A stretch of DNA of 64,000 nucleotides, taken from positions 68,262,001 to 68,326,000 of the forward strand of contig OZ320313.1 of the NCBI GenBank assembly GCA_976226885.1, in the 5' to 3' direction. The first letter of the stretch is position 1; each line of letters starts with the position of its first letter. The notes under the pieces were generated by a model. The model worked only from the letters and a program-made list of their open reading frames with translations, did not search any database and was not told the origin of the DNA. The position numbers and the translations under genes were made by a program. This DNA is from Iphione sp. A-MEVVRFRX5 (taxonomy: Eukaryota). Below are positions 1 to 64,000 of this stretch, piece by piece.

Positions 1-3000
1 TGTGGAAGAGGCCCTCAGTGCACGCGCGGTGAACTTTTGTACTATGACCTATTTGTTATTAGTGCCTATGGTAATGAGCCCTGGTGTTGAGTAATTAAGA
101 TTGAGTGAGCAGCTCATGTGGCACTGGCCAAGCTATTTTGATTCAGGGGACTCCCTGTAACAACGGCCGCAGGTGATATACACGACGTCTCGAAACATAA
201 ACACTGATCAACATGAATTGTTTAAAATCACTCAGTTCTGATAAATGTTTGCAGGGCATGCACCTAAAATCAAATGCATCAAGGAAGCGTTACTTTATAT
301 GCTCGAACCAATGCGAATGTATGTACACCTATTCATTAGTGTTCTCTTTGAAAGACAATGCTGTAGCTACTACACTTTTTGCTCTTCTCCGCAGATCACT
401 TATCTGTTTTAAACGTGGAAAAAATCAAATTTTTCGTGATTGAAAATATTTTACGGCCATGATGTAATCGTTCTTGTTTATACAGCAGTTATATCAGAAA
501 CTACATATACAGTAGAACAGTAAAGTGCGGACACTTAATATACGTGCATATACAAACATATGTATATCAATATGTACAAAGATATGGATATTATAATTTC
601 ATGTCCCATGTATGACGGTATTGTATAAGAAAGGATGCAAACTCCGTATACATGTATGTAGTGAGGTACAGACTGGATATTTATTCGAGAAATATACACT
701 GCGGTACATAAGGCCTTGTCAAATATTAATAAGAACACGAGTCTCCGGCGATTAGAAACAGACTCGGATAACCAAGGAAGCCACGTTCTTAGAGGGACCG
801 AGGAAGCAGTTGACAGTACAAATAGAAATTTTGACGTGTTCAGAAAATTTGATACTTAGATGCATGAAAGGAAGAGAATGACAGGACTGGTGTAGATGAA
901 AGCGTTCTTGGATTTCGTTCAGGTGTTACTGAATGAGTGATTCAATCGTTTCATATTAATGTTGTCTGACACTGAATAAATTTTAAAAATCTCTTAGTTT
1001 TGCGAGTTGTTTTTTAATTCAATTTACCTGCGGTGCTAGGTGTTGGAACAAAGTCAACCTGTGCATCCTTAGGAAATATGCCTATCTTTATTACAACAAT
1101 ATTACCATGATATGACTTCTCTTTCCCTCAGAGGGAAAATACTATCCTTTCTGGTATTGCTATCCGATTTACGTTCTAAAAAAATCTGGAGCATGAGTTT
1201 TTTTCTGCGAATATGTACGTACATGTATATGTATAAATATACGTATAGGCATATCATCACATTTCGATATAGCATACTGCATGTGCAGAACGATGTCTAC
1301 CTATATTACTCTAAAGAGTCGTCTTTATTCCTCAACCACTAGGAGATGAAGACACTTTCCTGCCGTCTCCGCTGGTAGAGAAAACCTATGACGACCGAAG
1401 AGATCCTAACCATAGAGACCCAAGCAAGAGTAACCCATCAACCTGGCATCGACTGTGCTTGCTTTCAATCATATAGGATTGCCATAGATATCAATAGAGG
1501 ATTTCAATGTCTCAGGCCAAAGTATACTGTACGAAGAATCTTTGATATAACCTTTTGAGATCCTCCTTTGGTCAAGGCAAATCTCGGCTGCTCAACTGTT
1601 GCTCTCTGGTAATATTTCATAGGTTCTGCTGGCGCGCGCTACTGAACGCATTTATTTATGGCGACAGTCCTGCTGAATTACCCATCATATATATACTAGC
1701 TATGGTCATTATTTGGTCCACATCCGTTGTTTTCATTCCCTCTAGAGTTATATCCCCTATTACTTTAGAATTAGCTGGCACTGTACATTGTTATTGAACC
1801 CCTTAATGCCGAGAAAGGAGATAATCACCCTCTCTGTAATTAAGACCGATCGGATACATATGTAATATCAGCACTTCACTGCTAAAAGGAACAAATGAGT
1901 GCTCTACTCTAATCGAGATGCTTAGTGCTGATGAGTATTGGCCGACTAGCCATGGCAGTCTCATTACGGCTATGGAATAGCAGTTGCAACATATATAGCG
2001 CGACTCCTTCATCACAGCTATGGGAGCCTGTCTTAAATGTATTTTTAAATTTTAAATTGAATTGACTATGCCTATTAAGCCTCTGTTTCTGTTAAGATGG
2101 TCATTTCTCACAAACAAAATGTGTAATTGGACACGGTATCTCCTTTATGGAATTAATTGTATGCCCGTCCAATGATTTTCTTTTATGCTAGGAGCCTAAA
2201 GTTATGTACTTGTGTATTTACAGCCTAGAGAGTAACAAGATAGACTCTCATTAGAATTTAATTAATCTGCCTTGGATTATATATAATTGTAAAACTTTTA
2301 CACTTGACTTTCTTCATACAAAAATACCAAAGTAGGACAAAAAAGGCGAAACGATAAGTTTTTGTCAGATACATCAGAAACTTCACTTTGATTTTTGGCT
2401 CTGTTCTCTCGGACTTGTACCCAGGTTAAGAAAACTGCCTTTGTCGGAGTTTCATCTGGAAACAATTGCAGTTGTAATTGTCTGGTATTAAAACATCAAT
2501 CAATAAAACCAAATATCCGGTGACATTTAGATTTAGTCAGAGCAGAAATATGATAATGCGATTGCAGATACAGGCGAGTCTCATCCAAGTTACTAATAAA
2601 TGTTTTAATGTGCACATTTTCACCTTGGATTACATTTAACCTAGCATTACAAGGTCAGCGTTTTAAGAGTGTGCCAGAGAGGCATTTTCAATATTATCAT
2701 ACTCTTATTATTGATACATACTCTTACAGAAGAGACATAATATTATGCAATGTTTCGCTGTGTTCAATCTACCATTGAAAATATTCTCTTATGGTAGAGG
2801 AGCGAGCCTTACGATGCCGAGACCTGACTATATGTTCCAATTAGTTTTATAATCACGGGAATCCAAATTTCAATATTTCTACGAAGTCTGTTTTGCTGCT
2901 GCTCTCCCTCCCACACGGTCTGATATTCCATGTAAATGAATACAAAAAGTCTCCTATGGAGAATACTTAAGGGCAGTCGTTACCTTGTACACTGCGGCCG

Positions 3001-3229
3001 GACCGAGGGCGTGACGCGTGTGCTATCGTCCTTTACAGACCAGCAAGAGCTTTCGTTGTTGTTATGCACCGTTTTGCTGACTTGTCAGCTTAGTCAATGC
3101 ATATGGAGCGTATACCGTTGGTTTGAGTCAACAGCAAGCAGGAATTCCTTTGTTAAGGGATGTTAGATGCATGCCAGCGCTCGGCAGGGCTGATAAATAG
3201 AAAGAGAGGTTAGCATGTGGAGTGGTCCC

Positions 3230-3540
3230 CTGCCAATCGCTCAGTCACTATCTGCAGAACACACACAATTTATATAGGCTGATGGGCTGCTGGTATAACC
3301 CTAGAGAGCTGAAAGTCCATGCAGACGTGGCAATGTCAAATCGATGCTCCTGTGGCATTTTCCGTCATGGAACATTAATGCATATCACCACCATTCGTGT
3401 ATGGACCCACGTGCGAAATACATGGATACTTGCAGACACGATCCCATGCAGTGTAACCACTGAGGGGACCACCCATTTTACTCTCTACAGTGGGGCAGGA
3501 CTACTCCTCCCGGTTGTCCTTTCTTTGGATGGTCTCATTG
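3230..3540 (-). mobile_element. Possible decayed DIRS-like RT relic
   Basis: PKKGQPGG and WTFSSLGLYQQPISLYKL (like YQF..LPFGL..AP..FTK); weak. Confidence 0.22.
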
Positions 3541-3789
3541 AGACTTTACTTTAAGCAGATAGGTCTATAAATTTACATCTGCATAGCTAAGATCACATAC
3601 TGACAGGCTTGCACATATTAACTTGCATCACGTTGCCATAGAAAAATGTTTATATTTTATGTACAATGTCCCTGTGATCGACACCTATACAGAGATGTTG
3701 ACAGTCAAATCAGCTAATAGTTTAGCCGACCGTAATATGTGTTCTCATAAAACTACATATATACGCCACAAAAGATATCTTAATACTGA

Positions 3790-4124
3790 GGCCTAAACAA
3801 AAAATATCTGTGTTTCCGGTAACCCGACCGACCCTGCTTTTTGTCCTACTAGAACATTTTATTTTATTATGTTTTTGTTAATATCTTTGGCATGAATAAT
3901 GATAGAGACATAGGCTATATACCATTTTGCTCCTCAGATCATTAGCTTTCATTTGATATATGTTTCATTAATATCTGAGCAATAGAACATATATTACTGT
4001 ATACATATGTCACTTTAGGTGAAAATTAACATTGAAAAAAAATGAAAAAATAAAAAAACCCACCGACCTACCGACCCTCAATTTTTTAAGCATGTTACCG
4101 GAAACAGAACTTTTTTTTTAGGCC
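3790..4124. mobile_element. PIF/Harbinger-type MITE, family A copy 1 (335 bp)
   Basis: TIRs GGCCTAAA..AAAA..TCTG(TG)TTTCCGGTAAC at both ends; flanks TGA / TAA (one mismatch); internally homologous, in reverse orientation, to 33665-34001. Confidence 0.88.
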
Positions 4125-4891
4125 TAATTAGTTTATGAACCTACTCCATCATCACTGAGACACCATATACCATTATAAATACAAATCGCTTTTACTATTC
4201 GTATTTTATTTAATTTTCAAAAGGTTAAGCCTATACTTACCTACAACACATTCCAACCTTATAAAGCAGGGATTATATATATTACGTTATTTTATACTTT
4301 AAGTACTACATCTCTATTCTTGAAAAGAGACAGGTTCAAGAGTCCGATTTAAAATGTCGAGTATTCACTACATCGAATTCCACAGTGTTTCGACGACATA
4401 AGTTGATGGAATCTTTATTTTAAGCAATATATAATAGTTCGGTGCTTCAGAGCAAGCAGCGCTTCAGATATGTCCGCGACAACAGTAAGGCATTTGTAAA
4501 ATTTAGGACGTTCGCGTCCTTAGAATACAGGAAGCTCTTGTACTCGCGTGCTGATTTGTTTGAGCAAATAACTGAAAGGTATTGTAAATGAAGCCCTGAG
4601 AAAACGGTTATCACGAAGAAATTGGAGAGTCCCATTAGTGTAAGTGATAAAAATCGAACCGGGCATAGTCAAACATGTACGTGCCAACAAAGCTGTTAGC
4701 AAAAAGGGGGCATACTCATCTCTCTCGGATGTATTCGCCGCCTCATGCCACCCTGCACATTTTAGTCATACCTTGTAATCTTTTATCCCAACATAGAAAT
4801 GTAAATGACAGACGCTTTTCAGCAAATATGCTTGTTACAACAAGAAACGTTCATCGTGTTGTCCGAGAGGTTCGTTCAAAATCTAAGAGAG

Positions 4892-4917
4892 TATATATAT
4901 ATATTATATATATATAT
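4892..4917. repeat. (TA)n microsatellite
   Basis: Direct reading: tatatatatatattatatatatatat. Confidence 0.85.
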
Positions 4918-5101
4918 GAGTTCCATCTAGGTCTATCCAAGCAGTGGATACAAACAGAAGGAACAGCAACAGGGAGGTCAAGAGACAGAGCGCATTTCCA
5001 GGAGCTTTCGCTTGGTTTGATGAAAATAATATTCTTACTCATTCACAGATGAAGGCATATTAAACATATAAACCTGAATGGCAATAACTATTGTTTCTTA
5101 A

Positions 5102-5669
5102 GGCTGAATTTCCTGAGCAATTTTTTTCCCGCCGTGTGTTGTTTACTTGGGTTGTCAGGTGTGTTTTTGACCTTTTTCACCATGAGCATATATGGTCCCC
5201 ATGGAAACTCATATGGAACACACAAAATGCATGCAAATTTGACTGAAAGCAGGCAAATATCAGGCTAACTCACTGAAACACAGCGAAAATTATGCATTTT
5301 CAACTAAACATGGCGAAAAATTATGTATTTCTCACTGAAAAAATGGTGAACATTAAGTTGTACTCACTGGATATAAGAAAAAAGGTTATCTTAGTGAGGA
5401 AAAGCGAAGAAATGTGAGGAAATATTGTAGTGTTTATTAGAAAAAACTTCCAACGGCCCCATTTCACTCCCACTTTTACTAAACTTAATTCTCACGAAAA
5501 CACAGCCGTACCACTGTGAACATTTGGAACTTCCAAATCAGACATGCTGGCATGTTGGCATGTTGGCATGTTTCCACGTCTGTGAAAACATGCTTCTAGG
5601 GAAATTACCCAGTGTATAAGTATAGTCAAAAAACACAGCAACACACTCTGTGAAAACATGTGCCTAAGG
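5102..5669. mobile_element. MITE family C copy 1 (GGCTGAATT-type termini) with an internal duplicated terminal segment and (TTGGCATG)3
   Basis: Left end GGCTGAATTTCCTGAG, right end GAAAACATGTGCCTAAGGAAATAGAGCC; flanks TAA/TTA; shares internal blocks (CATGCAAATTTGAC) with 59661-59954. Confidence 0.7.
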
Positions 5670-6289
5670 AAATAGAGCCTTAGGTGTCATCATTTAGTGT
5701 ATTCTATACAATTCAAGAGCTGTGCGGTGGTCTTATAAAGCCATTTCAATTATTACAACGCAAATGCTTCGAGGATATATAAGCAATAGTGGCAGAGATG
5801 ATATCGTGAGACAAGGAATCTGAATAATATCTACCCTTTTTAAAAGCTTCAGTTCTCTTACAAATGGACTCGCTGACTGATATTTGGGCATTATACCTGG
5901 ATTCCAGGAATAAATAGAAATAACGAGGTGAACTATTTCTCATCATAGACCTGAGCTAAAAGGCATTTTTGTTTCAAAACATACTTCTAGTGCTCAAGAT
6001 TCTGACTTTAAAAGGAAAAGACACGTTGGTATCACCCTCATAACTATAATTTTTTTTTATCGTCTTTATTTTCCCTGATACTGATATACATGGCGGTACA
6101 GATTCTCAGGTCCATGTCACAGATACATCTCGTCATTTATATACAGGTATATACATGGAATGAATATTATACAGATGATTATGTGTGATTAAATACAGTG
6201 TTTTGGCTGTCAAGTTCTTATGCTAATTTGTCGATTGTACAGGACATGGTCATTTTCGTTCGTTTCGATATTTTTCGATGTAAGCTTAC

Positions 6290-7657
6290 ATATATATATA
6301 TATATGTATGTATATATATATATTTATCTTATTTTGCTTTTGCTTATGCAGTGTTACCCTACCACACACACATCCAGACAGAGCCCAGGATGGTGGAGTA
6401 CGTTACCGATTTATCCTGCATTGCGTTTTTTCTTCCCGTCCAGTTGATAAGGCGTCCCATACAGACAGAGCCCAGTATGGGACACGTATTCCACCAAATT
6501 TTGCATTACCTATTCCCTATTACCCTTTTTTCTTTTTTATACCATTTTAATAGGGCCCGCTTCTGGAGGGTCATTACGTTACCTGGTAAGGAGTTCCATA
6601 TTAGACCCCCTGTATAAGAGACACTTCGTTTAAACCCTTCATAATTTGGTTTAATTATTTTATGGAGGGATTTCATATTATTCCTTGTTTGGGTTGCTTG
6701 TCCAATCATTGTTTCCCCCATACAGTGTCGGTGGTGCATTATTCTTAGCAGGCTTAGGTTACGTCTTGTTTCTAGAGGGGGTAGATTACATCTATTTCTG
6801 GCTGTAGCAGAGCGAATTGGAGACACCCATATTGTTCTCAGAGTTTTATTGTATAGCCTGGAGATTCTCTGGAAGTTTTGCGATTTGCTGTCGGTTAACA
6901 CACTGAGTCCGTATTCTATTATAGGTAGTATTAATGTCTTGACTAGGAGTATGCGGTCTTGTATTGGCAATAGTGATCTTAGTCTTTTAAGATATAATAG
7001 TTTGTGTCCGACCCTTCTGATTAGGTTGCTTGTATGCATGTTATATGTCAAGGTGCTATCTATCACTACACCAAGATATTTATATTCAGACACATTTTCC
7101 AGGTGCCCCGCTCCATATTTCACTGCTGGCGGATGCCTGATCGGGGACCTGTAGCGATACCAAACACATTTGCTTTTCTCTGGGTTTATTTGTATCTTGT
7201 TGGCAAGAGACCATTTAGCTATATTTTCGACGTCATATTGAATCCTTGTAAGCACCTCTTGTATATTGGCGCCTGAAGTCACAACCACCATGTCATCCGC
7301 ATACAGAGTTAGTTTCGAATATTTACATACAGATACTATGGGGTTTATGAATAAGGTGAAGAGTAGCGGCCCTAATATTGAGCCTTGGGGTACACCGCAA
7401 GTGATATTCAGTGGAGTTGAGGTATGCCCATTTGCTTTCGTCATTTGTCGTCGACCCGTCAGGTAATTTCGGAACCATGGGAGATAGTCAACTACTCCAA
7501 TGTCATACAATCTTTGTATTACTACATCATGGGAGATAGAATCAAACGCTTTTTTGAAATCAAAGAAAACGCTTGCTACATTTTGTCTGAGATTTAAGGC
7601 CATGTGTATCATGTCGGTTACCTTACTGATCGCCATCTCTGTAGAAAATCCTTTCCG
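6290..7657 (-). mobile_element. 5'-truncated non-LTR retrotransposon (CR1/L2-type LINE) with 3' UTR and (TA)n-type tail
   Basis: RT homology starts abruptly near 7657 (RKGFSTEMAI), the ORF stops at 6506, the 3' UTR holds two stem-loops, and a TA/TATG microsatellite tail lies at 6290-6323. No clear target-site duplication. Confidence 0.9.
6506..7636 (-). CDS. LINE ORF2 C-terminal fragment: reverse transcriptase (non-LTR type), 376 aa uninterrupted
   Basis: Motifs FFDFKKAFDSISH, GVPQGSILGPLLF, LYADD, KYLGVVID and C-terminal SVSYTGGLIWNSLP. No internal stops, so probably a young insertion. Confidence 0.95.
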   Translation of the reverse strand: MAISKVTDMIHMALNLRQNVASVFFDFKKAFDSISHDVVIQRLYDIGVVDYLPWFRNYLTGRRQMTKANGHTSTPLNITCGVPQGSILGPLLFTLFINPIVSVCKYSKLTLYADDMVVVTSGANIQEVLTRIQYDVENIAKWSLANKIQINPEKSKCVWYRYRSPIRHPPAVKYGAGHLENVSEYKYLGVVIDSTLTYNMHTSNLIRRVGHKLLYLKRLRSLLPIQDRILLVKTLILPIIEYGLSVLTDSKSQNFQRISRLYNKTLRTIWVSPIRSATARNRCNLPPLETRRNLSLLRIMHHRHCMGETMIGQATQTRNNMKSLHKIIKPNYEGFKRSVSYTGGLIWNSLPGNVMTLQKRALLKWYKKEKRVIGNR

Positions 7658-10600
7658 ATGATCTACCCAATCACCTATATACTAGCCGAAGAAATGCCCT
7701 TAATAGTTGTTCCAACATGTACTGCTATCTGCTGCAGCTTATATACATAATGAAGACATGAGATGAGGCAAATGTTTTATGTTCTGAAAGGGTTGCTTGA
7801 ATATTCACCTAGGTAAACATGTTCATATATATTTTATGCATAGGCTCGTCATTTACCAGTTTCAATGTAGCTGCTGCCTGGTTATATTCTTCGTAGATTG
7901 AACATAGGTGGCAGATCTGTAGGAGTAAACCATGTTCGACCTGCCCTCTATTGGTTTTAATGGAAAGTATGTTTACCCAATATTCAGCGAAGTTCAGTTG
8001 AACACATAAGCATTTAAAAACAGTACACCCATTACTACCTTGTGGCCTCCAGAATCTGTCTCAGTAAATAAGATTTCTTAGTAATACATTTAATGCTCGG
8101 TTTATAGATATCGAACATTATGTTATATAGATATGTATACTGGTTGGTGCCATCGCACTGGTAAAGGCAGATTCAGTATTTGCACGGTTAGTTTCTTATA
8201 AAAACATAATTGCAACTAAAGGAACAATTTTCCCCGCCTCCCTGTTTCGTTTATTAGCAGGCGAATTTAACCAAACTTCTTCTTTGCAGAAAAAGTAGCC
8301 TCATAGTGCCAAATACTTTCTTGTGAGAGACGCATCTTTCTCATTAAATGAAAATGGAGCTAAGCATGAAAAAATACTGAATTCATCTATTTCACCTTTT
8401 TCTGCTACTTGTTTACCGCGTTTTCCTTTAGCTGACCAAGATTTCTTTTAGTAGTGATTGCTTTAAATTATTTAAACATTCACTAGGAATATTGACATGA
8501 CAGAAACATGCGGCCATTTTACAAATCATGGGATTAACGCTCTTAAATTGACCTGTCCACGCCACATGAAGTAATGTATTTATTGGCTACAATCAGGAAC
8601 CAACCACGAACAGATGGCATTGATTCGATGAGAAAGGTAGTATTGACCGCCAAGATGGAGGCAGATTAACTGAAGATCAATAAATTATTCTCTTTTGCTT
8701 AAATGCTAGGTGGCCACTCTCGAAGAGATGGGATATGGAAATAAATGGTCCTTTTCTTCTCTGCAGAAGAATTAATGTAATATTTCTCACTCTGAAAAGG
8801 CTGCAAAGACACAATCTTCCCATTTAGTATACTGTTCGTGTCTTGAAATCGACAACACAAGAACAATCTCATTTGAAATGCACAAGGTAAAAATTGGTGA
8901 GCGTCTATGCCACTAGGTTGTAATAAGGTGAAGGCGACCATTTGGGAGTCGATGGCCGATTTCTTTTTGTTCCCCTTCAGACACGATCGTGTCTCACGCC
9001 CAATTATCATACAGGATTACATGTTATTTCCATGATGGATTGGCGGCTTTCCTGAAAGGCAGATTAAAACCCATGAAGGGTGTGGCCACATCAGCCGCTA
9101 CTCCTCGTCTTTTAGCGCCGTCTGCTGATGGATTGTTCACAGGCGATAAAGAACAAAAGTGAAAAAATAGGTCTCACGCAGAGCACAGTGCTTTCACCGT
9201 TATCTTCTAGACACGTGATTTAGTGGCCACTACCAGCGGATCATGGGCGGCTTACGGTGACGATAATCTATGCAGATTGTCGGGTGTTCGCACTTTGATT
9301 TGCCTTTTCTCAAGGCGTACTGTTGTTCAGATTTTGCGAGCAGGTTTCTTACATTGCGCGGTTTCCCTCATTTCCAAAAACCTTAAACCAATTATAAGGA
9401 ATCCTTCATCATTTACTTACTTTTCAAAAGACAAAAAAAATATATTTACGTTGATGTAAATTACGTTCATTGCCTGCTTTGAGAGAACCATACACACTAC
9501 ACATATGTTTGCGTTAAGCTTTAATTTCTAATATTTTCTGGACTTTGTCGAATAATTTTATTACGCGTCTCCTGCATGAAGGATCCGTTTGGAAGCAAAC
9601 ATGATCTAATTTAATCAAAAACAGTCTGCGTTTTAATATTTTAGCAATAGATGATTTTATTTTCACCCAATGAAGAAAATCACATTGTTTCCAAGTGAAG
9701 CAAAATTCTTAATATGTTTTAAAAACTATACATTCTCTTTCCACACCCTATAAGGGTGTTCACTGTCATTATAATCGAAGCAAACCAAGTAAACACAAAA
9801 TGCGAACAAATCGCAGTTGCTTTAATGCATTTTATTTGAAGAGATTTGAGATGCTTTCAGTTTTTGGTCGGCGGACTGTTGTCAACTAATCTCTACGTCT
9901 TTATATTGCCCGTGGGGACATGAGGAGCTTAATCTACACTGGCCACATTTGGTTCTGAGTTTGCTCAGTCAAATAATAACATTGCAATGTCATATGGTGA
10001 GTCCAAATTTCACACAGGTCTAGGCTGGTTTGCCTCATGTATACGTGTCATTGCATTAAATATATTCCCAATTATCACCAATTATTCTCGTCATTTTACC
10101 TATTTTGTCAGTGTAGAGATATCTATCAATCTGGTAATTCGTCAAAAATGGTCACCACTAAATAGACGTCCACAACAAACACTGTCAAGGTCAGCCTACT
10201 GAAATCATTATCTATAAGATACTGACGGTTCTTTTGCAAAAAAGAAATACGCCCAATATGAAAGAAGGAGCACCCCCCACTTGCTGTTATAATGATATTT
10301 CCTATTCGAAAAAAACAAGTGTTTCTTTGCGTACATTTTGTATGATTGAAGTGATGGTGACCTTCAATGAGGTAGCTGGCAAATGACATCTCTCAAATAT
10401 ATACACTTGCAAGCCACATACATTTATATTGTTTGCCTTTTTCATGCACATCTCGCAAAGAGTCGACACTATAACATGATTGTATTATCATGTGTAATAC
10501 TCCAAACACGTGTACGTAACGATAACACCCCAGATACCTTCCAATTGAGATCAACACTTAATCAACTGTGCATGGACAAAGCTCTTCGTGAAGACTCTGG

Positions 10601-12096
10601 CTTAACTATACATAAACGTATATTGCCCGATGCAGTTCGTTATATGCAAGCAGTAGCCACATATGATTCGATTAGAAAATATTGAATGGAACCAACATAC
10701 AAAGACATGCATCGAAAATAAATCACAATGGGTATTCAACAACAAGATCCTCTAGAATAAAAACTCATTGGTGTAATTAACCTACCGCTTGGAGGCTTGC
10801 ACACTGTCTAGCCTTCACTTCTCCTTGACTGATAGGGCCACTGAGACCCTCGTTAATGTTTGTTAGTGACATCTTTTCACTGTCCAGAAAAGACCTTCAG
10901 CTAGGAAATATTTCAATAATACCGGCAGTCAAAAACAGATGAAGTTGGACAATGCCCAAGCCTTTCGGCAATAGGTCCATTATGTGAGGCTATGAAAAAA
11001 ATGTCACATTGGTTAGTTGCCGTTAAAGAGCATATCGTAACAGTGCACCTCTAATACATTTCAAAGGATAGTATGTTGAATAGGTATTACTGCAGCAAAA
11101 ATATATTTTTATTCCACTGATTAACTTTTCAGAAATTAAAACAAAGATAAGTGAGATTAAATTAAAATATAGGTGAAGCACAAAACCAGTAAAAATCATG
11201 ATTTAAAACAACTGTCCAAACATTTTTACTTGTACAGAAACTCTGTTCTTATCTCTAACAGAATCATTTTCTTGTTAAATATGAAGGCACGCCTTTGGAG
11301 ACAGTGTCTTGGCATGATGCCTGTATATATGAGCACCTTGATAGGATCTCATCTAAATGTGATACAATGAAATGCAAATCACTTTTTCCTGTCTTTCAAT
11401 TTTTGCAATGTCGTAACTTCACGACAGTGCTAAACGTACGCTAAATAGGACCGGCGTACTTCAACTACTGCAAATAGGAAGCTAGAGTAGATTTTGATGT
11501 CACAAGTTAAAGTAGGTTACAAATGAAAACAGTTAAAGTAACAAACGATTTAAAGTGACAAATGAAGTTAATAAATGAATTAAAGTTACAAATGAATATG
11601 GAATTTGAAAAGAGATTATGAAAATATATATCAAAGAAGTCAATTATAAGCATATGCTCGGAGAAATTCATCTTAAGAAAACTATAACCCTACTGAAAGC
11701 CATTTTGCAATTTTCCGGTGATAGACACAAACACCTATGGCAGAAGGGTTTGCTCTCCTTTGAAATATACACTAAGAACAGATTACAAACAGGACGCTTT
11801 TTCTGCATATGGCTCATTTGCCTCTAATACAGCGTTTTAGTGTAATTGACAGTAAAGGATGAAAGGCAGTGGCGATCTGGCTATCGATTATAATGTAGAT
11901 TTATGGATTATTGTCACTTTTTCTCATGAATTAATGCGTACTTCCATTGTAAACAACTATAAACCTTCCCACGTCAGACGTTGAGCATCCTTTATTGATC
12001 CCCTGGATGCTACAGGTACAATGTGAGAATTACTGAACAAGAATTTTCTTTTTGAGGTAACTACATTTTGTGTTTCGGACATGAGCCATTAACCAT

Positions 12097-12102
12097 TTTA
12101 TT
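12097..12102 (-). terminator. Candidate polyadenylation signal (AATAAA) for the ARRDC-like gene; a second lies at 11991-11996
   Basis: AATAAA on the minus strand about 450 nt downstream of the stop codon. Hexamer only, in AT-rich DNA. Confidence 0.3.
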
Positions 12103-12551
12103 GCCCTGCATGAAATAAGGTATCCATTGTCTTGGTGCTACAAGTTCTGATTTACTCGGGCATGCTTATATCCATTTCGCCCAACACAATACTGCCTGTA
12201 ACACTTCAAATATCCTAACATCTCATGAAAATGTGTTCGGAAAGTCTCTCCAACAGGCTTTCCATATGCCTGTTGGAGCAGAAAGCTGTTCTTGGATCGT
12301 TTAACATGACATCATACCTTCCAGTATAGCGCGCACGTTCTAAAGATATCCGACGCAAGTAACCCCCTTCGCCAGTCTTATAGTGTTTGCAAGAATGTGA
12401 ATGTCAATAAGCTGGTGCATTGGCTATGCCCTCCGGACGTAGTATTGACATCCTCTCAGTGACGGCTACGACTGTGGTTGCCACCTTGCTGAAAGACTTC
12501 GATGTGACGTCACTTCCGACGAGGATATCAACAACGTCCGGTGCACATGAA

Positions 12552-12706
12552 TCACGTGACCTCGGAGCCTTCGCCTGATTCAGGACCCTTGTAGAGGCTC
12601 TTGTAGTAGGTGTACACGTGCTGGTACTTGCCCCGTTGATAATCATTCGCATCGTAATCCTCGATCTCTCCACTCGAGTGGCTGTAACGACTAAACGACG
12701 GCGTGA
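12552..12706 (-). CDS. ARRDC-like terminal coding exon: VTPSFSRYSHSSGEIEDYDANDYQRGKYQHVYTYYKSLYKGPESGEGSEVT*
   Basis: Acceptor ttgattttcag|TC; phase-1 entry gives a Tyr-rich tail (Y.HVYTYY) typical of invertebrate alpha-arrestins. This frame differs from the ORF-track frame 12404-12757. Confidence 0.85.
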
Positions 12707-15700
12707 CTGAAAATCAAGAGAAGACAGAAAAAATGACAGAACAAATGATATAAGCAACTTAGCGGAATGCGTTCTTTCCTTGTGTGCTGCCTTCTACTTT
12801 TAAGAACTATGCTCTTTTATTGCTATATGTCTTGGTTACTGCAAAATTGAATCACCCAACATAAATGCATAATGCACCGGTCTGGGTGCTTGCACAATAT
12901 ATCTGCTTTGGCACGGAGGAGAAGGCTGTCCGTTGGAACTTCTATGAAGGGTAGCTGATCTACGCGTTTAGAAAATGTAATTGAACACGTTCGCTAGATT
13001 AATTAACGGTGATTGATCACGTCAATTGATCTACCGTCTTCCACTTTACGCAGCATTTCGCGCCATAATTACATGCATATTTAATGCGGATCGGTTTGCT
13101 TTCATGGAGGCGTAGACTAGAACAACATCTAGATACGTGGCTTTCGATATCCATTTGTCTTCAGTCTCATCCCGGTTCTAAATCACGCTACGAGTAAGAG
13201 CGTGTAAGATACACCGATTAGAGCAACAGGCAAGACCGCGGCGGTAGATGCGATATGCTTTGTAGTCAAGCGAATTCAAAATCTATTTTTTTCGACACAA
13301 AGTAAGGATTTCCAATTTTGATTGAAATGTGTACGAGCGACTATTTTCATGTTCGACAGGTTTCGCAAAGAATGTCAAAAAACATATTTATGTCGAGAAT
13401 CGTGAACAGCCTGTCCTCCATGACCACGTATGAATATTTTAGGACGCGTCGTATGTAAAGCGGAGGGATTCGCTTCGAAATGCTCTTCTCCCGTCGTGAG
13501 ATTTCCCCGTCCGCCCTGTAAACTATCTTCCAAGTGGTGTTGGTAAATGCCAGTCAGATATTTCCTTTTCTAGCCTATTCACTCAACAAGATGGCGAAAG
13601 CAACAACTCGACCAGCTCCGTCGTCTACTGACCTTTGGCAAGCATGCCTGGAGGGAGGATGACAGCGAGTGGAATGGTGCCGATGATTATGGGGACCGTC
13701 ACTTCGATGGGGTTGGAGACCCCTGCAGGCATCACTCCGACCTATGCCGTCAAATATGAAAGCGGAATCAGGACTCTCTCAAGGGAAGGTTTTCCAAGTA
13801 TGTATTTATTGATTTGCTCCGAACCTCCCCAAAATACCTGCTTAAGTGGGTAAATATGTGAAAGCTCGCTTCCAATTACTCGCTGTATTACACATAGCGT
13901 GCATGATATAGCTGTAGTGACCTTTTTATAGCTAGCCATATTGCTTATTATGTTTGATGCATTTACATATATTATGAGATATCCTGCTGTTTTAGCCCCC
14001 TTACCTGACATGGGGAAAGAATTAGAATTTTAAATTGAAGGTACTTACCGTAATAACGTAGTCTATATCTATGAGGTTGCAGCCGTCAAGCCTGGAGGGA
14101 GGGAGGGGTGGTATGTGGATGATATCATGAAACAAGGCGTTGTCTCCGGGCTTGATCTTTCCTCCTGATATGCGGAAAATATCCGAACAACAAGTTTTGG
14201 AAACACCAGCAGCATGGAAATGTACTAACTGAAAGAATGAAATAAAGGGTCTTTTAGATGACAATTGAAACTTTGATATGCTGTGCAATCAATAAAAATG
14301 ATCGGTTTAAAATTGTGTATTTCATATATCTAAAGCTATTCACGTTAGCCGCACTAGCCATATAGTCTATGCAATATATGACACAACAAATGAAGGCCAG
14401 TTCTCTATGCCAGCTTCAGAAGCAAGCTGCAATAAGATTTCAGATCAGGCTTGACCCCGCCTTATCCCTGTTTCTTTAGGCCCTTGGTGAGATGGGAGCG
14501 ACGTGACTGGAACTAGAAATGCAAACTTGAATGCCAAATTGATACGTCAGAGACCGCCACAGGAGGCAAGATCGATGACGTCATTGAATAGGCAGAGAAT
14601 TTCTCATTTAGTGCATGCATTTTGGACGAAAAACATTTTTGCATATTAAATACTTTACTGCTGCGTTAAATGCTGTGTCAAATGTAACTAAGCAGAACCG
14701 TGTCGCATATACAGTCGGGGTGCGAATGTGTGTCCAAAACGTCCAGCCGTTGTTGTTTATCCCGCAAATTATGGAAGATCGGTATTTCAGGCGGACGCCC
14801 TTCAATTCTGCCGAAGCATAATGTTAATTGTGGGTATCTTATAATTAAACACCAAAGGAGATGGTACAAGTTGTCTCCTTTAGGGGGTGGCCGCACCCAT
14901 TAATAACTGGCGTTTCGGGATCCTTTGCTTGACTAGGCAGGCACGATACGATAATATGGAAAAATCAATCACTACAAGATGGCGGCATGGGATGGTTCCT
15001 GAGGAGCACAAAACAAACTGCTGTGCTCCCATCAGGACAATTAGTAAAGACAAATAGTCACCGGTTTTCTAATATTGTCTTTGTTGGCTCTCAAGACGAC
15101 AGCAAACAAGAGGCTAATCTGAGCCTCAAGGAATGTTCTCCCATAAGTATATAGTAACGAAAATTTTGACAAGAATGCCAACAGCAGTAGCCTGGACTGA
15201 ATCCAAGGGCGAAGGCGCGAAGATCTACATGTATGTGTATGATGAACAGTGAATATTACATGAAGGCAACTGTGTTTATCCAAATAAGGAGAACAGAAAT
15301 CTGTATTGCGCTGAGGGGACGCTGCACACGACCGTACATTGATCTGAAGTCGGCTTCCACACTACATTGCTTATTAGTTACGTTAATTAAAAGATTGCAA
15401 CGTGAATAGTTAAAGAGAATTATTTTTTTCAAAAGCACAAAGGCACCGCCTTGAAGATGTTCTTACATTAAATGCATGTTTGAATGTATATGTATTTGCA
15501 TTAAGGCCTGTCAATAACACTAATATTATGTTCGCGTTAGTGGAAGGAAACATATATAAGCAGATTGGCAGAGAGATAAACACGACAGATATCTAAACAG
15601 AGTGTTCTGTCCGATTCTTTGATCGGCGTACAGAAGAATGCAGCTGTCGTCTTCCTGCATTAAATGCATGTATGTGTACGTTTATACATACGTCATGTAT

Positions 15701-18700
15701 GTGCCGTACAATATGTGCATCATTATCGGCACGCGCTCAGAAAGGGCTAATGGCGGGCCTGTTTTTAGAGCGAAGATGATGAATAAAACCATTTCTTTCA
15801 TTTTGAAAGGCATTTTCCTGTCTGTTATTGGATCTAGTGGAAACCTCCCCGATGTTACATGGAAAATTAGCACCTGACGGCCATTAGGCTAGACTCTTGA
15901 AAGGGTTCACACCTTTTGTGTTTCGACCACCACCATTCCGTTTGCGACCAAACACTGTTAGATTTGCTCCTTGATAGGTAATTACCCTTTATAACACCTC
16001 AACGTACGTTGGAATGCAAAGACGGAAAACTCGGCAACGTCCGTGCACTACAGTATTGATTTCATTAAGCACTTCAGTCCGACATTGTTTTGTGGGCATA
16101 TAATGATAAGAATCCTTACTTTTTATTCGCACTCCTACCGACAATGACAAAAATATTACATGCACGTATATGTGTGTATACATGTATACTGAACAGTTAA
16201 TCCTGAAAAAGACAACCGAAGCATGAAGCGCTTTGCTTAATCAAAATGTTTTCCAGTTGCTGTAAAATTAACCGATTCCCTCCACTTCCGAAAGCTGCTT
16301 TTTTTTAACCTGATTTATATGCGGGAACAACCAGATGAACCAACAAACCTGTTGCATGGTGACATATGAATGAGTTATGTCCTTGCGGCTGAAGTTTTGA
16401 ATCTCAGCGTCCAAGTTAATGTCTTCTCCTGGAACGTAGCCGGTCCGGTCCAACCTCAGTGCACAAGAGATAGGTCCCGACTTGCAGCAGCAGCAGCACA
16501 CGTACTTGTCTCGCCTCATCTGCACACTCTCCTACACAAATACAAAACAGGAAAATACATGAATGTACAGGTCTATAGGTCCCCAACTGAATATGGCCAG
16601 CTGTGTGCATACTCAAGAAGGACCTTTGATTAGGATCATGGGCAATGTTTATAAAGGCTATTCTGAATAAAATTTCTTTCGTACCTTGGATAAAATGAGA
16701 AAAAAATTGAACATTACTTGATGTGGTAATTCCATTATAGTAGCTTATTTCCAGAAAACAGGGTGCAAAAAGGCCGAACGAAGGTAAAAATAACCACCGT
16801 CGTTCTCTTCTCATTGATGTGAGTGCTCTTAAAATGTTTGCTGTAATGTTGATATATTACATGAAACTGTAAATGCACTGTTGACTAGGTAGCTGCAAGG
16901 ATCTATATATTTGAGCTTCTTCTACTCCGTCTTGTAATGAATCACGTCATTTTCTTTACGAACAAGCGGCTGATCCATTCTTAACTTTCTTGGGACAAAT
17001 GCGTCGCCCTGCCACGACCTAAATGAGTAGTTATTGTCCAGAAAATGGTTCAGTAATGATAGGTGATAAACTGAGTGTCAAGCAAACAATCAATGCTTAA
17101 TAGAATTATGGCAGTGTTGTCCCCACATACTAGACAAAGTATTTAGGGCTTTTGTTCTGCCATACATTGATCAAGGATTGGCCTTCCTAATGATGCCCGC
17201 TTAGACATATTGCAAAGAAATAATGAGGCAGTAGAACTATGTAACTCTTGTCCAGAGGCACCAATATTTCCACGCACTAATCATGTTTGACCTAGTCAAC
17301 ACAGAAAAGCGTTACACAACAAGCTCATATGGAACCGCCGGCCACTGCCCAGCCCGTAGTAGACTTTTCAAAAAATCAATCATTCTTGCTCTACGGGATA
17401 AAGCTGGGGAATTCAATTCTTTTGAATACCTGCACATACTGCTATAAAAGTATTTAATTTATTTCAACATTTTGTAAAGGGTAATTATTAAATACTTTAC
17501 CAGATGTTAGTTTTTGTTTGCAGCCTCCAATGAAATTGAAATTGAAGTTGTGTTATATGCAATCTTATGGAAATACGATTGTGAATTACTCATTCGATTT
17601 TGAGTCAACTAAATCACGCTATACAGATGGACATTCAGAAAGAAATGCATTCCTAGGACTCCGCTATCATAGGCAGAAGATCAGTGACCGGATTTTATTA
17701 GAAAAGGGCCTCGTGTAATGAAATGCATTTATTCACGATTTCTCTGTCGTTTGTGAATGTCGAGCTCGTTTTAGTCAGTATGAATACTTGGATAGAAATA
17801 AGGTTGTGCAGAATGTCGACGTATCATTGTGTCCATTATTACCTTTGTACATTAGTTAACACGGAGCCACAATAAATGTCTTGCAATATTTTAGATCATC
17901 TTAAGAAGATAAGGAAGACAACTTTTGCATCGTTTTTTTGTGTGTTGATCGTTTTTGAGCTGTAACACCAAAACTAGACTGTATCGGATGAAATCAAAAT
18001 GTCTTTCAAATCACAGTAATTTCTTGCTGAGAGATAGTGATGAGCCGAGGAATCCGCCCCTATTGCCTGCGTGGCTTCTATCTACCATGCCCTTTCTGTG
18101 TCCTCGCGCTCCAATTTTCTTACTTATCCTGGCTGTCTATTGTGTTTATTAGACACTGCTGACGTCGAACTAATCTGGAGAACCATGAATTTGTTAATCT
18201 TAATCTTGCACGATTCCTAAATCTCTCCAAATTACAGCTCATTTCTTCAGTAAGGAAAGATGGGCTCCTGGCTGAAATTAGATGCGAAGGCGTTCTGCAG
18301 GTCTGTTACCGTTGTACTAATCGATTTAAACCAGTGACTGTGGAAACTCTTAAGTATTCCGCCTGGAATGTCACTTTATATGTAGGGTCTATCGCACGTG
18401 GAGCGACAGCGGCGGCAAAATAGATACAACAAGATAGAGCTTGATAGTAAGACAGTATCAAAACAGGTGTGGCCCACATATCCTATGTAAATACGCTTTA
18501 CTCAGGGTCGGGCGTCGGTAAGCAAAATGACAAATATCTAGGCTGATATGGCGATGAACTATTTGTAATCAAATGTTCAAGAACGTTCCCGCACACGACC
18601 TTTGCACATAATACATTTAGATATATGTACATGTACGTCTAGAGCAAAGAGAACTTGCAGCGGCATGTGGACAGAAATTTACTACAGGAACTACGATGGA

Positions 18701-21700
18701 AAGAGGAAGAGGGAATGCTTTCTAGGAAAGAAAAAACGGCACGAGGTTTTAAATATTAGCGCACATAACACCCGTGAAGATAAAACGAGATGGAAGACGT
18801 TTGCTTATACCAATATTAGAAACAGATTTCAGCAATATGCTTTCTACTATATTGCTTTCTGACGATTTCCTGCACTATAACATGAGCGAAACCAGACAGT
18901 TTTGAAAATGAGAAAGTAAGATTTACCTTCCCCGTGTATCTTTCAAAAATGCCAGTGCATAGTTGGTATTTCTGTAGAATTACATGTCCTGTTCTGTTTG
19001 AACTTTTTAAGGCTCAGTACTTCATGATAATTGGCCAGAATTCAAGATAAAAAAGGACATTTATCGAGCTGGACGCACTTTTATAGATATACAAAAACAA
19101 CATTTCTAATTTTAAATAGTCCAAATTCTGCATGTTGTGGCGCCTATAAATGAAAGGGCTTTCTCAATTGTTTCTGATGTCCAAAAACAGTATCCAGTGA
19201 ACACGCTGAAACACGACATGCTCAATAATTACTGTCCTTCATTCCATTCCTTTGTGTTTATTATCAAAGGTAACTTTATTTAATACTTTATCCTAAAAAG
19301 ACTTAATGTAATGCGCTCGCCGGCACGCGACTTGCATATTTTTTTCCAAGGTACAAATTGGTGTCGCTGTGTGAAAATTTAGTAATCAGTGAAGTTTTTA
19401 TTAAAACCTCAAGAACTGAAGTTTAAGGCTGTTAACAAGCAATACCACGTGGAATGATCGGTACACTTACACTGACAAATGATACATGTAATTCTGGTGA
19501 TTGTCGATGATAAATATGATTCTCAAAACTCGATTCATACGTCTCTATCTGTTAAACATGAAGAACAATAAAGCACAAATTGAATGCACTCCAACCAATT
19601 GCCATTATGGTGGAGGCGAGCATGAAAGACTTCACACGATTTGGTACCTTTTGAATCGTTGTTAATGTGTAATGAAATCTGCTGCTTCAAAATTGGTGTA
19701 AACATTAATTATCACTGTAACTGGGTTATTTTAAGTTATCTAAAAAGCACAACCAAGGCAGAGAATGTAATATACTATTGGATGCGATATACGATGAGGG
19801 AATGCCGACCTCTACTCGTTATCTGTGGGGTACCGCCATAGAGAGCATAGATAGCTATGAATATCTTAGTATACGTCTAGGTAATATATTATCGACAACA
19901 TCCCATAATAGAAAGCACTTAAAACGCTCCTCTAAATTGTATTACTTTCGGCACACGTTGGGGTTTTTTTAGACAGAAAACGTCTCTCCTTATCGTGTAT
20001 TCAGTTCTCTATATATATAGATATGCATAGAGAGAAACCATTAATGGAAGATGCAGGAGCTGAGGAAAATAACACAACTAAAGCTATTCATGCCCAATCC
20101 TGCCCATGCTTCCAGAAACGGATCCCATGCGCAGTAAATATGCATGACGAGCAGAAAGCTAGCAGTGTTAAAGCCGGAAGAGATTTTATGAAGGGAAGAT
20201 ATAACCGGCTACGTGCCAGGCCCATTGTATGCTAAAGGGCAAGTGAATGATGACCAACAACTCCTCAGAGCAACGTCAGTTATGGCGGTTTATTCCCAAA
20301 CAGGTTATGGGTCTTTCTAAAGGGGGGTGGAAGGAAATGCGTGTGTATTCATTTTCAAACTAACAATGATTATTCATAGCACAGGACAACCTGCACTTGT
20401 TGCGCCATCTGGAATGAAAGCTAGTGAGAGGCATGTTGGCATGACGCACTGACAGCATCTCCTGTAGGGATCGCTTATCATCATTCCTCGACCGCTTTCC
20501 ACGAGACCTTGTGGATGCTGCCCATCCAATTTGCCGTTATGTATTTTTTCTTCCATATGCGAATATGCGAGTGGGGCATTATTGTGGTTTCTTCATTTAG
20601 CCGTACAATGTCCCATGCATGGGCACTACAATACCATGCCTGACAAGGATCAGTATTACCGTAACCATTATTTCATTGTACGTATTCTACTTACTAACTA
20701 ATTGTCATCGTAGTTTTGGCACCGAGTGCTCAGCTCCATTTCAGATGCCCTGCCTGCATTTTTGTCGCCTGGTTTCTTTTCATTCTTGATTTGCTCTCAT
20801 AGTAATATACTTTGTTACAATATAAAATCTTCATATGCTTTACCGTGTATTGTGCTATCATTTCAGTATATATAAAGAGTAAAAATGTACCAATAGTTAT
20901 TGCAAACTAAAACAGTGTCACTCGAAAGGGTGCAGTGAATGTGGTGAGGTACACAAGTACAACAACCTTTTCACATGTCTCTAAAAGTGTTAACGTGACC
21001 AATGGTTGTGCCCAGTTGGGTTACTCACGGAGACTCGATGTTCTTTGTTAAGGTCGAGTGCACTGAGAATGATGAGTGTCCTGTCCCTGGTCTGACGTAC
21101 GTGCTCGTCCGGGCTGTCCAGACGCGCCCGCAGCAAGTAGTGCACCCGTCCTTTACACACATCCTGTGATTCAAACGATGACGACAGCGAGTCGGGCAGT
21201 CGGAACTGGAAGTTGTATTCGTGTGCGCCTGCCGTCAGCACTGAATTCTCCCCGGGTCGCCGCTGACCGGGCTCTGCAAAGAAAAAATCTGTAGAGGATT
21301 TCTTCGGAAAATGACATCGCCTAGACATGCATTGGTAACTGCTTGCAAAGGAAACTTACACATTATGTGGAACCATAATGGATGATGATACGAAACTCTC
21401 CCCCCAAAAAACGATGAGCTGCACAAATACAGAAAATACGGAACGAACAGAAATGTTCTGTATTTATCACACGAAACTGCATACGTCGTGTGGAGGGGGG
21501 AAATGCCAAAGGCTTCATCAGGTAACGAGACGTAATGGCAGAATGTGTCTCTTCTTATTCGATATAGACCACTCTCAAATAATCATTCGACACTTATATA
21601 TATCCTGTTCATTCTGTATGTACACATAAACATGGAGTATTATTTCCACAATATAAACACATTTTATCCTCACAAATATTTGTGTAGTGCGTTTGAATAC

Positions 21701-24700
21701 AGAGTGTGCCTTTCCTGATCCTATACGGAACAAGAAAGGATTGACACGTGAGCATGTTATTTAGTTTGTAGGCTCTTAGGAGAAAGGTGGGGGATATCTT
21801 GCCCTTACGCCACTGATTCCTAATTATCATACTCTTACAAACAGCGACCATCCTTTAGCTGCTGGCACTGGTTTAAAATCTGATCCGATTCGCTCTGAGC
21901 ATCTCCTCAGCGGCGCCAAATGAGCGGCTCACACAGCATATTCTCATCTCTCATTAGCTTCGGGCCTTCTTATTCGACCATTGTCGCTGAGCATCACTGC
22001 TGCTGATTTTGCATGGGCTCCTGAGAGCACGACCGGCTCTGCTTGTCTGCCCCCCCCCCCACCACCAATCCCCACCCCCTACACCACCCACCCACTCATT
22101 TATCTCCACAGGCGTGCAACCCGGATGGCTTCTCGTCGAGACTTTGTGGGGCACCTGAGGGAATTGGGTTATCACCTGGATCCCTTCCCAAATCGGCCAA
22201 AGTTATTGGGCTTCGTGCCTGCGCAACAGCCTTCGAGGCGCATTACGGCCGGTGTTACAGCAAACGTTTAGGAAGGGAAGGCTGCTGTAAACCTATTCGC
22301 ATCGGAAACAGCACGGCTAAAGTAACACCACGAAAGTACGTAAAAACCAAACATGGGGCCATTGAGGTGCCGCAAAAGTAAAAGACTAATCCAGCGAAAC
22401 TATTAAACTTTTCCCGATTCACATTCTTTTGACGCGCCGTTAATGTGTCTGGTACATGCAATATTTATTTTACTGTTTAGCCAAGGATTCTCATTAAAAG
22501 AAGGGAATAAGGCTACAGTGATAACATATACAGACTCGGAAAACAATAATTGGTATATTAATCAAAATAAATGAAAGCCTGACACCATTTGGACGAGGGT
22601 GGCACATTTGCATTATTTAATCATGTGAATGGTGAAAAATGCTCCCAAATTCTATACGTCGTGCATAAGGTGATTCTTCAGCTTTTGACGAGTGAATTGA
22701 TAGACTTCAATAGAATGACTGCTGAAATCTGAGTATGTTTTCCCTCTGTATTTTAGTAAAAGAAATAAAATATGAAATACTAGCAGCCTATTGGTGGCAG
22801 TCAAGCAGAATGGACACAATATAACAAATAATTGATACATGAGCCATCTAGTGAAATTGAATTTATTGGGAACGGCAGCCAGTAGTGATGACTTCGAATC
22901 ATTTTGCAAACAATAGTGCGTCCAGTTTGGAACACAGACTAGATAACATATAGTAAATCCCTCATTACGTAGGACACAGTATGGCCTACATTAAGTTACT
23001 CATCCCATCTGCCAGAAAAATATTTAATAGCACTGCCAGCAAAGCGAACAACACCAACCCACCATCAACAATTGCCTCCAACAAACGCAAGGCAATCGAA
23101 ATTGAACCGATGGGACAAGAAGCATACTAAACCACTTCGCCCCCTAACAAAGTTAGTGAAAAGCCAGGCACAATCAAGTAGGAAACACACGACTGTCTAC
23201 CCTAAAGACCGTTACAAGACCTCATCTACTTGCCCGAGTGAAGACACCGACAGCAGTGATGACGAATGCAGTAACGTGACAGAAAGGAAAACAACAACTG
23301 CTCCTGCCATCACCCCAGTACCTACCAACAACGTTCCAGTCCCTGACAACAACGACAAACCGAAATGGACTCTTAAACAACTGACCAAGGACTTAACAAC
23401 CACACCAGAGGCCAGCAATGCAGAGAAGGAAGAAGGAGAGCTGAGCAACACTGATAAGGAAGAGGAGAAATCCCAGAAAGCATCATCCGAAGACCGTGAA
23501 GAACATAAGAGATCCCACCAGTACAGGGAGGGATCTGGTATAAAGCATGAACAAACTGACACTCAGTAGAGAGGAAAACCTAAAAGCGAAGTTTTTGTCC
23601 AGTAGGCACTAATGATCAGATAGACACCATCAGTAACAATGGCAGGGACACCCCCGAGGAAAGCATCCCCAAGAGTGAAATACTATTTGATCTATACACA
23701 ATAGTTCGGAAAGTTAACCAGAATGTAGGCATAGCCATGTCTCAAGTAATGTATAATGAAGGACTAATCAGCTGGCAACAGTATACCAAATTTGACCAGT
23801 GAGTAGACACAGCCAGTCGCACAGACTCTACCCTATATAATCATATTTATATGCCAGAAAAAAATTTTTGCACTGTTATTCTAGTTACACCTGTTGAGAG
23901 CCTACATTTGCCAAGCTATTCCATATAAGGTATTGACCCATTTGCATCTAATTAAAGTGATCATTTTTACCAATATGCTTAACCATAATTCACCTATTGC
24001 CAATCCTCCTGATGAAGACCAACTGAGGTCGAAACGTTGAGTGTAACCACAATCAGAAATAAAAGCCAACCTTACCAATTGGATCTGGGACTCAGGGTTT
24101 TGATTGTTAATTAACTTCTACAAAGTATTTAAAAGGTAGTCGTATATTACCTAACCGTGATACTACTACAGTTTTAAGAACAATGCTTGAAACCTATGGT
24201 ACTCGCTACGTCAGGAACTAGTATATCAACGTTCAGAACATAATCCGCACGTTGTTGCCCTGCAAAATTCAGTACACAGATGTCTATGATAGCAACGCGC
24301 CAGCAGAGGGAAATTAAACCATATTATAGTGCTACAGCAGGCGTTCATACAAGGGGCAAGCACTCCCAAGGGCATGCCGCGTTCCCCTTGGACGTCTAGA
24401 GATGTTGCCCTGTTAGCCGTAGATCACGATCTACTGAATACGTCTATAAACGCTAATCGTATGAAACAAACTGTTCGGAAAGACTGACGGGGCACGTCCG
24501 CTGTAGGTTCAGCAGTATCGTTACCCTACAAGGCAATATCATAGAAGGGCCAATACGAGGAGAATGGTATGGTTCGATAAAGTTAGGTGAGCCAGCCAGT
24601 GCATGTATACACTCTAGATTTCAGTGGAAACCTGGCCGGACGAGACTAGAAGCGTCTCACCGACAATACTCGTGAAAGGCTGAAATGGCAATCATTCAGC

Positions 24701-27700
24701 AGCGGGTGTCTTCATGGTTTTGAGGAAGGCGTTCAACTCCATTAGCTATACAGCTGTCCTCGAGAAGTTGATGTGCATGGGGACTACTACAGGACTAGGA
24801 CACTTTGAAGTCTATTTATGAGAACGCAGCCGCCTACTAAAGCTTAGGAGGCTGAACCTGAAAGAAAGGGAGGAACATGTGGGGTCCCACAGGGTTCCTT
24901 TCCGGGACCATTAACGTTTATTATTTTCATCAGCAGTGTGCGTCCCATGTGCATGAAGCTACTAAAGAGTGGGTCGATAAATTTGATGCTACTTTATTTC
25001 ATGAGGCAAATGTTACATTCAGAATGATTTGCATCGATTATGAGACAATAACGGGTTGATAGACATTGAAAAGTATGCAGGTGTTTCGATAACATGTTTG
25101 GGGAATGAAGCATTTGCATTTATCACAACTATCTATCACTAGCATAATATATATATATATAGGATGGTAAAATAAACTAAAGAAAGACATGCAGTGCACA
25201 CGCTTATAGAGTAAGCACTTGCATATTATTCATACATGTGTGTTAGATCGTTCATATCTTATGTTTAATCACAAGAATTCTATGAGAATCTCAGCTTTAG
25301 ATTCACTAACATTAGCCCCCCGCCTCTACCTCAAAATAACTGTGATTCCAGTAATATGTTGAAAAATGATAGGGTCGGTAGGTAAGTGGTATTATTTGTT
25401 TTAACATACAAATGTCAGAATGAAAAAAGGACAGTATTTCTTACGCCTATTACTTATACTGCTTCCATGAGTGTACTGCTTTGATAAACCTCATGTCATA
25501 TGAATGCTAAATAATGTATTGTATAAGCCTCTAGCATTATTCATTCAGAAGATATACACAAAACAGTAAAAAATAGAACAAAAATTAGGGTGAGTTGGGT
25601 TACCAAAAATACAGATATATTTTTAGTGGGCCTTATATGATGTGAATGAGATGAAAGGATGCTAAACTTTATTTATGCGTATACATTGAATAAAGAAAAG
25701 GTGTAAACAGTTACACAGACCATTACAAATGTTATTCACACCACCATATATGTTGTCTTTCTGGAGACATAAATGACACAAAGGTAGATCCCTGTGCATG
25801 CAACAACAAAGTAGCGAGCGGCGAATATGCTATCTTCTATCGACCTGCTGCTAATGGCTCCGTCTTGAAACCCTTTCCCCAGTCTTTACGCGAGTAATGA
25901 TCATCTTAGACTTAATCCCACCCACTCTCCCCTGACAGGCGTTTTACATGCTTCATCACTAGGCTAATAATCAAGACTGACCAATTCTGAGCATAGGCAT
26001 CCATCGGCCTATTTTAAAGCCACTAACCTGGCTGGCGGGCTGCCCAGGGCCTTGATGATGCTAATATAACATGATTTATGCCTGTGATCTGTGTAAAAAC
26101 TACCGTTGTCGATCCGAACATAAAACTAAAGCAGATGTGTGAGTGGAGAATGGAGGGTTAGTGACGAGGGGGTGGACGTTTGCGTCACATGCGAACTGCT
26201 AGCTTATCCTATTATTGTAAAAGCCTTTCTTTAGGTGGTCTGGACGTACCTCTCTTCCCGAGCCCACAATTAGAGCAAAGACAGTTTAAGCTAGCACCAG
26301 AGGCCCTTGGTCTCTGCATTAAAACAACGTGCTTCTTATATGGGATCCCTTAAACAACTATCCAGTGGACAAGCAAAATATATTATGTGAGATGAGTTTT
26401 TACTGTTCACTACTGTTCATAAACTCCCATGACAATCGTCATTTGTTACTCTAGTCGTTACTTTCTCTGCGAATAGTATTTTTTTTATTTCTCATTATAA
26501 ATTGAAAAACGCATTGAAAGCACCTTTCTTCTTCCCATGGGAAGACCATTGATTAGCAGGTAATGATTATTGGAGTGTTTATGTGTATAGTATATTTAAA
26601 CACGTGTACATATTTTACGGCTATCATCAATAACAATCAAATCAGATGAATGGTTGTATGAACGGGAAAGGGAAGTAGAGCAAGGCTCTTTATACAGAAT
26701 TACTGAAAGTAACTTTTAAATATATAATAATAATGATGATAATAATAAATCTCTGTCATATATTCAACGTAGGGATCATGGTTCATATTCATCAATTAAT
26801 TGTATCCTATCAGTGGAAGTGTTTTTAATTTTTGATCGATATCTTTTCCAACGACATTAATAAATGTGTCCTAGGTTTGTCATTAAATGGATTAAATTGG
26901 GTATGCCAGCTTCCAGCTTTTCACTTGTCTCATTCCAGGCTTGTATGATTCAAAGCTCATGTCATTTTGAATTGTAGTTATTTTCAAATCTTCAGTCATT
27001 GCACTCAGGCAGAGTGCGCATTATAAAGCGCCTGACAGATTAATGACAATGCATTGAAGTCCCGTCGTTGCATCGCTCACTGTATGGGTGCATAGGACAG
27101 GCCGTAATATACCGAGAAGTGTGAATGATGAATCGGTCTAATTGCCAGTGAACCGTCAGTATCTCTTTGCACTTAGCAAATATATAATCAGTATACGATT
27201 TGTGTGAAAATGGGAGTTCCTTGTAGTAACAAAACTGGTATTACTATACATGAATCGCTCTGTCACAGAGAAATCATAAATAGATAATTTTTGATAATAT
27301 ATAGATATTTACCTGAGACAGTCGAACGTTCTCCTTTCTGTTATCTATTTAGTCCTTGTGCATCTGATATTATTCTCTCTGATGTTTGTGTTGAATTGGA
27401 GCTTAAATTTTAATGATTTCAGCTGTTTCAGCCTTCCTTAAACGGATATTCCTTCATTGTTAAGTTACAATCGCAAGGATCTGTTACTTTTTTTGTATCT
27501 GAACAGTGCGTTCACTTTCATTACTTAACCTTTAAATACTACTAAATCTTGTTTTCACTGCTTCCTCAATATTCTGCCATCCTTTCTCATCCAGCGTTTT
27601 CATCTCTGGTAATGCATGTACCAATGCTTTCTATATACACGAAAAACTGTGGAGAAACGTGTGAAGTGCTATATCAAGCTTTTTAAGTAGTGACTGTTTT

Positions 27701-29219
27701 CAGTTCCCCACAGGATTTTATATAGTGAGCAAGAGCCTGCTTTATTAGCAGTAATACCTTCTATAAATGTCGCTACACATCGGATAAATGTGTCTAGTGC
27801 TTTTATAACCCTAAATGTGCCTCATTACATTGTTGCGTGACTAGAAAGACTATTACAGTAGTAGATTCACTCTAGGATTTTACGATACTTGAAGAAGAGC
27901 TTGGCTTATGGCTTGCAGGACACCAAATGTACAATGAGCGTTCAAATTAAGAGGAAGATAACATCCACGTTTAGAATATCAACGCTATACTAATCTAACT
28001 TATTAAACAGCCTCTGATAATATTACGATATACACTGTCGAAAGTCCACAGCAGCTTAGTTGAATAGCAACGTGCATGTGGCGTAATGACGTACTGCCCG
28101 TGTTGTAAGCTCATTTACGAACCCATTCCATGGAGTCAAGTTCGCATGAAAGACGCATTGTCCGTAACATCAGCTCTCTCTATTCATGTACGCCATACAT
28201 TGTGACTGATGATTACATTTGCGTTTCTGTAGTGCGACTGAGATATAATAGTATCAAAATATACTGGCAGAACAGCGATTATTGTAGGCGTCTTTGTGGA
28301 CGCATTCTAATAAACATAAGACGTAACATATTTTATGTACATGTATATTCAGAATTGGCCAGCTAGATAGCATCTACTTCTCTTAAAATACTATAACTGA
28401 TATCTTGGAGACAACGCCATAATGACCCAGGTTTCCCTAGCCCAGTGCACATGCAATGTAGAGGTTTTTCGAACGGGAAGCAACCAGCATTTCCACCGCA
28501 GTAGTTGTCAGGGAACAAAACAGTACGGCCGGATTCTCTAAATGACTCTTAACGGTAGGTGGCGCCAGAGAGCCTTGTAGACGAAATCGAACTGGGTTTT
28601 GTAGGGATCTCGTTTCCCCTGGCTGTAGCCCGTCTCCGCTGTATTATTCACCTGGACCCGTCATACAAAGGGCATAAAAAATAGGCACGTACACTACCGT
28701 CGACTGTATTTGATTGTGGCCTATAAGGAACTCCATGCAACTTTAATGTGGTCCGCACCCTGCCGACGTGTTTTTGCTTGTTTGAGGCCTTAGTCTTGCA
28801 GATAACCTGCGCAAAAGCGCCTGCTTCTTTTGCGGTAATATATGGCGGTGGTGCCAGAAGCAGATCAACCATGCACAATTAAAATATGTTTCACGAAAAC
28901 CTTTCCTTTGCTCGTAACCTGTGAGCCGATGGAACTACAAGGTGGAAATCTAGAGAAGAATGTAACACGAAGTAGGAATATACTATGGATGTATGCGTTT
29001 ATATACATATAAATAAGAACTAGTATTTAATTATATCATAAGGTTTCCCTGAAGGCCTGATGCATAATGGTGAGCATTCCATGTGAAAATTGGACCTACC
29101 TCTTCCCCACAAGGTTATGCAGTCTTTCATGTAGATCTCATATTCAAAGTTGGTCTTGTGACTGCCTGGTTTGTCGGCCCATGACACATCAGCTTGTCCC
29201 AGTACCCAGAGGTATATGC
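12552..29219 (-). CDS. ARRDC: Alpha-arrestin / arrestin domain-containing protein, partial gene model with 6 coding exons (29219-29100, 21273-21029, 16531-16349, 14228-14049, 13741-13633, 12706-12552); first coding exon not identified
   Basis: Spliced translation has arrestin-N motifs (GIYLWVLGQADVSW; LTAGAHEYNFQFRLPDSLSSSFE; GRVHYLLRARLD) and arrestin-C motifs (CCCCCKSGPISCALRLDRTGYVPGEDI; IPPLPPSRLDGCNLIDIDY; EVTVPIIIGTIPL). All five introns are GT-AG with matching phases (1,0,0,0,1). 992 nt of CDS ending at TGA 12554-12552. Symbol is family level only. Confidence 0.93.
13633..13741 (-). CDS. ARRDC-like coding exon: VGVMPAGVSNPIEVTVPIIIGTIPLAVILPPGMLAK
   Basis: Acceptor catag|GTC, donor AAG|gtcagt, 109 nt, phase 0 to 1. 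Contains the hallmark PI.IGT.PL end of the arrestin-C domain. Not present in the ORF track. Confidence 0.92.
14049..14228 (-). CDS. ARRDC-like coding exon: LVHFHAAGVSKTCC...IPPLPPSRLDGCNLIDIDYVIT
   Basis: Acceptor ttctttcag|TTA, donor ACG|gtaagt, 180 nt, phase 0 to 0. Confidence 0.94.
16349..16531 (-). CDS. ARRDC-like coding exon: ESVQMRRDKYVCCCCCKSGPISCALRLDRTGYVPGEDINLDAEIQNFSRKDITHSYVTMQQ
   Basis: Acceptor tttgtgtag|GAG, donor CAG|gtttgt, 183 nt, phase 0 to 0. Start of the arrestin-C domain. Confidence 0.95.
17139..17300 (+). pseudogene. Short decayed LINE fragment
   Basis: VFRAFVLPYIDQGLAFL resembles LVKTLILPIIEYGLSVL of the 6506-7636 ORF. Confidence 0.3.
19778..19972 (+). pseudogene. 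Decayed LINE fragment (post-RT thumb region)
   Basis: GTAIESIDSYEYLSIRLGNILSTTSH...KLYYF resembles E.V..YKYLG+.+D..L...H. Confidence 0.45.
21029..21273 (-). CDS. ARRDC-like coding exon: EPGQRRPGENSVLTAGAHEYNFQF...LDLNKEHRVS
   Basis: Acceptor ttctttgcag|AG, donor TCC|gtgagt, 245 nt, phase 1 to 0. Lies within ORF 20990-21328. Confidence 0.95.
23072..24110 (+). mobile_element. Probable Penelope-like / retrozyme-like element relic (broken ORF, then hammerhead, then AATAAA); boundaries approximate
   Basis: The hammerhead architecture is characteristic of PLE pseudo-LTRs; AATAAAA about 20 nt downstream; 165-aa low-complexity ORF upstream. No RT or GIY-YIG motif recognised. Confidence 0.45.
24006..24041 (+). 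ncRNA. Minimal type I hammerhead ribozyme (Penelope-like element type)
   Basis: CTC-CTGATGA-A-GACC-AACTGA-GGTC-GAAA-C-GTT-GAG: conserved core CUGAUGA and GAAA, 4-bp stem II, 3-bp stem I (CTC/GAG), stem III reduced to palindromic ACGT, GUU triplet with predicted cleavage after 24038. Confidence 0.8.
24687..24960 (+). pseudogene. Decayed LINE RT fragment in an ARRDC intron
   Basis: GVFMVLRKAFNSISYTAVLEKL (D+.KAFD motif) followed by TCGVPQGSFPGPLTFIIFI. Confidence 0.7.
25315..25632. mobile_element. PIF/Harbinger-type MITE, family A copy 3 (diverged), in an ARRDC intron
   Basis: TTA flanks on both sides; right end GGGTTACCAAAAATACAGATATATTTTTAGTGGGCC; shares AGGGTCGGTAGGTA and CATTATTCATTC(A/T)GAAG with copy 2. 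Confidence 0.75.
29100..29219 (-). CDS. ARRDC-like coding exon (second coding exon by homology): GIYLWVLGQADVSWADKPGSHKTNFEYEIYMKDCITLWGR
   Basis: Acceptor tttgcag|G, donor AG|gtaggt, 120 nt, phase 1 to 1. Matches the arrestin-N G.A.V.W and E.Y motifs. Confidence 0.88.
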
Positions 29220-29832
29220 CTGCAAAGGAAAGGCAATGCAGAATAATATTTCAATTTTATCAAGTGAACCGGAATAAGAAACTATATGCATAAAGATACA
29301 GGTCTATACTGGTCAGATGAAAAACATCTTCAGTCTAATTTAAGTTAGTTGCTGCAGAATGTGCCTTTTGGATCCAAGCTGGTGAAGACTGAAAATATAT
29401 TGACAGATGTGCATTTACATCTTAATTTATAACAAAGTTCTCTTGTGCAATTCGTTACCCTCAGGCTCATTCTGCAAGAAACACCCATCCCTGAAACAAT
29501 AAACTGTGTGATATATGCATCTGATGCAAGATGCTTTAGAGTAGGTAAATGCCCATTTCCTTACACTCAGTTGCGTATATTATATAGATTTACGGGTTAC
29601 TACGATACATCTGTTTGGCTTTCGTTAACGCCTATAGCATAACGCGCAGTGTCGGATTATCTTGATGCGGAATCCGTGTGAGCACAGTCAGAGGTTCTGA
29701 AAGACCGTCTTTATTCACTGGTCGTAAACAACACTTTATATACAAATGGATCCTACTGCGAAAGACAAGACATTCAGCCTAAATGGCATTCGTTCAGTGG
29801 CAGGATTGTCTTCGGCCAAACGACAAAACCAC

Positions 29833-29930
29833 CAAGTTATCTTTCAACAACAAATCTTCAGAATTATCTCCCAGTAATCATTTTTTTCAGATTATCTCCC
29901 ATAAATCAAATCTTCCAGGTTATCGTCAAG
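29833..29930. repeat. Degenerate minisatellite, about 27-nt unit, about 3.5 copies
   Basis: Recurring CAG(A/G)TTATCTCCC and CAAATCTT blocks at about 27-nt spacing. Confidence 0.45.
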
Positions 29931-30639
29931 AAACAATGAACTGAAAAGATTCGTGGAATAGAAAAAAATTATCGATAAATCAATCTGGTGTTCTGACTAT
30001 TCAAAACATTGCTGTTCATTAAAATGTGGCCCATTTTACCCCGGTTACTTATTTCCCACTCATCGGATTTTGATCTATCCAATATTCCTTTATCCTAGTG
30101 TTTTGGCGCTCCTCTCTGTGGTCGAATGAGCGGATTCCTGAGCAACTACACTGTAGAAAGTCCTTCAACACGAGGCTCTTATTGTTGTTTATAAATCACT
30201 TCATTCAGAATGATGGTAGTCAAACAGAGAGTATGATATCGAACATAGGACGGGGCAAAAACGTCCCAACCTTAATGATAAGATTCGTATGAATATGTTT
30301 CAGCTCAAGAGTCATGACGATACAGTAGGTAACGTAAGTACCAGGCTGTGGTTGATATTCGAGAGCTTGCCGTCAGTGATCTTAATGTCGAACATAATTC
30401 ACTCGATCTTCAATTGTTATCAGTTTAGCTGTCACATTGGCTATGCTCTAAGTGCGTTGCTAAAATAAATGTACATTACTTTATCTGCTGATTTGAATTG
30501 AATTAAAAATATTTTACTATCCTACGGTCATTGCGACAGCGATGGTTTTCATAGATAGAATACATTTTACTGTTTATACTGATCATTACTGGTACAGATA
30601 GGGTGATATATGAGATGAACAACAATATAATAGTCATCA

Positions 30640-31530
30640 TCGATAAGCAATAATTGTTTTATATTCTGTTACATTATAATTCTGCACATGGATAATAGTT
30701 CATCCCTATCCATTAGATTTCTAATAAAAGCATTCAAACTATTTCAGGTTTGTAGACCTAAATATGCAATTGATTTTGGCACTTCAATGCTTTTCGCCAA
30801 TGGTAGATATAATGCTCTTCTATCGTTCAGCCTAGTAGTATTGCATCAGACCTTTCTCCTTACAATATCGACGGAAATGGCTCTAAACATCAAATCTGTT
30901 ATTACAATTCTCTTTTTTTTACTTTGTACAGAAGATGTAATCTATCAATTGTGAGTCTCATGTTCCTATGATAGTTTTTCTACCAGATTATATAATGTCC
31001 AATTCTGTCTTCACTGCAATTTTTAGACAGGAGCACAAGTTATAAAAGCATTGCAATAATATATGAGTGGTATCAAAAGGGATTTATATATGAAAATAGT
31101 TTTGAATTCTGTTAGTTGATATCTAACATTTTGTACATATAGTTGTGGGGATGATTTCTTAATTATTCCATCTACATATATTTTCATTGTCAGATCATTG
31201 ACAATTTTCAAACGTAGATATTTGTTCAGTACCATATTCAATATCAAAAGGTTTAACGTACAGGCTATTTGGCAAAAGTCAATTACACAATATGTAGTTA
31301 AAATCATTAACCCTTTGCCACCAGCTTGTATCCCTAAAGGTACACCGTATATGTCAGGTTGTATATTTGTGATGCACCCATTCAATGCCGAGATATATCC
31401 CTGGAGATACACATGTGTCGGACCTTGAAATAAGCCAGGAACTCATTGAATATTATGGATTTGAGCCAAAAGTTTTGTATAAAGGGGTGAATCCATTTCA
31501 GACATTTTGGTAGATTTGTCCATCACAGTA
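30640..31530 (-). pseudogene. Decayed CR1/L2-type LINE RT core to C-terminus
   Basis: YGVPLGIQAG (GVPQG-like), IYKSLLIPLIYYC and LYLPLAKSIEVPKSIAYLG..NSL remnants in the expected order; similar to the 6506-7636 protein. Confidence 0.65.
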
Positions 31531-32692
31531 AACCTAATAGATTTTCACCAGTGTGACATGTGTCATCTGCTGACCGACAACAGACATGGTGGTTCACGGG
31601 CATTATGTTGACTTAATGAGAAATAGATCATATCTTGTTATGGTATAGCGGGAAATGGGAAATGTGACTCAGACGATGGTTTTAGAGTGTAGAATATGCC
31701 TGAATAAATGAATCAGATCCGAGATGGGAAAATTGATGAGTCTGACAGTGACAGGGATATATGAATGGGTTGGCAAAGATCAGGTTGATGAAAGTGATGA
31801 TGATGTATCATTTGATCAGCTTATCCAGTTAACCAAGGTAAAAAGGAATATGATGGTTGGTATATAGAGACGAAAGCTACTGATAACCGTACCAAGTCAG
31901 TGGTGTTTGATGAGATGCAAGTTGGTGTACAACTGGAGTCAGGCCTCACCAAGAACTCCACCCCTCTTGACATCTCAATTTTCATGTCCCTTGATATATT
32001 GAACATCATGGTCAGGAATACTAACCAGAATGCTGAAGCCACTTTTAGAATTGGCCCCATGAGTCAAATGAAGCGGTGGGTTGCCCTAAGAGTGAACGGG
32101 CTGAAAGGGTTTCTTGGACTGGGACATGTTGATGGGAGTCATCACGAAACCGTCCATACAAGATTACTGAGCAGAATATGCTCCGATGGTGACCCTGACC
32201 TTCTCTGCTGTGATGACCAGAGACAGATTCATTTGTATCCTAGGGTATGTATCTTTTGTCTCTATCTGCAGGTAATAAATAGTAACAGATATTCTCATTA
32301 TTATATAATATTCCCACTATGCCAAAATCAAGACTATGATCCACTTCATTTCAGACACTTGCACTTCTACACAACTGAAGGTGCTGCACATGGCACGAAT
32401 GGAGTTTGAAGCTATGGACTCTGGCAGAATCAGAAACAGGTGAAAATAGTAGATTCCATAACCTATAACTGTAACTAGACCGTAACTGCTCTGTGACAAA
32501 ACTGCTACGACAACACTTGGACATTATCATATATATTTTGTGCTCAATCTAAAAGAATATTAAAATTGTATTCCAGGTTATATTGCTCAGGTGATCCTGT
32601 ACATAGGATGCGCTGAAAGGAACATAGTATCACTTCACTTGAAACTACAAAGGGGGCTAAGTGATGCTTCAATCTAGGCAAGGGAGACTGGT

Positions 32693-33485
32693 TTGTTAAT
32701 AAATAGATCAAAAACATACTATCTGGGATTTGGCAAAAATAAACCTTCTGACCTAGCTCTACTTGGATACTGCATATGTAAGGAAAGAGACAGATTCCAG
32801 ATTTCTAGGCCAATGCCTCTAGTTGACTATGTTCTTCCCTTTATTATGAGAAACAAGAAAATAATGGACAACCTACAAATTGAATGTTACAAGTCCTTGA
32901 GGCAACTGTTACTTGGTCCAAAATTTATAAGGAGTGCAATGTATCTTAGGAGGTTAATGGAGATCCAACTATTAAAACAAAGATGTAAAAAACTACTCCT
33001 CTATCTCATACATCGTGTTTTTCTTATTAGGCATCTGCAAAGAGGATGTTGCAAGTACTAGGCAGAGTAGTGCTATTACAATAACTCTAAAGAAACCTAT
33101 AACACCAACGTTCAAGCAGAGCTTCTGGCACTCAGGTATTACTAGTTGGAACTCATTACCTAGTGAGCTAAGATCCTTGCCAGATACACACATATTCAAG
33201 ACACATGGGTTGAAACTCCTGAAGTAATGAACAGTAATAACCATTCCAAGCAACCAAAAGAGAGCACTGTTGTAGCACCAGATGTTTTGATGTCATACTA
33301 CCTCTTAGGGTCTATATTTTCTTGATTTGGTGTTTATCTATTCTTGAATTGGTGCTTATCTCTTATATTTACATAATGTGTTCAATAATTCCACCTCCTA
33401 TGTTACACTGGGAGAACTTCCTGTACACCCTACTTTGCATTGAAAAAGTGTAATAAAATATTTTCAATTTCAGTTTCAATTTTAA
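32693..33485 (+). pseudogene. Decayed LINE 3' end (ORF2 C-terminus, 3' UTR, AATAAA plus TTCAAT-like tail)
   Basis: PITPTFKQSFWHSGITSWNSLPSELRSLPDTHIFK is a typical CR1-type ORF2 terminus; tail aataaaatattttcaatttcagtttcaatt near 33453-33482. Confidence 0.6.
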
Positions 33486-33559
33486 GTACTGGTATGTATC
33501 ACGTAGAGTGGACAATTAAACAGGTTGACATGACTCATAAGAACAGGATACAAGGATCT

Positions 33560-34260
33560 GTAAAAATAAACCAGACTGCACATTGATTTGTACAAAAAAG
33601 GATTTCTTTTCTAGATGATTACATAATTGGTTGAAGACCTCCCTCTCTTATATTTTTGACATTAGGCCTAAAAAAAAGTTCTGTGTTTCAGGTAACCAGG
33701 CAAAAAAAGAAAGGGTCGGTCGGTAGGTAGTACTTTTTTGTATTTTTCTTTTTTTTTAATGTTAATTCAGGTTGGAGGGAGGAAATGTATATGGTTATAT
33801 CACTTCTACTGCTTAGATTTTAAGAAAACTTATATGAAATGAAAGCTAATTGCCTAAGGAGTAATTTGGTGTAAAGAATATGTCTCTATCATTATTCATT
33901 CTGAAGTTATTTAGAAAACAATGAAAAAATAAAAAGTTGCAATTGGCTCTATTGCAGAGTCGGTCTGGTTACCGGAAACACAGGTATTTTTTGTTTAGGC
34001 CTTAGCGGAAGAAGGGATATTGGACGATAATTGTTCAATTGTGTTCTATCGCCACCTTTGTGCAGCAGTTGTTAAATGCATATGTTCATAAGATGATGTA
34101 GATCTTGAATACTTAGTCTCATAGACATTTCAAAGTTTTAAGTGTTAAGACCCGCTATACTGAATGACTTATACATGTTGATACCTTTGACAATTGCTAG
34201 AAGGTCGTCAATCTCACAGAGATGTAGTTCAAATTGAGGAACATCATTCCTGTTGAGGGT
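33560..34260 (-). pseudogene. Decayed LINE RT N-terminal fragment split by MITE family A copy 2
   Basis: Removing the MITE and one TAA gives KGGDRTQLNNYRPISLLPLMSKI*EREVFNQLCNHLEKK, the classic NYRPISLL..SK++E LINE motif. Confidence 0.8.
33665..34001. mobile_element. PIF/Harbinger-type MITE, family A copy 2 (337 bp)
   Basis: TTA|GGCCTAAAAAAAAGTTCTGTGTTTCAGGTAACC ... GGTTACCGGAAACACAGGTATTTTTTGTTTAGGCC|TTA; perfect TTA target duplication; interrupts an old LINE. Confidence 0.92.
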
Positions 34261-35504
34261 ATAGGTAGGTTATTTCTTACTTAATCAATTTTTGCTTTAT
34301 TTAATTTTCTTTCTGCAATTCCTGTAAAACGTCTGTTAAAGACATAAGCAATTTCGTTATTCTTATAAGAATGATTGTTCATGGTAACGGAGATATAAAC
34401 TGTGCATGTAGTGGATTTATTTCAACCACGGATATCTTTTATTACCGACTAAAATTGCTTTGGCCTCCTTCTGCCAGTTCTTAACATAGTGTGAGGATAA
34501 CGGATTTTGTATTTTATAGCGTTGTTCACAGAATTTCTCAAGTACTTTTAAAAAAACTTTCAATATCGCTTTTTTACACTGTATACATGTCTAAATAGCA
34601 TAGAGAAAACACTACAATACTTGTACGAGAGCACTTGTGGAAAAGGGCATGGCGTCCAATGTAGCCAGGTCCTTATTCACTCATAGACAAGTAAACTTGT
34701 CACTAACTTCACGGTAAACTCTGCAAATGTATCACCCTATGACTAAGTAAGATGTGAGAGACACCATTGGGAAAGCAATCTTCATACTTGCTCGGACACT
34801 GCCCACAGGTAAAGCCGTCTATCCTTGTGAAACAGGGGGAAAATACCACAGCGAAGGCAGGTTGACAGCCAGCAGATTACAGGAGTGATTACCACCAGTA
34901 ATCAATCATATCTATAATTCATCCCAGAAAGGCCCGTGTTGAAGGTGAAGGAATTCTTTATTACAGAGGGAGAACAAATGAGGAAGTCTCAGAAATGCAA
35001 CAAAAGTGCATCCACTCCAACGCTGTTAAAATATGGGTTTCCGTCGTAGAGTTCACTAATATCAGTATTCACTGGATAATATCTTAATATGTAGAAGGTG
35101 TGAGAATCTGCTCTACTGACATAGATTAGATTTAAATTTTTTAGTAGAAACTCTTTTCCTTTACATACGGGAGACGACTGGTTACGACTAATCTGAAAAT
35201 AGAGTCAAATGTTCGCTTGTTCTCATTACGAAGGTCAACAGAATCAAACATGTTTACTGGCTATGACATATACCCCTGATAGTCCCATGTGCAAATATAA
35301 AGTCTTACGTCTGTTTAAATACAACTGAAGTTTTTAAAAAGATTTATAAAATGCTCATATAATATATCTTCATCATGGCTATAATCCATCCAAAACCAAT
35401 ACAAAGACGTGGCCATTGACTATATAGCGTGAAACAAACTTTCCAATGTGTTAAATCTTCTTTCCCTGAGAATAATATCTTGAGAGTACACGATCACAGA
35501 TTGC

Positions 35505-35726
35505 TTGGAAAATCAGTATGAAAGAAACGGGCCCAATGGGGACGTCGGGCGCTTCATTCGTGGACCCTGGTTCTTCATCTGTATTGATGACCTCCCTCAG
35601 GCAGTGACCCACGGCTGCAGTCCTGTACATGCTAACAATACAGATTTATATCGCAGGAAAAACTGTAGCATAGATGGTGATTACACTGGTTGGTATCAGT
35701 ATGATTTAAAATTCATTGCTGGCTAA
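35505..35726 (+). pseudogene. Decayed LINE RT fragment
   Basis: RGPWFFICIDDLPQAVTHGCSPVHANNTDLY resembles LGPLLF.+YINDLP.....+YADDT.LY. Confidence 0.5.
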
Positions 35727-36049
35727 ATTCAAGACGTTGACGTGAATAAACGTTATAGTTTTAAGTTAATCCCATGCTCATCTCCTATCTGACCGCCGGT
35801 TTCTTCTTTCCAAAAGTTTTCCCCTAAATGTTTCATCATGAACAGTTTCCTAATTTGCAAGCGGTATTATGCATTCTGTTGCATCTACTTTAGAGCACCA
35901 TTTTCTAACTTTTATTTCATTTATAACCAGCCATGCAACATGATGGCACCGCAACTGCATCCAATTGAGTGGAAACCATACCTTCGCTGTGGTTCCATGA
36001 GTCCGTCTATATGTCACTATGATAACCCTGTCTATGGGCCAGACAAGCT

Positions 36050-36270
36050 ATCTTCGATGGCATGTAGGCTCTTAAGCTTCAGTAGTCTCAATAATCTCAA
36101 TAGTTCTTACTATTCAGGGAGACACTGAACCAATCACTCAGGACAATCTCCATGGGGTACCATCTCAGTCTACAATAAGCGCAATAGATTCTGACAGTCT
36201 AATAAAGTCACGATTCACCAAACTGAATGAGAGAGACATTTCAACAAAAACAACTGATGCAATAGGTTTC
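36050..36270 (-). pseudogene. Decayed LINE RT fragment
   Basis: SVVFVEMSLSFSLVNRDFIRL resembles AVFLD+SKAFDTV.H.+L; several stops. Confidence 0.35.
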
Positions 36271-39200
36271 AATCCCTAAACTTATCCCTTTTCGAATATT
36301 GTTCATAAAGTTGATCGAAGGATTACGTCCTTCAAAAGCAGGGTGAAGAGATTGATGCGGTATACAATGTTGGCATAGGGCGCTAGCCTTGTCTATACGA
36401 GCATGAGACACGAAGGACATTAAATCAACAAAAGCGTTCTTGGAAAAAGATAAGAAAATAAAGTGAGGCGATGAAAGGTATCAGATCCTTGAGGCGTACC
36501 TAATTCTTTAGTTCAAGGCTAATCAGCCATGTACAATTGGTATCATTTGTGAATCCCTGCCTGGATGTAACAAAGAAGTGTGTTATTTACCAGCAGAATC
36601 CTTTTAGTAAAAACGTTGAAGTTGGCCAATAGGCCTGTCTAGTGGAACTAGTGTACCAAAGCATCCAAGTGCTTAACGAGGGCCCCAAGCGCTGGGGCTA
36701 ATGAGGCGAGCAGGTAATTGGAGCAACATGGATGAGCAATGGAGGTCATGGGAGCTGCTCGCAATCAGTAGTTATGATCTAGCAGCGAATTGCCCAAGCT
36801 TGAAGCGCCTTGCGGCCACGTTAGAAGCACTAGAGCAAGAACGTGAGAGTTATTCGAGAACAGGCCATCAGGGTGCCAACCTTTCATCAGCTCTAGTCGC
36901 CTTGTCCAGCATTATTCAGACTAATCCTTAGACGGTAACCACTTCATGTCTGTTTTGGTGTTTATGATTGGCATTTCTTTCTTTCTCAATTTTCAAAGGA
37001 ATTTTTCTTTTAGAAAAATATTTTGAATTTGACTTTCGTTGAAAGTTCCTAGCGATTTTCAGCATATATTAAGGTTTTTCTGTATTAGTGAAATTGTCCC
37101 AATGCGATGTGTGCTCTTCAGAAGAGTATAACGTGGCGGACTCAGATCCCCCACTTATAAAAAACGGACGAAATCCCTCTGGCAGTCGATCTATATGAGA
37201 TCATGAAACAGCTGGAATATCCCAACTCCTTCAGTACCTATTTATAAACCGCGTTTAGAGTGACAGAATAATTTCGATCTGCTCTTTTTCGTCTCTGTTA
37301 TGTCTATTTGATGTATCTCATACGGTGCTCTGTGAATCGTCATTGTTTGTAGATCTGTGTATACGAGGCATGGGAAAATCTCCACCAATTGCAAGCACCT
37401 CCTCAGCCTTCAGCAAAACCTCGATCTGCTCCTGGCGTGTATCCACTTAGATGAGTAACACTAACAAAAGGTTTTATCATGGAGGGCCTTCCTCTGCAAG
37501 AAACGGACAAGGTCAGATGTGCAAGGAAACCTGTTTACCTGAGAGGGCATGTTTTACTCTCCAACTGATGTTTGATGTCCGTGAGGAAACTGTCGTGTCA
37601 TTCCAATATGCCATGACAAAGGTTTCTTAGTTTGGTGGATATAGGCTCTATCGGCGGTTGCTGAAGATGACAAGTGAGATGTACAGAGAATTGTGATATA
37701 AAATCCTATTAGTTTGGTCCGACAACGATAATCGATTGCTTGAATCAATATTTATACGGGTTAGCGTAAACGAAGTTTTGATGCTTATCCAGGAAATTTA
37801 CAACCCCGTGAGGTCAGGGAAATATTTTTTTATGAGAATGTCTTTTTTCCTTTGGGAAAACACTTTGTGTATGAAAGTGCCCTCAAATGGCACTACAAAA
37901 CATCACTCACTATTGTGTGAGAACATTTACTTCTCTAAGGGGGAAAATGTGAATGGATTGCCTGAAGCTCAGACTGCGGTCAGAACTATTTGCTTTGATA
38001 AAAGTCACGTATTTTATACAAAAAAGCGTTAAACAACCTTTAAACAGAACGTAATATCAGAAAGTAATGTATGCTTTTCTGCAGACGGCGTAGAATACAT
38101 CGAGCTTAACGAGACAGAAACGTACAATCAACCTCTCGCACAATATGCAAATATCTTAGGTAACAATTCCTACCGGGTCGTAATGCAGTAGAGATTACAC
38201 TCTTCGTCTTGGAATACGTGTACTATTGAAACAATGATTAAACAATCGTAACATTGGAAATGCTTCATGAAGTGAAAAAAATACTCTACCAGTGAAGCCG
38301 ACGAGGCGAGGCGCTCCGTCCTCTACAGCCGCACTTATGAATAAAAACAAAACAAGCAGACCCATTAGCAGAACACCAACAAAAACCGCAATGTTGTGCA
38401 GCTTTTGTTACTTCAGAAAGCTCCAATCAACCCCATTTTGGGGTTATTTAACTCTTGGAGGATTAGGAACAAGTGGAACCCAATGGAATAATCAAGTAAA
38501 ACCGTTTTGTCAGCAAAAGAGATTTGTATTAACTTCTAACGACAATCGAGAAAATAACTCGGGTAGTTACTCCAAATTGTCCCCATTGTTCGACCTACCT
38601 CGTACAATGTGGCTTAAAATGTAAACGAACACGATCGGAAACGTCGCTGTCGAAACACTGCAATGGATGGTAAAAAGGGAGTATCTTAAGTTGGGTATAA
38701 AGTAGCGCCGATCGGACGACATATCTAATTATACGGGGGTGCAGGTTAGTAAATTTCTGGTGCTTAGATGATCAACCCGGTGGTCATAAATTTGCAAAAT
38801 CCTAACACAGCGTCCATCTATATCCCGACCGGATATTGCCTGGCGATATAACAGTGACACGCGGCTGATGGATTGAAAAATAAACCTATGGAGGAATCAG
38901 TGTTCACTTGACAAGTAATGATCTTATCCAAAGTACAGCTTGGATATTCTTTGTAAAAGGCCACTTCCTTCGACAATGTGTCAAAGACACTCAGATAACA
39001 TGAAGCAGATGACCGATTGCTATCATCATTGGCTTTGAAGCGCTTCGCTGATCTTCTTGAAGAAGAAGTTGACAATGCGTTAATTTGGGCGACACTAAGG
39101 CTGATCAAAGTGTAAATCCACTAGAGTCTGTGCAGAAAAGAAAAACAGCTCTGCCTTCACTCCTTCCCACCACGACCCTGGCTAGTACTACTCTCAACGG

Positions 39201-42200
39201 GTTCCGCATCTCACCCAGACAGCTTCTCCTTTGGGAGAATCATTTAATTCATTCACAAGTGGACTTTGAAGGTCGGCGGCCACCAGCGCCGCTAGCGATC
39301 TCGGGTCCAAACGATCGTCCATCCTGGAATGGGATCCTTTTGTGAGCGACGAGGCCTCTTACTCAACAAGGCCCTTGAGGGGGCATTGGACGAGGCATGT
39401 CCAGTGACCTGCTCTGCGGCTTCTATTTCAGGCCGCTCGCAGTAGCTCATCGAATATCGGTCACACTCAAGTCATTTCCTACGCCACACAGCTCCCCCTG
39501 GTGCGCACACACGGCACCGCCACATCCGCCACTGATCACTGATTCCCGGTCTGTATAGTACAAATAGTCCACAAAAAGTCGATCCTATCCGATCCTACTG
39601 TGAGAGTCGGAGAGCACACAAAGGCTCCTCTAGTGGCCTCCTGGGTGTCGGTGTAGACCTGACGCCGAGGTATTTCTTCACCAGAGATCGATTTACAAAC
39701 TGCCAAACTGCTTAGCGTTGTAACGTATGGAACACAGTAAATGTAAGCGATATAAATGTCGTATTTCATTATATTTTAGGTTGAATTAGTTCCATGCATG
39801 TATCCTTGCTTCCTCCATCTATCTGGAGATAATAGACACAGATAATATATATTACTGCTGCTACTCTGTGGAAGATAATACCTGTGAGAGGAGAATATGT
39901 TAAACCTTTTCGTGGCCAACTATTCCTATTAAAACGGTGCTTTCCATCAACTCGTACCTTCCGCTGCGTTGATTCCCTCTGTTTACTATAAACAGCGGCG
40001 TACACATCCTACAGTATTTTACCTGGCATGATCCTGAATCTATTATTGAACCTGTGTTAACAGTAGAGGGCATGTGCGTTTATTACCATAATAACCTTGT
40101 AAGCGTGCCTATGCCACCTTGATCATTTTCTAGCTTGTTTCATCTGTGTCCTTGTATAGCAACGCTAAGCACATAGCAATCCATATGGGTCACGTTTATT
40201 TAACCTTGACCATTCGTTTCGAGTGCTACTGGTAGGTAGAGACTACATTCGCTGCCCCCCCCCCCCCGATATTTGTATAACATTAGGCTTATGACGAGAA
40301 AATATTTTCCTGTACTCAACCTAACAAATCAATGAAATTGCTAAGTTTTACCAGCTCCCACTGTTAGACAAGGAAGGTCTCGGTTGCAGCGTCACTATGC
40401 CTCGTCAGGTAATAGGCTGTCAGAGCAAGAAAGTCATGATTACAAGCGTAGTGGAAAATTGAGGCTCGCTGTGCTACCGTGGACTAGCGCATCAGAGAAG
40501 AAGACGCAGGTATCACTGACATTTCGACGCTGGTTAGCCATAGCTGGCCGACCACAGTTTGATTGTGAGGGACATGAATCAGGCTGGCTCAGCCGTAAGA
40601 TGGCAACAGTGTGGTCTCCTCCATAATAGCGGCGATTGTCACCGCCTGCCCAGGAGTAGCCATCCACAGGCAATCCCATTGGCAAACATACGAGCAATTC
40701 AATCTCATTAAGTGCACTATGAGGATCAATTATCTTTTGAGACACAACATCGGCCTACTTGATGTGCTTGCTTTTTTTCAAGTGTACGTGATTAACTCTA
40801 ATAATGCCTCGAATGTTGTGGAGACGGTTATTTCCATTGCTATGTAGATTTAGCGCTTTCATGTTGAGTGACCTTAAAGACAACCAGCTCAATGAGCGAG
40901 TTGGTTTCTGGACTGTTTAGACTGACTAGACCCGCTCCAGTCTATAAAAGCCCAGCCAACTGCAAGAACAATTTCTTCTCGTGAACGGATATTGTTAAAA
41001 GTATATATCTTTGTATCGATCACAAACTATATTAATGAGAACTGGATGGGATATTCAGTTTGAAAACATAACCCTGTGTTGGCATAGCTCTCAAATAAAA
41101 AGGATTCAATTCATGTTGTAATTGTCCTGAGAAATATCGTGTTCCCAGGAGTGTCTCTGCAACTGGCCATTAGTGTTACATTTTCTGCACTTTTTCCATA
41201 CGTATGAGACCTGTCAGGAAATCACCAATATACATACACATAGATCGTCTGCCGCCACCTGATGGGTAATTGCCCAACGAGGAGAATGTTGGTTCTAGGT
41301 AAATGTCATTAGCTGGATCCCGCCTCCTCCAGTGGCCAAAGACCAAAGGCTCCAGTTGCTTGCCTATATGTTCTATATACAGTCCTGCCAGTCAGCATCG
41401 GGGAGAAGGGCACATTAACCTAGGAGGTATAAACCACATGGAAACTGGTGCTGACCCCATCTCTACGACAACCACCACCGGGCAACGTGAATACCACCCT
41501 TCTCTGGTGCTGTTCGCTTCCTGGTGTTCGCGGCTACGCTGCGCCTTTATAGATTGTTCCGGGAACGCGCGCTTGTCCCTGGTGTCCAGCTGTGCGGCCA
41601 GGCTCCCCTCAGGACCATCGACCGGTCAGCAGCCGTGGATGGAGGCAGGCTGCCTGCCGACGGGCGAGTAGGATGAGGAGGGGGTGGCGGGGGAAGGGGG
41701 GGGGGCAGAATAAGGCGAGCGGTTATGCCGGACGGTACAACCAGTGCCCACCGCCCTACGGGATAACCACGCCTTGGCCTCGTCCAAGCGGCTGCCAGAC
41801 AGACGAGGAGATAGACCAGCTCAGGGAGTGGGGGAGCAAACACACCAACGGCTGAATGCCTCATCAGCTCTCTGCCGATCAATTGTGCTAAAACCAGAAA
41901 AATGGTCTCCGTTGTCGTCTGATCATAAAAGAAAGGCCTTTACTTGTTGGAAAACTACATCGGCTGTCCGAAGCGCTATGCCATACGTATTTTGTTAACA
42001 CTACATAGGGCATACAGAGAAACCCGCCACAGAGGTGATATCATTTGTTTGATCCTGATGAGGCTTATGATATGTTTGTGCAACTGTTATGTCAGACACT
42101 GAGTTGATTATTACGCCTAAATCGTCTCTGATAGTTCATGTTGCCCTCTGCACACAGTAGTGCCAGCATTAGTCAATAACTAGCGACAGGGAAATGCCTC

Positions 42201-44939
42201 AGATGTAAAAAGATACCTTTAAGAAAATGAAGTGCTGAATCGTGTTCGGTACAGAGGCACAGGACATGGGATCAATCTGCTCGCGGAGGGACCTGATGAC
42301 CTATAAGAGGTACAAGTACCAAAGCGAGAAAATAGATACCTAATGGGAGGCTGACATGGAAGTAAAATGCCTCGAGCTGAATAAGAATTGGAAGCAAGGA
42401 AGCTTATCTGTATACAAAGCTGATGAAGAAACGCACCCTTCGAGGCAGGGCTTTGTTGTGCTGTTTATCGGCGCACTGTTAAAGCCTGTTTGATCCTGTC
42501 TCAACTAAGGCGGTCAGAGCGGCGATTCACTTTAACAAATGGGAGGGGACACCAAGGAGCTGGCCTCCTTCCCGTCGTAAAACTAGAGGCTGCATGCTGC
42601 CGGGGTCGGCCGTCACGGGGCCTAGTGGACCCGTCAGTCCTCGGGCGTACACCTTTCGGCGGCCTAGCCTTTTACACTCAGCGAACGCGGCGGCGAGAAT
42701 CAATTCTCATTACAAGTACCAATGATGGCCTGGTATGGATGGGCAATTTATACGGCAGGAACCGGCGCCAGATCCATTCATAGGTTGTGATTGACTGCAA
42801 CTGTAAGCAGATGTCAGCCTATTAGTCCTTCGTGTATGGAAAGGGTGTGATGTATTTGCATGTGGGGCTGTGAAGGCATTCTCTGTCGCCAGCACAGCAT
42901 GACACGGATGAAAGCATCTCCTTAGTATTTTAATGGCGAAACAGAGCCAAATATTTCTAGATGGTAATGTATTTATAAGTGGTATTGATATTTTTTCCTA
43001 ACATAGAAAACCCTCTCATCAAAGAAAGGCAAACACTCGGAAGGTTCATACTCCTTGTGAAGAGGTACAGTCCTTCAGCCCTTGGAAAGGCTTCATTGAA
43101 GTTTCTATCTAGAGGGGACCCTCATTGACATGGACATATGGCTGGTGAGATAAGAGCTATTATTGTGCCATTTGGAAAGGCACGGATTCGCGAGCAAGGC
43201 GCTGAAAAAGAGCTTTCTTTAATGTTTCTAAAGTGAACGTCTGTAGTACCACATAGAAAGAACCAACCCAATATTTGCATACACAATTTTAATTTACACA
43301 TATAAATAGGATATAGAAATTGTTTGCTTCAAATGTGTTCATGGGGACCCCTATTATGGTGCCCCTGATGGTCAGTTGTCATGTCAGCCATGTTCCTGTT
43401 TGCCCTGCATATGGATCATTAGAAATGATACACAGACAATATTAATTACTTCCCAAAACAAAAGATTTCTCACCAAATGATTTATTGAGAAAAGTTTACC
43501 AAGTTGGACTGGGATCAATCAAAATGAATACAAGGCTACGAAGAAGGTGCTGACTCCATGAAATAATACTTCAAAATTAAACTCCGATACAGTGATGTTC
43601 CCATAAACATATGTATAAAATCAGCTGTTGTTTATTAAGGTGCTACAATGCTTTAATGTACAAGAATGCAATGGAAGAGGTCCACATTATGCACTTTCAA
43701 ATAAATAAATACACTCAAAACCAGTATTTGAAGCATTGACCAACAATGCTAATAAACATAATAATAAACATAATAAACAATGCTAAACAAGGATAGTGCT
43801 GGCATTATAACGGTTACAAAGTTAAATATTAAACATGACTATATGTGTTTTATTTACTTTTGCTTCAAGGAGATAATGGGATATGGTTTATTTCGGGTTT
43901 ACCTGTGATTGATCTATGCAAATCGTTTCTTGCAGAATCGAGTAAGATCCCAGGTGCTTTTGCAATATGCAACACAGTTCCTTAATCGTCCTGTGAGACT
44001 TTTCCATTTCAATGAACAACAAACACGGTGTTTTCTTTATTGTTTACGTGAAACCTTTCAAACGAAGTGTCTCTTTCTTTAAATGTCGGAAATGAAATTT
44101 GAAAATCCTGAAGTAGATGAAAACTTCGATATTGAACAAAGGATATTGACTGTGCGATATTTGATATACATATACATTGTATATGAAATGTGCCAATTTA
44201 GTGTCTTCCATCATAGTAAATAATTTCAATAGGAGATATCTGGTCCATTTTAGCAGTGAATAAATTATCCGCAATGTTGTCCCTGATTGAAATTGTACCC
44301 CTTGTTCATAGATCACTTTGTGGCTAAGACTTGGGCCTCGGTCAAATTACCCTTTCCCTATACTACTCACGCGTGGAACGATCCCATTGGAGTATTAACG
44401 AGTACTTGTATACCTGCGAATGCATCTTGTCCATATTGCATTACTCCGTCACAATCACTATGTACATACAAGAAAACTAGTGCTCTCAGGAATTGTATCC
44501 TAGTACAGAATATATAGACAGATTTGATTTGAAGTTACTGCTCGCGACTATATTCTCTCAAGTTAGTGCTTGGTCATTTCCCGAGAGACTTCACCAGGGG
44601 GGACGCGCGGAACACAGTAAATGAATCAGATCACTCGAGCAAATAGAAGGTACATCTAAACTGCAATATTAGCGCCATCAATAAAACCGCTAGTAATATT
44701 TTACGATCGCTTCAATAAACCGACCGAGCAAGTGAGGAGGCCAACTTGGCCGACTGACTTTTGATTTTATTTGAAATAGGTTATACTACCACAACATATA
44801 CAATTCATATACATCGCTGATCGCCTCATCTGCGTATGCGCAGAAAGGGGGGGACTAACTCAATGCCTAAACCGTGACTCTACGTCAAGATTTGATGCAT
44901 GCTACGTTCATGATGACATTCCATACTCTCTTCTTTTAG

Positions 44940-45145
44940 GCGCCGTTCAGATGTATCCGTAGAACAAATCCATCCATGGGTCCGTTTCCGTAGAAAATAT
45001 CCTGCTGATCCATTTTTGTATAGACACCAGATGTATATTCACCATTGTATTCTATTGAAAATGGATCCGTATCCATACAAAATCCGTCGGTGACGGATTC
45101 AGAAAATGCCTATGGATCCGTTTGGAACGGATGCATGTGGACCCT
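44940..45145. repeat. About 200-bp element with imperfect inverted ends and repeated GGATCCG/ATCCGT motifs (possible MITE)
   Basis: GTTCAGATGTATCCGT versus reverse complement GTCCACATGCATCCGT (13/16 match); single copy in the window. Confidence 0.4.
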
Positions 45146-47423
45146 TTAGTTATATTGCTACAGGCTGGATAACAAACATCTACGTGCCCATATCCGTGAT
45201 CACAAAATACGAATATATGTGACCCCGCATTAAGCTTGATTGTCTACTCCCGCTGGAAATAATTCGATAAATATTATGATTCTATTTTTGCTTCCCAGTA
45301 GTTAAAAACAATAGCTCTGGAGGGACAAATACAAAATGCAGATCCATATCCCTAATTTGTAGCTATAAATGTTGCACGGTAGAACAGCTGCGGCAAGTCG
45401 GATCAAGCTTTGGCCTGACAGCCGAGGCTCTTGTCATTTTATTTATTAAGAAGGATTATTTCAATTTTTAGGGCATTTAGATTCGCAACAGTTGGTAGTA
45501 GTAGTACATATCTCAATTAATTGGGATCAGCCCTTGGGCAATTGGTAGACAATAATCTAACCGCTACTGGTTCAAACATGTAATGCCAATGTTATTAACG
45601 TTACCGAACAGCTTAGGCGACATGAAGTCCTGGTGATATTCGCAGTTCAAAATTGAAACCTACAACGATTGTAGGAATGAGCAATTTCACTGAGCTGGGA
45701 AGTAAACGGTAGAAATCTGAAGGAGTTGAATGTAGGGAAACTTTAATTCTTCGTTATATATTCACAACTAATTGGTCAGCTACAGAATATGCTGGTATGC
45801 TACTGTGTACAATCATACACCATCGCCACTAATGTGTGAACATTACATCGAGTTTTTTTACCCCCAGCAGGTGCGATAACTCCATTGACTATGTGCTAAC
45901 ATTATCGTCTATAAAATCATTTCTTTTAAAGACAGAAGAGTTCATGACAATGTCCAATCATGGACGCTGCATACATGGGAATATGATTGATGCATCCTCA
46001 GATGTATATATTCATACACAGGGATACCGGGTTTAGGTCACATGCAAAATCACGTGTATAATCAGTGGAAAATTAAGGAATGTTTTCAGTATATCAATAC
46101 TAAAACAACCACACATACCATTGAAGGCCTACTTCATGATGCACATCACAAACTGAATATCACTTGTACAGTAGTCTTGTACATATTTACATAATTCTAT
46201 ATAACGTATAATTATCAATAAATTAAAGTTGCATGAACGCATTCGGAGTAAAGCATGGAGAGAAAATATTGGTCGATTCGTTATGTACCTCCACATGAGG
46301 AAATTGTATGTAGTATGTCAAGGCTATAAATGTATTAGATCAGAAGTAGAGTGGAGTATGACAATCCTGAATACTTGGCCCCTTTCTTTCTGTCCCTTTC
46401 ATCAGACATTTTGCAAAAGTATCATCCATGAACTCCTATTATTTTTGATCTGCAAAAATCTACATAGGATTATCACTCACTGTCAAAGCAAGCAGTATGC
46501 TGCTACATCTCACTTTATGTGTACACATTACACCAGCATCTGCTCTGATTGTGGAGGGCGAGCATAAAAACGCGTAATAAAAAGTGGTATCAGATTTAGT
46601 CAAATTAAGGCAACTTGCGACGAAACTATCTAGACATTCAATATGATTTGTATGGAAAATTGCAGAGCAAATACAACAGATGCCAATTCAGTTGAGTTTT
46701 AAATCACGAATATTACCTCTAGTATTAGTCTCAAGCGGTGGCACACTGAGACCCACGAGGTGAATGAGTATTCAAGGGGCACTGCTGCTGCCCACATTTA
46801 TCCTCATGACTGTTTTGCACAAGTTGTCCCATCGGGTAAAACGACTCACATGAAAAAGATACCTTCAACAGTCCTTGCCTTGGTATACAACACTATTAGC
46901 AGATACCACTTAACGATTATGTGAACATGACTTAAAATATGCACCGTATGGAGTACTGTAGGATTCGATTGTTTGGCATTAATAGGTCATCATAAATACG
47001 TGACATGAGTTGAAACAAGGAGAGGTTTGGGCAGAATATTTGGTTGTTAGCATTGCGTTCTACTGTATTCTAGATTTGATGTCTGTAACCGTTGCATCAG
47101 TAAACACACTGATTAATAAAGTAACAGACAATGCGTGTTAATCAAGAATCATGAAGCATTTCTGACCAAAGCCTGGTAAAAATTCCAATTTCGCAGAGAC
47201 TATGGACAACACGACACTGGATAATTCTAAGGATACTACAGATATACACTGGCGGCATGACGCTGAGTTCCTTTTGGTGAAACTAAAATACTTCGTTGAT
47301 GTTGCACCTGCTCACAAACGTTTTAATACACGCATAATACAGCACGTCCTTGCTGACTGTAGCCAGGCAATGCTTCTGTTTCACTTTCTTACCAAATGAA
47401 GCAGGTTCAACGGTGCTGCAAAG

Positions 47424-47445
47424 TATGTATGTATGTATGTATATA
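47424..47445. repeat. (TATG)n microsatellite
   Basis: Direct reading: gtatgtatgtatgtatgtatat. Confidence 0.75.
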
Positions 47446-48380
47446 TCTCAGGTATACTTATGTTACATATTTGGAAACCATTCGCTTTGTCAGTTAAATG
47501 TTTAGGCCATCTTAGTTAACTGCTTAGGCCATCTCCATCACAAGAAAAGGACAACATCGAAAGTTCGAAGGTGTTGTTAGGATTTGTCCTACACAATCAA
47601 GCCAGGACGTCTTGGTCCGAATCCCTTCACAAAATCGCTGCACGCCTGGGACATGATGTCGAGTCCAACTGGCTCGATCTGGTTTTCCTTTCAACCATTG
47701 TCAGTGGGAATGGCTTCGTCGATTTCCCGACCTTCATCCCTTCTCCTAATTGTCTCTGAAGGGACAGAGACGTTACTTCGGTCTGTTATTGGTGTGAAAA
47801 TCAATAGGTCGTTGTGCTTTCGTTCTCTTTTGATTATTCGTTCCCTTTTTTCTGTTTCTAGAGAATTGCCTGTAGCACGCGTATTGTTGAAGGGAGGGAG
47901 GCTGTAAGACATTTTGTTTCCAGCCAACTGTATTCTCTCGTGTATTCGATAAGACCACTCCACCCTTTCCTGTCAGAACGTATTTAGCACAGCCTTAGCT
48001 GAAGGAAGTTTCTCCAGCAAAAGTCTGACTTTTGTGATTCCACCGGAATTAATCATTTTTAAGGCGATCCTGGTGCTGAATGCAGTTTTTATATAAGATA
48101 TATGCCTAAACAGGACTAAATTTCATACCGTGAGGATTAGACAATGTGCTTAGTCGTACCATTGAGTAGGGATCGGCATTCACGCGGGTAGCCGTACCGT
48201 TGATTCGAGGGGTAAAAATAGGCCGAAACATCTACAAAAAATACATGATTGACATGGCTATAAAAGCAGAGCCGCAGAGGAGTATATCAAGCTACCACCG
48301 ATTTTGTTCAGTGCAATCAGCTGCTGACCATTCATCACAGAAATGTGGGCAGAAAAACATCCTATACTGAACTTGTATAA

Positions 48381-48699
48381 GGCCAAAAAATAGCTGTGTT
48401 TCTGGTAACCCACCCCTACCTAGTAAAACCTCACCCTACCCAAAGATGCTTTTAACCCAAAGAGTTTTCAAGGCTGAATTTTCTTAAATACATGTGTTCA
48501 CAGCACATTTTTTGTAAATTCAAGAGAAAAACAATAAATCCATGGAAATTCAGTAAAAAACTGCAACTTGGTCAAAATTCTTCATATTATCTTTATTATT
48601 ATTGAAAACCAGAGGAAGAAAGTAGAGAGAATTTTTTTTAAAAACCTACCTAAGTTTTTGGGTGGTCGTTACCAGAAAGACACCTAATTTTGGGGGGCC
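48381..48699. mobile_element. PIF/Harbinger-type MITE, family B copy 1 (319 bp)
   Basis: TAA|GGCCAAAAAATAGCTGTGTTTCTGGTAACC ... GTTACCAGAAAGACACCTAATTTTGGGGGGCC|TAA; perfect TAA target duplication. Confidence 0.9.
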
Positions 48700-49086
48700 T
48701 AACCAACGTTTGTATTAGTTTATTTGTTTCTGGTAATTCCAGGTTCATTCAACCTATTCATACAATGTACATGGATATTTCATAGATAAAACCTATTATG
48801 TATAATTATGCTTACTATAATGTTTTAATAATTCTGATAAAGAAGGCATCACGATTAATAATATGTTTGGATAAAAAAGAATTTAGATTAACTGGAAACA
48901 AACTGTTGATCACAGATATGAATTTAACGAGTCGGAGGCCATACACCGTATCTTAACCTTCAACGATGTCCTTTCTCAAATCTATACAGGAAATACTAAA
49001 CATATATATGGGAAGAATAATTCTGCATCTGTACATCATACATGTAGTTTCATTACAAGGTCTGAAATGAGCAACTGAGGATTTTA

Positions 49087-49408
49087 GGCCCAAAAAGTAG
49101 GTGTTTCTGGTTACCCACTCCTACCTAAAAGTTATTGGCTCCAAAGAGTCTCCAAGGCTGAATTTCTTTAGATACGTGTTTTCACAGAACATCTTTTTTT
49201 GTACATTCAGCAGAAAAACAACAAAATCCATGAAAATTCAGCAAAAAATGTCAAACTTGTGTAAATTGGTCAAAATTCTTTATATTGTCTTTATTATTAT
49301 TATTGAAAACCAGAAGAAAGTGGAAACCATTTTTAAAGAGATACCTCCCCTCCCTACCAAGGCTTTTGGCTAGTTGTAACCAGAAACACGCCTATTTGGG
49401 GGGGGGCC
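49087..49408. mobile_element. PIF/Harbinger-type MITE, family B copy 2 (322 bp)
   Basis: TTA|GGCCCAAAAAGTAGGTGTTTCTGGTTACC ... GTAACCAGAAACACGCCTATTTGGGGGGGGGCC|TTA; colinear with 48381-48699. Confidence 0.9.
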
Positions 49409-52400
49409 TTAGCGAAACATGAGGATGAGGCTACGTCTTTCCACGTGCACTTCCATGCCATGAGGTACTTCTAAAAGAAAGCTGGTGAAATGGATCGACA
49501 GGCACTCTGTGCTGACACGGCGGGACCGAATTATCTGTTACGAAAGCCTTTCAGACAACACTGAGTTTTATGGGTGGGAGTAATGCTTACATAGGTATGC
49601 CCCCTCTACAAGTCCTTTTAGTTGACTGTCAGGTGGACTTTCAAAATGGCGACGCTTCTGCACAGCGAAGTTAGTAGGTCCAGGGAAGGCGGTCTCGAGG
49701 AAGTAGGATGCGTGGGCACTGCTGCTCTTTGCTATAACAGCCGTTCTATTGTGACGCAGCCCATATCTGTGTACTCAGATCACGAAGCCTTTTCAGCTTC
49801 CATTGCTGATCTATTACTCTCACCTGTCAGCTCTGTCCGGGCTCTGCCCTCCTCCACCTTGTGAAAGGCCAACGCTGGGTTATGGACGACCTGTCTTCCC
49901 TTACGTGGTCCCATTGTTGCTGCATACCATTCCTTCCTGTCGCTTGCTTTACAACGTATCAGATATATTGACAGCGTAATGCATACCTGCATATTCCCGG
50001 CTTTGCAAATGTTTTGTATCGTAGACCCTCGGAGGAAAATGACGAATGTATTCTCATGGAAAGGCGCTCGGGCGTGAAATAAGATGGATTGATAGTAATA
50101 TGGAGGTATGATTTGATATTCTGAAATCTATTTATAATTCTATTTTTATCCCAGGGTTCTCCTGGCATCTCGAGTCCATCGTAAATCTATTATTGACGTT
50201 CTCTTAACCCACTAAATTGTTCATTCACAACTGGCAGGCATGTCTGCTAATTCGAGGTAATCAACGGTAAATAGTTTATCATGGTAATGTCATTTCAACT
50301 CGCTGCACCGGAAGTGCTAGTACCGCATTTAAAATAAGGCTGGTCACACACAAAGAGTGACAAATAGCATCCCTCAGCCTTCACACGATTCACCATAGTG
50401 GTTACGAGCGGTTCAATTGTTGTGATATTGGAGGACTACTGGGTAGGTAATGATAACCTACCGGTGTGCTCTAGCTTCGGACATGTGGGGGCGGTCGACT
50501 CGTACTGATTAAAGGGCGTTCGGTCTGGCCATCCACCGCCATCTGGCCCAGTCACAGCGTACCTTCAAATATTGACCACTGCCGCCATCAATAAGTGATG
50601 ATCTAATCAAAGGCACCGTCAACAGCCAGTAGGAAAATGAGTTTCACTTGGTGAAACGTACCCAACGTATCGCTAGGAAAGAAAGGTCGGATTAGAGTAT
50701 GTGCACACGATCAATACGCCAGGTCGACAAAACTACCCTTTAAAAACGTACACGTGTATTTCACTTCAAAAACCGTCCATAGGCAAGCCCTCAGATTCAG
50801 TGTCTCATGTAGCACACACATATCCGAATAACTTCGTTCGTGCCCTGAGAATAGTGCATTTATAGTCATGACGATCCAGCCCCAATTCCCTCCGTTCTAA
50901 TCCTACCTATCGATTATGATACAGAACATATGCAGCCTGTCAACTGCAATATGCCCGCACCTCGTCAGCTACGGTGATGAATGTGTCCGTCATGGCAGAG
51001 CACTCTTGGCTTATTCAGGTTGGCCATTTTAGTTTGGTTTCCCGCCTAACGCCCTTCTTGCTCTATGATGGATTGTCGCTTAGGGCCTGTGCGTCCCAAT
51101 TGTCCGTATATATTAAACAATGTAGGGAGAGCGTCACATTGGTATGTGAACAGGGCGAGTATATAAGCTATGTCCTTGGTACAACATAAAACGATTTTCA
51201 GCCGAGAAACTCTTACATTAATAATGTATTTCCACTGCCGTAACAGAAGAGTTGGTTCCGTTAGAGGAACAAAACCCAGCTTTACCCATAAGAGATACAT
51301 GTATTTAATTCACCTTCTATTTATTATTATCTGTTGATTGCAGATCACAGCATGGGGCTTGAAGAATCTTCCCAGTTCAAATGTATTTCTGATAGGTCAC
51401 ATGACCGGAGCAGATCCTAGCCCTACACGGGGCAGGCTTGACTCGGTAAATGGAAGAGCCGGGTAACCGCCCTTTGGCCATTTACATTTCTGGTTTTTAT
51501 CTGCAGGACGTTCAGCCCGTCACACCAGTATTTAAGCTGAATAAAGCAAACGTCATATCGACCAGCTCATAAAAAACTGAGGTCTGACATTTCCAAGGTT
51601 GCAAGGCGCGATAATGTTTCATGCTTAACGAAAACGCATCAAAGACCGCCTCTCGTGCTGTGAAAGGGTATCAATGGATTCCTAGACTAGAATGTAGGCG
51701 TATTCACTCTACGAGAGCTCCACAATGGACCTAACTAGTTCTGCCGAGCACGATATCGGTGTACAGGAAAGCACTCGGGCAAAACGTGACATCTTGCTGG
51801 TGTTCTCTTTCAATTTAAGATGTTCCTTTTCATCAGACTGACTTCAAGATATCCCTTTCCAATGGCGACTTCACGGGCTTTTGCAGCTGGTTACGATGGA
51901 GGCGTCCAATCTATCAGATGTCATCTTCCCACAGATTGAATCAGACACTTGCCATGTACCTACTGAGTGCTGACGGCTGCCATGGGGTTAATCCACCAAC
52001 CCAGTTTCCACACCTTACAAGATTTTCACAGCGTGTGGCAGGCTATAATAAAGTCCATGGAGAGGCACAGTTAAGGCGATTGGCGTGGAGGAATGAAGCC
52101 AAACAGAGATAAAGAACAACATGCTGGACTGACAGTTCTCTTTTCTGAAAATGCGTTTGATGTGAATAGAGATACGAAAAGAGAAGAGAGGTCGACTCAA
52201 AGGCTAAATGAAGATACTGTTATTTCGGTGGCAGCTTTTGTTTTTTGGGGTATGCCTAAAGCCAATTAGGTTGCTTCATGCTGGTGAATAACTATGATAA
52301 CGATGAAAACAAATAGCTTAGCGTTTTTTAAACTTCCTTAACTTTTTCGTGCAAACGTTTTATCATTTTCGATGATAAAATCAGAGCAGTTCCATTTCTT

Positions 52401-55400
52401 ACCACATGCATTTTTTTCTTCCTAATAATATCCATTCCGAAAAAGAAACTTTCAGAGTTGGGTAACAAAATTGAAATTGATATTAACATTATAAGGAACA
52501 ACTTCCGATCAAGTATGATATTTCTCTTTTAAATACATTCACAAATAATGGTTGTGCCTGTCTGAATAGCAGTTGTAACTCTCGTATTTCCTTTAATAAT
52601 GGGGAAACCATGCGAGAAGTTATTTGTGGAAATGATGTAGTTGGCCTCATCAATCCAAAGAGAAATTAATTTAGAGCCTGGAATCCTGGGACCTGTTGTG
52701 AGGTGAAAGCAGTAAAAGCTACATCTCATCTGTCCTGATTAGGTTAATCATTGAACTCCGTTTCTGATGGATGAAAGCTCACGCAGGCAGACTGTTAGAA
52801 TACACTGTTCACAAAAGCGAGACAGCTGTCAGTTCGTCTCCAAAGAAAGGCTTTTTCCGTCCACTGGCTGTTGCTTCCATGAGATGCCATTAAGGCGCCA
52901 TCTTGACGACGACCAAAATGGATTCCGGCTTAGGTCCAAATTGACCCAATGATGACACATTACTTGCAACGGTGCGCGGACCTTCCGCAAACACGACGTA
53001 TTGATGGTCCAATTAGAAACCGGAAGGCATCGGCCTAGAGGGAATGACCGTGGTTGTCTCGTGGTGGACGTGGGAACGAGCGATTCTGCATGCAGCATGG
53101 CGGTTGTTCAACGATATGGCTGCTATCCAAGAGATAAATTAAGGTCGCCCGATTGGGAGGTGGCAGTCATGGTAAAGAAAGAATATAGGACACTTCGTGA
53201 CGGAGAGGTTGACGTAGAGTTACCCCTTTGGCAGCATACTAGAGCCTTTGGATCTCGTAGATGCGTAATGTGTTCTTTTTGGATAGCAGTGCAGTAATAA
53301 GTGGAGCCTATGCATATATGAGCGATCAAGGATAATCTACTAAAAGCATAGCATACTAACTATGAATCCATTATGAATATAATCGAACCTGAACTGTAGT
53401 GGCAAAAACATAAGCAGTGGCCTTTACATATATCATGATATTAAAATTACTACTCAAACATTTATTCAATTTTGAGTCTTTTATTTGATAGAAAAGACAA
53501 CAATGCGGAAACATTACCTAAAATTTCATGCAAGAAAAGGGTCCAAGCAATCTCTATATTACACAAGTCACGTTAGGAGAAACTCTGGTGGTCATCTGTT
53601 AACACGCCTTGCACTGCACTCCCTGTATGCATGAGTGTACGTGCCCGTATTGTCTGCATAATGCTTTGACGTAGAACCCTGTATTTTATGTCGTCAGCAT
53701 CTCTGCTGCAGAAGATGTAGAATCTCTCTCTAATCCTTTGGGAGGCGGAGTACCGCTGCGAAGATACTAATGGCGATGATAGTGTTATGCAGAGTGTTCC
53801 TATGGCTTGTGTGATGTCGTTTGGGAAACAAGGAGATGGTGAACTGGAATTCCTGAATCCAAAACTGCTTTTCTAGTTTATATCAAGGAAATAACGATAT
53901 GTTATTTGATCATGGAAACAAAGGTTATTAAAGATCCTAAAGAGATGTGAATAAATAAAACCTATAGTTGCACAGAATACCAGCTCACACAAATCGAAGG
54001 AGCCTTACATTTTGTACAATCTCCGTATACTGTTGGAAGTGTTTGTTATGATTTAACGTATAATAATGTCATTAGCATGTTTTAAATGCATGTATAAAAT
54101 AGTAAACTACTCCCTAGACGGATAAGCATTCACTCCTCCTGACCGATATAGAAGCAACATGTTTCGAAAGCTAGATCCAACATCGACGTACTACAATTTG
54201 AGAGGTTCATGTCGTTAGCCAGCTGCCTGTTTCTGAGTAATGCTTTATATGCAGAGACTCGACATTAAAGCCCAACCAACTTACGCCATAAAGCACGGAA
54301 CACTCAATCTCATTATGGCAAATTCACTTAGAGTGTTGATGTAAAATCTATCTAGATTAATTGCATAGAGCGCGTGGGGTATGAGAGGAATGGTAATTCG
54401 CAAAGATCAAATGAAGGCTATGTGGGCTTCCGTTTCATCATTTCCCATCGACGAGCGTGTTTGAAATAATGCTTACCTCCTGGCTCATTTTCGTAAATTT
54501 GTAAAGCTGAATTGATGTTTCGCGTGCATAATTTCTGCGTTGAATAGTTTGCACAGAGAGAGATAGGAAATGGGAAAGAAACCGCGATGGATCCTGGTAA
54601 CAGGATCCAGTCTTTTACATTTATGGAATATCAGAGAGACTGTATCGTATTCAGAAAAGAATTGAGCTTTTCAACGTACTTCCTGCGAAGTTGGGCTCAA
54701 AAGACCTCCGCCTATCCCGGTTCAGTCTATTGAAGCCTTGTTATTAACAAAAAAACGTGCTACACACAGAGTTGGATCACATAACAAACACGCACAGTTG
54801 TGTGACTCAAAGATGTCGCTAGCTACTGATGCATAGGGAAGAGTTGCGTGTCGCTGTATCTGTTATATGTATAGAAGAGATATTCCTTAACCCTACGGGG
54901 CCTTTAAATAGAAGGTTTCTTGGGGAAAAGGCACCACGAATACGTGAACGGTACATCCTACCTATATGGGAGAAGCATGAAAGCGCCACGAGCTCATATG
55001 GAAAACATCTACACGCGATGACACATATGTAGTAGTGTCCTCTGAAACAATCGATATCGAGTAGCACAGTGTGATCCCGTCGGCTAGGCAATACGGCATC
55101 ACGTTTTCATTTCATTTACTGTATTGTATTGCTTACCGGGATATTTTCTCATGAACATATTCCTCTCCGAGCAGGTTTTATCATGATAAATAGTAAAAAA
55201 TACGAACTTCCCTTAAGTGAAGTTATAATCTTGAATTTGGGAAGTACGTGCCCACTTATCACGTGTTGTTGCTAGAAAGTAATGCACTGTTGCTTAAAGA
55301 GGTATACAGGGTAGATGGTTTTCAACTAAAATTTTAGTAAAGTTTTACCACCAAATAATTATATGTACTGAGGAACAAATGTACGAACTGTATAGTACAA

Positions 55401-56879
55401 GATGCTGTCTACAAAAACTTAGTTGTCTACGAAGTAACATTTTTTCTTCTGCATATATATTTCCCTCAGTGTCGCAGCTGACAATGCAGTGACTGTTGTC
55501 TCCTTTGTCATGTTACCAAAGTTGGCACAGTACTGCATCTACACGCACTTGTCGTATGTAGCACAGGTAGTACGTGCATCCATACATGGCTTCTCAATGG
55601 ATACGTATATAACAGGACGGGAGGCCTTGCTACAACGATCACGTCCTTCAAATTCCCATCTGTTCAACTAGACGCCATTCACTTATCAAATTCATTGAGG
55701 CAGCCATCAATTCAGCAATCAATGCCATTCATACCACGAAGTGAGGCGTAAAAAATCCGGCGGTCTTTTTAGAAGCAAACATCGTGCGCCGGTCAGTGTC
55801 GACATGTTCCCAAAAGGGACTGCGCTACACAGGACCGGAGTTGGGTGGGGTGAAACCTTCGCAGTTTGACAGGTACCTTGAATAGAATCAACGATGCGGT
55901 AATGCAATGGTTCCCTATGAGTACCATCAGCAGATAACACATTTTAATCATTCAGACTTAGGGCGCTTCTACTATGGACGTCTAGATATGGCACAGTATC
56001 GTTTCTGTCTTCAAACAGAATTTAAGCGCAACGTCAAAAAAAATGCGTTTTCATGCTAAGATAAATTAAGGAAAAATGAAGCTGGTCCTTTTGCAACAAT
56101 GTCAATTGATGCAAACTGGAGAAAAAAGAGAATAGCAAAAAAAAGAAATATACGCCTGTACTCAGCTAAGCTGAAATGACTGATATCATTCTAATAAAAC
56201 CTCATGAAGCCAGCCGACTGACACATAGTAGCAAAAACACCTTTAAATACCCTAGGCTATACTTTCGGGTACTAAATCAGAGCCGATGACAGGAGCTGAC
56301 TACTGGTCGACATAGTGCAGGAATGAGGTATATCATTAGGAGAGAAGACAACAATCACTGCGTTTGTAGCACGCCTTAGATTCAAAGCATGCATATGAAA
56401 TGCCATTTTATACCATTATCTTTTTTTTAAAAAACTTGCTATGCTTCTAGTAGAGCTCTGGGTGATATTTTGACAAAATGCAATGTCGGAAAGTTCATAC
56501 GGTTCTGAATACCTAAATCAGGCAAAAGAACATGCAACGTGCTGAAGATTATCACTTACCTCCTATAGAGAGTGATGCCATTATTGCATGCATTGAAGGC
56601 GTGCAGTCTTTTAAAACAAGTCCTACCTACTCATATATCTTCACCTGCATACATAGACATTTCTTTATATGTAAGCTCTGGGCTCAAACGATGCTACAAA
56701 TGATTATCCAAATATTGGCAGACATGGAATGGAAAAAGAGAATAAAGAGAATCACAAGGCATTGCCCAGTAATTCCAGCAAACCTCGTTATTATGCACGA
56801 TTGACAATACGTGAGCATATTTATCAAGACATAAATATGAATCTGAAGAATACATAGGGAGGGGATGAGTAGCGGTTAC

Positions 56880-58560
56880 GATTTCGATTATTTTAGCTGT
56901 AATCTTGTAGAGGGACACGTAGTTGGCCAGTGTATTAATGTCACCCTGAAGAACCATTCCTCTTCTTCCATCGTGCTTTATGGATGTCACTCGCTATTAA
57001 TTCCAGGAAGGGCCTTGCAAGTCATGAACAATCATTCCGTGCATGAATACACTTTGGCCCAAAGACCTGACATAGAGCTTTCATATTTTTCCCACGGCCT
57101 CGTATGTCTGGCTTTGGCGTAAGGGGTGGCTTGCTTGCAATCGTTTCCCATTGCCCCGTTCACCATCGTAGTCCGCATTAAGGAACCTATGGCCATAACC
57201 ATAATTCTGGACAATTTGACCCATGGTCATAGACCTCCTGCTCAACGGTCGTGCACAGGGCGGCCTTTACCGGAATGGCAGCGAGCAGCTCTGGTCACCT
57301 CCATAAACATGCCAGATGCAGGCGAAGACGGTCCCGGAGGAGGCTGACGTATCGTTGACTTCAATTATCGATAAGTACCAAATGATCTGCCGACGGGTAA
57401 CGGACAATGATAGTCATCTTTTGACAAAGGATGGGCTTGTTTTCATTGTCCATTGAGTCACAGCTGAAAAGCGGTATCTCGCGCGAGGAAGTTTATATAG
57501 CGAACCTGGGTAGGATGTCTACTGTATGTATAACAGGGCCGCCTTTACTCATAAAATGGACGTACACGTGATGTTTTGTCTTAGCAGGAGGCAGTATATT
57601 ATTCACCACCTGTGTCCTAATGTGTTTTGCCTGTTGCTTCATCTTTTTTAAACAAAGAGTGTTGGCTTCAACTCACATAAAACCTTCTGTCCCTTAGACC
57701 TTTCCGAAGAGGCAGCTGCGAACCCTGCAGGACGCTCAATTGCCTCGAGTGTGGAGCCTGAACGAACGGCCTATCACCATAAATGCGTGACTCTCTCAAT
57801 GCATGTCTCTCATTTGTATTGTGGAGGCGCCAACAAAGGTTCAATTTGGGCACCCACTACCGACCCGACCAATGGGTGCAGCCGTAGCCGGGGGCCGTAC
57901 AGTGGCCGAGTTCCTTCATGGTGATGGCCCAAGAGCCAATTTCTCACCCCCACGGAGTAATTACAGAACTGGAGCGCGCATTAGACGACGCGTGTTCCAG
58001 GCGGCATACAGCGGAGAGACTCACTATTTAAACTCGGCGTCTATCGTATGTGCGCCGCGCTCAGCCACCGAGCGTTAATAGGATGCTTGGGGGAGGATAT
58101 TCCCTCGACAGGACTGCTCCCTGGGACATGCCCATTTTCATGACACTGGTTGTGCAACCCGACTCGCTGAAAGTCATGACCAACGTACACAACAAGCGGA
58201 AGCCAATTTCTGTTCTCCTCTCGCATGTCGATCCTCACGTACCGAGCAACAGGGATCGCCCACCGCAGCGCGATGGTCCTACTGTTCAATCCCCCTCTAC
58301 CCAAGTGTGTTAGCCATCCCCTAATATCACTCATTGAACACAGAGACCCCTCCTCTGAAGGCGAGGATGAAATTACAACGTTCGATCTCCTCCCTACCAC
58401 AGAGGAGGGTGGCCCATTGATCTCACACAGCGCTACCACCGTCCATAAATATCTAAAGGGATGGGATGTGGAGGTTGCCAATGTACCACGCCAACACTGG
58501 CTTTCATCCCAGGTCACCCTTGGATTAGGACGAGAAGAAGAGAGGAGAAATCTGTCCATG
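56880..58560 (-). mobile_element. Highly decayed DIRS-like (tyrosine-recombinase retrotransposon) RT/RNase H relic
   Basis: ORF 58041-58559 has EEGSLCSMSDIRGWL and YVRIDMREENRNWLPLVVYVGHDFQ (like AY.H+.+...R.+L.F...G..YQF); downstream GLW and MVLQGDINTLANYV (RNase H-like) occur in the expected order. Motif resemblance only. Confidence 0.4.
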
Positions 58561-59660
58561 CAAGGTTATACAGTTGCCTGCAAATGACACAGAACCCCAT
58601 AATAATAGGAAATCAACATTAGACGTGTGAAATGTCTCAATCTGTAAAGAAAGGAGGCTACAATGTGATCTTGATATTTGTTAAGCCATAAATATTACAG
58701 CAATTTTGACAGCCACCTTAAAACGAAAAGAATATATGGACATTATTCTAGTAATGACGTCGTTTCCGTTATCATCGTTTCCAATTTGAAGATTTGTTGT
58801 TTGTCGATTTACGACGAGTCAAACTCTAAATGAAATGAGCATATCAAGCTGATCCTGTCACATCCCTTATATGAAGGAAGTGTTGTCCTGAACCTATCAG
58901 CATTTTTCTAAAGCCTTTACAACAGACGCCTATCAAAGAAGCAATCTCTGTAATGGACACTGCGAAAGAGCCTTCATGCTGAAGCATATGATTATCATGC
59001 GTTTATTAAATCTATATCGCAGTTCAGCGAGAGACACTTTCTTCTCACATAGGTAGACGGGGATTTTTGTCTGAATTACGTCCGCAGGTCACTTTGCCAT
59101 AGAGATAGTCGATAATGCCGCGGATAGGCTCACTGAACTGGTTCGGGTTCTGTGATGCTGGTATTGCCGGTCCAGCAGCGGCCTGGTATGACCTGTCTTC
59201 TGCGTGACAGGCGCCTTGCTAGCAAAGGATCCCGTATAATCGGGCGTATCAGCAACTACCTGATTCTGGCCCTATGCCATTCCTAGTCTGCATACTCTCG
59301 ATAGGCATAGTTAATCCTTCTTCATCCTTGGTGCATTTGCGAACCAGCTGAGCTTAGCTGATGCTTGATCTGGTTATATAGTCTGAATGGTCGTCTGATC
59401 CTGATCTGGAGATAGAGGGTATCACGCGCCCGTCTAGTCAAGCATAGAAAGGCGTAACTTAGATATAATAAGAGATAATGTCAAATTTACGACTGAAATG
59501 TGACGTCGTATCAGATCAAAGGAGAGGTGTCAGGGGAAAGAATGCAGAAATATGGAAAAAAGAAAATGATATTTTATTAGAGAGAAAACTTGATCTATCG
59601 TACCGTCTTTGTAAGTTTCAAAGGATATCTGCAGACCATCCAGATATAACTTGACTATCA

Positions 59661-59954
59661 GGCTGAATTAGCAGCGTGTTGTCACGGGCATGCTTTCTCA
59701 GGTTGTTGGGCATGTTTTTGCCGAATTTCAAGAGCATACCATCTGCACCATATTTTCACAGGTGTAAAAGCGGCAATTTCAGCTGAAAATCAGTGAATTT
59801 CATGCAAATTTGACCAAAAGGCAGTTCTTAGGAAATTACAAAATTCATCTAAATTTAGCCAAAAAGCAGCAAATTTCAGAGCCTTGCAGGAAACATAGTT
59901 AAAAAAATAAATGCCAACACGCCCATGAAAACATGTGTCTCAGGGAATTCAGCC
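59661..59954. mobile_element. MITE family C copy 2 (294 bp)
   Basis: TCA|GGCTGAATT ... GAAAACATGTGTCTCAGGGAATTCAGCC|TTA; inverted termini; homologous to 5102-5669. Confidence 0.75.
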
Positions 59955-60999
59955 TTAAGTCAGTTCTTTTTTACCAATGCGCATCGAAACGCTAATATGC
60001 ATCCTGTTTGTGATACGTCCATATATAATTCAACTATATAGAAGTGTTTAACTGCCTCCAGAGTAAAACTAAATATACGTATTACCAGATAAAGGTGATT
60101 ACCCATTTCCTGGAGGTTTATAATGCGTGCACACAGGAAGGGAGTTCATAGTAACACACAACGGGAGCATTTCCTTTACCATGTGCTGTTTTGTACCTCT
60201 CATTTCCTGATCACGATGTCTGCCCTGCCATTCACGTCTCTTCTCATTTACACAGAATAACGTATTCTTCAGATGTTGATCTCATCATGTACTTGCACAT
60301 GGTCTAATTGGCACCGTTATCCACTATAACCAAGTGGTAAGTTGTGCAGACGCGGATAAATCCATATCAGTTTTAGTGAGGTAAAGAAAAAAAACTGAGC
60401 GAATTTCACTTAGAACCGCCCCCCAGTGGATAGCCACACTAGCCCTTAGGGAAGAACGTCAGACGAGCAGACTCAAACTGACAGGTACCATCCCATGAGG
60501 CCCGTAGCTTCAGGTTCAGCACTCTTCAGATTCTGAGCTACTTAGCAGTACACCTACCGCTTCCAAGACCCTGATGAGTCTTCTCGGTGTCTATTTGACA
60601 CCTACTTGTGAGGCGACCTATTCACATATTGACCAGTTGAATGTGACGCCTCGGTTTTTCGAAATTCTTTGCAATTTCACCATATAATGAATACAAACGA
60701 TGTCTGTTGCTGTCGACAAATGTCCTGATTTATCTGTGATGATGCAATGGTCTGGCAGTAAAAACATTTTACACAGAGATGTATTAAAACAGATACAATT
60801 CATTTCGATCGGAGAGGCAAATGTCATGTATATATGTACATATATATATATTAAACAAACGTCTAAACGGTAGGCCTTTCGTGGTGAATATTCAACAATG
60901 GTAATCTTCACGTAACAAACAGAGTGGCCTTTCAACCGGCCCTGCAAGCCCTCAAAGTTGCAATCTGTAACCGCCGCTGGTGATGGCATCTATGTTTTC

Positions 61000-61740
61000 T
61001 TCTTATGCTCCTTTTCACTATGGCTGTGCCCACACCACAGCGCCCGCTGAGAAATGGGTTGTACCATCCTCAAACAGCCAGCTTCGTGATAAGTGAGGGC
61101 AGACATTGCCGTTACTGGCCCACACTTGAGAGATTCTGAGCATGTTGGAGCGTGACCGCCAAACCAGGCGACACCCTGAACAAGCCCTGATGAAGAACGA
61201 TGTGCCATTTCTCCGGGGCTTAGGCTCGGATCAGGAACCTCCCTGAGGGGCTGCCGTCGTCCTTGACACACTGGTCAGACGCGACACGCTCATTCTTTAT
61301 CCTCGGGGCCATTTCGACGTTGACTTTTGGACCTGAAGAAAACGCCTTTCCAGGAGCCTTCCCTATTTATCGTCAGGCCTTTTTCAATCTAGTCTTCATA
61401 CCTTGGAGTTTTTATTTCTATACCTCAAGAAGCCACTCCGAAGACTTGGTGGCCGCGATAAATCAAATGCCACGTTAACAAAGAACGAATGCATTGCGAG
61501 ACGGGGCGGTGTGTTGCCTGTGTACACGATCATGTCAACGGGTCGAGGTGGAAATGTCAGACGAGTGACGCCGCTTCCCTCCAGGGTCATACATATTCAA
61601 AACACGGCTTCTCGATATCCCAAAAGGCCTCTTGGGGTCACATAGTCCTATACCGACAGTCATGCATCGATCTCCTCTGGGGGTCACCATATCTATAGGC
61701 GTAAAGGGCTGAAATGGGTACCTGGTAGCTAACATGTAGT
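61000..61740 (+). mobile_element. Highly decayed DIRS-like RT-RNase H relic
   Basis: Fragments NDVPFLRGL, VACVHDHVNGSR and CIDLLWGSPYL fall in the order expected for DIRS pol; many stops and frameshifts. Confidence 0.28.
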
Positions 61741-63148
61741 CTAGCTACTGCAAAACTGTATCCATATGTACATTTATTTATCCATTCCCTGCGGAGTACC
61801 ATATATTATTTACTCAGCAGAACTGGTCATTAAATGTTTTTCCGAATCCGCTGCTAAGGAGCAGCACTGGACGTAAAAAAGAGGTTTTCGAATAACTGAT
61901 CCATACTTGTGAGTAAGACTAATCTAAGCTTATGTTTTGAGAGTCGTCATCATAAATGACCTTTGCCATTATCACACTAAATTTGTGAAATGAGGAAAGA
62001 ATATAAAAGGGTTCCTGTTTACGACTTTTTAACGTTCTTGTTTAGATAATTATGTAAATTGTACTTTTCTATGTATAACTGAAATATATTTTCAATAATC
62101 ACGCAATTTATTTGTCCACCAATCTCAACAAAGACACGTATAGAGGTATAACACTTTTTAAGGAATATACCACCGTTGCTACACTACGTCCAACCTAACA
62201 AACTAAACATTGCCGCATTATCAGCGTTATAATTTACATCCAAAGAGTAATATGATGAAGAACCAAAGCACCGGCCGTAGGGGCAAGGTGCCTCTGCGTG
62301 ATGGCGCCAAGTGGTTCGGTGTGGGCTTCTCCTACGTCCTATGGCGAGATAAGGAGGCGTATTTGGCGCCGCCAATGAGGCGCCAGTGAGATAACCACAG
62401 GGGAGCCGGTAGGAGGACAGACCTTGGAGAGATGGCCCCGACGCCGCTCATCTATCTCTATGCTGAGAAGATAGTGGTAACGGGGCAGATGTCCGGGTCC
62501 AGGGCCACGACCCGGGGCCACCCCGGCTACCTGTGTATATGCATGATGGTATAATGAGAGCGTCCATATCTTTGTCGGTTTCTGTATGTTATTTATACAT
62601 GTAAGTAAATTAATTTAGGTATCTCTGCTGGAGGGGGAAATTTAACCCTTAAACGTCCGAAGGATCTCTGAACCTTCCATTGACCTTTTGTTTAGTAGTC
62701 TGCATGTCTTACATCGATATAATAAATTGAATGCTCCGGCTTCGGGATGAAAATAAAACACACTGGTCAGTGGTCACTCTACTTTGAAGAGTTTTAGCTA
62801 AAGCCTCCGCATAGCATGCCAACAGTTCCCATAAAGGCTGCTCGGTCACTTAGGGCGTGTGTTGTTCGAAGTATTAAGCAGATTTGTTGAGTAATATCGT
62901 GTATATTTTGTTGCTGGAGTTTGTGCCCGAAGGCAAAGGCCAGAAGTACCTTATCCCTTGGGATCTGGTTCAAACTGAGGAGATATTAGGAATGTTGTAT
63001 CCTCTCGGCCGGTTTTTAGGTCCATTTAGTCAGTGGATTATCCTAGTCCACTGACTAAATATTTAGTCAGTGTTCACAGGACGCCAAATCATTGCTCTTT
63101 GCGCTGGCTAACTAGTCCCTGTAGCTCAGTCGGTTATCCAGTGCAAAT

Positions 63149-63410
63149 ATGGCCGCCCATGTACTGCACCGAAGGCACAGGCAGCATGAAGAAGATGAAG
63201 AGGAATATATCTACAGAAGGCCGACCGATCCTCTGGATGTTTTATCGGAATACACAGACAAAGAATTCATTGAACGTTTTCGTTTTCGGCCGCAGACGGT
63301 TGTAGATCTGACAAATTTCTTTCTGCGTCCGTTGTTCAAGGCTTCTCGTAGGGGCTTGCCCATTTCGCCTATCTTTCAAATGTGCATTCTCTTACGTTTT
63401 CTAGCATCAG
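63149..63410 (+). CDS. PIF/Harbinger (HARBI1-like) DDE transposase, exon 1
   Basis: MAAHVL...EFIERFRFRPQTVVDL...ISPIFQMCILLRFLASG matches the Harbinger F..RFR and LRF.ATG motifs; donor CAG|gtgggt, phase 1. Confidence 0.85.
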
Positions 63411-63653
63411 GTGGGTTCAACTATGATATAAAAAGTTTTATATATCTCTTTTTGATATTTCAAAAGTTAAGTTTACAGTCTGACAGTAGTAGTAACGGTT
63501 AGCCACATATTTTATCGGCATAAGACTGATTGATATTCCCATTATCTTAAGATATGTATAGGCTGTGTGGTTAAAGTGAGATGAACAAATTTCAATTTTG
63601 TCCTCTAACGTTTTCGATAAATATTAATGGTATTTGGAATTTCCTTGATGAAG

Positions 63654-63821
63654 GGTGTAGACAAATGGACATAGGTGACACGATACGAGTAAGCAAGTCG
63701 ACCGTCTGTGTCGTCGTGCACCGACTAGCTAGGAGAATAGCAAGATTCGCTCCATACTTCATTAAGATGCCCCGGATAGGACAATTGGCTGCGATAAAAC
63801 GAGGCTTTCTCAGTATTGGAG
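63654..63821 (+). CDS. PIF/Harbinger transposase, exon 2; the gene continues beyond the window
   Basis: Acceptor ttccttgatgaag|GG restores G-CRQMDIGDTIRVSKSTVCVVVHRL...FIKMP...IKRGFLSIG (helix-turn-helix GD..G+S.STV motif); donor GAG|gtaagt, phase 1 to 1, 168 nt. Confidence 0.85.
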
Positions 63822-64000
63822 GTAAGTATATTATTGGGGAGTAATGCTTACTTGTCATATAGATGGGCGATTCCCTTCTGTGTCTATGCAGCGTATCATT
63901 GACGTAATGTATAATAACGTCAAGAGGCTAGTTTTGCAAATGACGTAACAACCGACCGGTATGCCATCTTGAGTTAAACTTCGGTATGATTAATAAATGT

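Follow-up and report, generated by a model that had tools for sequence, protein, structure and literature searches.

Features of the locus

The sequence analysed, referred to as the window, is a stretch of 64,000 nucleotides of contig OZ320313.1 from Iphione sp. A-MEVVRFRX5. A minimal hammerhead ribozyme motif lies on its plus strand, in the remnant of a Penelope-like element (PLE), between a minus-strand exon of a host alpha-arrestin gene and a predicted second exon of that gene. The features are as follows.

21029 to 21273, minus strand: host alpha-arrestin (ARRDC-like) exon, downstream of the insertion (Pfam Arrestin_N, E 8e-11; splice sites)
23021 to 23027, plus strand: target-site duplication, left copy, TATTTAA (from the sequence)
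23028 to 24125, plus strand: whole insertion, a 5'-truncated Neptune/Nematis-type PLE with an ORF3 remnant and one pseudo-LTR (pLTR) (~72% identity over 1055 nt to L036)
23028 to 23802, plus strand: decayed 3' part of the accessory ORF3, predicted exon 2 (homology to relatives)
23387 to 23407, plus strand: conserved DLxxS(S/P), preceding EEGEL (family conservation)
23429 to 23443, plus strand: EEGEL, fitting the ARS2-recruitment consensus (motif match)
23840 to 23853, plus strand: conserved ATCATATTxATATG, just 5' of the pLTR boundary (family conservation)
23858 to 24125, plus strand: 3' pLTR of the PLE copy, beginning at the AAAATTTT run
24006 to 24041, plus strand: minimal type I hammerhead ribozyme, cut predicted after 24038 (direct reading, descriptor, covariation, covariance model)
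24058 to 24063, plus strand: AATAAA, poly(A)-signal-like hexamer, 20 nt past the predicted cut
24126 to 24132, plus strand: target-site duplication, right copy, TATTTAA (from the sequence)
29100 to 29219, minus strand: predicted host arrestin exon, upstream of the insertion (top match of a 5-sequence profile, E 0.061; AG/GT, phase 1)

The minimal hammerhead motif

The elements of the ribozyme were read directly from the sequence. Stem I is formed by CTC (24006–24008) and GAG (24039–24041) and comprises only 3 bp in this copy. The core CTGATGA (24009–24015) is followed by an extra A (24016), GACC (24017–24020) and GGTC (24027–24030) form a stem II of 4 bp, and GAAA (24031–24034) runs into ACGT (24034–24037), with T24038 as H17. 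The palindrome ACGU takes the place of stem III, and the predicted cleavage triplet is GUU. The catalytic-core bases, both stems, the extra A and the ACGU are all present as listed in the preliminary description.

A descriptor of the motif gave one match in the window and none in 300 windows simulated with matching dinucleotide composition. Across the 1.18-Gb genome the exact pattern matched 313 times (0 for the reversed control). Covariation was assessed on 30 copies selected with the descriptor: 92.9% of the cells paired and 44 cells carried two-sided changes, a level equalled in 0 of 500 shuffles, while slid controls fell to 19–45% paired; because the copies are related and were chosen for the fold, which inflates the test, these values count as support and not as a probability. 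Across genomic families, compensatory changes were two-sided in 6 of 8 pairs. A covariance model built from 24 copies, with the window's own subfamily excluded, found a single match in the window at E 3.7e-13 (next best, E 1.2). The Rfam search proposed as a check in the preliminary description came back negative: Rfam 15 gave nothing at the gathering score and nothing at E≤10 within 23700–24400, although the motif is real by the other tests. The extra A was present in 52 of 52 motifs and the CG pair (G10.1-C11.1) in 47 of 52, values to be read with the fact that the 52 loci were partly selected by a pattern already containing these bases. In the predicted fold of the monomer the core was mispaired and the stability did not exceed that of shuffles (z −0.93); a cofold of two motifs showed only the predicted AACGUU duplex. 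Neither the descriptor nor the covariance model found a second hammerhead copy in the window with which this one could pair. Overall, these data confirm that the minimal hammerhead at 24006–24041 is genuine.

The motif agrees with the minimal hammerheads (min-HHRs) of PLE pLTRs, as the preliminary description had proposed: both its position in a pLTR and the published class (PMC4209133) fit. It has a full CUGANGA...GAAA...NUH core closed by stems I and II, an extra base after A9 and palindromic positions 15.2–16.2 without helix III, and in the family the motif occurs in both terminal repeats of PLEs. The published account likewise gives a full core, an extra base between 9 and 10.1, G10.1-C11.1, palindromic 15.2–16.2, a short stem I and many variable families; stem II is 4 bp here and 7–8 bp in the Schistosoma families, and there is otherwise no substantial difference (PMC4209133). 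Such motifs are described from the pLTRs of metazoan PLEs, where truncated elements with a single motif predominate (Cervera and De la Peña 2014, PMC4209133). The hammerhead itself is therefore known, the PLE end motif having been described in 2014 (PMC4209133), and the intronic copy is a real but known case that follows from the min-HHRs reported in PLE pLTRs (PMC4209133, PMC11167929).

A truncated PLE copy in a predicted arrestin intron

The 270 nt surrounding the motif were compared with the genome; 40 scored places among 75 candidates matched, several of them as pairs 4.5–5.3 kb apart. The copy-number search suggested in the preliminary description thus returned many copies, and the tandem arrangement sought along with it was not found for the copy here, which is single and non-tandem. 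The AAAATTTT run at the start of the pLTR also begins the 5' pLTRs of full-length relatives. The ATCATATTxATATG just upstream of it is a sequence that we take to be initiator/TATA-like. A GU-rich element at 24095–24102 comes after the AATAAA hexamer, and AATAAA or ATTAAA comes after 51 of the 52 motifs. The ORF3 remnant contains a basic NLS-like patch, an acidic region and a C-terminal three-helix domain, and is broken by two frameshifts and a stop at 23567–23569. The copy consists of ~770 nt of the end of the coding region plus a single pLTR, without reverse transcriptase (RT), and is flanked by a target duplication of 7 bp. In the segment upstream, 22350–23060, no further genome match was obtained (one candidate scored). 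Judged by its sequence, the window copy is a dead, 5'-truncated PLE copy of 1.1 kb; it would have been produced when synthesis stopped ~1.1 kb in.

The splice sites of the candidate exon 29219–29100 and of the arrestin exon 21273–21029 are phase-compatible. Weaker arrestin exon matches were seen near 16.4 and 14.1 kb on the minus strand; ARRDC exon 1 was looked for and not found. Of the ARRDC intron reported in the preliminary description, the exon at 21273–21029 stands on its Pfam match, and the intron 29099–21274 itself is only predicted, because the upstream exon has an E of 0.061 and is not called by Pfam. The antisense orientation holds: an ARRDC pre-mRNA would carry the complementary strand, in which there is no hammerhead, and the AATAAA of the element likewise lies on the strand opposite to ARRDC. 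Most likely the insertion has no effect on the host gene. Processing of a plus-strand transcript at this site would need a partner in trans or the protein of the element, since there is no second copy in the window.

In all likelihood, then, the motif is a min-HHR in the pLTR of a decayed, 5'-truncated PLE, antisense in a predicted ARRDC intron and probably without effect on host transcripts. Three other explanations were weighed. The intronic hammerhead could have been retained by the host so as to cut a plus-strand antisense transcript that regulates ARRDC; neither its core nor its stems are damaged, whereas the ORF3 remnant is disrupted, and signals resembling a promoter and a poly(A) site persist in the pLTR. 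With only three lesions in ~770 nt of ORF3 remnant, however, the survival of a 36-mer comes (by estimate) as no surprise; the window offers no partner copy, such motifs number at least 313 in the genome, and single min-HHRs are reported not to cleave in vitro (PMC4209133). Retention by the host is very improbable. Still less credible is a non-LTR retrozyme, that is, a short non-coding tandem repeat, which the preliminary description had named next to a PLE. A hammerhead of this type is common to retrozymes and PLE pLTRs (10.64898/2026.07.22.740005), but the single, non-tandem copy here is joined to 770 nt of ORF3 coding homology that continues into RT elements elsewhere; the coding homology rules out the retrozyme, and the pLTR, coding remnant and target duplication uphold the PLE. 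A chance match to a short motif, which the 36-nt length, the missing Rfam match and the unremarkable folding energy might suggest, is refuted by the genome counts (313 versus 0), the 0 in 300 simulations, the covariation and the fixed pLTR position, and has a negligible probability.

Organization of the full-length family

Full-length elements measure 4.7–5.6 kb, with pLTR pairs 94–100% identical and, in most cases, target duplications of 5–15 bp. Their layout is pLTR, ORF1, an RT/GIY-YIG frame overlapping it in the −1 frame, ORF3 and pLTR. The RT domain of full-length relatives is recognized at E 4e-12 (RVT_1) and GIY-YIG at E 7e-4, which is under the Pfam cut-off; from the CCHH of the endonuclease (EN), the pair of Cys located after GIY and before YIG was read directly, as was the His downstream, and a CX2-5CxxC linker is present between RT and EN.

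The RT, the linker and the C-terminal GIY-YIG with CCHH are shared with the Neptune/Nematis EN+ PLEs (Craig et al. 2021, PMC8557442), as are direct pLTRs with a hammerhead and variable target duplications (PMC8557442; PMC12602865). The canonical elements are described with one ORF (PMC8557442); here ORF1 overlaps a −1-frame RT ORF and, unlike in the canonical elements, the endonuclease is separated from the 3' pLTR by an intron-bearing C2H2 gene. A short ORF ahead of the RT ORF is also present in the killifish Neptune consensus, where the published account gives the two as non-overlapping (PMC12602865). By its pLTRs and variable target duplication the family thus resembles Neptune/Nematis EN+ PLEs, and by its split ORF1 and extra ORF3 it departs from their single ORF; it appears to be a variant, non-canonical member of that group, a label that comes from domain features. 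EN+ PLEs are taught as single-ORF elements, and the family has instead an overlapping, two-start ORF1/RT arrangement plus a conserved accessory gene. This layout is more noteworthy than the intronic hammerhead, which adds one more example to the class of 2014. In the literature searched, the three-frame layout, the group of elements without RT and the ARS2 motif (see below) were not found, with the proviso that Repbase reports and Arkhipova 2006, outside its coverage, may describe these ORFs.

In active elements, the hammerheads of the two pLTRs may well pair via ACGU, or be assisted by the RT protein, and cut the element RNA after GUU, which we regard as likely. Published tests of such motifs are mixed: a single min-HHR showed no cleavage and dimers cleaved weakly (PMC4209133), and the hammerhead of Anolis Poseidon cleaved only with the protein of the element and was dispensable for insertion in vitro (PMC11167929). 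In this one PLE studied biochemically, insertion was unaffected by hammerhead mutations, RNA ends did not map to the cut site, and the RT initiated inside the RNA near the pLTR (PMC11167929). Here a conserved GCATCC...GGATCC hairpin follows the 5' pLTR, and the 3' ends of elements lie 81–95 nt past the cut in 12 of 12 examined; reverse transcription would begin just 5' of this hairpin.

Expression of ORF1 and RT

ORF1 was found as an open frame of ≤277 aa in 149 of 150 scored genome matches and fused in one, with RT in the −1 frame relative to it at 26 of 28 junctions. An RT-frame ATG stands at one column in 19 of 19 representatives (subfamilies, all <80% alike), made from an invariant A and TGC; at another conserved Cys column an ATG arises in only 7 of 19. 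Stops in the −1 frame number 85 in 1900 codons ahead of the RT ATG and 0 in 589 after it, and the 31 codons that follow the ATG are free of stops. Position −3 of the ORF1 AUG holds a pyrimidine in 19 of 19, whereas that of the RT AUG holds a purine in 17 of 19. ORF1 has no internal Met before the RT start (0 in 2244 codons versus 113 in 5700 RT codons), and the 270-nt leaders contain 7 ATGs where 64 are expected. Scanning between the two starts is not clean, because 42 ATGs remain there in the 19 elements (80 expected). Among RT homologues in other samples, 7 of the best 8 have their N terminus at the corresponding Met, a figure biased by gene callers, and the ORF1/RT split is also seen in 4 of 46 metagenome loci with enough upstream sequence. 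An intron bridging the frame change was considered and rejected, there being no conserved GT-AG at the junction.

These features favour, with some reservation, leaky scanning on one RNA: ORF1 would be translated from a weak AUG and the RT-endonuclease from a second AUG ~375 nt downstream. It is less likely that the RT-endonuclease arises by −1 frameshifting at AGA-AAA-A, as an ORF1 fusion like that of single-ORF PLEs, with the internal AUG secondary. The AGAAA is invariant where conservation moves from frame 0 to frame −1, a natural fused homologue (P0014) joins the two frames at AGAAA, and a frameshifted ORF1 with a pseudoknot is indicated for some PLEs in the legend of Fig. 1 in PMC8557442. 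A canonical slippery heptamer is not present in all copies, however, and frameshifting leaves unexplained the invariant A-TGC (19/19 versus 7/19), the 31 stop-free codons and the contrast in AUG context, all of which fit leaky scanning. In the literature searched, there was no paper on PLEs with leaky scanning or with a ribosomal frameshift and pseudoknot.

The accessory gene ORF3

The endonuclease stop is followed by a CpG-rich spacer of 144–217 nt. TGACG/CGTCA sites, which we take to be CRE/ATF sites, occur at 23.5 per kb ahead of ORF3 and 0.94 per kb in RT (13 elements). The first ORF3 frame encodes two C2H2 fingers (Pfam zf-C2H2_4, E 6e-8); the second, in the +1 frame, has 230–300 codons and ends in the conserved three-helix domain. 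Inspection by eye of the ORF3 starts in this family revealed nothing resembling histone H3. All 18 aligned copies share an unvarying GTAAGTA between the fingers and TTTYCAG ~200 nt further on (two of 20 copies had no finger match), while synonymous sites otherwise vary among these copies. With the predicted splice, 24 of 27 copies have an open frame exceeding 200 codons; for two of the three failures the script had taken an earlier acceptor-like site. In the RT-less copies described below both fingers are constrained (pN 0.29 versus pS 0.77–0.83, uncorrected and near saturation), including the finger that lies within the intron itself (pN 0.29, pS 0.77). Conservation of the long frame is low apart from the basic patch, DLxxS(S/P), EEGE(I/L) and the C-terminal domain. 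ORF3 quite likely has its own CRE-rich promoter and gives two products, the unspliced RNA a two-finger protein and the spliced RNA one finger with a long acidic region.

For the C-terminal domain three helices are predicted (pLDDT 79); no structural match was obtained at Z≥5, matches to SHOCT_2 were all below cut-off, and its profile found nothing downstream of metagenome PLEs. An alignment search with the long frame gave no homologue at E≤0.001 among 7202 candidates of 151–734 aa, and with a profile of the finger frame, generic C2H2 proteins crowded out any informative match. An ORF3-like accessory gene is widespread: of 79 metagenome PLE loci fetched, 38 have ≥600 nt downstream, and 13 of these distant loci carry a downstream C2H2 ORF. 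By title and abstract, the literature searched holds no report of an accessory C2H2 or zinc-finger gene in Penelope/Neptune.

Sequence between ORF and 3' pLTR is also known from rotifer Penelope, where intron-bearing genes were moved between pLTRs in trans (PMC3846280). The rotifer spacers are described as unrelated captured host DNA (PMC3846280), whereas ORF3 is orthologous across diverged subfamilies, is subject to purifying selection and defines a group of elements without RT. Accessory ORFs are likewise described for Terminons, which are EN-deficient giants (PMC6431247); here the accessory gene is in EN+ elements.

Elements without RT

Two loci (L044 and L045) are 2.4-kb pLTR-ORF3-pLTR units with target duplications and without ORF1 or RT. 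Among 12 further regions picked from ORF3 matches, 10 had the same pLTR-ORF3-pLTR structure and no RT or ORF1 match; their pLTRs are 94–99.7% identical and 9 of the 10 carry the ARS2 motif. In the tree, a branch with support 89/93, below the starred level, has ten RT-less rows all on the same side. A diverse RT-less group moves with ORF3 alone between pLTRs. In three of these ten the first finger exon is interrupted by a stop, which implies that mobility does not require every copy to have an intact ORF3.

An ARS2-recruitment motif in ORF3

The pattern [ED][ED]GE[ILV] was present in 15 of 18 diverged ORF3 representatives, compared with 0.04 expected from shuffles. The representatives (<60% alike) were drawn from 66 matches, 40 of them with long frames. 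The five-residue consensus EEGE(I/L) is kept though the flanking sequence does not align, and it is carried by the predicted spliced form. It corresponds to the ARS2-recruitment consensus (E/D)(D/E)GE(L/I/V), through which ZFC3H1/Red1, FLASH, NCBP3, PHAX, ZC3H18 and ZC3H4 are reported to compete for the ARS2 zinc finger, with Leu tolerated and 13 residues enough (10.1101/2022.01.19.476877; 10.1101/2023.07.25.550453). As in these effectors, the consensus belongs to a zinc-finger protein and is embedded in acidic sequence of low conservation; they are host genes with measured binding, whereas ORF3 is transposon-encoded and linked to ARS2 by a motif match (10.1101/2022.01.19.476877; 10.1101/2023.07.25.550453). 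The motif is missing in 3 of the 18 representatives, absent from the single-ORF lineage (L095/L141) and found in 0 of the 38 metagenome PLE loci with ≥600 nt downstream, and has so far been seen only in the PLE lineage of this genome. In the literature searched, no retrotransposon was reported to engage ARS2, and the matches for EEGEI together with ARS2 concern host proteins.

Taken at the level of sequence, it is reasonably probable that the spliced ORF3 protein binds the ARS2 zinc finger via EEGE(I/L) and that ORF3 would be a nuclear accessory factor engaging ARS2. Alternatively, ORF3 could be a DNA-binding activator or an anti-silencing factor, with EEGE(I/L) as an acidic activation part or the site of another partner, which is a serious possibility although not the one that we prefer. 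In its favour are the pair of conserved C2H2 fingers, the NLS-like basic patch and the Ser-rich acidic tracts of ORF3, and also the wider distribution of a DLxLSSD-like motif, seen in 4 of 13 metagenome C2H2 ORFs, compared with the ARS2 motif (0 of 38 loci). What speaks for ARS2 engagement is that 15 of 18 sequences retain the exact consensus between unalignable flanks; an activator role and an ARS2 role are, moreover, compatible.

Through ARS2, ORF3 might steer nuclear element RNA away from PAXT/NEXT-type decay or early termination, a consequence that we put forward tentatively. Equally speculative is the wider proposal that ORF3 mimics ARS2 effectors, occupies the surface used by PAXT, NEXT and Restrictor and so shields the element RNA, a benefit that could sustain the RT-less lineage. 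If EEGE(I/L) does bind ARS2, a retrotransposon would be engaging the hub where nascent RNAs are directed to either maturation or decay, which would offer a handle on how PLEs keep an intron-containing, hammerhead-bearing RNA intact in the nucleus. The host genome contains an ARS2 zinc-finger exon that includes the lysine-rich strand, which presumably corresponds to the human residue numbers.

Conserved sequences at the pLTR start and in the leader

The start point of the 5' pseudo-LTR (pLTR) was compared in the pLTR-flanked relatives of the window copy (L031-L036 and L040-L045). The 5' pLTR begins inside the same A-run/T-run in all of them (12/12), and a conserved ATCATATT..CATATG is located 10-25 nt before this start, again in 12 of 12 elements. 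This shared point may be where the RNA begins; alternatively, it may be a fixed nick site. The leader 3' of the 5' pLTR contains one or two conserved hairpins of the form GCATCC-N(5-12)-GGATCC, which are present in the RT-less elements (pLTR-ORF3-pLTR) as well; the hairpin is a candidate RT-binding signal. Within the pLTRs of L035, L040, L043, L057, L064 and L067, repeated TGACCTTTGACC motifs are found 5' of the hammerhead, and these resemble nuclear-receptor direct repeats.

Insertion site of the window copy

The following two segments of the window are identical (11/11 nt):

23010-23020, TGCCAGAAAAA, directly 5' of the left target duplication
23852-23862, TGCCAGAAAAA, the element's own pLTR boundary

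The identity, a single case, may reflect either an endonuclease preferring its own pLTR junction or microhomology during integration.

Sequences associated with other PLE loci

The downstream zinc-finger ORFs of the distant PLEs L167, L171, L185 and L165 contain (V/F/T)IDLT or IIIID words, which resemble SUMO-interacting motifs. At L136 (G000:C13:31213000-31222999), a 2.6-kb tandem array, 99.9% identical, includes part of the C-terminal domain of ORF3; neither a hammerhead nor a finger match was found in this array. A 742-aa frame adjoining a truncated PLE (L039:3-2228, + strand) showed a weak, below cut-off match to Baculo_F (envelope-like). Broken frames like family B DNA polymerase, with a DTDS motif, lie 3' of the PLE in L141 (single-ORF lineage) and are presumably Polinton-like.

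Other repeats and mobile-element-like sequences in the window

6506-7681, - strand, 391-aa fragment of a LINE-type reverse transcriptase (RVT_1 match, E 1e-26)
63125-63502, + strand, ORF with sequence like the start of a transposase
3786-4006 and 33785-34005, inverted pair, 221-nt, 78% complementary

The ORF gave no Pfam match; its sequence resembles the beginning of a Harbinger/PIF transposase. The inverted pair is probably a dispersed repeat.
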